Notes under the pieces: generated by a model
Databases searched by the model: none
What the model saw: the letters and a program-made list of their open reading frames with translations, nothing else
Told to the model about the DNA's origin: nothing
Position numbers and translations under genes: made by a program
Assembly: GCF_037042905.1 (NCBI RefSeq)
Contig: NC_087252.1
Span: 6,760,001-6,824,000 of the forward strand
Length of the DNA stretch: 64,000 nt
Direction: 5' to 3'
Source of the DNA: Lytechinus pictus
Taxonomy: Eukaryota
Shown: positions 1 through 64,000 of the stretch, one piece after another
How the letters are laid out: every line of letters starts with the position of its first letter
Position numbering within the stretch: the stretch's first letter is position 1

Positions 1-3000
1 AAAGTGCAACGTCTTTTTTCCAGACCCGGTTATTTAAAAAATTATAATGTAAGTCCAAACTAAGATACCATAATGATATTCCAGTGGAATAAAAATGAGA
101 ATCGAGCTTAGACTTTTCTCCAGACCCAGTTAATTAAAACCGGTGGAACAAATGTCTTTGTTGGTGTTTTAACTTATACGGCTCGTATTGTGAATATATA
201 CGCTAAGAGTAAATTGAGAATCAAGCGTAGTCTTTCCTCCAGACCCGGTTAATTAAAACTAAACACTAAAACCCTATAGTAATGTGTTCATATAGCGCAA
301 AGACATTTCTCTGGACCCCGGTTATTTAAAGCATTCAACAAATCTTTTAAAAAAGACCACACAATCTTATTAATGTTGAACAACATGAAAGTCATGTAGT
401 CTATCATCCAGACCCGATTATTTCAAAATAAAAAACCTAAAACAAAACAAATACAAAGACCCTGCACTCTTGGTAATGTTGAATAACATAAAAATATAGC
501 ACAGTCTTTCCTCCAATCCCAGTTATTTCAAAATTATAAATAACAGTTTAAAAAAACAGTATAAAGACCTCATAATCTTATTAATGTTGAATAACACGGA
601 AATATAGCGTAGTCTTTCAGCCACACCCAGTTATTTCAAAATTATGAATAACAATACAACAGCAACAAAAACAGTATAAAGACCCCATAATCTTATTGAT
701 GTTGAATAAAATGGGAATATAGGGTAGTCTTTCCTCCAAACCCTGTTATTCAAAAATTATAAATAACAATACAACAACAATCCAAAACAGTATAAAGACC
801 CCATTATCTTATTAATGCTGAATAACATGGAAATATTGCGCAGTCTTTCAGTCAGACCCAGTTATTTTTTTTTTCAAAATAACGCTAATAGTAATAATTA
901 AAAAAAATCTAAATCTAATACCAAACAATCCTTCAACCTAAGAACCCGTTTAAAAAGAGGTTTAGAGCGTTGTCTTTATTCCAGACCTAATCATTAAAAA
1001 AATTCTAACGAAAGACCCTATCATATTCTTATTCTTCTGGAATAACACGAGTTTTAAAACGTACTCTTTTCTAAAACGAATACCCAATAATCTAATTACT
1101 GTGGAATAAAATGAAGCTCGATTGTAGGAGGCCGGGGAGCATTTCATGAAATGAGTTGCCTGACGTTTTATCCGACAAGTCTCATTTTATCCGACATTTA
1201 CCATGGAAGCACTGCTTCTTAGCCAATAAACATCAATGAAAGTTGTCGGATCTGACAACTTGTCGGACATAAAATTGTTGATGCAATGCTCCCCAATCAT
1301 CTTATTCATGTTGAACAGGCACAATAACATGATTGAGTCCTAGTTATGAAGATTTCATTTATCTTATGTTTGACAATGACAAGGTATTGAATAAAGAAAA
1401 CTTTATTTAGTTTGAAGGATTGTTGGGTCTTAGAATCTGTTATTCTTAAATGATTTTTGTTATTTTAAAATTATTGGGTCTGGAGGAACGACTACGCAAT
1501 TTCTCCATGTTAAAAAGACGAGAAAAATGAATATAAAAAAACGAAAAGAGAAATAAAAGAAGAAGGAAACGAAAAAAAGAGAAAAGAATTAGACATAAGA
1601 GAGAAGAAAAAAGAAAAGTAAGAAAAGAAAAGAACAAGAAAAAAGGAAAAGCATAAGAAAATAAAGAAAACAGAAAAAAGAAAGGAAACTAAAAGAAAAG
1701 AAAGTAAAAGAGGTGGGAAAAAAGAAAAGACAAAGAAAAAACAAAAGGAGATAAAAATGTAACAAAATGTGAAGGAAAAAAGAGAAAGTAAAATAGAAAA
1801 ATGATGCTGAAGAGAAAGAAGTGTCCATCCTCAAAAGGAAGGCTCCAAATCAAAGCAGTGGCAAAAACAGTCATTTTCTGACTGGTTGCCAACTCAACAC
1901 AAGAGAGAATTAGAAAAAGAAGAAGTTATTCAGCATTAATAAGATAGAGGGTCTTTGTTCCTTTTTTTCTTACTTCATTTCTTTTTTTATTGTAATTTTG
2001 AAAAAAGTGGGCCTGGAAAAAAGTCTACACTATATTTCCATGTTATTCAATATCAATAAGATTGTTGGTCTTTTTTTGTATTTTATGATCTTTTTTATTC
2101 GAAATATCTGGGTCTGGAGGAAGACTGCGTATATTTCCATGTTATTCAACATCAATAGGATTATGAGATCTTTGTTTTATTATCATCTAACTTTTTTATG
2201 ATTTGTTGTTTTTAAAAACTAGTTCTTGAAGAAAGACTACGGTATATTTTCAAGTTATTCAGCATTAATGATATTGTGGAGTCTTTGTTAATATTGTTTG
2301 TTGTTTTTTATTGCTTTTTTATAATATACTATTTTGAAATAACTGGGTTTGGAGCAAAGACTACACCATATTTCCAAAATCTATATTCAAAAGCTGTGGC
2401 AAAAATAGTCAATCCTGACTGGTTGCCAACCAAGGAAAGAAGAAGAAGGAGAAGCTATTCACTGTTGAAAAGATTGCAGGGTCTTTGTTTTGTTGTTTTG
2501 TTTTCAATGATTTTTCATAACTGGGTCTGGAGGAAAGGCTACGCTATATTCCCATGTTATTCAACATAAATAAGATCGTGGGTCTTTGTTTGTTTATTAT
2601 TATTAATATATATTTATTATTTTTATTAATAATTTGTTATTTGAAACATCTGGGTCTGGATGAAAGACTTCGCTACATTTCCATATTATTTAACATTAAT
2701 AAGATAGTGGGGGTCTTTTTTATTACTATTCATTATTTTATATGTGCTATTTAAAGTATCTGGGTCTGAATGAAATATTAAGAAGAATTAATTTTGGGAT
2801 CTTTATTTGGAAGATTGTTTAAATGTTTTATATAACCGGGTCTGGAGAAAAAAGGCTGTGACTTTGCGCTATATGAACGCATTACTATAGGGTTTTAGTT
2901 TAGAACAGATTCGCCAAAAATCCCTTCAAATTTATAACATTTGTGGGTAAAGTCATTATTACATTTGTAGGTGTTATTACATTTGTGGGCGTTTATTACA

Positions 3001-3015
3001 TTTGTGGGTGTAACA
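1..3015. mobile_element. Foldback-like element with long imperfect inverted arms built of ~120-bp subunits; left end off-window
   Basis: The unit aatgttgaataacatggaaatatagcgtagtctttcctccagacccagttattt recurs on + in ~60-900 and as reverse complement in ~1400-2900. Segment 268-345 is inverted at ~2815-2897. The element ends in tandem attacatttgtggg repeats and gtgtaaca. Confidence 0.65.
1134..1294. mobile_element. Short MITE (possibly PIF/Harbinger-like)
   Basis: Imperfect TIRs ggggagcatttcatgaaa … ttgatgcaatgctcccc; internal inverted tccgacaagt/acttgtcgga. Confidence 0.6.
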
Positions 3016-3780
3016 AACCTCCCCTCCAAACATTATTCTAACATCATCCTGTACATTGAAGTTTGTACCTCTTTTACCAAAATTTCCATTGCCTTTTTTC
3101 TGTAAGCATTTTTTTTCTAGACTGTACAATTATGGAAAGTGATTACTGCTTTATTTTGTCCTTTTTTGTTGTATAGAAAGTAAAAAAAAATACGTCTACA
3201 CTCCAGACGCACACATTCACAACCACATACCACCAACAAATCCTCACCCACACTCAATGGAGTTGGCCTACCGTTGCGGACACACACTTATACACCCACA
3301 CGCTCTTATTGGCATTCAAGCACGGACAATCCGCCCCCACACACAACACACACACACGCGCGCACCTCACACAAATGAAACCACACACAAATTTGCTGTT
3401 TCACCTCTCTTCTCCCCATATATTTGGACTCTGTCATGTTGTATCTAAAATAGCTTCTGTCATGTTGTATCTAAAGTAGCTTCCCCCCTCTCTCTCTCTT
3501 TCGTTATCCTCACACACGCACCCAGAACATACATACACACTCACACACCCTCAACAACATAAACTCAAACACATACGCGCACACACCATCCATGGGCACA
3601 GAGATATTGCGCGTCTAAGGTCAAAAGCATTTTACTTCTGGACCATTATGCTCGCTATAGACCTACGTGACAAAAAAAACGTTTTTTTGAACCGAGGTGG
3701 GGTTTCAGCCATTTAATTGCAATGGAATGGAAATATATGATAAAAATGTCGGAAAGGGCATACTGGAAAGGGAAGCTTAC

Positions 3781-3945
3781 CGATGCATGTCGGGGCGGCA
3801 CTGGACCATACCCCGTCCTGGCATACAGACTGCATGGCTCCACTCAACGTGAAACCATCCTGGCAGGCGAAAGATGCTGTAGTGCCATCCTCGCTTAGAG
3901 CAATGGAACCATGTGCAGGGGTAGGCAGGACGCCGCATGTGGATT
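3781..3945 (-). CDS. Gene 1 exon 18: Sushi/CCP 2 (CGVLPTPAHGS…ASFACQDGFTLSGAMQSVCQDGVWSSAAPTC)
   Basis: Canonical CCP; ends at a G|gtaagc donor, so the gene continues beyond position 1. Confidence 0.95.
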
Positions 3946-6900
3946 CTAGGGCATAGAAATTAAAAAAACTCGTGAAACCCATGACATCAGCATACTACCA
4001 AAATATAATGAAAATAAGAAATATAAAATTAATAAGCAAAACAAAAAATAAAACAAAATAAATAGTAAGTCTATTTGGAATAGAGCAATAGTAGTTTTTT
4101 ATATTTATTTTGTTCCCTTTTAATACTATATCAGAATGAAATTCAGTGCTTAAAGAAAGAAAACAAATTCCTTGGACATTTTTTTGCCTACAAACAATAT
4201 TTAAGATAGATACAATTTTATATTCTCATTATTACGGTTATTTCCACTATCGGTATTATCTTCATCATCACTATGACCTTTTTCTTACTCCTTTTTTACG
4301 TTTATTACATATTGCAGAGGTATAGGTTGAGTTTGGGGATTGTTCCTGCACAAAGCCTACGACATTGTGCTCTTACCTATACATTCATTATCTCCTTCTG
4401 ATCCGGTCCATACAAGGCTTCTCGGTTCCATGTCATATTCACATCGCTTGAAGGATGAGCCAACCATCAATAGACCCTCATCGCAGGTAAATGTAACCTC
4501 AGCGCCTTCAAAATATTTATTCGAATCTGACGAGTACGACTTTGTGCCATTGTAAGGTGTAATCAGATACGGGCATGCGTCGACTACGTATAGGAAAGAA
4601 AAATATTATTTTTTTCAAAGATGCTACGAATTAAAAAAAAAATCTAAATTAAGACAAGTTTACCCAATCAAAAAGTTGATTTAAATGAAAACAGACAAAT
4701 TCACCAAGCATAACACTGACAATTTCATCACAATCGGATGTAAAATAAGAAAGTTATGACATTTTAAAATTTCGCTTAATTTCACAAAACATTCACATCC
4801 TTGTCGGTATGCAAATGAAGACACTGATAACATCACTCCCTATTTCTTTTGTATTTTATTATATACAATATGAAATATTCAAATGTTCTCCCTGTTGTGT
4901 AAAACAACAGGGATTAATTCCTCCATGAACATGTGCAATTAGCATTGTTTAATGCTATATGGTGCAATCAATTTGGTCCTTATTGCCAAATCTGTAAAAA
5001 AATGAAATATTTTATAATTCAAACAATAAAAGACAAACGAAATATTGAGTGATGGACATCATCAACTGTCTCATTTTCATGTCACTGAGTTGTGCATATC
5101 ACTGTTTTGTGAAAAATAAGCGAAACTTTAAAATTTCATAACTTTCTTATTTTACATCCAATTTTGATGAAATTTTCAGCATAATTGTTGTTTGATTTTT
5201 CTCTATTCATATCAATATTTTTCTGGGGTGGACTTGACCTTTAAGCCCATCTCAAGATGAGGAAGAATTTTCGAATATTGGGAGTGTGAGTTTGGAAGTG
5301 CTAAACGAATATTGCTTTGTAAGTAGTTTATTTTATCAGTGAGGCCCTTCCAGCAGTATACTTTATTTTAAAGAGGTTCTGAAAAAATAACAACATGAGG
5401 AAGACAAGCATAAAATATCCAAATCACAGTTCCGATGCAAACACATTTTAGCTTATGCATTGTATGAAACAATTCAAGATGAATAAGTAACGGGATATCT
5501 TGAAAGCAAAATTTAAAATAGCACAATTATTGATATTTTTTTTTGTATTTTTGCAGGGATCAATTTTCAAATAAATAAAAGAGTAATACATTATATAAAC
5601 AATAATAAGATGAAATATATATAAGTAGGCCTAGATTTTAATTATAACTCTGCAAGCGTATCTGTTTTTGAATAAGAATTCCTTGCTTCCACTGGAAGCT
5701 GGTTCCATAGAACCTCGATGGGAAACCTCATGTTTTATTCTAGTAGGCTTACTTTTACGAATGTTTTCCGAGCTGCTCTCAAATTCCTCGTACGCATCCA
5801 ATGTTGCCAGGGCTAGGTCCTCATCATCATTGGACACCTCGTAGTCGAACAGACATTGGTAAACGTTGTTACATGGTAGGTAAATGGTTGGGAGAGCTAC
5901 GTTCATACGAGGAACGAATGACGTATTGTGGTAGTGGGAATGGTCCCTGTTTGACACATATCGAAATAGGTTGTAATCTGCTTCAATCTCCCCTGTAAGG
6001 AATTAAAATAGATAATAAGGTTAAGCATTAGACATGTTAGATACATGGGCGGAAATCCCTGGGGGGACAAAGTAGGGGGGGACACAATATCAGATGTCCC
6101 CCTACTATTTTTGGTCTTGGAGAAAAATGCATAATTCACAACTGAAAAATACATGTGATATGAAGCAAATTACCTTTTGTTTGCTTGTCAATTTTCCAGC
6201 CCCTGGTCCCCCATAACTTTGGGGAAAGATTTCCGCCCATGGTGGAATTCGAGAAGATTATAACTCAGCGTTAGTAATAAACTCTACATTAGATTTGCAC
6301 TCAGCGTAAGATATAAACTCAACGTAAGGAACGAACTCAACGTTAATATAACATCCAGGCTAGATTTGAAAGCAGTGTTAGATAAACTCTCAGTGCTAGA
6401 CTAGAACTCACATTATTATAGAAAGAAGCGTATGCTTAAAAACTGTCTAAAAAGGTATTTTCCGTCCCATTCTCCCCTTTTTAATGGGTCCATTTTTTTA
6501 GCATGGGCGGATCCCCGTTTTCGGAATGGGGAGGGGGATGTGTTATCGTTGTTTTTGACAAGCATGGAATGAAAAATGAAGTTGGTCATGTTTGCTATCT
6601 ACAATTGTGTCTCCCCAATAATCTAAGGAGTAAAATCTTTTTCCAATTGAAAAACATAAAAGTCTATGATAAAAAAGGGAGCTTCCGTCACTACCCAATG
6701 CCCAGGGAGGGTAATATACGTGTACATAGTGGCAATAATGGGGGGGGGGGGGGCTCTTTGTGCACCCCGACGCCCCCTTTACCGAGACTAGGACAATGGC
6801 CTGTACATTATGTTGAAGTTCCCATGATAATGTTATAAACGAGAAACACCTGCAAGAAAGTAATGTCATCATGATTTTTCTTACATGATTGGCCAAATTG

Positions 6901-9900
6901 GAAGATCTCTTCATCTGTCGGATCCTCGAGTGGGGTGTTACTATTTCTTGCCTCCAAGTCGTTGCTGGGGTCACCATCCATGTTGCCTAGCAACCCAGAC
7001 AGATGATCGCTCTAGTAAAAACATATATAAAAATGGTTTAGGAGAGAAGTAACATCAAAATTTATTTTGTAAAAATGAAAATGATGATGATAAATGTTAA
7101 AATAGTATTTTCTCGGAGTACAGGTTCTCGGTTTTGCGCGCACACTCGGCTGGGCGTACGCACGGAATAGAACGTATATATCGGTGCAAATAGATTCGTT
7201 TAATATCGTCTAGAACTAGACTACAGCCACACCAACACAACCGACTCCTAAACGACCGATTGTACATTGACCTATCCACGGAGGATTATTCTATTGCTAC
7301 TGGGGGTGATGTGACAATGCTCAGCACCAACAATAGATAATCCTCCGTGGATAGGTCCATGCGATTGTATGTCTTTGGTAATAACGTAATGCATTTGGTA
7401 GGTCTCGAGTCGGATTCACGGGTGTAACTGTGGTGAAAAGAAGCACATCTTACGTCTATTGTCGACGGCAGGATTGGTTGTACAGCAAGCATTCCGTCGT
7501 GGTAGTTGACTGCAACGCCGATACCGGTTTCTTTGAACATGACGACGACACCGTGGATCTGGACATCGAGTTTAAATTTTGTGACGCCCACGGCACAGCC
7601 TGAAGAAAAGATCGTTGAGAATCAGAAGGTTGTAAATATCACAACTATTTTACATTGTATTTATACTGTGTGTATGGATGTCCCCCCTTCGTTTTGAAAG
7701 ACTATCTCACCTTTTATTTGCTTTTTTAATTAAGCTGAATTTAAGACCTGTGGCAATATGTAACAAATATTTTAATTGGTTTCAAAATCTGATGACAAAT
7801 AAGGAATGAAAAATCCAAAATAAAAGAAAAAGAAAATAACTAACATTTAGTCTCTGCCAGGCTTTATCTTCAACATATGATTTCCAACTCTCGAAATTTA
7901 AGTAAAATTGCATACGTCATCTTTTCATCGAGCGCATGGGCTTTCAATCAAGTAAACATGACGAAGCACTCCTATTCGACTGGAATTATATTCGTTTACT
8001 AGCTGTATCGATCATCACAAAACTATCAAATCAGTAAAATTCAAAAGGCTGGGATGTTACCAAATGCATATCAGTTAAATCAGTGTAAATCATACTTTAC
8101 TGTTTTACCGGACACTGTGGCTCAGTGGTATAGTGACCGGACCACCTCGTTGACAGGAAATCGCTTGTCTACATTATAATGTAATGGGTTTCAGCAACAA
8201 ATAACTAATGCACTTAATCAGTTGTCAATCCAATTGTTTTAGTTCTTGGTAGAACATTTTTTAATAAACCCAATTTCATATAATAAAATACAAAAGAAAA
8301 AGTGGGGATGTGACATCATCAGTTTGCTCATGGAATATTCATGAAGACATGCCTAGAACTGTTTCACCGGAATAATGCAAATCTTTAAAATTCAATAGTT
8401 TTGTTATTTGTTATCCGATTTTGATCAAAATTTCTGCATTTTGCTTTGTAAATTTTACTATATTATTGAGATATGAATATCTTTAGCCTGGAGTATCCCT
8501 TTAATAACCAGCGTACAATAAACGACTTTGTTTTCCCCTGACCTTGTAAATCTCTGAAGGTCTGCTGTGAAAAGTAAACCGACTGCCATTCGGCATTGTC
8601 TTCCGTGCCCCTTCTGTAAACGTCCATACCGCTGCTGGCGCTAGCCTCCACAAAGATGGTATCCGAACCGCTGTCCTGCATGGCGACTGAAGATAGTTGG
8701 GTCGCATCAACTTTCCTACCTGGTGGTTTGAAGTAATTGAAAATTGTTTGTTTTCAGTGGCATTCGCCTCAGTTCAATTCAATCTTTATTTCAGAAATAA
8801 GATAAAACAATACAAAGAAACATTGAATGTGAGTTGATGCGAAATTAATTGCATGGCTTTACACGAAGGTTGTACAAAACATTTAAGGCTGGGTAGCCAA
8901 AAAAATTAATGAGCACAACATTAATAAGAATATTAATAATTAATTTCCTATCAGTAATAAATTAAACGTAGGAAAAAACTTATAGTACAAGAAACACGAT
9001 TTGAAAGGGTGGGGGTAAAAATGGCACAGGTCATACATTGACATCAACTGCGAGATTTAATAATCATTTACGAGAACATTTTTAACCTTTTTTAAGGAAG
9101 ATATTTATTATGAATTTGTTATAATTAGTGGCATGGCACCAGTGCTAGTGTTCTCCATGGGGCATTTTTTTATTTGAAGTTATGATGTTCATGTAGGCCT
9201 ATATTGTTGGTTGATGTAATTTTGCTAATTCAAAAGTAATGTATGGCAATATCCTTTTTTTCTCCTTAGGCCAAAGTGTCATAATAAACTAAAAAAAAAC
9301 AAAAAAAATAATCATCTAACCTTTAACATATTTAAGAATGAGCAATGCCAATTTCAAGAGAGATATCTGCTATCCTAGCGTTAACAGTGTTGGCGAAATG
9401 AAATCATCTTACCGTTTATATCAAGTATCTTTATCTGTCGCCCCTGGAGCTCGAAGTCAAATGGACCTGTCTTAGTCCCACTCATAGCATATCGAAGAAG
9501 GGTGTACTCCCCGAGTCCGTTGAATGTGAAGTTAGTCCTATCCATTGTGATATAATGGGGATCTCCAAACGACAATGCTGCAATAATAATGAGGATAGGA
9601 GAGTGACCATATAAACATAAGTATACATTGGTAAAAATAAATGAGATGGGGTAGAAGAAAAGAAGGTAAGAACGATGAGGGGGTGGATAATACTGAATAA
9701 GCAAGTGAATATTGAGGAGGAGGATAGATGAGAATAATGAAGATGGAAAATGACAAGGAGTCGAAGCAGAATAAGAAACAAGCAGAAAAAAGAAAATCTT
9801 AGAAGAACAAGAAAATCAACAAAGAACAAGGAAAAAAGAATGAAATAGATTAATTAAGTAAAAAAGGAAAAAACAAAGTACATGTAGGAGGAGAAAGACT

Positions 9901-12900
9901 AGAAAAGAAGAGGAAGAAGAAAAAGAAGACGAAGAAGAAAGCAAACGAAAGTTCAATTCAATGTAATTTAACAATTTTATAATGAAGAAAATTAAGAGAG
10001 TAATTAACACGAATAATGAGGCTCACCATTTTTTCGGGTTGTATTGACTTTCAAGCCAATCATGAAGAAAGCTACAACTGTTTGAGGTAAGTTTTAACTA
10101 TGAATGGGTAGTCTCAGAACCTGAAATGCATCGCTCAAAGTATAGCAAATAATTACGAACAGGATTACAGGGACATAATTTACCTATAGTTGGTGGTTTG
10201 TAAGCAACACAATCAATGGTTGGTCTGATTTTGGTGTATTCGAAGCATTCCTTCTCACTAGCCCATCCACAACAAAAGTGCTTGGCAATGACGTCGTTGG
10301 ACCAATGGGACAGTTCTGGAACTAGATTTCTTTGCCTGTAGGGACTTGCTCCTTGAATATGTGACCGGCCTGCCATACCTGCGTACCTCGTGTCACCAGA
10401 GTGCATGAGAAGGTTGTTTTCATCGTAGCAACATTTGGTACCGGACATAGTAATACTACTACAAAGAAAAGAGGAAAGAAAAACACTTACACGAACAAAT
10501 CGCAATAGATATTTCCTTTTCTGGGTCTTGTAACACAAAGGTTAGCGATTAATTGCTAATTTGAAAGAACATTCCTAATTAGGCTAGTCAGTTTACAGAG
10601 CAAAATACGCAACGATGATCTTAATAAGCCATTTCATTAAGTTATTAATCGCTCATATCTGTGTTAGGGCCCTGATGATAAGTAAGATGTTGCAGTTGCT
10701 TACGTATGAAGGTCAACAGAGAGAGTATGTGCCGCTAGTTACCAATCTAAGAATGGCGCAAAAATTACGGGGATCTTTGCTGCGTCATAATCCGGACAGG
10801 CGAATGTTTAGCTACATACTCGGTGCCAATGCACATCGTGGGTACAGAAGCTATATAATGTTTTAAGAAAACATATTTTCGTATTTCATATTTCGTCACC
10901 AATTGTATCAGCTACACTAAGACGACCACCGCCACCACCTATAACTAGAGTAACACCACCAATGGCTCCAACAATCACGAATAACTAGCAACTACTTGCT
11001 ATCACTACGACGTGTGAAGAAAGACGAAGTCAAGGTTAAGAGTAAGGGAAATTCAAGGCCCTGTCAAGGACCGTCTAACATTACGTCCTAGAACATTCAG
11101 AAAAGTATTTGACATTTGGCAATTTTCCAACCTTTTTATACCATCTAGAGAGATGGCTGGCCGTTTTCTGTCATTTGCCACGATCAGATGAAAATATGGT
11201 TGTCTAACAACGTTTGAGGATAAAACAATGCTTGTCTGATGTAGTGTTGTGAGACAGTAGTACCTGTATATGACAATATCTTGTCGTGAAGTGGAGCGAC
11301 AAACGGGTAGAGATCCCCCCCAAAAAAAAAAAAAATAATAATAATAATAATTAAATAAAATAAATAAATAAATAGATAAAATAAAAGAGTTGAATACAGT
11401 GACAAGAAGGGAAATAAAGAGAAAAACAAGAAATTAAAATTCAAGAAAAACAACTACAACAGAGCTATCGAGAAAAACAACGAACCTTGCATAAGCACTG
11501 AGAACGCAATATATGGCTCCTCCATTTTCCACACAATTTGCATCCGGGTTAAGAGTATTGCAGGCGGGGTCGGTGACGAAGGTCCCTACATCTTGTGTTG
11601 CCTGTTCTAAGGTGCACGGACAAGCCGGAAGGTTCTAAAATGGGAATGCATAAAATGTCTTTATCACTATTATTTTTGGAGTCACCTGTTCCTGGGAGGA
11701 GAAAATCGTATTGAAACAGTATGACCTGCAGGTTTTCCCCTTCTCTTATACGAATGGTGCAGTGGGTTCTTAACGTACAAAGGAGGTGACTCTCTTCGGA
11801 ACTAGGCTCCCATTTAACGTCGTATCCCAGGGACGGGGTGTTTTTCACTGTAACATAACTTGCATCTATGAAAGAGGGGAGGGGCACGTTTACACACAAC
11901 GCAGGCTTCAGTTATCTGCTCCCCATGGACTCGAACTCACGAGCTTTTGTTCGACAGTCAGACGACTGAGCTAACTCACTCCCTCATCCAAAGGTGCTAA
12001 GTTCTTTGATATTCCTTTATCACCGTAAATGCTGTAACGATTCCGAATCTGGTGTTTGATGGGGTTTTTGCCTCGAGAGTGACGGTGAAATAATGTGTTT
12101 CGAGCTCAAAAGACCAAAGACTCTTGAGATCGTTATAAATGCCAATCCGAAGTGTGTTATGGTGGTCTCTGTTAATAGTGTTCACATTGGGCAAAGAGCA
12201 AGCCTACGACATCACCAGGCGATGCAACTCTGCAAAATAGAGCATCATGAATTTGACCCTTCTGGAAGCAATTGGTTTTATTAACTTAAATTTTTTTTTT
12301 TAGGATGTTTAGACAACAACAAAAAAAGCAAATTTCCATAAAAAATGTTTTTAAATTGCCGAGATGATATAGCTCTTCTAATAATTGTAATTCTTAGTTG
12401 TGATACACTTGTGGATTCGGCATACCCTGATATCCCTCATGATTTGTTTTTCGTACCTCAATAAACGGTCCTTTGGCGTCGTCTGCCGTAAGCAATTCAT
12501 TGCATTTATCTGTAGCCCACAGAACTGGGTCATCCTGATAAGACTGTTCCAATACATAGCCCAGGGGATGAATGTCACTCCATAGGACACGTTCACTACT
12601 AAAATTTAGGCAGAAAAAGTTGGAGTTTCTGGTCAGTAAAATAACACTTTTTTGCATCAATATTTGGTAAGTATTTTAGATTTAAATGCTATATGCTAGA
12701 TGCCTATATTTCCATTTATTGAAAGACTTCTATTCTGAAGTGGATGACTGTTTACAAAGGGACATACAAAACAGTAAAACATTACGCTAATATCTAACTG
12801 GGCTCTAATATACGAACTTTATTGTAAAAAAAAAATAATAATATTGTGTAGGAAGTTCAGGGTGATTTGATAATGATGTCCCTGGAATAAGAGGGTGTGG

Positions 12901-15900
12901 GAAGTGGGGGGGGGGGTGGAGTGATGATTAAATATCACCTACAACGTATTCCGGTATTGACTGATCAAACCATCGCAAAAAAATTAAAGTGTAACATTAA
13001 AAGGGAGAAGATATAATTCGAATAATGTTACATTTGAGAAAAAGCCTGTCAGCCAAAAATGTCTACCCATATGTAAACCTGGCTGAAGTGACAACTTACC
13101 CGTTTGCATTTCCAGTAATCCTGATAACTCCGAATGCATTGTCTTTTGTCACTTCCGGTTGTGCCGTTGGAGTGCACGTGTGCGAGCCATCATCTGCCGT
13201 GCTATTAGTTATCAGATACACTGTTTCCCATCGCGGTCCAGGACTGTCCTCGCGGTACGCTAGAACATAGATCGAGAGTGCGCTGTCCGAGCTGCCAAAG
13301 CTTTCATGGTCTGGTTCCCAAGAAATAGTAAGAGAGTTGTCGGCCATATCCCAATTGAAAGAATCGGGGTCCCTTCTTGTTATGGTAGGCGTTACTTTCC
13401 TGCTTTCAACTAGGAATGATAACGGATGGTACCGTCAATGAGTTTTCCCGTTTGCCCTCTTAGCAACGTGGATATAAAGGGAAACATGTAGCACGATAGA
13501 AATATGGAATGCACAAATCTGATTTCTGGTATTTAAAAGTATTTCGCGTGTTTATTCTGATACTCACGAAGGGAATATATGGTTGAGGGTGAAGTAGCAA
13601 GTTCGTCACCGGCCTTTACCACTGCAATGGTCACCTCTCCGACGAGGAAGAAAGGGTCAGGGACGCAATAGGCCTCGTTGGTGTTAAGGACCGTCGCATT
13701 GACTTCCTGGATGATCTCACCACCATGGGAGAACACGCAGGTCTGGACTCGCCCTACCGCCCAGCATGGTCCATAGAGGTATATCCTTTCGCCTCCCATC
13801 ATACCGCAGCGGGCTGGGGTGATCGACAATTCTGAAAACGGTTTTAAAGACAATAGGGTTTTCATGTGTATATGTTACATAAATAACATTGGCTCACTAG
13901 CTGCAGCGGTTGTTTGTTACTGTCGACGAATGTGGTAGACCCTTATTCAAAATCAGTTGATTAACATTCGTTAAAATACATATTTGGACCATCACACACT
14001 TAAGTTGCAGACATTTTTTCTCGCATCACAATTTCTCACACACGCCTAATCATGAAATCTAATAATTCATGCACTTGCTATCACCGTCTTTGACGTCTTT
14101 TTCCCATAAAAGATAATTTCACTAGTCCCATCCCTTTTTCCAACTTTTCATTCTGATTTTGGTGAGACTCGACGTCGATGTCATCATTAATATTTTCTCA
14201 TCATCCCATTAGCGTTGTAATCATCACACGTACCATCATCAGTCTCGTTTCGTCTTCATCATCACTACCACATCTACCAAAGTGATCTAAGTCTTCTTCA
14301 CAATCATTATCTTTTAAATGTAAGTAACGGCAGTCTTGACAACAGTCTTCTTTCTCCCATTTTTCCTCCTAATCATCGCTATGAACAGCAACGCCACCCA
14401 TTTATACGATAATGTCCCTCCGTTATTACCTGCTCCAGGTCCAGTTTTGCAGACTGGATCAATGATTGAACTGCTGTCTACCTTGTATGCGTAGACTCCA
14501 TCGACGTCTACGTTGCTGTCAGTAGGCAATTCCCGTAATGTATCTTGATCGTAGTCAAAAACTTCGGAAATCTCACCGTCTGACATCAGAAACCCAACCT
14601 GATGGATAAAACAATGACATTTCCAAATTGTTTCTCAATCTTATATGCGCCAATGTCCCAAACAGTACAGCTCACAAGTCCGCGCCTTCCCGAAACACTC
14701 AGCGGGGACTTTGCTTGCATTCGTTACCCTGATTGCTTCAGGACTGTTTAAAGGACATGCCCACCCAACAAAAAGTTGATTTGAATAAAAAGAGAAAAAT
14801 CCTACAACCATAACACTGAAAATTTCATCAAAATCGGATATAAAATAATAAAGTTGTGACATTTTACATTCTCGCTTTATTTCACAAAATAGTTATATGT
14901 ACATCCTGGTCAGTATTCCGATGAGGAGACTGATGATGTCATCCACTCACTATTTGTTTTGTATTTTATTATATGAAATATTCTCATTTTCTCCTCATTG
15001 TCAAGTGAAACAACGATTATTTCCTCCCTGAACATGTGTAATTATCATTGTTTAATACTATATGGTTCAGTCATGTTGGCCCTTATTGACAAATCCGTAA
15101 AAAATGAAATGTTTAATTGAAACAATAAAAAACAAAAGAAATAGTGAGCGAGGGACATCATCAACTGTCTCATTTACATGCCACTGAATTGTGCATAACA
15201 CTGTTTTGTGAAAAATAAGCGAAACTTTAAAATGTCATAACTTTCTTATTTTACATCCGATTTTGATGAAATTTTCGGCGTTATGCTAGTTAGATTCTAT
15301 TTATTCAAATCAAGATTTTTCTGGGGTGGACTTGACCTTTGAGGTAAACGCTGTAATTTTCTGGAAATTTAGTTTCCCTGATGGCGAATTCTTTAGAACA
15401 GCAAGGGCAGGATATCCAATGTGTCAAAAAGGGTTACACTTCGTAATTCCGAAGCTTCGTAATTCCGAAGGTTCGTAATTCCGAAACACGTAAATTGCCT
15501 ATACCTCGATGTTCGTTAATCCGAAAACGAAAAAGGGTTCGTTAATCCGAACATTTGTGGCGTTATTCCGACGGTTCGTTATTCCGAAGGTTCGATAATC
15601 CGAAAACGAAATAAGGTTCGTTGTTCCGAAGGTTCGATAATCCGAAAACGAAATAAGGTTCGTTGTTCCGAAGGTTCGTTAATCCGAAAACGAAATAAGG
15701 TTCGTTGTTCCGAAGGTTCGTTAATCCGAAAACGAAATAAGGTTCGTTTTTCCGAAGGTTCGTTAATCCGAAAACGAAATAAGGTTCGTTAATCCGAAAA
15801 CAAAATAAGGTTCGTTTTTCCGAAGGTTCATTAATCCGAAAACGAAATAAGGTTCATTGTTCCGAAGGTTCGTTAATCCGAAAACGAAATAAGGTTCGTT

Positions 15901-18900
15901 AATCCGAAAACAAAATAAGGTTCGTTAATCCGAAAAATGAAAACCGGGAAGCAGAGGCAGAGGCAAGGGGGGGGCGGGGGACACTGTTGCCGTTAAATTG
16001 TTATGAGGATGGGAAGGCAAGGGCGGCCGAACGAATTTTCATTCGGGGGGTAAAGCCAAAAAATGAAACACATACGTCAAAATGGGCACTTTGGTGATAT
16101 TTTCACCTTAAGATTATTATCTGCTTGAAGTCATTGTGTGTTTGGTAGTGATTAAGTAGAGAAAAACTTTTTTGAAGTGACTTCTAATTATGAAAAAATG
16201 TATACTTAGGCTTTATTTTTCGGGAGAGAGTATAATGGGCGAGCGGCTTGGTAAAAAAAAAATTAAAGGTGAAGTTGTAAAACTCGTTTTGGGGGTCAAT
16301 TATTCTTAAAATGGCATTATTGCGAGGTGTTGCGAGCGTGAATCACAGGCTAAAACGTAAGGGTATTTCAAGAAAAAAATGAAAATAAGTTTTTTAAAAT
16401 CCGAGCAGATTTCTGCTGTCATTAAAAAGATGTGCATCTAACTATATAATTAACACGAGCGCAAAACGCGAGCTTAAACATACTGACCAGAAAAGGAACC
16501 TGTTAAAGAAAGCATTTAGTGACCTCTTTAGGATACATATTTCTCCAATCGAATAATTGAGAGTGCGAAGCGCAAGCTGAAAATTTGCAATATTCCAGCC
16601 TGAAAACTTAACATGTATACTTTAAAAAGAGTATTATATTTCGAAAGACATGAAAAACAGCATATTTATTTTTGAAAAAGGAACTTTCCCATTTTGGAAA
16701 AATATGAATTTCCCTGTTTTTTATTTCATTTTTGGGGTGCAAGTGCCCCCTGCCTCCCTCCCAGCGGATCCAACTTTTGTCAAATATGGGGGGGGGGCAA
16801 ATTTTTTTCAGCCATATTTTCCTCGATCGGCAGCTTAAAGTTGATTTTTGTTTGTTTCTTTGAAAGGGTAGTCCTAACAGTCAATAATTAGCTTTATACT
16901 TTATATAAAATAAAGTAAATATGTAATAACATGATAAACCCTTTTTAAATAATGCGAGCGCGAGCTATATATTTTTTTTTAATATGATGGGCAATATGTT
17001 TGTGATCTTCAAAACGAGGTGCCTATGTAACTAGATAATAACTGCTAGCAAGAAGCGCGAACAGACATTTTAAATATAAGCTCTGACCTGATCTAAAGAG
17101 GACATTTTAAGAACTTTTTGCAGTTAGCCATGAAGACGATGCGTGTTTCAACAAGTGGCGGCGGAACGTATTTTCCTCTTTTTTTTTGGGGGGGGGGGGC
17201 AAAGCCAAAAAAGGGGCCAATAGGGGCATTTTGGTGCAAACGGATATTTTCGCCATAAGATTATTATCTGTGTAAAGAGGTTGTGTGTTTTGTAGTAATT
17301 AAGTTAAGCAAAATTTTTAAAGTGATCTCTGATTGATAAGTTATATATTTACGTTTCATTTCTGCGAGCGTAGCGAGCAAGCGGTTTGGGGGAAAAAACA
17401 AATTTGAAAATGTAAAATTCACCTTTTTGGTCAATTACTGTTAAAAGGGCATCCTTGTGAGATGGTGCGAGCGGATCACGTGCTCAAACTTTTTGAAATT
17501 TCATGTAGGCCTAAAATGATAATAATGATAATAATGATATGGATATTATTTACCCAGGGAAGCCACTTCAGTTCTGAAAACTGTTCTCCCAGCTATTATT
17601 ATTATCCCGGCTTTAGCTGGGCTGCCTAGGCGCCCAAAGGAAGGCATTAACGAATTTCTACCGGGTACCCATTCACCTCACCTGGGTTGAGTGCAGCACA
17701 GTGTGAATAAATTTCTTGCTGAATGAAATAATGCCATGACTTGGATTCGAACCTACGACCCTCTGCCTTAAAGTCAGAATACTTATCCACTGGGCCAAAA
17801 CGCCCCACATAAAAAGTAAACGTTCCGATTTTATTTCGTAATCATGAAAAAAGGATGTGAATTTAACTAAAGAATCAAACGCGAGCGCGAAGCGTGAGCT
17901 GAGATTTTTCATATACTGACCAGGAAAGGAACCTTTTGCATTTGGTGACTCATGAATGGGATATGTGCTAGGCCTACATATCTCACCAATCGATTAATGC
18001 AAGCGCGAAGCTCGAGCTGAAAGTTTGTGATATTATATCCATGAAACTGGACATTTTATTATTACCAGGATCAGAATGACTACCTTAATAAGCAATAATT
18101 AGTGCGAGCGCAAAACGCGAACCAAAAATGTGTGATATTCCAACCTTAAAAGTGGACATTCTATGCATGTTTTGTTACCAAGAACTGGACGAATACCTTA
18201 TACCAAATAAAAACTGATGAGGAGCGAGCTTTTTTTTTTTTTTTTTTTTGAAATTTCATGATGGTCATTAACAAGACGCGTATGGAACTAATTACTTCGA
18301 GCGAAAAATGCGAGCTAAAAATTTTTATGAACTGTCATAAAGAGGGATTTTAAATAGTTTGTAAAAATTCATATAGAAGTCGTCCTTTACATGCTAATGA
18401 AAATGCGCGTAGTGCCAGTTAAAAAGTTTTGACGATCAGACTTGAAAAGGAATGTTTTGAGAACTTCATGGAATACATGAATAGAATAAATACTTCAAAG
18501 AATAAATAATGGAAGAATCGATTCGTTGTAGATAGTTTCCCCGTAGTAAATGCGAAAACTCTTTGTAATCTCATAGGGCACAGCTTTTTGAATGTCGAAC
18601 TTGTGGTAAAGCGCCAACCTCATGAAAATTAAGTCAGAATGCCAGCGTGTTCGAAAAAATACCCATTTCTACATCCCTCGAACTGCCAATTCTCTCTATA
18701 AATTGTCAGGGGGTGGTAAAGTGGCACCCAAATAGGAATCTCGCAGTGTGAAATTTTAAGGATGCAGAATTTTCCACTTTTTCTTTTGTGAACGATATTA
18801 AAGTTTAACTCGTTATAATCATACGACCGTTGATTACGACGAAAACGACGATGATGACTACGACGATGTCGAAATTAATCATAAAAATGATAATTATGTT

Positions 18901-21900
18901 TCTGTTTATGGTAACCCCTGTAGGAACTCGATAGGACATTTTTTTTTGCTGGTAAACGCCAAGCTGGTATATAACCAATTACGTAAGAAAAATTTTACGT
19001 CTAGGTTAATCAGTCATAGTGGCTGAAGTTATAGACGACATATATTACTCTCGGGTATTTTTTTTATCAAAGTGGAGACAATGGCAGAGTGTGGATTCTA
19101 ACTGACAACCTTGCGATTATGAGTCCAATTCTCTAGCCACTGGACCACCCTTAAAAGTTTACTTTCTGAAGCCTGTTGCATAAAACTTTTTACCTGATAA
19201 AACTCTGGTAAAAACTGAAAACTAAGGTTAGTCTGATTTCCGCCATTGACTTTAGCACAGGGCAAAAACTCCGGTAAAAACAATCTGAGTTTTCTCAGGT
19301 AAAAAGTTTTATGCAACGGGCCCCAGGTCAGTATATAAACAAATTACAGCTCGCGCTTCGCACTTGCGTTAATTCTTTAGTAAGATACACATGTTTCTCA
19401 CGATTACAAAAAATGCTCAGAATGTTTAAGTTAAGGCTTGTTACATGAAATGTCTACTAGTTTGAGCTTGCGATTCGCGCTTTCAACATCTCACAAGGAT
19501 CATTATTAGTATTATTTTTATTTTTATTACCAGCAGAAGCTGTTATTAAAAATGACATCCCCTCCAATACAAATCCTACTATCTGGAGGTTACTCGCACG
19601 CGACCAACCAACATAATCCCCTGCATCCTTAAACCATTTGCTAAAGGCAGCAATTGCTCAGATAAAATCGAAATTAGCCTATGCTTGATCCGGGCGCCTA
19701 ATATTCTTAATGAAATACATGCTTTTGGCCACAACACACGCATGTATCATCGATCGTTATTACTATCATTGCATAATATCGTGTTATCTTTAATGACAAC
19801 ACCGTGTTTGTTACCAAAATGAATAATTTTCATTTTCGGAAATACGAACCTTATTTAATTTTCGGATTAACGAACCGTATTTCGTTTTCGGATTAACGAA
19901 CCGTATTTCGTTTTCGGATTAACGAACCTTCGGAATTACGAACCTAATTTCGTTTTCGGATTAACGAACCTTCGGAATTACGAACCTTATTTCGTTGTCG
20001 GATTAACGAACCTAGGGAATTACGAACCTTCGGAATTACGAACCTTCGGATATACGAACCTTCGGAATAACCGAACCTTCGGAATTACGAAGCTTCGGAA
20101 TTACGAATGTATGCGGTCAGAAAGTCACTAAACGTCCGAACTTTTGTCGAGACAAATACTTTGATGGGGACATTTTTGTGTTATCGAATACCAGAGAGAG
20201 TCTTTTTAGGAATGGCAAAGGAAGCGTACAGGCTCTTTCATGGGATAGGACGCCCTGGAATTCAAATCAATTATGCGGCTGGTAACGCTGGTTACGCCGT
20301 GCATCGCCCTAGCAAATGCTTTTACTGTAACGTGTAAATTTTATTTCTTAGTTCTTTCATTGCGACACTCAGGCGGGTGGTCTCGGGTAAAGGCATGATT
20401 ATACGTCGGGCCGCAACGGCTGGGAAATGCACAAGTGTTCAATAGATTATAAGATCGAAAGTGGAAACAAATAAATAAAAGTTTGGAGGACTAAAAATCA
20501 CTGCATTTTAATTTTCATTTTATTGAAAGAAAACTACCTGACCCCATGCATGATTTACGAGTAAATATGAATAAAGTAACTTTGTTTGTGAAATCATGTG
20601 CAATTATTACTAGGCGACATGGTTGATTACAAGTCTCCATCTAATTCACCGTGACCATAATGTTTGGGAGGTTTCTCAATAGTACCGGATCCACTTACCT
20701 ATAATAGATAAAAAGCAAACAGTGCAATGGCCATTGGCCGCTACTGATGATTTATATCTAGTTGTTGATAAATTGACATGCTGATTTTTGAATAGTACTT
20801 ACTATTGCAATGCCGATTTTGGAAGAACCGAAAAGGCCAGTATTGTCGTCCCCTTGCATCAATGACCCAACTACCCAGTTGATGGTTTCATAGTTGAGAA
20901 AAACGAACGACTCTTGACCATCGTGGATAAGCGCTGCCTGGAAAGTATTCATCTTTTTGTGGAATAACGGGATAAAGAAATACAAAGAATGAAATATACA
21001 TGAATCGATAACCACATTCTTATTTCATTACAGAACTATTTGGTTTAATAATATGTTTTATTCAATCACGTGAAATGATAGAATAACGAGCAAGTGTTTT
21101 CGGTATGCAGTTACAGAAATCATAAATATTCTTACTGTTAGTTCGAGTTATTGAATCATTGAACGCATAAAATGCATAAAAAGAAAACGTTCTAAGGAAT
21201 TCCCTATTCCAGAAGTCACTGACATGTTATATTGATAAAGTATTATAACAAGAGTATAATTAATTTCACAAACTATTCTTATACAAATTATGCACATTTA
21301 TGAGCATGATGGTTGATTTTTTTTTTTTCGATTCAGCGCAATCGAGGATATGTACAATACGCAACAAGCACCAGGGTGTTTCTTTTTTCAAGAATTGTTT
21401 CTTTCCTAAAAGGAAACTTACAGGGTCTTGGTCACCAGCTTGGTTGTAAAATGAGACTTGGTCCCATGTGACGACAATAACTACTTGAGCTTGAAAGTTG
21501 ACATTGCTCCGGAAGTAATTACGGACGTCTGTCGTAGCTTGATCGAGGGTTGACGTAGTGGTTGAAACGCGATAATATATGTTTCCACCGTCACTAGATA
21601 TGTCAACGTCTGCCCAAAATGGAAATATTCCGTCAGGGTCCTCGACAACACCGTCCTCGTCCTTTTTTTTACAAGGGATAAAGACACACACGCACACACA
21701 TTTACTTTTTTCTGTGAAACGTGGTATATATCATTGAATTGATTTAATATTTTTATTTATTTATTTATTCCATTTATTCGATTTAAAACATAAATACGTG
21801 GTACAAAGCTCAAAGAACAAAAATGAACATGTTAAAAAATATATATCCCAAAGTTGATAAAATATGATAAAGCAAATAGGCGGCAACAAAATATATGGTC

Positions 21901-24900
21901 CTTAGAGGTAGCCGTTATGACAAGGTATTTATCCAAATGAACATGTTTACCAAAAAATATATACAGAAGATTACAAAATATGATAGAAGGAAATAGGTGG
22001 CAACAAAATATAATTCTAAGAGGTATTCAATTCTGGTTTAAACTCTTTGTGATAACCTACACTTGATTGGCTTTAACATATCTATAAAGTAAAGTTTGCA
22101 ACACGTCCACGAAATCTTAGAGTGAATTTCTTGTTCCTGCTGGTTTTGGTTCGGTTGAACGCGGATACGAACCAGGAGCCTCAATAGCGCAACTTAAGTC
22201 ATCAACTACTCGAATAGGACCATATACACTGATATAGGCTCGTAATGCATGATGCAACATTCCGAGTGGTGTAGTATTGTAAAAGACCAAATTAATGATA
22301 ATTTCTCTTTGTTAATCTATACAAATTAAATTAAACAGTTTATTTTCTGTGATGCCTCACAGGGTATAGTTCAAGACTAGTCATTTATAACACGAAGTCT
22401 ACAAGATACTTCTCAGTGATTCTTTTTCTTTAGATTTGCTACTCTTCAAGATTTCATTTCATTCTGGGATATTCTCTAAAATGGAAAGCATATTTAGTTT
22501 ATAATGAAGGATAAACTTACTGCATCGTAGTAAATTGGTAAATTCCTATTTTTAGATATGGTAGACTCCACGTAAATTGCATCCTCAAACGAGATTACCC
22601 CATTGTCCCCTATCTATTGAAGAGCAATGTCACAACAATACAAACGTGCAAAAAAGAAGATTAGTTAGGAAATATTTAAGAATCAATATTATCATTATTA
22701 TTTTTTTTTTGGTTGGGGGGGTGGGTCGATGAATGGAAGCATACAAAGAAACTAAGTTTCGAAAGGCTTTCAGAAAAAATACATACACATGCAAACAATG
22801 GAAAATACAATATGTCAGAACAATAGAAAACTATGCAATATAAACTTGATAACTTTCTGCAATAATACCTCTTAAAATTAATAATTTATGAGTATAATTA
22901 TCTTTGTCTGCGTTCTGCTATACCCCCATTTAGTATTCGGTACATAATCATAATATTTACATTTTGAAATCAGTGATCGTTGAATCTTGAATGAAGCCCA
23001 ATATTAATGCTAAAAATAAATACTTGGAAAAAATACTGTTTTTCCTCTTAAAAGGAGTAAATCGATCAAGATGCCTTAATTGCGGGTATTTACGTTTTGA
23101 AGAAAAATTAATAATAATAATAAATACAATATCAACTTTCTTCAAAATTTGTAAATAAGTACGACAAAAATAATAACATTTATAGGGAGCTTTGTGATGG
23201 TGTTTTAAAGCGCACAGATAAATGGCTGACAAATAAACAATTAATCCATTAATAAAAAAAAATCAAGAATAAAAATGGTGCACAAAGATTTTGAATAAAC
23301 AACATCATTGTATCGTGTTCTTTCTGCTCACTTGAACTTTACTGATACTTTGCGACCCGAATAAGCTTACTTACGTATACTACATTATGGTATTTCCCAC
23401 CAAAAGGGAAAGCTCTATCTAATGTCACGCGTTCGGCAAAATCGTTTTCTTTTCTGAGAGCGGTGTCGCCATTTCCTGTTCCAAATGGGTATACTAATAT
23501 GGAAGAAAAAAATATGATAATTGTAAATAAAATATTTCAGTTGTCAACATGTTAAGGGTTAGAAGGGAAATAGGAAATTTGAAATTGGTGATTAAACTTT
23601 TTGACATACAAAATGCATTGTTTTGATGTGTTGAATATCGTGAATTTCACTGATGTTCAGATTTAAGCACCAATAAAAGAATGAGAAAACAGAGAAAATG
23701 AAGGTTAAAGAGTGAAACATTGTATTATTTTCTAATTATGCCAAAATCTATTCCAAGATAATATGCTTACATGCATGAAAAGGGTCAAAATATTTGATCG
23801 CTCGCTTCGCTCGCTATCATCTTTTTAACACCTTTTGGTCCATCCGCCAAATCAGGTGGGTGTTTCATAAAGCTGTTCGTAAAGTTCCGCGCTATTTTAC
23901 GAAGGACTGAAACAAGTTCTTAGGTCAGCTATATAGCGACATACCAGTCAGCACAAGAAAGGGTAACCAGTACATCTATTTGTAACTTTGTAACTTCAGA
24001 ACAGCTTTATGAAATACTGACTCAGCCCTTAGAGTTTTTGACTCATTATTTGCACTGCATAATAATATATGAGTCAATTCCAAGACGGCTGCATTCAAAA
24101 GCAGTAATTTAACAACACATATTCTCAGTCAAATCAAGGTCAAAGGGAATTCGTCTCGGGAGTCCATTAAGCTGGGTTCACATAGAGGTATACTATTCGG
24201 GTATACGGTGCACGTTTTCGAGGGCACGCGAATAGCTTGAATCGAACAATAGGATTTCCTAATACCGGGTCACATGAGAGGGCACTATACGAAAATGCCG
24301 TATAGCTGCGTATAGTATAGTATAGTGGGAATCGTACTTGTTCGATTTTCGTGCAGCGTATACAGACGTGGCAGGTGGTGTTCTGAATTTCCCTATAATA
24401 TATATTGTGTGCGTTGGTTAAATGAGGTAAGTTCAAATGAAATGATTTCTTGGTACTCATTTTATTGGAATTTCCTAGCACATGCCGTCATATTTAAGTT
24501 ATCCAGCACTTCAGAGTTTATCTCATGCACATGCTGTATGATTTATGTGGGCTCTGCATTTTTCGTTCTGTCTTTTTTTACCTTGAAATGACTGAAGATA
24601 CAAGGTCAAAAAATGTCCGCAGCGAAGGCTACTTGAGCTATGTTGTTGTGTATCGCTGAGTCATGTTTAATTAATTACTTAATTATTCTTATAATAAGTC
24701 GATAATAATGTGGAAATAGATTTCATTCAAGAAAATATTGTTTATAAAATGATTTATTTATTATTTCACTTTTGCTATGATTTCACAGAGCTGGGATGGG
24801 GGAGTAGAATCAAGCTCCCCCCCTAAAAATGACGTCATCAAAGCAAAAATAGGAATGATTGATAAAATCAATTAGGCTGATATAGGTTTGAAATCTTAAA

Positions 24901-27900
24901 ATATAAATTTGGAAACATAACTACAGTATAACTACAGTATTTCCAATAACATTCCTCAACCCCCCCCCCCCCCTCCCCAAAAATAAAATTTTAGTTTTTA
25001 GTGTGTAAAATCATATGGCTCAAATAAGCCCATCTCGACGGACTGGCTGAACTAACCCCATTAAAAAAAATTATTAAAAGTTGTATTAAATAGAAGTTTA
25101 ATAATTTGCAGAGGTGACTTCTCTGCTTGAAGTTAGTCCAAAACAAGCTTATTTTCAAATCTTAGTAAGTTATGTAGAAAAAATATGATTTCGTTTTTTT
25201 TTTTTTTTTTCACAAATTAACTTAAGCTAGGAAAAAATGTGTTTGTCATATTTATAAGTCCTGGGCCCCGTTGCATAAAACTTTTGCCAGATTTTTTTTA
25301 CGCTTTTACATAACTTTCACTGCGCCATTATTATGAAAAATAGGATGAGAAAGTTCGTAAATTGAAACCGTAAATGTGATACGAATTCCTGAAGTATATA
25401 GCTTCTCTTAACTTCTTGTCCGACGGGGGCAATGTATTATCACCGTTGCCAATTGAATAAAATCAAACCATTATGAAACGACAGTTATTGGATATGAACA
25501 CATCATAAACGGTCATGATAGTATCCTTATGCGGTATAATTTATAATTTATACAATAATCCCGCTACATTGTACAATTAGTAGGGGGACACAGTATCAAA
25601 TGTCCCCCTACTATTTTTTCGGTCTTTCATGATGGAAAGAAAGAAATTGAAATAAAACATGTATTTTGGACGAGATGGCCTTACTTACTGGCTGATATCC
25701 CCCTTTTTGTTTTTGGCTTGTCACATTTATTTTGGTCGAAATTACCTTACATTTGGGGTGATAGCCTTTTCTTGCTTGTCAAATTTTCCAGCCCCTGGTC
25801 CCCCTACATTTGGAGAAAGATTTCCGCCCTTGAGTACGTGGGCCGTATATGAATTTAATTTTGAAGTGTTCTCATAATTATATCGACAAGACAGCTGTCT
25901 CAGAGTCACAACCGCTGCAGCTTATCAACGCACGGGGATCACTATGCCTAAACTTGGTACACTTACTTTCTAAAAAATATATTATCTAGAAGATAAGATA
26001 TTACACCGTGTAATACTAAAATATCAGATTTCATATTTTCAAGCATAATTGAGAAGGTTCGTAGGTGTATAAGTATGGGACCCCAAAACCCCAAGTGATA
26101 AAAGTCGCCATCATGTAAGGTTTTGTCTAATTAGTCAAAATAGTTATAAATCAATCGAAATTCGAAATAATGAGATTGTAATCTGAATAAGGTAACCCCT
26201 TTTTCCATGATGTCACATTGAAATGTGGATTAGAATGTCTAGAAAGAAGACGAAAAAATCTTTGTATGGAGTTTACTAAATCTTTTTTAAAGTTGAATTA
26301 AGAAGGGGGTGAGTTTCCATAAATACGGGTTCCACACACAAAATATAGTATATACCAGTTGTTCAAACAGATAGCATGTCCCCAAAATCATCTGCCTTCT
26401 CGATATTTTGCTTTGAAAGTCTATGAAATTAGCCACCTGTCAGAGCCCGAGAGATGAGTGGACAGAAAAATCACTCTGAGTGTGACATCACCGAGGGGAA
26501 TTTAGTAAAAGAGTTGCCCGGGTGTAATACAGAAATGCTATGCAGACAGATAAAGATGACTTTACAATTTGTTTTCAAAGCAACTCAAATCAAACAAATA
26601 GGAATCATATGTACAAATCTTTACTTTCCCTGTAAAAATAAAAACAGTATGAATAACTATCATGAACTCTTAAATCATGATGTAAGATTGCAAACAGTGA
26701 GTTATTGAATGATATTTTCACTATTTCTCATTTATTGTATCACGATGTTCCATCAAGTGAGTTGCTGGAAAGTAATTCCGGCGGCTGGCTCAGCTCTGCG
26801 CGCGCTGCACGCCTATACAATACACACAACACCCAAGCATTGAGTGTACTGTTAGTGGTCTGGTATGTCGACTCATGACCGTGCAGCGATCCCCTGGCGT
26901 TTTTTCTTCTTTTATTTTGTCTTTGACTCCATTTTTATATCCTCTGGATCATTTCCACTCATGGCTCATTCCACAAAACAATCTTGAACCGAGTTGTTTT
27001 CTATATTTAATTACGCTAGAGGTCACCGTCACACATACAAACGCAATTCGCAAGTGAGTTGAAGACAGCTGCGCCAGAGCGGGCGGCCGGTCGGCACAAA
27101 GCAATTCCGCAACCAACTGTGTTTTTTGCAAGAGCCGCGTCACACGCGGATAAATATGTCATAATAACACATCTGCTACATTTTCGACTGGTGAGAAGAT
27201 CTCGATCAAATTTCATATTATTCGCTTTGAAATTATTCCTTTAGGGTCTATGGTATCATTCTTAGGGAATTTACATATTTGGAATAATATTACGGCCATA
27301 AATATACTTTTAATCATTTCCTCTTTGCAAGTTCTCCGGCTCGCAGATACAACTTCAATCAGTGGCGTAACTACGGGGGGGCATGGGGGGGCACGTGCCC
27401 CCCCCCCCCAATCGGCTGGCAAAAAAAAAAAAAAAAAAAAACGGGAGAAAAGGGAGAAAAAGAGGGAGAAGAAAGAAACGTAGGGGGAAAGAAGAATTTA
27501 TTGTACATTATAATGTTATAATATATTATATGTTGTGTTATATTACATAAGAATTATTTTTTTTTCATAACTTTATGAAACATAATGTGCTCAGGGCCTA
27601 TTTGTTCATTATTCCTGGTACTAGCATTGTCTGTTTAACGAGATATACTTGTACAATCATGTTGTACCAAAACGTCCTGTTTTCAAGTCAATATGCACCA
27701 AATATATACACAACAAAAAAAGTAAGTCCCCCCTTAAACAAACATCAATAATTTCCGAACCAATGCGAGTTTTTAATATATTTTTACATGAGCGTGTAGG
27801 TAATTTTATAAGCTACCCTCTGAGTAAAGGTTATGGACGTATTTCACTTCATGCTTCAGTGAGCACCGTCAGAAGGCAAAAATGTCACTTTTCAAAAGTC

Positions 27901-30900
27901 ACAAGCCAAATATCATGACTTTGATTCCATTTTATTGGAACTTATTCCACATTCTCATTATAAAAAATAGTCAGAAGGCTTGTAAAAGGTACTCTCTAAA
28001 AGACGATACAACTTTTTTGGCTAAATTTCACGGTTGAATAAACACAAGTCCAAATTTGCTTTAATTTGATTTTTTACACATTTATATCAATAAAAATGAT
28101 AGAATATGATGACAGTTAGTTTTGGAAGAGTTTCTTCAACAATATTCATCGTTTCACGGTTCAATGAACATTTATTGAAAAAAAAATACGATTTTCAAAT
28201 ATCATAGGCAAGTATTGGTTCATTTTGGGAACTGAAAATGAGATTTTTTCAACTTTTTCGTTATGTTCATGACCAATTAACTTGCTTCAATGATTCAAAG
28301 GCGTTTAATTAAATATCCACGCTTGAATGAACATGTGGAATTCGATTAGCTCTTTTTTACGTTATTGGAAAAAATGCAATTTTTTACTATGGATATCTGT
28401 CACAAACCTCCTTGCATGGTTCATTTGATTTGATTTTTATGAAAATCCCGATGTTTAATGCATCAGTGAGCACACAATATTCGAAAATTATGCAAATGAG
28501 AAGAAAGTTCAAAGCCTTGGCCCCACTCTGTGTCGTATCGAATGGTTATTTTGGTGTGCGCGCCTTTTGTGTTAGTGTTACTCTGAAGCCATGTACGAAG
28601 TTTCATGAAATAACTATTGGCAGAAGTAACAAAAACCGTCCATAAAACAAACCCTCCTTTTATATTTGTTAAAATTTTGACTTCGTCTCTCATAGACTTG
28701 TGTACATTATGGGTGCACATGTTTAAGAATAAGTAACCCCTTATTCAATATGGTGGAACTTTTTTTCACGGCTGTCTTTAGCAATGTCATTTGGCAGTAA
28801 TGTTTATCAACCTATGGGCAGAATTCTGTGCGAAAATGAAATCGATTTGTTTATTTATGGATGAGTAAGCACGCATCAAAGTGGGAAAATTTGTATCTTC
28901 AATGTCACAGACTCATTTTAAAGGGTAATAAAGTGAATATTGGGGGCAAATTCGGTTTCAAATAAGACTTTTATTGCTATTGTTTTTATCATCCATCATT
29001 TCTATCACCACACACTTTCCGAACTTTAAACATTTTCATGGTTGAGCGAGCACATTCGAAAACTTAGGAATGAATACTCTTTATACTGCATAAATGTATT
29101 ATTTTCCTAACAATTTTTCATGATCAGTTTAATTTATGGACAAATCAGTGGTGGGTCCAGAATTTTTAAATGGGGGAGGGGCCTATAATCGGGGAAGCCA
29201 CCAACATTTTCAAATTTTAACATGATCTAATAAGTTGTAGAGGATACTACCATAAACCCCTATGATGATTCGTCACAATACAGGGGCCGGGGAAGGTTTT
29301 TCGAAGTGGGGGGGGGGGGGGGGGGGGGCTGACCATGCAAAAAATCACAATCGTATGGTCATTCTTACATTTTTGTACATGCTTTTGGAAAAAAGTGGGG
29401 GGAGGGGGCTGAAGCTCCTCGCCCAGCCCCCCCCCCCCCCGCTATCAAAATTGTGTGTGGAGTGGCTAAATGATGGATAGTAAAACAGCATAACACCATA
29501 AAATTCACCTTAAGACAACATTTGCCCAACTTTGTATTTGCACAATCTGAAAAACGACTCTTGTGACTTTCAAAAATGGTCATTTTTAATTTAATCTTTA
29601 ATTACTCATGCATGACTCAACCGATCAATCTTATTTTTCCCCAGGAGTTGCTTAATGAGTGTGGAAAACCACCTACGGAATATCATATCTCAAAATAATT
29701 CCGTTCAAAAGTTACAGCAATTTGATTTAGGGGGGACTTACTTTTTTTGTTGTGTATATATCATTGCACTTCGAGTTATTATTGTTTTATCTGTTTATGT
29801 AGTGACATATGCTTCTTTTCATGACTACTTAAAGTGATAGCCCCATTTTAAGGTCTGTATATAAAAAAATCCTTGTTCGTGTTCGTGCTTACGTTCGAAT
29901 TAGTGGATTGATGAGATTTGTCTGCTCTTCATGAATTCCTGAAATCGGTCCTTAAAATGTCTCTTTTTCTGATGTAAATATCAAAAATATTTCAGCTCGC
30001 GCTTCGCGCTCGCATCATTTGTTTAGTGAAATACGTATGGTCATAGTAGATTCCTACAAACAAGCCTTAGAATGCCCCTCTTCAGATCTGAATTTCCTAT
30101 ATTTTCAGCTCGTACTTTGCGCTACTGAGATGCGTATGATAATCATGATTACTATGACTACAAAAAGCTCTTCATGTGTTTAAATGTGATTCTAACAAAA
30201 TCAGCAATCGCTTGGCACTCGCATTGGATGACTATGGTGAGATATGTATACTCTTCATGGATTCAAAAAAAGAAATAGTCCTTAAAATGTCTCTGTTTGG
30301 GGTCAATATATACAAAATTTTCAGCTCGCGCTTCGCGCTCGCATCATTTTGTACGTGAAGTACGTATGGTCTTTGTAAATTCCTACAAACAAGCCTTAGA
30401 ATGCTTCTCTTCAGGTCTGAATTTCCTAAATATTTAGCTCGCGCTTCGCGCTCGCAATATTTGATTAGTGAGATGCGTATTCTAATCATGATTACAATGA
30501 CTAAAGGTGTTTCATGTTTTCTAACAAAATCAGCAAGCGCTTGGCACTCAAATTAGATGAGTATGGTGAGATATGTATTCTCTTATTTGATTTCTAAAAA
30601 ATAATCCTTAAACTGTCTCTGTTTGGGGTCAATAAATACAAAAATTTCAGCTCGCGCTTCGCGCTCGCATTGTTTGTTTAGCGAGATAGATACGTATTTT
30701 TTTTTATTTAATAGCTTATTTTGACCCTTTTTAGGTATGAATTTCAAAAATTTTCAGCTCGCGCTTCGCGCTCGAATCATTTGATCAGTGAGAGACACAT
30801 TACATATCCGTTTAATGGCACAGTCCTTAAAATGTCTCTATATAAGGTCAATAGGCCTATACCTGGTAATTGAGCGTGCTTTGCGCGCTCACTGAGCGAC

Positions 30901-33900
30901 TCAAAATTTTTGCTGGTGCCCCCCCCCCCCAATGCCGTGACCCACGGTACGCCACTGACTTCAATAGTGCTGTTTATTCCATTATGACTCGTTTTGCCAC
31001 GGACACAGTCCCGAACGAAAACAAGGCATTAAAATCGTCTAAAATCGCTGCAAAGAAGAACAGTTTTAACAATGTAGGGACATATTATTGACTATATGAC
31101 TTTGAATAATTATTACTTCCTTTCAATATCGTTCACATAAAATCAATAGCGATAAAATGAAGTTTTGACACAAAAGTAAATATGAAGGCGTACGTGCATA
31201 GTACACAAAACGGCACTGCCTTGTTTACTACACCGGGACCGAATACCCCCGGTGATGTGGGTTGTAACGTTGATATTAATGTAAATATCTCAATATTTGG
31301 AATCGTCTTCTTAATTCATCTATAACAAACCCTCACTGTAATAACTGGCTACCAATAAAGAAAAAAGTCTCAATCTCATTAAGAAGTGCTCCAAACTTTG
31401 CTCAGATAAAATGCAAAACAGATCGTTTTAGAAAAAGTGCAATACCATATTTCATTGATTTACTAGATGATTCATTGATTTAATTATCATCTCAGCAACT
31501 TGTGGAGGATTCGTAGATTTATTGATCTTAAGACATGTCACCATGCTGTGCGAGCACTTATTCTTTCTCGGTTAGATTACTGTAATAGTTTATATACTGT
31601 TTTGTCAGCTAGAGATAGAAGAAAACTTGAGGTTATTCAGAATCGTGCCGCTCGATTAATTTTTGGCTTTCGATCCCGAACTCATACTACACCCCTACTT
31701 AACGAACTCCACTGGCTACCTCTATTCCAACGTATTCAGTTTAAAGTCTGTTTATATGTATACAAAACTCTAAATCATCTAGCACCTGAATATCTTAATA
31801 ATACCATCAAAGTATACATACCCTCTCGTAATCTTCGTTCAATCACTGACACATGCAGACTTTGCATTCCCGTGTCAAAACTCTCCTCTGCCGAAAAACG
31901 GTTTGCTGTAGCAGCTGCCAAGACTTGGAATACTATCCCTCTTTCAATAAGAAATGCTTCCAGTGTTCTTGGCTTCAAATCTTCCCTTAAGACATACCTT
32001 TTTCCTCAATAATTAATTTCCCTTTTGATCTTGAATATTGTAGTAATTATTGCAAATGTTAAATTGTTATTCGTACATTGTACGTGGTATGGTTTTTAGC
32101 GCCTCTAAATACCCATTATTATTATTATTATTATTAATACTAAATTCTGAAAAAAATTACTTTCATAGCCTTGAAATCAACTCAAAATTTTGCCATTGTT
32201 TTAGTCTCCATTTCAATCCAATTTGTATTTGAATTTTTAATTGTCTAATATTCATCACTTTTAATAGTGGATTTTACATAGTTTTTTTCAATTCTATTTT
32301 ATCATATTTAATGAATTTTTATGTACACTTGCTCTTTAAAAATTATTTATTATCTATGTACATCACAAATACTTACATGTTCCTGTTTAAATTGTAATTG
32401 TTGCTTTCACCCATGTATGACTTGTGAACATTTCATTGTAAACATGCTAATTTCAGCCTTCTGGCTGTGCAACATGTATTGTTTTTATACTAAATAAACC
32501 ATGATTGAATTGAATATAAGCCACATATTTGTACGTGTAAATCATAGAGATTGGTTGTTTGTCATGTCTGTTGTGTTTTTTCATGTATGCTTAGGCAATG
32601 AACCAGAAATGGCTAAACCATCTTCAAGATATAAAATAAACGGTGAACATTTTCTAATGTAGTACTTATACAAGAGATCCAGATCATGGCTTAGACTCAG
32701 TTTCATTCCAGGGGACAAAGCAATTAAATGAAAAAGCCCCCCCCCCCCCCACCCTCTCTAGTAAACCTCTTCTTTAATTAGTAAACCATCCATTGATGGT
32801 ATGATATCATGTTTTGTATGTATTTTTAAAGTCATTTGGAATTATGTTCTTCTTGGAACACCAGCTGGTACTGGTCCTAACACTGTGGATATTTAGGCTT
32901 ATAGTGCATTGTGGGTAACAATGTTATCTGTTTAACCGCAATAGTTCTGGCTACTGACCCATCCTTATAAACAGTACGGATGTCAATTAACCGGCAGGTA
33001 AAACATGCATAATGCAGATCGCTCCAGATGCGGTCCCTTTCAAAGTAAAAATTCGTTTCATCTATACATTAAAGTTTCCTTTTTAGCGTTTTTCTCCATG
33101 CATAATGCGTACGATAACTTCTTATTAGCTGTATCAACCTTGATTAAAGTGCTTACACGTGTTTTTGGATGTTCATGACGAGTGGATAATGATTCCCTCA
33201 CCCCATGGTCACAACACCGAAACCGACTCAAGACAGATAGATTTTTTGTTTGTTTTTGTTTAACAAATGTACACATAGTTACCAATAATGCGTGTAGCAT
33301 TTGCATTTATTTGAATTTAGGATAAAAAGCAGGATCTATGAAATTCCTTCACGGGGATCGAACCCCGTCAGGCGCATAGACCACTCGGGCACGACACCTC
33401 AATTAACGTAACGGGAGTGTCGTGGCCGAGTGGTATATCATAGTGAAATAAATGAATAAATAAATATAATTTATTCATTTATTTCACATCTTTATACAGG
33501 GTAACCAATTCAGCTACACACGATAAAATCATTATAAACAAATACAAAAAGCTGCTTTGCAATTTGGCCCTGATAATTAAAATACATACAAATTATAATG
33601 GTAAATATTCTGTACTTATTATGCAAAATAGACAAGAAATGACACGATCGACTTGAAGTCGTTTTCGTTGGTAGGACTCTACATTCTAGATATTCAAATC
33701 TAAGTTCATTCGAGTCATTCCAATCAATACCATGACATTTAAAAACAAATAGGATATTCAGTAGTTTTTTGGCATACATATAGTAATGATCACGCTTTTT
33801 TTTCTTTTACTTTGGTAAAAATTACACAGAACCTTTTTTCAGTTTATACTTTCTTAGGTAACTTATAAGGTAGGCAGTGCATAAATAGTAGCCTACTCGA

Positions 33901-34032
33901 TCAATTAAACAACAGATGTAAAACGATATCGTTATACTTACATTCCGAGTTAGCAACCCAAGCTAAGCATGATATTAAAAGAAGGCGGGTACAAAATGAG
34001 TTCTTTCTCCTTACAACAATCATGATGGTCAT
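3781..34032 (-). CDS. Gene 1 (spliced, 18 exons in window, 3' end off-window): Mesh/SUSD2/MUC4-like protein, signal peptide-NIDO-IPT/TIG-AMOP-VWD-Sushi-Sushi
   Basis: Exons 33942-34032, 23375-23493, 22521-22613, 21422-21661, 20803-20952, 14430-14598, 13568-13831, 13100-13409, 12457-12598, 11486-11634, 10184-10458, 9413-9577, 8543-8719, 7454-7599, 6885-7011, 5753-5992, 4377-4583, 3781-3945. All introns are GT-AG with matching phases, giving 3229 nt of open frame. Motifs: LYPFG..GD, NGVISF, PFWADVD, NTFQ (NIDO); LPACPCT, CCYD (AMOP); [24 protein letters not shown] (VWD); two four-Cys CCP modules. Confidence 0.92.
4377..4583 (-). CDS. Gene 1 exon 17: Sushi/CCP 1 (CPYLITPYNGTK…VTFTCDEGLLMVGSSFKRC…WTG…C)
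   Basis: Four-Cys CCP pattern with Trp; phase 1-1. Not in the ORF track. Confidence 0.92.
4649..5244. mobile_element. Non-autonomous TIR transposon, TTAA-flanked (Kolobok-like), copy 1
   Basis: Long imperfect TIRs, ends ggggtggacttgacctttaa; clearly homologous to 14748-15342. Confidence 0.7.
5753..5992 (-). CDS. Gene 1 exon 16 (WEIEADYNLFRY…C…QCLFDYEVS…LALAT…)
   Basis: Post-VWD C.....C.FD motif as in SUSD2/Mesh; A|gtaagc donor. Confidence 0.9.
6044..6241. mobile_element. MITE with TIR catgggcggaaatc (hAT-like termini)
   Basis: catgggcggaaatc … gatttccgcccatg; a related partial copy lies at ~25578-25832. Confidence 0.6.
6885..7011 (-). CDS. Gene 1 exon 15: VWD end ([19 protein letters not shown]…EEIFQFGQS-W)
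   Basis: GLLG..DGD..ND motif; T|gtaaga joins the next exon's GG to give the conserved FG.SW. Confidence 0.93.
7454..7599 (-). CDS. Gene 1 exon 14: VWD (GCAVGV…VVVMFKETGIGVAVNYHDGMLAVQPILP)
   Basis: ttcag| acceptor, |gtaaga donor; V.F..G..V.V....L...LP pattern. Confidence 0.9.
8230..8503. mobile_element. Fragment of a TTAA-flanked (Kolobok-like) non-autonomous element
   Basis: Ends gcctggagtatccctttaa; similar termini at ~43963 and ~52230. Confidence 0.45.
8543..8719 (-). CDS. Gene 1 exon 13: VWD (RKVDATQLSSVAMQDSGSDTIFVEA…)
   Basis: AT....A......V.V pattern; phase 1-1. Confidence 0.88.
9413..9577 (-). CDS. Gene 1 exon 12: VWD start ([28 protein letters not shown]…LQGR)
   Basis: GDPH and FTFNGLGEY motifs. 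Confidence 0.95.
10184..10458 (-). CDS. Gene 1 exon 11: AMOP C-part (GTKCCYDENNLL…SHWSNDV…FCCGW…RPTIDCVAYKPP)
   Basis: CCYD, CC.W and RP..C..Y.PP AMOP motifs. Confidence 0.93.
11486..11634 (-). CDS. Gene 1 exon 10: AMOP N-part (NLPACPCTLEQATQDVGTFVTDPAC…GAIYCVLS)
   Basis: LP.CPCT..QA..D.G.F..D..C AMOP signature. Read from the sequence; not in the ORF track in this frame. Confidence 0.93.
12457..12598 (-). CDS. Gene 1 exon 9 (SERVLWSDIHPLGYVL…WATDKCNELL…)
   Basis: LWS..H.L motif preceding AMOP; GAG|gtacga donor; TAGTAG acceptor. Confidence 0.9.
13100..13409 (-). CDS. Gene 1 exon 8 (LESRKVTP…LTISWEP…LSIYVLAYRED…FGVIRITGNAN)
   Basis: cctag| acceptor, GG|gtaagt donor; open in the frame predicted by the flanking exons. 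Confidence 0.88.
13568..13831 (-). CDS. Gene 1 exon 7: IPT/TIG domain (LSITPARCGMMGGERIYLYGPC…AYCVPDPFFLVGEV…)
   Basis: P..G.M.GG....GPC motif as in SUSD2/Mesh; phase 1-1. Confidence 0.92.
14430..14598 (-). CDS. Gene 1 exon 6: NIDO C-terminus (VGFLMSDG…LPTDSNVDVDGVYAYKVD…C)
   Basis: catcag| acceptor, G|gtaata donor; SNV..G.Y..VD motif. Confidence 0.9.
14748..15342. mobile_element. Non-autonomous TIR transposon, TTAA-flanked (Kolobok-like), copy 2
   Basis: ttaaaggacatgcccacc … ggggtggacttgacctttga; same body as 4649-5244. Confidence 0.7.
17516..17806 (-). mobile_element. tRNA-derived SINE
   Basis: On the minus strand: A box TGGCCCAGTGG, B box GGTTCGAATCC, body …cactcaacccaggtgaggtgaatgggtacc…, (ATTATC)-type tail. 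Confidence 0.8.
19082..19150 (-). pseudogene. Degenerate tRNA-like fragment (CAT at the anticodon position), probably a SINE head
   Basis: GGTGGTCCAGTGGCTAGAGAATTGGACTCATAATCGCAAGGTTGTCAGTTAGAATCCACACTCTGCCA; the T-loop is mutated and the 5' acceptor strand is missing. Confidence 0.5.
19169..19324. mobile_element. Short MITE with TIR (gggcc)cgttgcataaaacttttacc
   Basis: gcctgttgcataaaactttttacctga … tcaggtaaaaagttttatgcaacgggcccc; a solo end lies at ~25263. Confidence 0.65.
20803..20952 (-). CDS. Gene 1 exon 5: NIDO (MNTFQAALIHDGQESFVFLNYETINW…)
   Basis: NTFQxxLxxDG.SF..FNY..I.W NIDO signature; |gtaagt donor. Confidence 0.92.
21422..21661 (-). CDS. Gene 1 exon 4: NIDO (…IFPFWADVDISSDGGNIYYR…VIVVTWDQV…)
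   Basis: Lies inside ORF 21266-21697; PFWADVD and VTW motifs; |gtaagt donor. Confidence 0.9.
22521..22613 (-). CDS. Gene 1 exon 3 (IGDNGVISFEDAIYVESTISKNRNLPIYYDA)
   Basis: atag| acceptor, |gtaagt donor, phase 0-0; NGxISF motif. Confidence 0.88.
23375..23493 (-). CDS. Gene 1 exon 2: pre-NIDO region (YPFGTGNGDTALRKENDFAERVTLDRAFPFGGKYHNVVY)
   Basis: ttag| acceptor, |gtaagt donor; YPFG..GD and FPF.G motifs typical of NIDO proteins. Confidence 0.9.
27360..30957. mobile_element. Non-autonomous hAT element (TIR CAGTGGCGTA, 8-bp TSD acttcaat) carrying a nested element
   Basis: cagtggcgta … tacgccactg; perfect TSD at 27352-27359 and 30958-30965; subterminal ctcgcgcttcgcgctcgc repeats. Confidence 0.9.
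27709..29754. mobile_element. Non-autonomous Tc1/mariner-like element (TA TSD) nested in the hAT element
   Basis: TA|cacaacaaaaaaagtaagtcccccct … aggggggacttactttttttgttgtg|TA. Confidence 0.85.
31480..32135 (+). mobile_element. 5'-truncated L2/CR1-group LINE (ORF2 C-terminus and 3' tail)
   Basis: ORF 31500-32012: SRLDYCNSL, LHWLP…RIQFK…LAPEYL, WN.IP..IR…FKSSLKTYLF; (ATT)n tail at ~32116-32135. Confidence 0.9.
33942..34032 (-). CDS. Gene 1 exon 1: start and signal peptide (MTIMIVVRRKNSFCTRLLLISCLAWVANSE)
   Basis: ATG, basic then hydrophobic stretch, strong donor T|GTAAGT. Phase 1 joins the next exon as T+TA=Leu, giving ANSE-LYPFG. Confidence 0.75.
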
Positions 34033-34249
34033 TTAAGATTTCAGAACAGATCCTCAAAAGAGTGAGGCATGGGTTTTAGGTTTCAGGCTAAAATCATCAA
34101 AATATTCCTATACGTTGTATCAATTCATTGTGATAACGGTTTCCTGTGTAATGAAAGACCAGATTCCTAAATCGATGGCGCCTTCCAAAAGTAGGCCTAT
34201 ATGTTTCCCCGTAACATGCAGACGATGGGAGATGATTGAAGCATAACCG

Positions 34250-34560
34250 ATCATAACGAATGTGTTTAGAGGGTTAGGCGAAAATGGCGGCAAACATACG
34301 CGGAGGTTAGAGGGCAAATAAGCTAGGCACGGCCGTAGTAACTAGATGGCGCTGTCGCGGAAGTGCTCAAAATTTGTACGCAAGCTTCGTTCGCATGTCA
34401 ATCATTGCAATCGCATGGCGATGCGATATCGTCAAAATTAAGCCCCTGTTAGTGCGGATGAATATGATCTTTTCTCTTTGTGATTGTCCGCCCGTGCGAT
34501 GAAAAATATTTCATCGTATTGAACAGGACTTTCGCGAGCTACCGATGCCATTTTCGTGCT
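34250..34560. promoter_or_regulatory. CpG-rich segment just upstream of the gene 1 start (candidate promoter region)
   Basis: Local CpG enrichment 220-530 bp upstream of the ATG at 34032; contains actagatggcgct. Confidence 0.35.
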
Positions 34561-36199
34561 CCAAATGAAATCTTCCGAAAATAACCATGAAAGTGTCGGT
34601 AAGTCAAAAATGTCTTGTGTTGCTCTCAATTCTTACCTTATTTAGTTGTATTTCTTGTAAATTGGGTCTCGAAGGGTTCTTGATTTTCCGTTGATCGTGA
34701 AACTTGAATTGATTTCCTTTCTGTGTATTGCAGTGAAATTGCAGCGCGGGGAATCGCAAGGGGCTATAGAGTATTCAGCTCTTACAGGTTCTTTTGTTGT
34801 AGGTTCCAGGTTCTAGTAACAGGTGGAATAAACACTTAGCATTCCAAGACCCGCCCGAGGTATATTGATTTTATAGTGCACCTAATTGCTGTGCACAGAG
34901 AGAATGATCACTTTCATTTTGTTACTCTTTGAGAGAGGTTGTGTTCTGAGGAGCAAGGAAGAAATGACCCTCAGTTTTTAATTAATTTTTGGAGTTTCCT
35001 ACCCACAATGGTGGTGAGTCTATTTTATATTTTTATCAGTATATTTCAGCTTAAAAAAGAGAAATTAGAGAAAATAAGAGGTAATTTTGGTCTGAATTTC
35101 TAATTCAGATTTTGTTATAATAATTATACCAATCAGTAGCCTGTTTCGGTAACTTTAATATGCATAATTTTACACTGTGAGTTTTAACAATTTCCGACTT
35201 CAAATAATTATCACAATTATATTGCAGTGATGGAACGGTTGTATTTTAGTAATTTTCAGAAGTGAATTTATGTCAATTTTCCTAGGATCTATATATTCAT
35301 GTTGATAAATTAATACTATTCAGATACTCTGTCATTGCTTATTAAATAATAAGAAAGAAATGTATTTATGAAATGATTTATAAAAGTAATTATTGAGATG
35401 TTAAGAATTAGGATTTGCCATTTTAGATAATGGGAATTTATTCAATTTTCAGGGTCCTTTGGTCAGGGAGCTGTTACCCATGGACAGCCATTTTAGTCTA
35501 AGGCTACATCCATAGAAGCCTTCAGTTTTCGTCAGCCCTAAACCAAGATGACATTTCCTGAATATTCAACCCCGAGTTCAGCTTAGTTTCTTCTCGACGT
35601 CATGCGATAGGTCGAAAGCGCCTAGACTTCGGTGACGCCATTCGTCGACAGACTTCGTGGATCTCCGGTAACCTTTGACATTCGTCATTCTACGTCATCG
35701 GTTTTCAAGGTCATCGGATAACCGCTACTTCGGTCAACGTGTCATTTTGTTCATCGACATCTTACGGACTGCATCCATGATTAATCAGGGAAGTCATTTA
35801 GTTTAATAAACCCGTAATATTGTCCGGACAAATTATTATTTTCCCAATCCAATACTGATATTTTATTTTATTCCAAATCTGAAATTCTATATTGATAAAA
35901 TCAAACTTTTTTGTTATCTTATGAAAGTCAATATCATTTATACGTGAACTTATGCTATATTTATTGTTGAAATTTCCATGGAAATGAATCGCATTTGGAG
36001 CGAAATGATATAGTTGTAATAAACAACTTTAAACCTGAATGATTATTGTGCAGTGCAATTACTTATGTGTACTTTGACTACATCATAGCTCTCTTCAATT
36101 TAAAAAAGGATGCTTGGGGTATGTGAGGTTGTTTATGTGATTTGGGGTGATTGGTGATCAAATCTTTAGGTAAACAAAAACCCAGGTTTGATCCTGACA

Positions 36200-36810
36200 G
36201 TCATGTTGAAATTAGACCCTGGACTGGACTCAAAATTAGACCAAGTGTAGTGTAGACAAAATGTAAATTAGACAAAGTGTAGACCAAATGGCAATTTAAA
36301 AAAATATAGACAAAATGGTCAAGCCCATTTGGTATAAAGACAAAAATATATATATATAAGTAAAAAAAAATATATAATTAAGTAGGTCATGCTGAAATTA
36401 GACCAACTGGACATTTCGCAAAATGAGAATTAGACCAAGTGTAGACCAAATTGCAATTCAGTAGACGCAATGGGTTTAGCCCATTTGCCATTAGACTAAA
36501 TGAGAAGTGGGCAAACTGCATGTAGACCAAATGAATATATACATATTTCACATTGTGGAACTGCATGATTTAAAGCCAATTTTATATACCAGTATTTGAC
36601 AAAGTAAAAACATGTAATTATGTAGGTTATGCTGAAATTAGACCAACTGGACATTTCGCTAAATGAGAATTAGACAAATTGTAGTGTAGACAAAATGGCA
36701 ATTCAGTAGACTAAATGGGTTTAGCTCATTTGGCATTAGACTGAATGACAAGTGGGCAAACTGCATGTAGACCAAATTAACATACACCATGTACATACAT
36801 TTCACACTTG
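36200..36810. repeat. Degenerate short tandem array (tagaccaaatgg/attagaccaagtg) with a ~170-bp block duplication
   Basis: Repeated tagac(c/a)aa cores; 36385-36555 resembles 36625-36810. Confidence 0.65.
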
Positions 36811-37266
36811 GGGCTGATATAGAGAGCCGTAGCAGACGACGGAGATGCGTACATGATCTGCGTCCGCAAATAACGTGCACGCATGTATGTACTAACATGA
36901 AAAACAGCATATGGGACGATCTTACAAAAAATTGCACATGCGGGGCTATTGGAGAGTCACAGCAGATAACGGCTAGCAGACGCCGATGGGCGCGTGCATT
37001 TAGCGAGCACATCGCGATCGTTTTAACTATCGATAGGACGTACAGTGTATAACACCGGTACCGCGATGTCTATGACCATTTCCGGCCCACGTTGGTGCTA
37101 TGAACTTGCTTTTTTTACAGTTTAAATGAATTTTACGTACGTTTTAAGTGGTTTCACATACTAAATTAGATATTAAGGAATGGTAAATGGGCGAACAATT
37201 TTCAATTTTTATGATGATAAGTGTGGGTTGGAGTTGGTTGCTATTTCGGAATGATTTGTTCTTTCT

Positions 37267-37390
37267 CAAATGTTCTTTCGTCCCTGAACCCAATTTCCTT
37301 CCTTTTCCGTTAAAAAAATAAATGTTTTCTTCGTTTTCTTTTCATTTTTCCCTTCCATTTTCCTCCTTTCCTTTTCCCCTTTCTCTTTCC

Positions 37391-37428
<38 letters not shown>

Positions 37429-37527
37429 CCCCCCCTCCCCCCTTTTCCCGTTTTTTTTCCTGGTGAAATCCGCCAAAAGGGGGGGGGGGGGGCAGCTTGC
37501 CCCCCCCCCCCGCCTGTTACGCCACTG
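37267..37527 (-). mobile_element. Truncated end of the CAGTGGCGTA hAT family
   Basis: gttacgccactg terminus plus G/C runs and purine tract as in the 27360 and 40401 elements. Confidence 0.6.
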
Positions 37528-40400
37528 CACTTTCCATCACCAGTGGTAGGGGCCGTTCCAGAAAAGAAAGTTTTAGGACACACTTTACTATCATCTACAT
37601 GTACCCTCAGAATTACGGCTGCTGTTCCACGTGTAATATCACATGTTATTTTGACATCAGTCCCAGCTGCTGCTGGCGAAGAACCGGTATATTGGCAATT
37701 TGCCGTTTTGTTCCTGAAAAATGGGGCTCAAACAAATATATCATGATTTCATGGTATTTTCAAGGAAGTGCGAACGTGAGGGCGGAATAAAAGAATGAAT
37801 TTTAAAACAATTTCGGTGCATTTTTTGGTTAAATGCGCATTTTCATCGCATACGAAAAAAAAACAATAGCACGTAAAATATCACAACTGTATCATTCATT
37901 GAAGTGTTCACATGTAAAATTAAGATCAGGTTCGAGCAAAATAGTCCTTAGCCTTCAGACAAGTCATCGCGACTTGGCTCTATTCCTTGTCAAGCAGTGG
38001 CTGAGACGAGACTAGCGGCCGACGAAGAGATTTGGCGATACCCGAGTGAGCGAGAGAGCGAGCGACTAGTCGCGAGGCCTTTGGGAATCTGGTGAAGACA
38101 AAATAGGCACCTTTCGCAAACCTCTACAACGCGATATTAGAGTCGGGTAACTCAAAAGTTAACGATTAATCATACACTCGATTTTCTAGATTGATTGTAC
38201 ATTACAGTCAATACAATCAAACGTAGAAAACTGCTCTACAATCATTGCTAAGCTTTGTGTTACAGGCCCTATAGATCTTGCTTTTCGTGTGCAAAGCTCT
38301 TTCATACGATACCAGCATGCCATGCCATTTGCCTGCCTGAGCTCGCGGCGGGACTGTACCTGTATCATGGCTATGACTCCAGCTGGCTAAAGACATGCGA
38401 AATGTAGATTATGACATGGATAAGAAAGTGTTTTTTTCAAACAAATCGAGTACAGTAAGGAAAAACTAACCGAAATTAAGGCTGAGATATAGATCGTTAC
38501 AGTCCATCGAATTGATATTGCATTTAATGTGCATTATTGGTGGATCACTGGCAATTGATTTCATAGGTCAGATCACCTCTCAAGCCGAACCATTTCGCAT
38601 GCGTTGACATGTACTCAGCATGCAACAGGCCATAAACCGTCTAAATTTGTGGTGTTTTTTCTTTGTGCCTGCTCCTTCTACACAAACGATTTTCCTCTAG
38701 CACACAATGTAATGGGCAGTATGTTTTACTCTCAGCAGAAATGGGGGATTTCTCGGGGGGTACACTTCCATTGATGAGTGGATACCAGGCGCGACCATGG
38801 GGTTTCGAAAAGCACCCTAAACAAGGGAAGTAAGTCTTTTCCAGATTATGAAAATGCATCTCTTAACAAGTATTTGGGTTGTGACACGATGTGATAATGA
38901 GGATTTGATATAACAACAAACTCCGCCACCTTGAGCATTTCTGTCTTTCCTCTCTAATTAATATCCATCCACCGACAAATCTGCACAAACCTCTTCATCT
39001 AACCATGTTTCAGAAATGGAGAATATATCAAAAGGGTTTCTTTATGAAACAATATTCGAGTCCATTCATTCATGTTTCATAAAGAAACAGAGATGGTGCG
39101 AGAGAGGCTGGGTAGGGGGAGAGAGATAGTATCCCAGAGGGGAGGGGGGGGGCAAAGAGAAAAGGAACTTGGCCATTATAGAGAAAGAAACACTGATATT
39201 CGCAGATGGGGGTGACGAGGACATTACGGCGAGTCAATTCATTTATGATTCATAAATAAACAGAGAGCGTGTGCTAAGACAGAGCATAGAGTGGGAGCTA
39301 TTACATACATAGAGGGGAAGGGAGATTGCAAGAGAGAGGGAAAGAGAGAAATCGAAACTTGAGAAAAGGATGGAGGCAGAGTGCTCGTCCATTCGTTCAT
39401 GTACAAATTGATGAAGCAAGATAACTATCGCAAGTCCATGCGCCTGCGCACTTCAGTTTTTTAGCTCAACTTATGAATAATTCATGTGCCATAGCGTTCC
39501 CATGTACGGACAAAATATTCGCACCCCGGGCGGCCTCTCGAGCTCTGGGAGGAACCAAATTTGGGTTTGGAAAGTCGTCCTAAATCGGATATATCGCTGT
39601 TACCATAGTAGCAACCAGAATTTTGCACACGAAACGCAAATTGAATGTTTCCGTTCCAGATGCGAAACGAAAAAAAATATCATGTCACACAATTTGCATT
39701 GCAGGACAGAGTTTTACGACCATGACGACGGGTCCAAAAGTCTCTTCCAAAATCAACTAGCGTCGTAAATAAGCGTGCGCGTCCTCAAACGAAAGGTCGG
39801 GAATATCATGAGCACGCCGATGCGGCCGATGTGTCAATCCGCACCGTCGTTGTCTATAACGTGACGGGACCGGGTTTGTTTGCTTCTGGGGCACAGGGCA
39901 ATGCAGGGTTCATCGATGCGAGCAATACGCTCTCTGATTGGTTTAGACCGGGGGCTTGGGGAGTTTATTCAGCTAATCGGGTACAAAAGGTTTGATGGTC
40001 CCAACATGTTGGCATGATATCAGTGGTCAAGAAAATATTTGCTGCCGGGTCCTATCCTGTACGTTAGGCCTAGAGGACCCCATTTTTGTCGGCCATCTTG
40101 GATTTTTCATGAAAATCAATTATTTTCATAATTTCGCACAAACAAATGAAAAATATTAAATTAATACGCATTTCACAATGATTTAGATAGTATAAATCAA
40201 TAGCAATCGTTTTCTGGACAGTCCGGTTAATATTTTTTGATAAATATAAGAATTTATGCCAAAATTTCCATGTTTTTAGGCAAAAATGTGCATGTGCATT
40301 GATATCTTTCTGTTTTGTCATAAATATCAACAATTAATGCAAAATATCAGCATTCTACACGAACGAGGATATATTAACGAGAACATTGATATGCTTCATG

Positions 40401-41739
40401 CAGTGGCGTAGCTACGGGGGGGGCCTGGGGGGGCACGTGCCCCCCCTGAGATTTGGTGTGCCCCCCCAGGTGCCCCCCCTGAAAAAAATGGCAGAGCAAA
40501 AAAAAAAAGGGAGAAAGAAGAAAAGAAAAAAGGAAAAGAAGAAGACACAAGAAAAAAAAAAGGAGAGGAAAATAAGAGGAGGAAGACGAGTGAATGAAAT
40601 AATGTGAGGGGAAGACTTGCAAAAAAAAAATCCTTCATGTTACTATATAAAATTTTTGCTTGCGCTTCGCGCCAGAATTGCCTGTTCGATGAGATTCATA
40701 TCTTGCTCAATAGGCTGATACGGAGCTAGTTTTGAAGTCAATATACAAAACATATTTTAGCTCGGACATCGAGCTTTCATTATTTTTTTTCATTTACAAA
40801 TTTAAGTGCTCTGTAAAATGTCCGTTTTATGGTCTACATATCAGCATTTTAAGCTCACGCTGCGTGGTCACATTGTTTGATTTGCCAAGTTCATATTGTC
40901 TACGTGTCCCGGCTACGTGTATTCCATAATGTTCCATTAAACAAATGTATTCAGAATCCCCAGATTCTAGGTATAAATCTAAAACATGCGCGATAGCCTG
41001 CATGTTCTTTATTTAAAATGTACTTAAATTATCCAGTTTCACATCAGAATATCAATAATTGTCTGCTCACGCTTCACGATCGCATTATTAATGATACCCA
41101 ATTAACTATTTCCTATTTATGATTTACAAAATATGAATAGAGTGTCCCACTTTTAGGTCTAAAATGTCAATTTTCTTCCTCTCGCGCTTCGCGCTCGCAT
41201 CAATTGTTTAGTTACATACCTATCCCATTTATTAATCCAAAAAGTGCTTAGAATGACCTTTTTTTTTTTAGGTCAGAATGTCAAAAAATTTGCTCGCGCT
41301 TCGCGCTCGCATTATTGAAATATATTTACCGTCTTACTTAACAGGACCCTTTTCGATAATGCTAGAACAGTTAATAAAAAATTTTCTAAAATAAAAATAT
41401 CTAGTTACATACGAATCTTGTTCAGGATCACACATAACATTGCCCAGAATATTAAATCTTCAGGACAAAATACATGAAAGTGAAAAAAAAATCGCTCGCA
41501 CTTTTTATAAGGCTTATGAGATTATTTAATGTTTATGTTGTTTTATAAGAATAAAACTGAGAAGTGACTGATCGGGAAAATATAATAGGTGAAGATAATT
41601 TCGGGCCCCGTCCCCTATTGGCGAAAGTCGGATCCGCCCTTGTGACACATACACACACACCGGAAAAAATGGTGCCCCCCCTGAAAAAGCAAGGACCCCC
41701 CAGTGCCCCCCCAGGAAAAAAATCCTAGCTACGCCACTG
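40401..41739. mobile_element. 1339-bp non-autonomous hAT element, copy A (TSD gcttcatg)
   Basis: TIR cagtggcgtagcta … tagctacgccactg; perfect 8-bp TSD at 40393-40400 and 41740-41747. Confidence 0.93.
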
Positions 41740-44700
41740 GCTTCATGACAGTATTAATGTCTTAACTTGCTTAGATATAGGGAAAATACCCCCCAATGTA
41801 TTCCCCGATATTGCGATAAAATTACACCAAAAACAACCTCCGTCAGTAGTCACACTAGTGATACCGACTACAATGTGCTCGCTGGCTTGCCTTTCAAAAG
41901 AGTACAATAGACTCAATCGGTCTTGCCTCGCCTTTGTTGGTGTGACTAGCACGCATTAATGCATGTAATTAGCGTCGCGTTAGAAAAGTGTATATTACAT
42001 ATATGGGTATGAGGTCAAAAGTCGTTTTTTACATATTAAAGCAACTTTTATGTTAATGAAACTTGGAAAAGTTAGAGGAGGCATTGCTCTGCATGTCGCA
42101 AGCAACTACATTCGGGCACCTTAAAACATTTCTTGGAAAATTCGACATTTTGGAGCCACATTGATTAAAAAGTGATTCTACTATGTACTGAAGGCACTTT
42201 TATTGTTTTAAACCAGTTGGAGACAAAAGAGTAAACAATCTTCTATCTGCTACATATACAGGATTGCTGGAAAATCGAAGCCACCCCCGTCAGTGGGTTG
42301 CCGAAGACACCATCCCATTTTTCCGTATTTTGCAAATTTATCGAAAAAATGCAAATTTGGAGCCCCCACTGAGGCTAAAGGGTGTTTCTGCTAAAAAGCA
42401 ATCCATTTTCATTGTCTTAAAACCACATGGAGACGAAAGAGTTGCGTTTCCTCTATTAGTTACTTAAATAAGTGCTGGTAAAGTAAAGCCTACCCCCGTC
42501 AGGGGCACCTGATATTACCCACCCCTTTTCTCTTAGATTACCTTTTTTATTAGAAAATCTGCGAATTTGGAGCCCACATTGAGGCAAAAAGATGTTTTTC
42601 CTATATATGGTGAACAGCATGCTGTTCTCTTAATATGATTGGATGATATCAATTCTTCCTCATGCAATGTTTTGGCTACAACTATTTTTTCCAAAGCAAT
42701 GATATATTACAAACATTTATAATTGATTACAATAGTTGATTTACTGTACACTGTATTGCAGCCGTGGTTGAGAATCAATAAATACATTTAAAAACACTTG
42801 TCAACTCGAAAAAATAATGTATGGAATGGGTTGCTAGTAAAATACTACCTCTCTCATTATTATGGGCCTTCAACTTTCTCCTCCCGATTCGTTGATTGAC
42901 CCGACATTGGAAATTGTTCAGTACAATGTTTTTTTCTTATTCGATTTCTAGGAGGGCATTGATTTAATCGCCGTCTCTGCAACCTTGGCCAGCTTATCTA
43001 ATTAACACAAACACCTAATTAGCATATTTAAACTATCAAGACGCTGTCCCTCTTGATAAAAAATAACACAACTTATTTAACATTTAGGGGTATACAATAT
43101 TGTACGTCAATTCGTGTTTAATGTTATCTTTGGCAGCCCTCATTTTAGTGCCGTTTAATGGTGAAAAAATACATAAATGTAAAGACTTGGGCTCAGCTAT
43201 TTCTTAAGGAGACATTTGAGCAGTAAGTAAATTGAGTCATAGGGTATCAGTAAGTCCTATAATACAGACAAAAATATTAACCTAAAATTGGCACCCCATT
43301 TCTTTGCAGAAGGTTTTGTATGAAATACAAACAAAATTGTCCATTACAATACTGTATGATATCATCAACATCACCACTGTTTTTTAATGGAGCTGGGAGG
43401 CTGGGGGTTCTGCTTATCTTTTCCACCATAGGCAAATACGACTTGAATTCAGGCTGGTGTGCTAAAATTACACATTTTACCAAAATCAAATTAATTTTGG
43501 AGCTAAAACCCTTTTTTGGCTTGTCATTTTTTTTCTGGTCCAAATCACAACCAATCAATTTGCAGATAATAACGTATTTTGAAACACTACACATAATAAA
43601 TACACAAAAACTCACCTGATACATCTATCAGTATTTCAAGTCGTTTGTATCCGTCTTCACCTATTTGGTATGTTCTGCGAGCACAGTGCAGTTCGACGAG
43701 CACTTAATTCATTTTGTCAATGTAAACACATTTTTTTTCCTGCTTTAAAGGTTGAATCTCCAGTCAGTAATACAATGTATATACGTTTGTTGTGAAGAGG
43801 GCGTTACAACAAATATAGTCAGGGTTATAATTGAGCAAAATGCACATGGAAAATAGAAAAAGATTCATTTAGTCTTCCAGTTGAGATTTCCATGCTAACC
43901 AAGAATGCCTGCGTGAACAGTGCAGTCTGATTTTCCTGTGAGAGACCTTAATAATCGCCAAAGTTAAGGGGCACTCAGTATTCAGGCTGAAAATTAAATG
44001 TTTTTTTTAGAAAGAGTTAAAACAGACAGCGAAGAACTAACAAGGTTATTACATTTCAAAGGTATGTATATTTTAGTTGAATCAATGCTGTACATCTTCA
44101 TGAATATGCAATGAGGGGGCGATGAAGTTATCTCCCCATTAAATATTTTGTATTTCATTATCCCCCAAAAAATTATTTTTTATTGTTTGTGTAAGATAAT
44201 TATGACTAAAACTGATAAAACATATTGTTTTTATTACACTGCAGTGTAATTTCATTACATTTAAACATATTTTTTTTTAATGAAAATATCGTTTTGTAGA
44301 ATTTTACTTCATTTATTTATGTACAATTATTTTCAACAAATATTATATCGAAAATACATTTTTTAGGAGTGTTGATATATAGATAATGATTAAAGAAAAT
44401 AAAGAAATGTCTTGAATATGACGCAATGATGAAAACGTTACGAGTGGTCGTATATTTTGTTCTGTCAAAAAGAAAAGTAGTTAGAGTGGAATAATCGAGA
44501 CTCATAATTCCTTTTCTTTCTCTTTTTTTGAGGTGGGGGGGGGGGGTGACTTAGGCATATTGCACCTTATGTTTAAATATATGGCACCATGGTTCAGGTA
44601 AAACACTAGACATCCGAGAAATCCAAGCCAGACTCCTGATAGCCTTTTGACAATGCCTCGCGACTTGCCTCTATTCCTCGTCAAGCAGTGGCTGAGACGA

Positions 44701-44854
44701 GACTACCGGTCGACGAAGAGAACTGGCGATATCCGAGTGAGTGCGAGAGCGAGCGACTTTTAGTCGCCAATGCTTTTAGAATCTGGTGTAGACGTGAGTG
44801 TATGACTTATTCATCAGCTTTGCGATGTGGCCAATGCTCCAATTCGCACCGTCA

Positions 44855-46530
44855 GTGTCTATCTCAAGGTATTGTTCCCATCAAGTTAAAAATCGCTAAA
44901 ATCGTTCCTGTCTACAAAAAGAGTGATCGTAAAATGCATTGAAAATTGCTTTGTTGCCTATCTTTTCAAAGATCTTAGAGAAAATAATGTACAAAAGATT
45001 AAATGATTATTTGCTGCATAATGATATCATGACATCACATCAATTAGGCTTCAGGAAAAATTGCTCTACTAGCATGGATGTATTAAACTTGGTTAACACA
45101 ATTATCACTGCTATGAATGATGGAAAGTTTTGCTTTGGTGCATTCCTTGATTTAAGTAAAGCCTTTGACACCATTGACCACAGTATACTCTTAACTAAAC
45201 TGGAATATTATGGCATTCGTGGGATGGCTTTAAACTGGTTTAAAAGCTATCTAGAAAACCGGTCACAATTTGTAGTTATCAACGGTGTCAGCTCAGAATA
45301 TAGAAATATTAAATTTGGAGTACCGCAACAATCGGTTCTTGGTCCGCTGCTTTTCCTAATTTATATTAATGATATTGTTAATTCTTCCAAATTGCTTACA
45401 TATTCTTTATATGCTGATTACACCTGTTTATTACTTTCTCATAAGAACTTGCAAAGTTTAATTCGGGAGGTAAATACTGAAATTTGTCATGTTTTTGCCT
45501 GGTTTTGTTGTAATATGCTGTTATTGAATACAAGTAAAACAAAATGTGTTTTATTCAGAACAAAGGGAAAGAGGATCATTGATAATTTAGATCAAATAAT
45601 AGTTGATGGTCGACAAATTGAATTCAGCTCAAGAGTGCAATTTCTTTGTGTCACAGTTGATGAATACTTGTCATGGAATAATCAAAAGTATCTCGTAATG
45701 TTGGTGTGATATCAAAAGTAAGATATTTCTTACCACAACGAACATTGGTTTCTTTATATAATGCTCTAATTGTGCCACATTAAATGTATTGCAATATTGC
45801 TTGGGGGAATACATATATGGCTCATGTACGTAAACTACAAGTTCTTCAAAAGAAAGCTATAAGATATGTAACAAATTCAAATTATCTGGCTCCAAGTTCC
45901 CCGCTTTTTTGCAGTTGAATATGTTACCATTTAATGGAATGGTCTCGCTGAATTGTGTTATTTTCATGTATAGATACCAATCCCTGCATTGTTCTTTTTT
46001 ACAAGAAACTTTTGTGGTTAATTCTAAGATTCATTATTGCAACACACGTCAGAGACATCTTATTCACCGACCCTTTGCTAGAATTAATGCTACATTGAAA
46101 TCCTTCAGAACAATTTGCGTTAAAGAATGGAATATGTGTCCTGCTGATATAAGAAGTAGCAGTACCCTGTCTCGGTTTAAGAAATTATGTCATAAATACC
46201 CACTTGATAAATTTAAGACCAGTTGTTAGTTGCACCTGTGGGTGACATGTTTGGAGTGTGAATGTGTGTGTTTGTGTGTGTGAGTGTGTGTATGCTTGCG
46301 TGTGGGTAATGTTCCTGTTGTGATCTTTAAGTACCTTGTATTTTTTTCTTCTCATAGTTATTCCATGTTTGAGTAAAATATCAGATATTCAGGGGCCCCT
46401 GCTTACAAGCTGTGCTTCTTTGGGGTCCCAAACCTGTAATTTGTTTCAGTTCTTTATAATGTTACCATTTTTTTTGTACTTTGCTCTCCTTTGACTGGTT
46501 TGAATAAATTCAATTCAATTCAATTCAATT
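44855..46530 (+). mobile_element. 5'-truncated, frameshifted CR1/L2-group LINE (reverse transcriptase)
   Basis: KIAKIVPVYKK, LLPIFSKILEK, FLDLSKAFDTIDH, GVPQQSVLGPLLFLIYINDI, YADYT (mutated YADD); the frame is broken; (AATTC)n tail at 46506-46530. Confidence 0.93.
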
Positions 46531-47029
46531 ATGACGCCATGTGACCAGGTTTATTCGCTTCTGTTGCACATGGTCACATGGGGTTCATTGATGTGTGCAA
46601 TACTCTCGCTGATTGGCCGTTACCTCTCAGGTAGCGATTCCAATTCATTCACTCGGCTTTTTGCGAATATTTGTTAAGGCCTTGAAAGTAAACACCATTT
46701 CCTTTCCAGATGGCATTAAAATTCCAGAATTATGTTAAATGAATTAAAAAGAGGCAGAACACCTCCCTCCACTGGCAGAATTATGTATAAAACTAACTTT
46801 CGGCTTAAAAGAGCTTTTTGACGGGGAAAGTGCTTTAAAAAGAAATGATGACTCTTAGTTTAACTTGTCAAAAAAATTCTATCCGAACGAAGTGTGCCAG
46901 ATATTCCACATAATATAAATTTTCACTCTCCAATCCATCATTAGGTCGATCGTTTGGCAAGTAAGTTTTATCACTAATTTTACGAACCGTTTAAACCCAA
47001 ACATTATTTTAGACTACTTCTAAATTTCA

Positions 47030-47700
47030 TGAAAACTTATGAGGTCCCACAGGGACCCATTCTTAGGCCACTTCTTTTTTCTATCTCTGTTAAATGTGTA
47101 ACGAAATGTATTAATGATGGTAACCGACGACACGACTCGTAGCAGAGGTAAATGCTACAGAAGTAGAACAATATCCTACCAGAGTAATGGAAAACATATT
47201 TCATGGGTAGTTAAAAATCCGTCTAGTTCTTAATGCTGATAAGACGCATCTCACGCATCTGATCGATTCCAAGTGGAGTAAATGGCAAATGTGTGATAAG
47301 ATTTAAAGAGGCCAAGTGATTTAGTGATATTATGATGAATATATACGACTGACGGAACATGTCGAAGTGTAATGAACGAACAAAAAATATAGTTTAAGCT
47401 AGATCTCGGAAATTCCTATGCGGTGTCTTCGTCCTCCCGTTTTTTGATCACGGTTCTTGTGATTACTCGGAAATATTTCAAATACGAGCAGTCATAAAAG
47501 CTTCAAAAACTAGCTGTGCGTAGAGCATTGGGGTGAGGATTTGAGATTTCTTGACAAAATGATTAGAATGGAGCTGCCTATTCAGACATTTTTTTTACAA
47601 TTAAGACGTGCATTGATGATGTATAAATCAATGCCTGACATGGCACCAACATACCTAAATAGTTATTTAAAACATGTCAGCTCTGCTCCTTAATGTATCT
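47030..47700 (+). pseudogene. Heavily decayed CR1/L2-type RT remnant
   Basis: gtcccacagggacccattcttaggccacttctt is a GVPQGSILGPLLF remnant; later L.W…MMYK…AP.YL remnant. Confidence 0.6.
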
Positions 47701-50700
47701 TACCTATCTCTGAGCTTGATCAGGCATTTTCATAAAAATTCGGAAGTTTGTTTTGCTCTAGAGAGAGTCTACATGTTGATAAATCCCAGGACCAGACGAC
47801 ATTCCCCCTATTATCCTTTCATGTAGTAATACACCCGTGACTATTATTTCAATGCATCAATAACTTGCAGTCACATTCCTTCTCTTTGTTTGTTTCATGT
47901 TCAATACTTTTCTGTTTTGTGTGTGTGCATGTGTGTGAGTGTTCTAAGCCTGGATAAGAATTTATTTCTCTTGCCTCCAAATCCATATTATTTAGAAATA
48001 CGCATACATAAACCCTATTTTGTCACTCGAATAATCACTGTATTTGAGAATTATTGATGATTATACATGACAAGGGTGCGGATGTTGATGATATATAAAA
48101 ATGTGTAGAACTTGTTTTAGGTCGAGCAAACAAATACTTTACATCCATTCATAAAATATCGTAATTTTCAGACAGTTCTCAATTATCTCTTATACTCAAT
48201 GACCCAGACTTTACTCCAATTATCATTTAGCTCCGCATAATTTTAATCAGGAAATTGTATTTGTACGTTCGAATTCAGTATGGATAGTTAATGTTTGCCA
48301 GTGGTTAATTTGAGTAGGATGAATATACAATTTCTCTGACAATGTACAAGAATATTATTCGATATGAAACAACATATGACTAAATGCCGTACTTTCATTT
48401 TGTCAACATATCAAATCAATTTCACAAATCACCGCAATAGCACTATTTTCTCTTACACTTACAAATGTTATAGGTGACATTTATTTCATCCTTCCGTTAA
48501 TTGCATATACAACACGATATTTACAAGCACTTATCATAATTCGCTCTCATCGTTTTCTTTGTAGAAATAGTATATCATAAGAAACATGCTAACATAATTG
48601 GAGATTCGTTACAGATTTTACTATATATTTCTTTTAAAGTTTACAGTACTTAGAGAAGGAGGCTCAACAGTAAACAAACTAAACAATGTTTTATAAGTTG
48701 TACAATCGATGAAAATTGATTTCTTAAAAAAATTGCATTTATCTGCATCAAAATCACCAGAAAATTATTACACACACCCTGCACATCCCCAAACACACAC
48801 GCGCACATACATTGTACATCAACGCTCACCGCATACCTCACTGCAATGAGAATAACGCTTACCATTCTTACACCCTTGGGAAACAATAATGCATGTATTT
48901 ATTTCATATAGTCAGACTAACCTATTCCGAATTATAATCTACTTAACATAAGTGTTCAATATACATTCCACATGAGGGTGCACCATACATAACAATAAGG
49001 TAACATAATCAACTGCCGAGGCAAGACATTTAGTCCTGTATAGGCCCTATGGAAAATGAACTAAACCTTGTTTTTCATATAAATAATATTTTTTTATGAT
49101 TTCTTGTCATTCGAGGGTGCTGATTACGAATCTGAATGATGCCACTCATGTAACCTTGAGCATTTTCCGCAAATTGGCAAAATGAAATATGGCTGCCAAT
49201 TTATGCAAATTATCCATGAAAATCATAAAATTGCCCGCACATAGGCTATAAAATATAGTAATTGCGTGTAAAAAAATGTACAATATGAATGGGGAAACTA
49301 ATTTTCACAAAAGTGAGCACTAAAATGCACCTGATTGTGATATAGGAGTGAAATAATCAATGGAAACACGAGTTATAACGAAATATATTATTTGATGTTA
49401 TGTATGTGATAAAATAATGATGCATTTTGATATTCACAATTGCCACCAATTCCCTAACAGTATTAGGTACAATGCTAACTGGGAAAAATTCACAAGTGTA
49501 CTAAAACTGCATATTATTATAAAGATAAACGAGTAGTATACTTAATACAAATTTTTTTTACGAAATACAATATTCAATATGCAATATATGTGATGACTGC
49601 TGTATTTCTAAGTCATTATATACAATGCGGATACAGAAACTAATTTTCATAAGAGTAATAACCATAAAATGCATGTAATGGTGATATACGACTTAAACAT
49701 TGTAATAAAAATATGTTTTCTAGCTAAACATATGTATTTTGTCATGCATGAGATAAATGTTGCATTGTCAAATTCACAATGGCCCCTAAAAGCTCTGTCA
49801 GTATTATCTACAATGTAAATTGTAACAATACAACTTTATAAGAATTTGGATTTGCTTGACTATGAAATCCATATTTTCCTGTTGTATAAGCAAAATATTA
49901 TTTGAAATCGTGATTTTTATCAAATATCATTTCTTCTGCCATGTAGGTTATCAATACTGTATTTTGACATTTAAAGTAGCCGCTACAAGCCCTATTATAT
50001 ATAACATGCGTACATCTATATGGAAACTAATTGTCACAAGAGTGAGAATCATAGAATTAACGTTATTTTAATGTATGAGTGAAATATTGTCTTAAACATG
50101 TCTAACTGAATACATCACGTATTGCTCTTGAAGGTAATAAGTACGGTAATTTGAAATTCAAATTAGCTTCCATAGGCCCTAAAAGTAATGTGTAAATTGT
50201 AACTGCGGACATATAATTTAGACAGAATTTGCCTCTTCTAGCCCTGACTAATTTAGTGTGGATAAATGGGAAAGTAATTATCTAGACATTGATCCGTATA
50301 TGAAGATGTAAGGCTTTGTACATTTTACTTCATCTGATGCTATTGTAACATTCAACGAAACCTACCCAACCGAATGTATGTACATTGAAATAAAGTCAAT
50401 CAGGGGCCCGAAACACAAAGCTGTATAGCAATCATCGTACAATTTTTTAAACTATTGATTGCATTGGCTACAATGTACAATCAAGCGTAAAAAGTACAAT
50501 TAATCCCTAATGGGACCCTGGAATTGGTCTCGGTGAGGGTTAAACAAACAAAAAAACGATTACTACTAGGAAAATTAAAAAACCTATATTTTTTATGCCT
50601 TCTGATACTAAATATACTACTGCATAGCATGATATATTTTTAAAAGAAAAACAAATGAATCTAGATCAAGTCAATGGACCAATGGTATCCAGAGAAGAAT

Positions 50701-50795
50701 GAAATGCGTGAATTATTTACACTTAAATCTAAAACGAATGCATTGACCTTCCATATAAAACACATATCGTGAGGCATTGTTTTATGCTCTTGGCA

Positions 50796-50855
50796 TCACA
50801 TATCTAGAGTAGAAGCATACAACCCTTCATCCAGGTCATTCAGAGACAAGTAACC
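50796..50855 (-). CDS. Gene 2 terminal coding exon (GYLSLNDLDEGLYASTLDM*)
   Basis: Strong tttcttatttcacag| acceptor, phase 0, ends in TGA; YLSL resembles the FGFR-type YLDL tail. Confidence 0.8.
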   Translation of the reverse strand, partial: GYLSLNDLDEGLYASTLDM

Positions 50856-53800
50856 CTGTGAAATAAGAAAGAAATCGTTAAGATTTTAATGTCATAAAAA
50901 ATAAATTTCAAACCAGTAATGATAAATTCAAATTTACTTCTATAATTGCGGTATTTCAGAGATTAGATTTATTTAGTTATTTACTTATTTATTTTCAAAA
51001 AAAAATATGTAATACATGTTTTATAGATCAAAATAATATCAACTGCATGTCATGAAAGACTTCTGTTAAAAGAAAGAAATAGATTCATTGTAATATAAAT
51101 GGTACACATAAAAATCATACAAATTATTATACAATAAAAACAAATAAGGGCTTGTTATGTAACATATGTGTACAACTTACGTGCAAATCCCCAAACAATA
51201 TTCCAGTAAGATAAATGTGTGCATATACGTAAGTAAGCTCGTAATGAAAAATAATTAGTTTTCACATAAATATGAAAAATGATAATGGAGATAAGTGCAG
51301 ATATCATTGTTTTATTGTATCTAACATATATATTTTTTTCCTTGATATTATATGATACCATTAAGAAATTAATTGTATAATAGATCATTAATAAGATTAA
51401 ATGATAAAGAAAAGCGTAGTTAAAAAACACCAAGGAGTGTAAGAAAGACAGGATTGTTTTAATATTACGTGTTTCTTTTCTAAAGTCCTGTCCATACTCT
51501 TCAGGATGTGATCAAAGTTACTACGATTTTGGGGTTCCTTGTCCCAGCAACCAGTCATAACCTCATACCTTTGAAATAAATTTAAGATGATGTTTATAAA
51601 AAAATATGTATATATTATATAAATGATTAAGGAAGTATAAATGAAATTGATTTAAAACATGGAATTATTAGAGGGGTAGGTCTATATTCTAAAGGCTGAA
51701 AATTTTATGATTTAAACAGACAGGGTTAAATCACACAAACAAAAGACGGGGAATTCCTTCAAAATCTTACAATAACAAAGGTATAATATTTTTAAGTTTA
51801 GCACAATTTTTAGGTGAAATAGTTGTACGTATGTCCACTCGAGTATACAATAAGAAAGCTTTTTTAGTATATATAAACTATGATTTTTTTCCACATTTTG
51901 TCCGCCTAAAAAAAAAAAGAATGATTGATAAGTAATTTCATCTGTGAGATATTTATTGCTGTGTTTTTTTTTGTTAAAAGGAAAACATATCGTATACACA
52001 TAACAACGAAAATATGAAATAATAATGATTTCATGCAATTACTTAAGAAAAAAAATGGGACAAAACATCATCGGCCCATATTTATGACGGCGTACATGTA
52101 GCCGTTTTTATTTAAAAAAAATCCAATAATCTCGACATTCGTCAGATCTTGATGAAATAGGCATTTTGCTAATAAAATGATTTTTACTATACTTTCGATG
52201 AAAATTATTTTCAACCCGGAGTACCCCTTTAGTATAGCTCATTCGAATCATGTTTCCCTAGGATTGTGCGAAAAATCTTTATCTATGAAGATTGATTTGT
52301 TTTCTTTGTTGTGAATTTGAAACATATACGGTAAATGAAATTTACGAGAGCAAACAACAAGTGAAATTCTCTATAGGTCAATCTACAATCCTAGTAATCC
52401 TTGTCAAGCAAGTTTTAGATTTTTTTGAAAAAAAATAAGTATTACACTTCTTGTGCACAGTGACGAGGGCATGGCATCTGGTAACCATTAGCAACCTCCG
52501 TCTGAACCGTGCTGAATGTCATCTTTGGGTATGGCCTTGCACCTATCAGAATGTAAAAGCAAAAATGATATTATGAAGCATCTGAATATCATATATCTAG
52601 AAGTTGACCAAAATAATTATATATTGTTAGAAGTAGAAGTATCAGCATGATGTCAAATATTGATTCCTAATAATCAATATCTCGACACCGATAAGCATAT
52701 GTGCATATGTCCCCAACTGAAAAAAAAAAGACGTAAATGACAATTTTTTTTTGGTCAGCTTATCACAGCTAAAATTACTGCGTCTACAGTATATTATTCA
52801 GCTGATTGTCAGTCACAGGTTTAACCATACCTAACCTAAAAACTTTATTTGTAACGAGTATCAATCCCTTTTAAAATGTTCAACATCACCCGGCGTTTTA
52901 TATATCATTAGAATGTTGATATCATTATCTTTCGAGCCGAATAAGGGTATCATGTAAAATGTTATTTTGATATTTCCGTCACTGTTGTTGTTGTTGTTGT
53001 TGTAGCAGCAGTAGTCATGGTAGTAAAAGTAATGATGTTGCTTTTGTTGTATTTTGCCTTTTACCATAATCATTTACCATTTTATCATCGACAATTGGTA
53101 GAGAATTATCATAATCACCACAATCATTAAACCAATCATTGTTATTTTCTAATATATGACTAAGATATTAGACATTAACACACAAAACTTCGTGCACCTC
53201 CTTTCTTACCCAGTGTCACAATTTCCCACAAGACGATACCAAAAGACCAAATGTCTCCTTCTGTTGTTTGGTCACCCGTTGCCATGGTTTCTGGTGAACT
53301 CCATCTGGTTGGTTTCTATATAGGACGGTGTGCAGATAACGAAGAATTTTGCTTTTTACAATAATTCAAGCGATTTGAAATTATAATCTACAGTGGACCT
53401 ATAAAATGTCAAAGATGTCTTAATACTGGCCGAATAAGCAATAATAGACTGGTATAGTTGCAGGTCGAGGATCAAAGTCAAGGGTCACGTGACTTAGGGT
53501 TTCAGCCTCGCTTTATTTAGTATCATATATCTTAATTTACATTATTAAATTATCAAATAGGAGATAAATCTCTATCACAAACCTGCAACATAAACATTCA
53601 TTATTGTAAGGCATAACGAGTCACACTTACAGCTACGTCACCAAAGAGCGATGAAGAAAGTCCATAATCTGATATCTTGCACTGCTTTCTTTCTCCCAGC
53701 AAAACATTGTGAGCGCAAAGAGATCCATGGATTATCTGAAGAAAAGAGAAATACACCTGCAACTTTATAAAGTCTTTAATGTATTCATCTATTCTGATCT

Positions 53801-56800
53801 TTGTGAAAGTAGACACATCTGTAATGAAAGACACAGGAGCAATAAACCTTTCCTTTTCCTGTAATGTTTCAAAACAAAAAATAAATTAGGTTTCTGGAAA
53901 GCATGGCTGCCGAAAATATTTCTGAGGATATGGTTGTACGGGGTTGCAACCCTGATTGAGGAAAGAGTTGTCTATCTTAGACCGATCAAGCTATTCAAGT
54001 ATGAGTTCGAGGGTCCGTTTCAGCTTAAAAGCCGATTTTAATTCAAAACCCAACTGCTTTCCTTTCCTCTTCTTAAATCTGAAAATCATTTCTTTTTATT
54101 TAATATGAATAAAATATGCAAATTTATTCATAAAAAAATATATGCATATTTAACACCCAATTTCATTTCAAATTTTCTTCGTTTTTTGCAGATGTCATCA
54201 TTGTAATCTACTTTAGAGGTTTCCACACAGAAAAAATGTGAAAGCCAATTTTTTCCTTATGTATTTCTTTGCCTTTGGAATTTCTTATGTATTTCTTTAT
54301 TTTTCATCTTTTGTTTTTTCATTTTTTTTTCAATGGAAATTATTACAGACTATTTAAAAGCTAAATTAAACCCTAAATCAATTGAGCAGATCAACGAACA
54401 ATAATCACCCTTTTATGAATTTCATCTCCCATAGACTCTGTACACAAAGTATAAAAATGACCCATTTTCGACATGACATTGTCTCGTAAAAAGTCACGTG
54501 ACGTCACGATACCTATGTCACGAATTTGGACCCAAAAGTTGCGCGAGACTTTAAAGAAAAAAAGTCATTAAATTTTGCGGCGCTATCATTTTGCGTTTTG
54601 GAAATCTTCGCGCAGTCCTTTTAGGGTTAAGAAATCTCATTTTAATAATACCTTCATAGATGCAAGGAACTGCATCCCTTTAACAACCTGCCATGCCAAG
54701 TTAAGTAGGATACCCTCATCAATAAGAACACCGTTTGGTTTGAGATTACTGTACGTTGGTTGGGATTGCACCCCTGAAGTCTGTAGATGGGTAAGGAGTG
54801 TACCCCCTGATATGAACTCGTACAAAATACTACCTGCATGCGTGAATAATAGATTGTAATAGAAATAGAAAGGAAAACTCTGTGACGTCATGTTTAGTAG
54901 AGCATCTTCTTCAGTGTAATTAAGGATGAATATACTTAACTTTGAATGGATTGTTACTGACTCTTCTCGTTTTGTTTTGGTGATAGACCCCCCCCCCCCC
55001 ACTCTGTCTGTCAATCTCTTTTGGGGGTTTCTGTCTCTCGTCGGGATGCCTCGGATGGGGGAAGGAGGCCAAAGATTACCGATATAGATAAATACAGTGC
55101 CTCCCACAAAAAACGAAACCGAGATTTATAGATGATTTATCATGCCTTAATCGCAAGTAAAATAGACAAATGACCTATCATTGTAAAGCTTGGGGTCTCT
55201 ACTTTGATTTAAAATAATTTAGATCATTCCTCATTCAAGCATGTGTGAGCAGAAAAAAATGAAGAAAGGAAACCAAAAAGTCACTTGGCGGGCGGTATCT
55301 GACTTTCCAAAAGAAAATCACATTAAAAAAAAATTCAATATCTGTTCTTTTATTTGATACCTCAATTACAAAAACGGTCAAGAAATAACAAAGTTTTGTT
55401 TATTTATTTGGATTCCAATAACTTCGTAAAGTGAAGAGATTTTACGGGATAGCTTTTAGACTTAGTCGACACTCGGTTTTTTTACGATCAGCCATGTAGT
55501 CAGGTCCAGATTTTTTTTAAATGTGCTCAGAGAAAGTGCTTTAGGCATTTTGTGTTAATGCTGATTTATCGTTTGTTTTAAGATAATTCAGGGGTGCTGA
55601 ATAAAAAAATGGTGTTTGCCAAACTTGATTTTGACGTTTTCATCCTCAAACCGGCAAAAACCAAAATGGCGGCATTTTGAATGCAGTTTCCCATATTAAA
55701 CTATTTTTATGGGTGACTATATTTCACAAAAATTGGGATCTATGCGTTATTTTTCATAGCCAAGGTGGCAAACATAATGTGTCCGATTGAGTCGTCAGCC
55801 ATCTTTATTTCCTAGATGGCTGCCATGATTCACAGCTGCTGATTGATAGATAATATGGCCAAATGTTTGATAATTTGGGGGCGATGCTGGCATAATCACA
55901 TTGTGATATCTTTAACGTTTCCGCCATTTTTTCCTCGCCTGCATAGCAAAAGCAAGACATGGACGTCGCTTTTCCGACGGCGGCGATGACCATGGCGGCG
56001 CGGCGAAGTCAACATCAAATCTTAATTGAGGTTAACTTTTTGAAATGTCATAAACTTTAGGTTACAGATGTCTTTTTCATGAAAATTGGGATTAAACAAA
56101 GACTATTGAGACTGGTTATAGTTAGAAAAGGTCGTCAAGGGTACCTGGAAATCCAACATAGCGTCCAAAACGGCAGTCGCTGTATACCATCAACTCCAAA
56201 CATTAAAATAAATCATCAAAATCATCAAAAAGCTTTCAAGGCAAATTATGAATCAGAACATGTTTACAAGATAGTGTGTGTGTCAGAGAATCCAAGGTGA
56301 CCTTCCAATATGGCGTCTATAATGGACGCTGTAACTTTGAAATAGTCCGAATTCATATAATAACTTTGGGGTCAACCGAGAAAAAATAAAAAGGGAAAAA
56401 TCACATCGGAACATTTTCTAGGTTTATCAGTGGTGCAGTTTTGCGCAAAAAAAAGATGATAGCAAAAAAAAATAGCTGCTATTTCTTAAAAATGTGGCTA
56501 CAAAGTGCATATACTATCTACCTAGAGACATTTTTGTGTCTTTCTCATGATTTTAAGGGTCAAATAAAAAAGGTGAAGACGAATTACAGGAATACGCTGT
56601 TGTCTAAAAATTGGAGAACTTTCCAAAAATTACATTCGAATCGGCCACTATTGATACAAAATGACAATACTTCATATCCCATCTAGCGCCACTATTTTGG
56701 TGTCTCTGTTTTTAAGACTCATAAAGATATGTTTTACAAGAGATAGTGACATAATTAGATGATGGTGCAAAAATAAGTAAACATCCGAAAAACAAACTTT

Positions 56801-59800
56801 CAAAAATAAGATACGCTTTCACCTAAAAAGTTATATGATTCACTGATAAGTAATTCAAGACACGTCATTTTAGTGCTTAGGACTATCCTATGGTTTCATG
56901 ATTAGGAGACAGCAGCAAGTTTTACGCAATTTTAGAAGTCGCTTTGGTCTTTTTACGAAGAAAAAGAAAACTGACCATTTTTGTTATTCGCCCCCATTTT
57001 TTTTTTTTTAGCCTTGAAACCATAATAGTGTATAATTTTTTCACCTAATAATGATTATGTTTAGGTGATGGAAGTCTTTTTAGGCTCATTTTGAAAATCA
57101 TTTCTGAATAATAGGCAAAATGGACAGCTTCATACCATTGTAAATAAACCAAAAGTATTATTCAACCCTTGAAACCATAGTGTACACACCAAAATCATAT
57201 CTCCCAGCTGGATTCTAAATGGGTTATGTCAATTTTTAAGTATCAACAGCCATTTTAATCTCCTTTATAGGAAGCCATCTTGGATTTTTAGACATACAGG
57301 ATCATTGATTGCCCTTGTAGCTTATCATGTATTACTTGACCATTTAAACCGAGGGTTAGACAACATAATCATATACCCAGGCGGATATTAAACAAACTAT
57401 GTCAGTTTTTAGGAAGCAGTAGCCATTTTAGACTCCAATTTTGTTAGACTTTTTGGATTCTTGGACATGCTGGACCTCTGACTGCCCTTGTAACTTGTCC
57501 TAATTTATTTCTTGACCCTTTAAACCATGGGTTAAACACCAAAATCATATAGACCAGGCTGATATTAACCAAACTATGTCAGTTGTTCGGTAAGAACAGC
57601 CATTATATAGACTCCAATTTTGGAAGCCATATTGGATTTTTGGACATGGAGGACCATAGGCTGTCTTTGTTACTTGTCCCAAAGTATTTCTTGACCCATT
57701 AAACCATGTGTTAGACACCAACATCATATCCTCAAGGCAGATATTAAACACACTATGTCGGGTTTTATGATTTTTAGATAACAACAGCTATTTTGGACTC
57801 CAATTTTGAAATCCATCTTGGATTTCTGGACATAGTGGACCGTTGACTATCCTTGTAACTTGTCCCAGTTTACTTCCTGACCCTTGAAATCACCAATGAA
57901 TAAAACCAAAATAAAAGACACTAAAATAAGTAATAGATAAATTGTGAATTTTTAGGCCATGGCAGCCAGTTTTACGCAATCTTGGATTTTCAGGTACCCT
58001 GGAGCAGTGGCGTAGCTACGGGGGGGCCTGGGGGGGCACGTGCCCCCCCTGAGATTTGGTGTGCCCCCCCAGGTGCCCCCCCTGAAAAAAATGGCAGAGC
58101 AAAAAAAAAAAGGGAGAAAGAAGAAAAGAAAAAAGGAAAAGAAGAAGACACAAGAAAAAAAAAAGGAGAGGAAAATAAGAGGAGGAAGACGAGTGAATGA
58201 AATAATGTGAGGGGAAGACTTGCAAAAAAAAAATCCTTCATGTTACTATATAAAATTTTTGCTTGCGCTTCGCGCCAGAATTGCCTGTTCGATGAGATTC
58301 ATATCTTGCTCAATAGGCTGATACGGAGCTAGTTTTGAAGTCAATATATAAAACATATTTTAGCTCGGACATCGAGCTTTCATTATTTTTTTTCATTTAC
58401 AAATTTAAGTGCTCTGTAAAATGTCCGTTTTATGGTCTACATATCAGCATTTTAAGCTCACGCTGCGTGGTCACATTGTTTGATTTGCCAAGTTCATATT
58501 GTCTACGTGTCCCGGCTACGTGTATTCCATAATGTTCCATTAAACAAATGTATTCAGAATCCCCAGATTCTAGGTATAAATCTAAAACATGCGCGATAGC
58601 CTGCATGTTCTTTATTTAAAATGTACTTAAATTATCCAGTTTCACATCAGAATATCAATAATTGTCTGCTCACGCTTCACGATCGCATTATTAATGATAC
58701 CCAATTAACTATTTCCTATTTATGATTTACAAAATATGAATAGAGTGTCCCACTTTTAGGTCTAAAATGTCAATTTTCTTCCTCTCGCGCTTCGCGCTCG
58801 CATCAATTGTTTAGTTACATACCTATCCCATTTATTAATCCAAAAAGTGCTTAGAATGACCTTTTTTTTTTTTAGGTCAGAATGTCAAAAAATTTGCTCG
58901 CGCTTCGCGCTCGCATTATTGAAATATATTTACCGTCTTACTTAACAGGACCCTTTTCGATAATGCTAGAACAGTTAATAAAAAATTTTCTAAAATAAAA
59001 ATATCTAGTTACATACGAATCTTGTTCAGGATCACACATAACATTGCCCAGAATATTAAATCTTCAGGACAAAATACATGAAAGTGAAAAAAAAATCGCT
59101 CGCACTTTTTATAAGGCTTATGAGATTATTTAATGTTTATGTTGTTTTATAAGAATAAAACTGAGAAGTGACTGATCGGGAAAATATAATAGGTGAAGAT
59201 AATTTCGGGCCCCGTCCCCTATTGGCGAAAGTCGGATCCGCCCTTGTGACACATACACACACACCGGAAAAAATGGTGCCCCCCCTGAAAAAGCAAGGAC
59301 CCCCCAGTGCCCCCCCAGGAAAAAAATCCTAGCTACGCCACTGCCCTGGAGTGCGTATGTTCACTCTTTCCTTTTACCACCTACACCACTGAATACATGT
59401 ATGCACCGAAAAAGATGTCTAGGGTAGATAAAGTGTCGGTTATTTTAATGGCGGCCATCTTAGACACCATCTTGAAAATAACCACTTTCCCGGATCCGGA
59501 TTTTTGTAGATTCTTAGTAAGTTATTTCTGAGAGCAAATACTACCAAAAAACATTGACAAACATTTTTGTTACAAGTTTTGGGGTTTAGAATAGAGCAAA
59601 AAAGTGTGTAGAATGGCGGCTATATTGTTTTTTGCCAATTCGAGGATTTTAACATCAACATCAAGGTTGGCAAACAGCAATTTGAGACTCAGCGCCCTCA
59701 AATTATGCAAAACCACTTCTCAATTCAGCATTAACACGATATGCCTAAGGCAGTCAACTTTTCTCAAATCTGGACCTGACTAATGCAGAAGTTTTTTCTT

Positions 59801-60930
59801 AACTGTGCGATAGCTTTGGTGGGAAACCAGTGAAAACACGTACGTTTGAAATTACGGAAATACAAGCATTGTTTTGAAGAAACATATCTTAGTTTTTTTC
59901 TTGACCATTTTCTGCGATTTAGCTATCAAAGTAAACAGCAGATATTGAATGTTTAGGCTTGTGATTTTCTTTTTGAAATTTTGACACCCCCGCCAAATGA
60001 TTTTTTGCTATCCTTTCCTCAAATTGTTTTTACTCACTCATGCGTTGGTAAAAAAAATCAGCTGAAAAAAGACATTCTAAGCTTTACAATCGTAGGTCCT
60101 TTGTCTATTGTATTTGTGATTAAGTTATGACAAATCATCGCTAAACCACGGTTTCGTTTTTTTGGTGGGACGCACTGTATATGATGATAAATGATATATA
60201 TTACGATAATTATTGATTTTTAACATGTTTCCAAGAAAATTATCTTAAAGAGTTTTACGTACCTTGTTCTTTACAATATCCTAGACATTTGACAATATTT
60301 GGTTGATCCGATAGCTCGTAAAGTACCTTGATAGCTTGAAGTACTTGTAATGATTTTGTCACGCGATCTAAGATAGTGTATAGTATATAATGAAAATCGT
60401 ATGACCTTTTATTTTAATGTTCCTTTTCCGGAGTATTTACCATTGACCAATTTCTGGACAAGCAAAGAAAATATTAAACAATAACATATTACTATTATTC
60501 AAGGGGTCATGTGTCCCCTTCGCGTAGCCTTTGCCCCCACCCCGTCCTTCTTTGAACCTGGTGAAGCTGAATTCAAATGAAAGGGAAGCCTGCCGCATCA
60601 AAACTATTTGATTATTTGCATTGGTTTCCAACACCATGTAACGGTATGGTGATAGCAAAATAATGCCAATCAATTTTCATTGAGATAACAAATTAAGCAT
60701 TACCTTTAAATTTGAATTTCTTTCATTGTTATTAATTATTCTTAACTTTACGGATTACAAAATATCACCTGGCATTTGCCTAATAGCAACGTCGAGATGG
60801 TTTTGTATTGAGTGAAGATCTCCTCTCCATACTGCGCCGAAGTCACCCCGCCCAATCGTGCCGAGTCTGGTGAAGAATGTCACGTTTTCACAGGCAATGA
60901 CGAAGGAGTGGGTAGTACCAAGTTTTAATG
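50796..60930 (-). CDS. Gene 2 (3' part, 8 exons): receptor-type tyrosine kinase domain, FGFR/RET/Tie-like, catalytically degenerate (pseudokinase)
   Basis: Exons 60769-60930, 60263-60367, 54652-54833, 53631-53735, 53210-53315, 52446-52542, 51469-51568, 50796-50855. All introns are GT-AG with consistent phases and there are no internal stops. Motifs: [60 protein letters not shown], CW…R..F. Confidence 0.92.
51469..51568 (-). CDS. Gene 2 exon (YEVMTGCWDKEPQNRSNFDHILKSMDRTLEKKH)
   Basis: Subdomain XI pattern Y..M..CW...P..R..F. Confidence 0.93.
52446..52542 (-). CDS. Gene 2 exon (GARPYPKMTFSTVQTEVANGYQMPCPRHCAQEV)
   Basis: Subdomain X pattern G..PYP…GY.M..P..C..E. Confidence 0.93.
53210..53315 (-). 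CDS. Gene 2 exon ([35 protein letters not shown])
   Basis: Tyrosine-kinase subdomains VIII-IX. Confidence 0.95.
53631..53735 (-). CDS. Gene 2 exon: catalytic loop and DFG equivalent ([35 protein letters not shown])
   Basis: Aligns with IHRDLAARNVL….KISDFGL; ttcag| acceptor, |gtaagt donor. Confidence 0.93.
54652..54833 (-). CDS. Gene 2 exon: hinge, insert and alphaE (SILYEFISGGTLLTHL…PTYSNL…[16 protein letters not shown])
   Basis: EF..GG.L..L and A.Q..KGM.FL motifs. Confidence 0.93.
55497..59782. mobile_element. Academ-like non-autonomous element (TAG…CTA termini, 3-bp TSD ATG)
   Basis: atg|tagtcaggtccagattt … aaatctggacctgacta|atg; internal ~120-bp tandem units at ~57160-57900. Confidence 0.8.
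58005..59343. mobile_element. 1339-bp non-autonomous hAT element, copy B (TSD ccctggag)
   Basis: Same TIRs; perfect 8-bp TSD at 57997-58004 and 59344-59351; nearly identical to copy A. Confidence 0.93.
60263..60367 (-). CDS. Gene 2 exon: alphaC region ([35 protein letters not shown])
   Basis: PNIV..LG.C motif; phase 1-1. Confidence 0.9.
60769..60930 (-). CDS. Gene 2 exon: Gly-rich loop and beta3 (…[17 protein letters not shown]…VAIRQMP)
   Basis: cacag| acceptor, CAG|gtgata donor; GxGxFG motif. Confidence 0.9.
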
Positions 60931-62117
60931 CTGTGTATACACAAAAACGTGTAACTTTACTCATAAACAGGTGTACAGTTTTGACACTATAAAGACACAC
61001 CAAATGAGTAAAGTTTACTCATCAAATTCAGTTTCTTCTGTATTACTCATCTTGTGAGTTCCCGATGTAATGCAGATAAGTGAGTGTTCGCGATTGACAC
61101 TATAATGACACACTGGTGAGTATTATTAGTGATTTTTTTCTTAAAAATACTCATGATTGTGAATATTATTTACATACGATTACGAGTGAATAAACTAACA
61201 CAATCATGAGTATTTTGAAGAACACTCAAGAAAATAAACAAAATGAACAAATCTTTTATCATCTTTATTGTTAAAACTGCTCCAACGACTGAGCCTTTTT
61301 ATTGTTTACTTAAAATTTACAAAGGTAACAACAACAACTGGCAAGTGTGCAGCAAATATGTTTGAAAACAACAATCAAAACAACTATAACGACTTGGCAA
61401 AGGTTTCATCAAAGTTAAATGCAGGGATGTCAGGAAAGGAATTTCACGATAATGCCGTTAATATTAATAACAACAGCACATTTAAGTAAAATTTCCATAA
61501 TAAAAACGTAAACATAAAACAAACTTACCGGTGAAGACTAAATACTTTAGTCAAACTCTGACTCCATTGCATGCATGCAGCCGATCTTTGCTCTCGCATG
61601 ATCGCGTGCATGACAGCAAGTGGCTGTTTAGACCAAAAGCTTCAGTTTCTGTATTTTGGTTGTTCCGCTGAACTGCGTTGGCTCTACTCACCAATACATA
61701 GACTGAAGGGTTCTTGGCCCGTACGTACAGCCAACGTTTTAGCAGTAACATTAGATCTAACATTCGGTGGAAACCCGATTTTGTGATCGTTTTTATGTAC
61801 ATACAATGTCAGATTGTAAAAAAGAAAGTACATTCAAACTTACGAGAAAATATATAAAACTCAGAAATATGGTACCTCAGACCGCAGTTACTGCTAATTC
61901 CTTTCAAATGATGATCGAAAAATAGTCATCTTCGATACTTTCGTTGGTCAACGTAAGTTGCCATCTTGGATGACGTCATCATCCTTACAGACGTATTTAC
62001 CAGTCGCTATATATCGCGATTTGTGCCGCTGGTTTGCGCTTGTAGATTTGCAAGCGTTAGGAACTTGTCGCTCGCATTGATTGGCCAGGATATCGAAAAT
62101 TTAATCGGAAAGCCTTG

Positions 62118-62310
62118 AGTGTGTGTGTGTGTGTGTGTATTTGAGTTTTGTCAGACGTGTATCAATCAGATATGATTATTTACGTCTGGGACCGACCTTT
62201 AACGTCACCATCCGAAAGACGTGACCGGGGCTCGAACCTCGAACCTCTGCATCAATTTGTAACTTCCCCACATAGCTTGGATTACAGGCGCACGCCACAA
62301 CGCCCAGTTG
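62118..62310 (-). mobile_element. SINE-like unit with 7SL(Alu-domain)-like head, copy 1
   Basis: Minus strand ACTGGGCGTTGTGGCGTGCGCCTGTAATCCAAGCTA…GGTTCGAGCCC…TCGGATGGTGACGTTAAAGGTCGGTCCC…(CA)n. Confidence 0.75.
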
Positions 62311-62323
62311 TGAAGTGCAAGTA

Positions 62324-62507
62324 GTGTGTGTGTGTATTTGAGTTTTGTCAGACGTGTATCAATCAGATATGATTATTTACGTCTGGGACCGACCTTTAAC
62401 GTCACCATCCGAAAGACGTGACCAGGGCTCGAACCTCGAGCCTCTGCATCAATTTGTAACTTCCCCGCATAGCTTGGATTACAGGCGCACGCCACAACGC
62501 CCAGTTG
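62324..62507 (-). mobile_element. SINE-like unit with 7SL(Alu-domain)-like head, copy 2
   Basis: Nearly identical to 62118-62310 (a few substitutions), same orientation. Confidence 0.75.
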
Positions 62508-62927
62508 ATAAAAGCACAACTCGTTGAACGTAGAGGGCAGCAACACACGGCTGCCATTTTTTCCTCTCCGGCAGAAAATTAAAAAAATAAGGAATAAATC
62601 ATCGGTAATGTACATTTTCGATATTTTCTTAGAACTCATATAGTATCAAAAGAAAGATTAGAGTCTAACGAAAATAGTGGGCCTTCGTTCAAGATAATAT
62701 AATGTCATTTAGAATTAACAAAAAAAATCTGGACAAAACCCGGTCGCCCGAATTGCTGACCTGATTACACATGCAGGCTCGCACTAACACACTGCCGTCG
62801 GTGAATGGGGATTAAAGTAAAATGTCAGAAATTGTTAAATAAATCCTCAGAAACGACGGTTATTCCTGTCCAGTGGCTGTTAAACTAAGTTTCGTTGCAC
62901 GTGTTATACACGGCTGGTGCGGCACGG

Positions 62928-63440
62928 CGGATCGGAGAGAGGGGAAATAATATTTCGTGGGAACGAAATAATATTTCATGGGAACGAAATAGTATTGCGT
63001 GGGAACGAAATCGTATTTCGTGGGAACGAAATAATATTTCGTGGGAACGAAATAATTTTGCGTGGCCACGAAATAATATTGCGTGGGAACGAAATAATAT
63101 TTCGTGGGGAACGAAATAGTATTTCGTGGGAGCGAAATAATATTGCGTGGCCACGAAATAGTATAGATCGGAGAGAGGGGAAATAATATTTCGTGGGAAC
63201 GAAATAATATTGCGTGGGAACGAAATAATATTGCGTGGGAACGAAATGATATTTCGTGGGAACGAAATAGTATTTCGTGGGAACGAAATAATATTGCGTG
63301 GCCACGAAATAGTATATCGAGGGAACGAAATAATATTGCGTGGCCACGAAATAGTATTTCGAGGGAACGAAATAATATTTCGTGGGAACGAAATAATGTA
63401 CGGAGAATTTTTCCCCTCATGTCACCTGGCGGGCTCCGTA
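62928..63440. repeat. 21-bp tandem array of palindromic units (atttcgt-ggga-acgaaat-aat), probably the subterminal array of an unclassified DNA transposon
   Basis: About 20 units in two blocks, each headed by gatcggagagaggggaaat; ends …catgtcacctggcgggctccgta. It explains the repetitive ORFs at 62860-63461. Confidence 0.85.
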
Positions 63441-64000
63441 CGTTTAAGTGATTTTATTTAAAGGTAAATTGTGACATTGGTTTATTTCAAAACTTTGTTT
63501 AGATTTCACTCTTCGCTTTTCAAAATACTCATAAACAAGTTCTGAGTCCATAAAATGTATTGCATTGGCCAAAAGAACTGTTTTTATTCTCAAAAAAATA
63601 TATAAAGAAGAGAAATTTTGCCAAGTGAGCTTTCTTTTGATGGAGATTTTGAAATTGACATAAAAAATGAAGAGCGCCACCTTGAGACCAAATGACATCA
63701 ATACCTGCTCATGAATATTCATATCCATCGCCTCTGCGCTTGTCTCACGTGCCGATCTGTATACCGGCTATACAGTACAGTATCGGATTGAACGGCGGAG
63801 TCTATTTGCGACTTTTTCATTCATATCCTGTAGGAGCGTGTGCATTCGCCCAGTCCCTCGACGGCAAATTAAATAACTTGGAAACAACCAAGGAACTTTT
63901 TGAAATGACCATCATAATAATTGTGATGTTATGCACGTTGTTTTTCATATCGCGGAGAATAGGTCCTACGTACATCTTGATATCTGGGCAGAGTACCAGG

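Follow-up and report, generated by a model that had tools for sequence, protein, structure and literature searches.

SINEs derived from 7SL RNA have been reported from supraprimates, hagfish and a shrew mole, all of them formed through a central deletion of ~183 nt (PMC13023118). Before the shrew mole, according to that paper, none had been reported beyond supraprimates and hagfish. The 7SL regions common to the supraprimate SINE1 elements are 1-63, 76-83 and 267-299, and the A and B boxes of 7SL lie at 6-15 and 76-86 (PMC7245038). The hagfish element SINE1-1_EBu (Eptatretus burgeri) keeps 96 nt from the 5' end of 7SL and ~44 nt from the 3' end (PMC7245038). A 46-nt 5' Alu domain is reported to be needed for Alu retrotransposition, to promote it, and to associate with SRP9/14 (PMC12199147). 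Under the SINEBase definition, a SINE must be 60% or more identical to tRNA, 5S or 7SL across a stretch of 60 nt or longer (PMC3531059).

The domains given for echinoderm SINEs in Table 1 of PMC5804259 are CORE, Nin, Deu, Inv and Meta, with V unlisted there; the Deu domain measures 70-330 bp, and the sea-urchin element SINE2-3_SP is a DeuSINE (PMC4824008, PMC5804259). Known sea-urchin SINEs are listed with CR1/L2 partners in the table of PMC3747384, and the sea-urchin elements of PMC336326 and PMC327049 were later classed as tRNA-derived CORE-SINEs. None of the papers found by literature searches, judged mostly by titles and the openings of abstracts, described an invertebrate SINE with a 7SL head.

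The DNA analysed here is a 64,000-nt stretch, "the window", which corresponds to C8:6760001-6824000 in an assembly that comprises 368 contigs and 811.7 Mb. On C13 this assembly carries a bindin gene (E 1.5e-67, 236.7 bits), with no match in 14 control genomes; since bindin is a marker of echinoids, the host is taken to be a sea urchin, in agreement with the echinoderm suspected by the first-pass annotation from the letters alone. Judged from its sequence, the element described below is a real and well-supported 7SL-headed SINE in this sea urchin. It is a mosaic of 7SL nt 1-47, a tRNA-like T arm with a B box, a short Deu/Nin-type motif, a 3' stem-loop, and (CA)n.

The element pair and its parts

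On the minus strand of the window, one unit occupies 62119-62505 as two direct copies, called copy 1 and copy 2. TRF gives a period of 197 bp with 1.9 copies and 98% matches at 62127-62507, and the copies differ at three of 176 aligned positions, all C/T. The period and the copy boundaries bear out the two direct minus-strand copies of ~190 bp seen by the first-pass annotation, and the tail that it had noted is present, a (CA)n of 12 nt in copy 1 and 20 nt in copy 2. The UGUNR motif and the Pol III B box named with them are also there in both copies, the former as UGUAAU and the latter as the sequence GGTTCGAGCCC.

Copy 1 (62324-62505), which lies upstream in the sense of the element, is 182 nt long including its (CA)n (62324-62335), and matches family copies at 98%. 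Its 47-nt head (62459-62505), assigned to 7SL through Rfam and the host 7SL genes, comprises Alu-domain helices 2, 3 and 4 and holds an A-box-like stretch at 62492-62501 and UGUAAU at 62478-62483. The tRNA-type B box at 62425-62435 lies in a T-arm-like hairpin and is preceded by a degenerate 7-nt repeat of its own first half; the box is read directly, and its function as a promoter is putative. The Deu/Nin-like motif (GTCACG..GGTCCC; 62385-62422) matches a native DeuSINE at 21 of 24 positions. The 3' tail (62336-62385), assigned from the fold of the copy 2 tail, consists of a stem-loop (CAGACGT..ACGTCTG; 62349-62385) and a short unique end. A 15-nt spacer (62309-62323), which matches either outer flank poorly, separates this tail from the head of copy 2.

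Copy 2 (62119-62308), the downstream one, measures 190 nt including its (CA)n (62119-62138). The 47-nt head (62262-62308) is matched by positions 1-44 of the Rfam Metazoa_SRP model and has UGUAAU at 62281-62286. At 62228-62245 a duplicated GGTTCGA leads into the B box (GGTTCGAGGTTCGAGCCC), the box itself being at 62228-62238; both single and duplicated forms exist in the family. The Deu/Nin-like motif, assigned by sequence likeness, is at 62188-62225, and the 3' stem-loop, assigned by its fold, at 62152-62188. A segment TCGGATGGTGACGTTAAAGGTCGGTCCC is present in both copies. At window position 62227, RNA reads carry the other base in 154 of 160 and 145 of 149 cases (run X23), so the CCCCGG of copy 2 is a rare or private variant of the CCCTGG of the family.

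Other features lie near the pair. The 21-nt motif GTGTTGCTGCCCTCTACGTTC at 62526-62546 (minus strand) stands 20-40 nt upstream of SINE copies at three loci (the window, L024 and L100), and L091 and L125 contain less exact versions of it. The segment 62944-63397 consists of a tandem repeat with a unit of 21 bp (21.4 copies at 82%), and the ORFs listed there are probably an effect of it. The stretch directly 3' of the pair (61940-62030), which contains the palindrome TGACGTCA, has a word depth of up to ~85000 in the contigs of run X8 and a depth of just 2-6 in raw RNA reads, and may be another repeat.

The 7SL-derived head

At gathering thresholds, Rfam has no match within the window. A permissive scan of 651 bases (62000-62650) against all 4227 families, with E up to 10, gave seven rows. 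Metazoa_SRP holds the top two, with scores of 30.9 and 29.6 bits (E 3e-6 and 8e-6); they cover model positions 1-44, score under the gathering score of 70, and span 62411-62505 for copy 1 and 62262-62308 for copy 2. The next row is the Alu-derived mir-1268. Neither tRNA nor 5S appears among the seven rows, and ARAGORN found no tRNA. The resemblance to 7SL thus exceeds chance: the 7SL-like 5' end proposed earlier has the metazoan SRP model as its best family, at subthreshold scores, and tRNA and 5S, the small RNAs named at the time as possible better matches, do not outdo it.

Applied to the whole genome, the Rfam SRP model detects seven full 7SL genes at 272-283 bits, of which C10 and C1 have three each and C12 has one. 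Aligned to the first 46 nt of these genes, as had been suggested, the 47-nt head matches at 40-42 of 47 positions, and its first 31 nt are identical, ungapped, to the C12 gene, L037. The head and L037 also share the A..GU closing of helix 2, at which the other six genes differ. L037 (C12:4895279-4895577) is a divergent 7SL gene, at 272 bits, that has in common with the head the base at nt 3 together with the matching change on the opposite strand of helix 2. By these matches the head was taken from the host's own 7SL RNA; L037 may represent the source gene type, or its likeness to the head may come from conversion. Because the head matches the host's own genes, its origin is independent of the vertebrate 7SL SINEs, and the independently arisen chimeric SINE put forward in the first-pass annotation stands.

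The part kept is 7SL nt 1-47 only, with no 3' part of 7SL. Past nt 47, the best local score of the SINE against 7SL is 15, the mean of shuffled sequences is 15.6, and 318 of 500 shuffles reach the observed score. A global Rfam alignment placed a 3' 7SL end on the element; this pairing was rejected because nt 48-172 score like shuffles. The head contains the position of the A box at nt 5-14, the turn UGUAAU at nt 23-28, and helices 2-4. Its minimum free energy fold shows helix 3 and helix 4 with a stability no greater than that of shuffles (z -0.3), so the structure is argued from homology and not from energy. In the young subfamily, U replaces one loop C of helix 4.

The element thus has the 7SL-derived 5' head of a SINE1 and lacks the pair of 5' and 3' 7SL ends, the whole Alu domain, that also marks that class. 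Its likeness to 7SL stops at nt 47, short of the 60 nt over which SINEBase asks for identity, and this rule may explain how such a head could escape notice.

The low Rfam scores, under the gathering score, and the tRNA type of the B box could suggest that the head resembles 7SL by chance or is really derived from tRNA or 5S, or that the copies are plain 7SL retro-pseudogene pieces. This can practically be dismissed, given the 31 nt identical to a host 7SL gene, a junction to non-7SL sequence that is identical in 825 copies, the lack of any tRNA in ARAGORN, and an Rfam list that, up to E 10, includes neither tRNA nor 5S.

Two observations concern the 7SL genes themselves. At the clustered genes L031, L035 and L036 (C10:7911947-7920824), an older (80-90%) SINE copy ends ~34 bp upstream of each 7SL start. 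A box of the GGTTCGAGTC type lies 20-50 nt behind the terminator in most 7SL genes.

B box and body

The B box occupies nt 71-81 of the element, is of the tRNA type, and appears to sit in a T-arm-like hairpin. The segment behind it had been compared with the V-SINE core, and this part of the first-pass annotation has to be given up. The V-domains of BivaV-SINE1-3, printed in supplementary file 2 of PMC4824008, have no counterpart in the SINE when compared by eye, and the supposed "V core" motif is located where the Deu part of BivaMD-SINE1 begins, with ~30 of 42 matches by eye (PMC4824008). A native tRNA-headed DeuSINE, L254, matches the SINE over a 24-nt stretch at 21 positions, a score that none of 1000 shuffles reaches. 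The shared motif, CGTC.TTCGGAT.G.GACGTTAAA, is the start of the Deu/Nin domain. The remainder of the Deu domain is absent from the SINE, and the bivalve-type Deu continuation has no match in the genome. Since the V-domains differ, L254 and BivaMD-SINE1 share the motif, and V is unlisted for echinoderms, the body is best read as a short Deu/Nin-like fragment and not as a V-domain.

Two native tRNA-headed SINEs were met with in the genome. L254 (C2:26683077) has a long Deu-type body; L054 (C14:23275833) is like the printed MetaSINE heads and the start of the Meta domain.

A dispersed family

When copy 2 was searched against the genome as DNA, 1791 candidates came up at first look, and the 43 matches scored among them are 91-100% identical and lie on many contigs. 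The 26-nt junction of head and body has 825 exact matches in the 812-Mb genome (423 forward, 402 reverse), and its reversed control does not occur at all. In the fetched loci, near-full-length copies (128 HSPs) are 77.6-100% identical to copy 2. The lower identities are partly due to a 7-nt indel that splits two subfamilies, with single or doubled GGTTCGA; both window copies belong with the longer form, which copy 2 has intact and copy 1 in a degenerate state. The unit is ~172 nt long plus its tail, and diverged copies of the family retain the head and have a different tail end.

The copies bear the signs of retroposition. Target-site duplications around them vary between 4 and 13 bp; they measure, for instance, 13 bp at L038, where one position is mismatched, 11 bp at L022, 10 bp at L075, 7 bp at L003, and 6 bp at both L018 and L024. 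Truncation at the 5' end is seen in 48 HSPs, at many different points. The element starts with (A)ACTGGGCG in 63 distinct 5' flanks, chosen irrespective of flank sequence. Variable duplications, 5' truncation and a fixed start characterise target-primed reverse transcription carried out by a LINE enzyme. The family is a young, abundant and dispersed SINE, less than 1 kb long, interspersed, and in more than the 100 copies that SINEBase asks for; the dispersed copies and target duplications that the first-pass annotation had wanted looked for are there, as at least 825 junctions and as duplications of 4-13 bp.

Several variants and interruptions were seen among the copies. The B-box variants GGTTCGAATCC, GGTTCGATCCC and GGTTCGAACCC occur among 92 genome places, and GGTTCGAATCC recurs often enough for a subfamily. 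Two MITE families with terminal inverted repeats and a 3-bp CTG duplication, which we take to be Harbinger-like, lie inside at least eight SINE copies (L119-L121, L123-L126 and L128, and also L071 and L095). They sit at the same CTG just 3' of the SINE B box, in both orientations, and this site looks like a hot spot of MITE insertion. Minisatellite units of ~110 bp carry SINE copies that differ in 5' truncation and have the same 3' junction (L060, L062, L090, L103 and L107-L109); these could be the result of one nick site used repeatedly or of one insertion spread with the repeat.

The head-to-tail arrangement

Pairs like that in the window recur. Among ~102 distinct head-bearing copies, in a non-random sample of loci, there are six independent head-to-tail arrays, with spacers of 0, 0, 2, 3, 5 and 15 nt, and at C2:17634276-17634648 there is a head-to-tail trimer whose three junctions are 171 and 176 bp apart. 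By rough arithmetic, a few thousand copies in 812 Mb would give less than one chance pair. The window pair has no clear target duplication of its own.

The pair in the window most likely came about when a second element inserted within the first copy's (CA)n tail or adjacent to it; this reading is favoured because the spacer matches neither flank well and no duplication brackets the pair. The "tandem" of the first-pass annotation accordingly holds as a description of the arrangement, a 197-bp period at 98%, and not as a dimeric element, which is unlikely, two insertions being the likeliest origin.

Two other origins were weighed. The first, a single insertion later doubled on the spot by unequal crossing-over or replication slippage, would account for the one TRF period at 98% and for the mere three positions at which the units differ. 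It would not account for a spacer that agrees with the 5' flank of copy 1 at only ~7 of the last 11 positions, and does not fit the 3' flank of copy 2 any more closely, when the units themselves are 98% alike, for the unequal tails of 12 and 20 nt, or for the pairs elsewhere with spacers of 0, 0, 2, 3 and 5 nt, and we regard it as improbable. The second origin, still more improbable, is a dimeric master mobilised in one piece, in the manner of Alu and Urop. Pairs do recur, and one type, in which 2 nt separate the copies, occurs at L039, L140, L147 and L154. These four, however, sit in a larger repeat, with at least 326 nt of shared upstream flank at 97-99%, and are thus copies of that repeat; its paralogue L040 holds a monomer. 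Spacers also vary among the independent pairs, and a duplication bracketing the window pair, as one unit inserted at once, is missing. A second insertion therefore remains the preferred origin.

The larger repeat, which occurs on several contigs, carries a SINE pair or a monomer at the same site in L039, L040, L140, L144, L147 and L154. L004, L022 and L139 share their flanks and 3' junction and differ in the 5' junction.

Tail and candidate LINE partners

The last 54 nt before the (CA)n, taken from copy 2, form a hairpin in two steps (-13.0 kcal/mol; z -4.9). Tail hairpins of this sort are the kind of structure that stringent LINEs recognise. A LINE with the same tail was sought with six patterns that include part of the tail and exclude the upstream part of the SINE. 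These hit 10, 15, 32, 57, 2 and 3 places, and among the places examined (25 of the 57 in one search and 30 of the 32 in another) none was a LINE; they were SINE copies truncated at the 5' end, mutated, or split by MITEs. A search with RVT_1 (Pfam), in which 150 of 12239 candidates were scored and 30 loci and 20 downstream stretches of 5 kb were compared, gave no tail likeness, and searches with the tail of an old copy and with the old-type tail end returned SINE copies only. The sampled LINE families end in poly(A) or in other microsatellites. Two apparent candidates were set aside: an (AC)n run after a 1008-aa LINE ORF is internal to the 3' UTR of that LINE, and a diverged look-alike behind a LINE, at L196, is an old SINE copy with an insertion.

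A sibling with a tRNA head was likewise looked for. One search gave 18 places, which are 14 mutated copies of the family, one old copy and three unrelated tRNA-type elements; all 92 places of a further pattern are B-box variants of the 7SL-headed family. An apparent second family with a different 5' part proved to be SINE copies split by MITEs, and an apparent 5' leader consisted of paralogous flanks, retrieved through 12 nt of spacer in the query.

RNA and SRP proteins

In two raw RNA runs, the SINE body has a depth of ~150-380 per mate direction and the unique flank one of 0-6. The two directions are covered to a similar extent (382 and 358 in one run, 234 and 299 in the other), and no pile-up of read starts or ends occurs on the body in these two runs. 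Run X15 has 55 pieces that match the body. The SINE sequence thus occurs in RNA from many loci; the reads are without defined ends, and a Pol III transcript is putative. As for the proteins that would bind it, an SRP14 exon is present in the genome (30.6 bits), and SRP9 has no Pfam match there, which is weak as evidence for absence, the exons being short.

A model for mobilization

The explanation that we favour, and consider probable as a whole, is that of a dispersed mosaic SINE headed by host 7SL, spread through putative Pol III, SRP9/14 and LINE steps, with the pair formed by a second insertion. The mosaic would have arisen by a template switch from the RNA of an older tRNA-type SINE onto 7SL RNA, an origin that we infer by analogy with the hagfish element, since the tRNA-headed sibling was not found. 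The A and B boxes would act as an internal Pol III promoter. The head would fold as the 5' Alu subdomain and bind SRP9/14, which would bring the SINE RNA to ribosomes producing LINE protein, as proposed for Alu, and the stem-loop and (CA)n tail would be the recognition target of the partner LINE. In the window, the (CA)n end of an incoming RNA would have paired with a nicked (TG)n strand at the tail of the other copy.

The head as kept, 47 nt, equals the published 46-nt 5' Alu domain within one base, and recruitment of SRP9/14 is made more plausible by the properties of that domain. The 7SL piece might, on the other hand, furnish a Pol III A box, a start site and a stable 5' hairpin only, with no part for SRP9/14 in the spread. 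Consistent with so limited a role, the A-box position of 7SL is retained (box positions from PMC7245038), the 3' Alu subdomain is missing, the young subfamily lacks one loop C of helix 4, and the known sea-urchin SINE partners are CR1/L2 types, which recognise 3' tails (PMC3747384). We think such a role rather unlikely on three grounds: i) the 47 nt end where helix 2 closes and equal the SRP9/14-binding unit of 46 nt (PMC12199147); ii) a tRNA head also provides an A box, so that the need for a promoter alone fails to explain the swap; and iii) the young subfamily retains nt 1-30 of the head just as the host gene has them. A SINE that would dock through SRP9/14, and so likely uses the Alu trick in an invertebrate, is the reading retained.

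The wider proposal, that an invertebrate SINE has kept the 47-nt 5' Alu subdomain together with a tRNA-type B box and a tail for a LINE other than L1, and that SRP9/14 docking may be a portable module, is tentative, and we hold it more doubtful than not. If it is true, docking on ribosomes through SRP9/14 helps any SINE to capture a LINE reverse transcriptase, beyond mammals and L1. A fourth, invertebrate origin of 7SL SINEs, with the different build of a 5' subdomain and a foreign B box, would show that the part of 7SL useful to a SINE is the small piece that binds SRP9/14, in agreement with the 46-nt domain mapped in human cells. The family would also lend itself, as a natural experiment, to testing whether SINEs that rely on LINEs other than L1 gain from docking on ribosomes. 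Short 7SL heads, moreover, can slip past the usual 60-nt rule of classification.

Comparison with known systems

The closest described system is the hagfish SINE1-1_EBu, which likewise has a head from its host's own 7SL in a chimera with an older SINE lineage, and is a young family of a few thousand copies with a microsatellite tail and an expected partner other than L1 (PMC7245038). It differs in having a whole Alu domain, both 7SL promoter boxes and a known RTE partner (PMC7245038), whereas the sea-urchin SINE has 47 nt of the 5' end only, a tRNA-like B box, and a partner that was not found. Alu, FLAM and B1 of Euarchontoglires and Urop of the shrew mole share with it a 7SL head with an A box and the SRP9/14-binding 5' subdomain (PMC7245038, PMC13023118), and the head-to-tail arrangement of the sea-urchin pair recalls the dimers of Alu and Urop. 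These elements, however, result from the ~183-nt central deletion, are all 7SL, end in an A-rich tail and are moved by L1 (PMC7245038, PMC13023118); in the sea-urchin SINE a 3' 7SL part is missing, the body is foreign, the tail is made of a stem-loop and (CA)n, and the pairs seem to stem from separate insertions. The minimal 5' Alu domain of 46 nt studied in HeLa cells is the same part of 7SL at nearly equal length, but it is an engineered human construct driven by L1 ORF2p, and the sea-urchin head is known from sequence (PMC12199147).

As to the rest of the element, DeuSINEs such as SINE2-3_SP and the native L254 have in common with it the motif at the start of the Deu/Nin domain. They carry a tRNA head and the Deu domain at its usual length, of which the sea-urchin SINE has at most ~40 nt. 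The Tu-type SINEs of tree shrews, GarnAlu and the 5S/tRNA composites resemble it in drawing on two small-RNA sources and in being explained by template switching (PMC7245038, PMC4824008). Tu-type elements and GarnAlu are, however, fusions of whole 7SL- and tRNA-derived SINEs, and the composites involve 5S (PMC7245038, PMC4824008), whereas the sea-urchin SINE combines a 7SL A-box half and a tRNA-like B-box half within one putative promoter.
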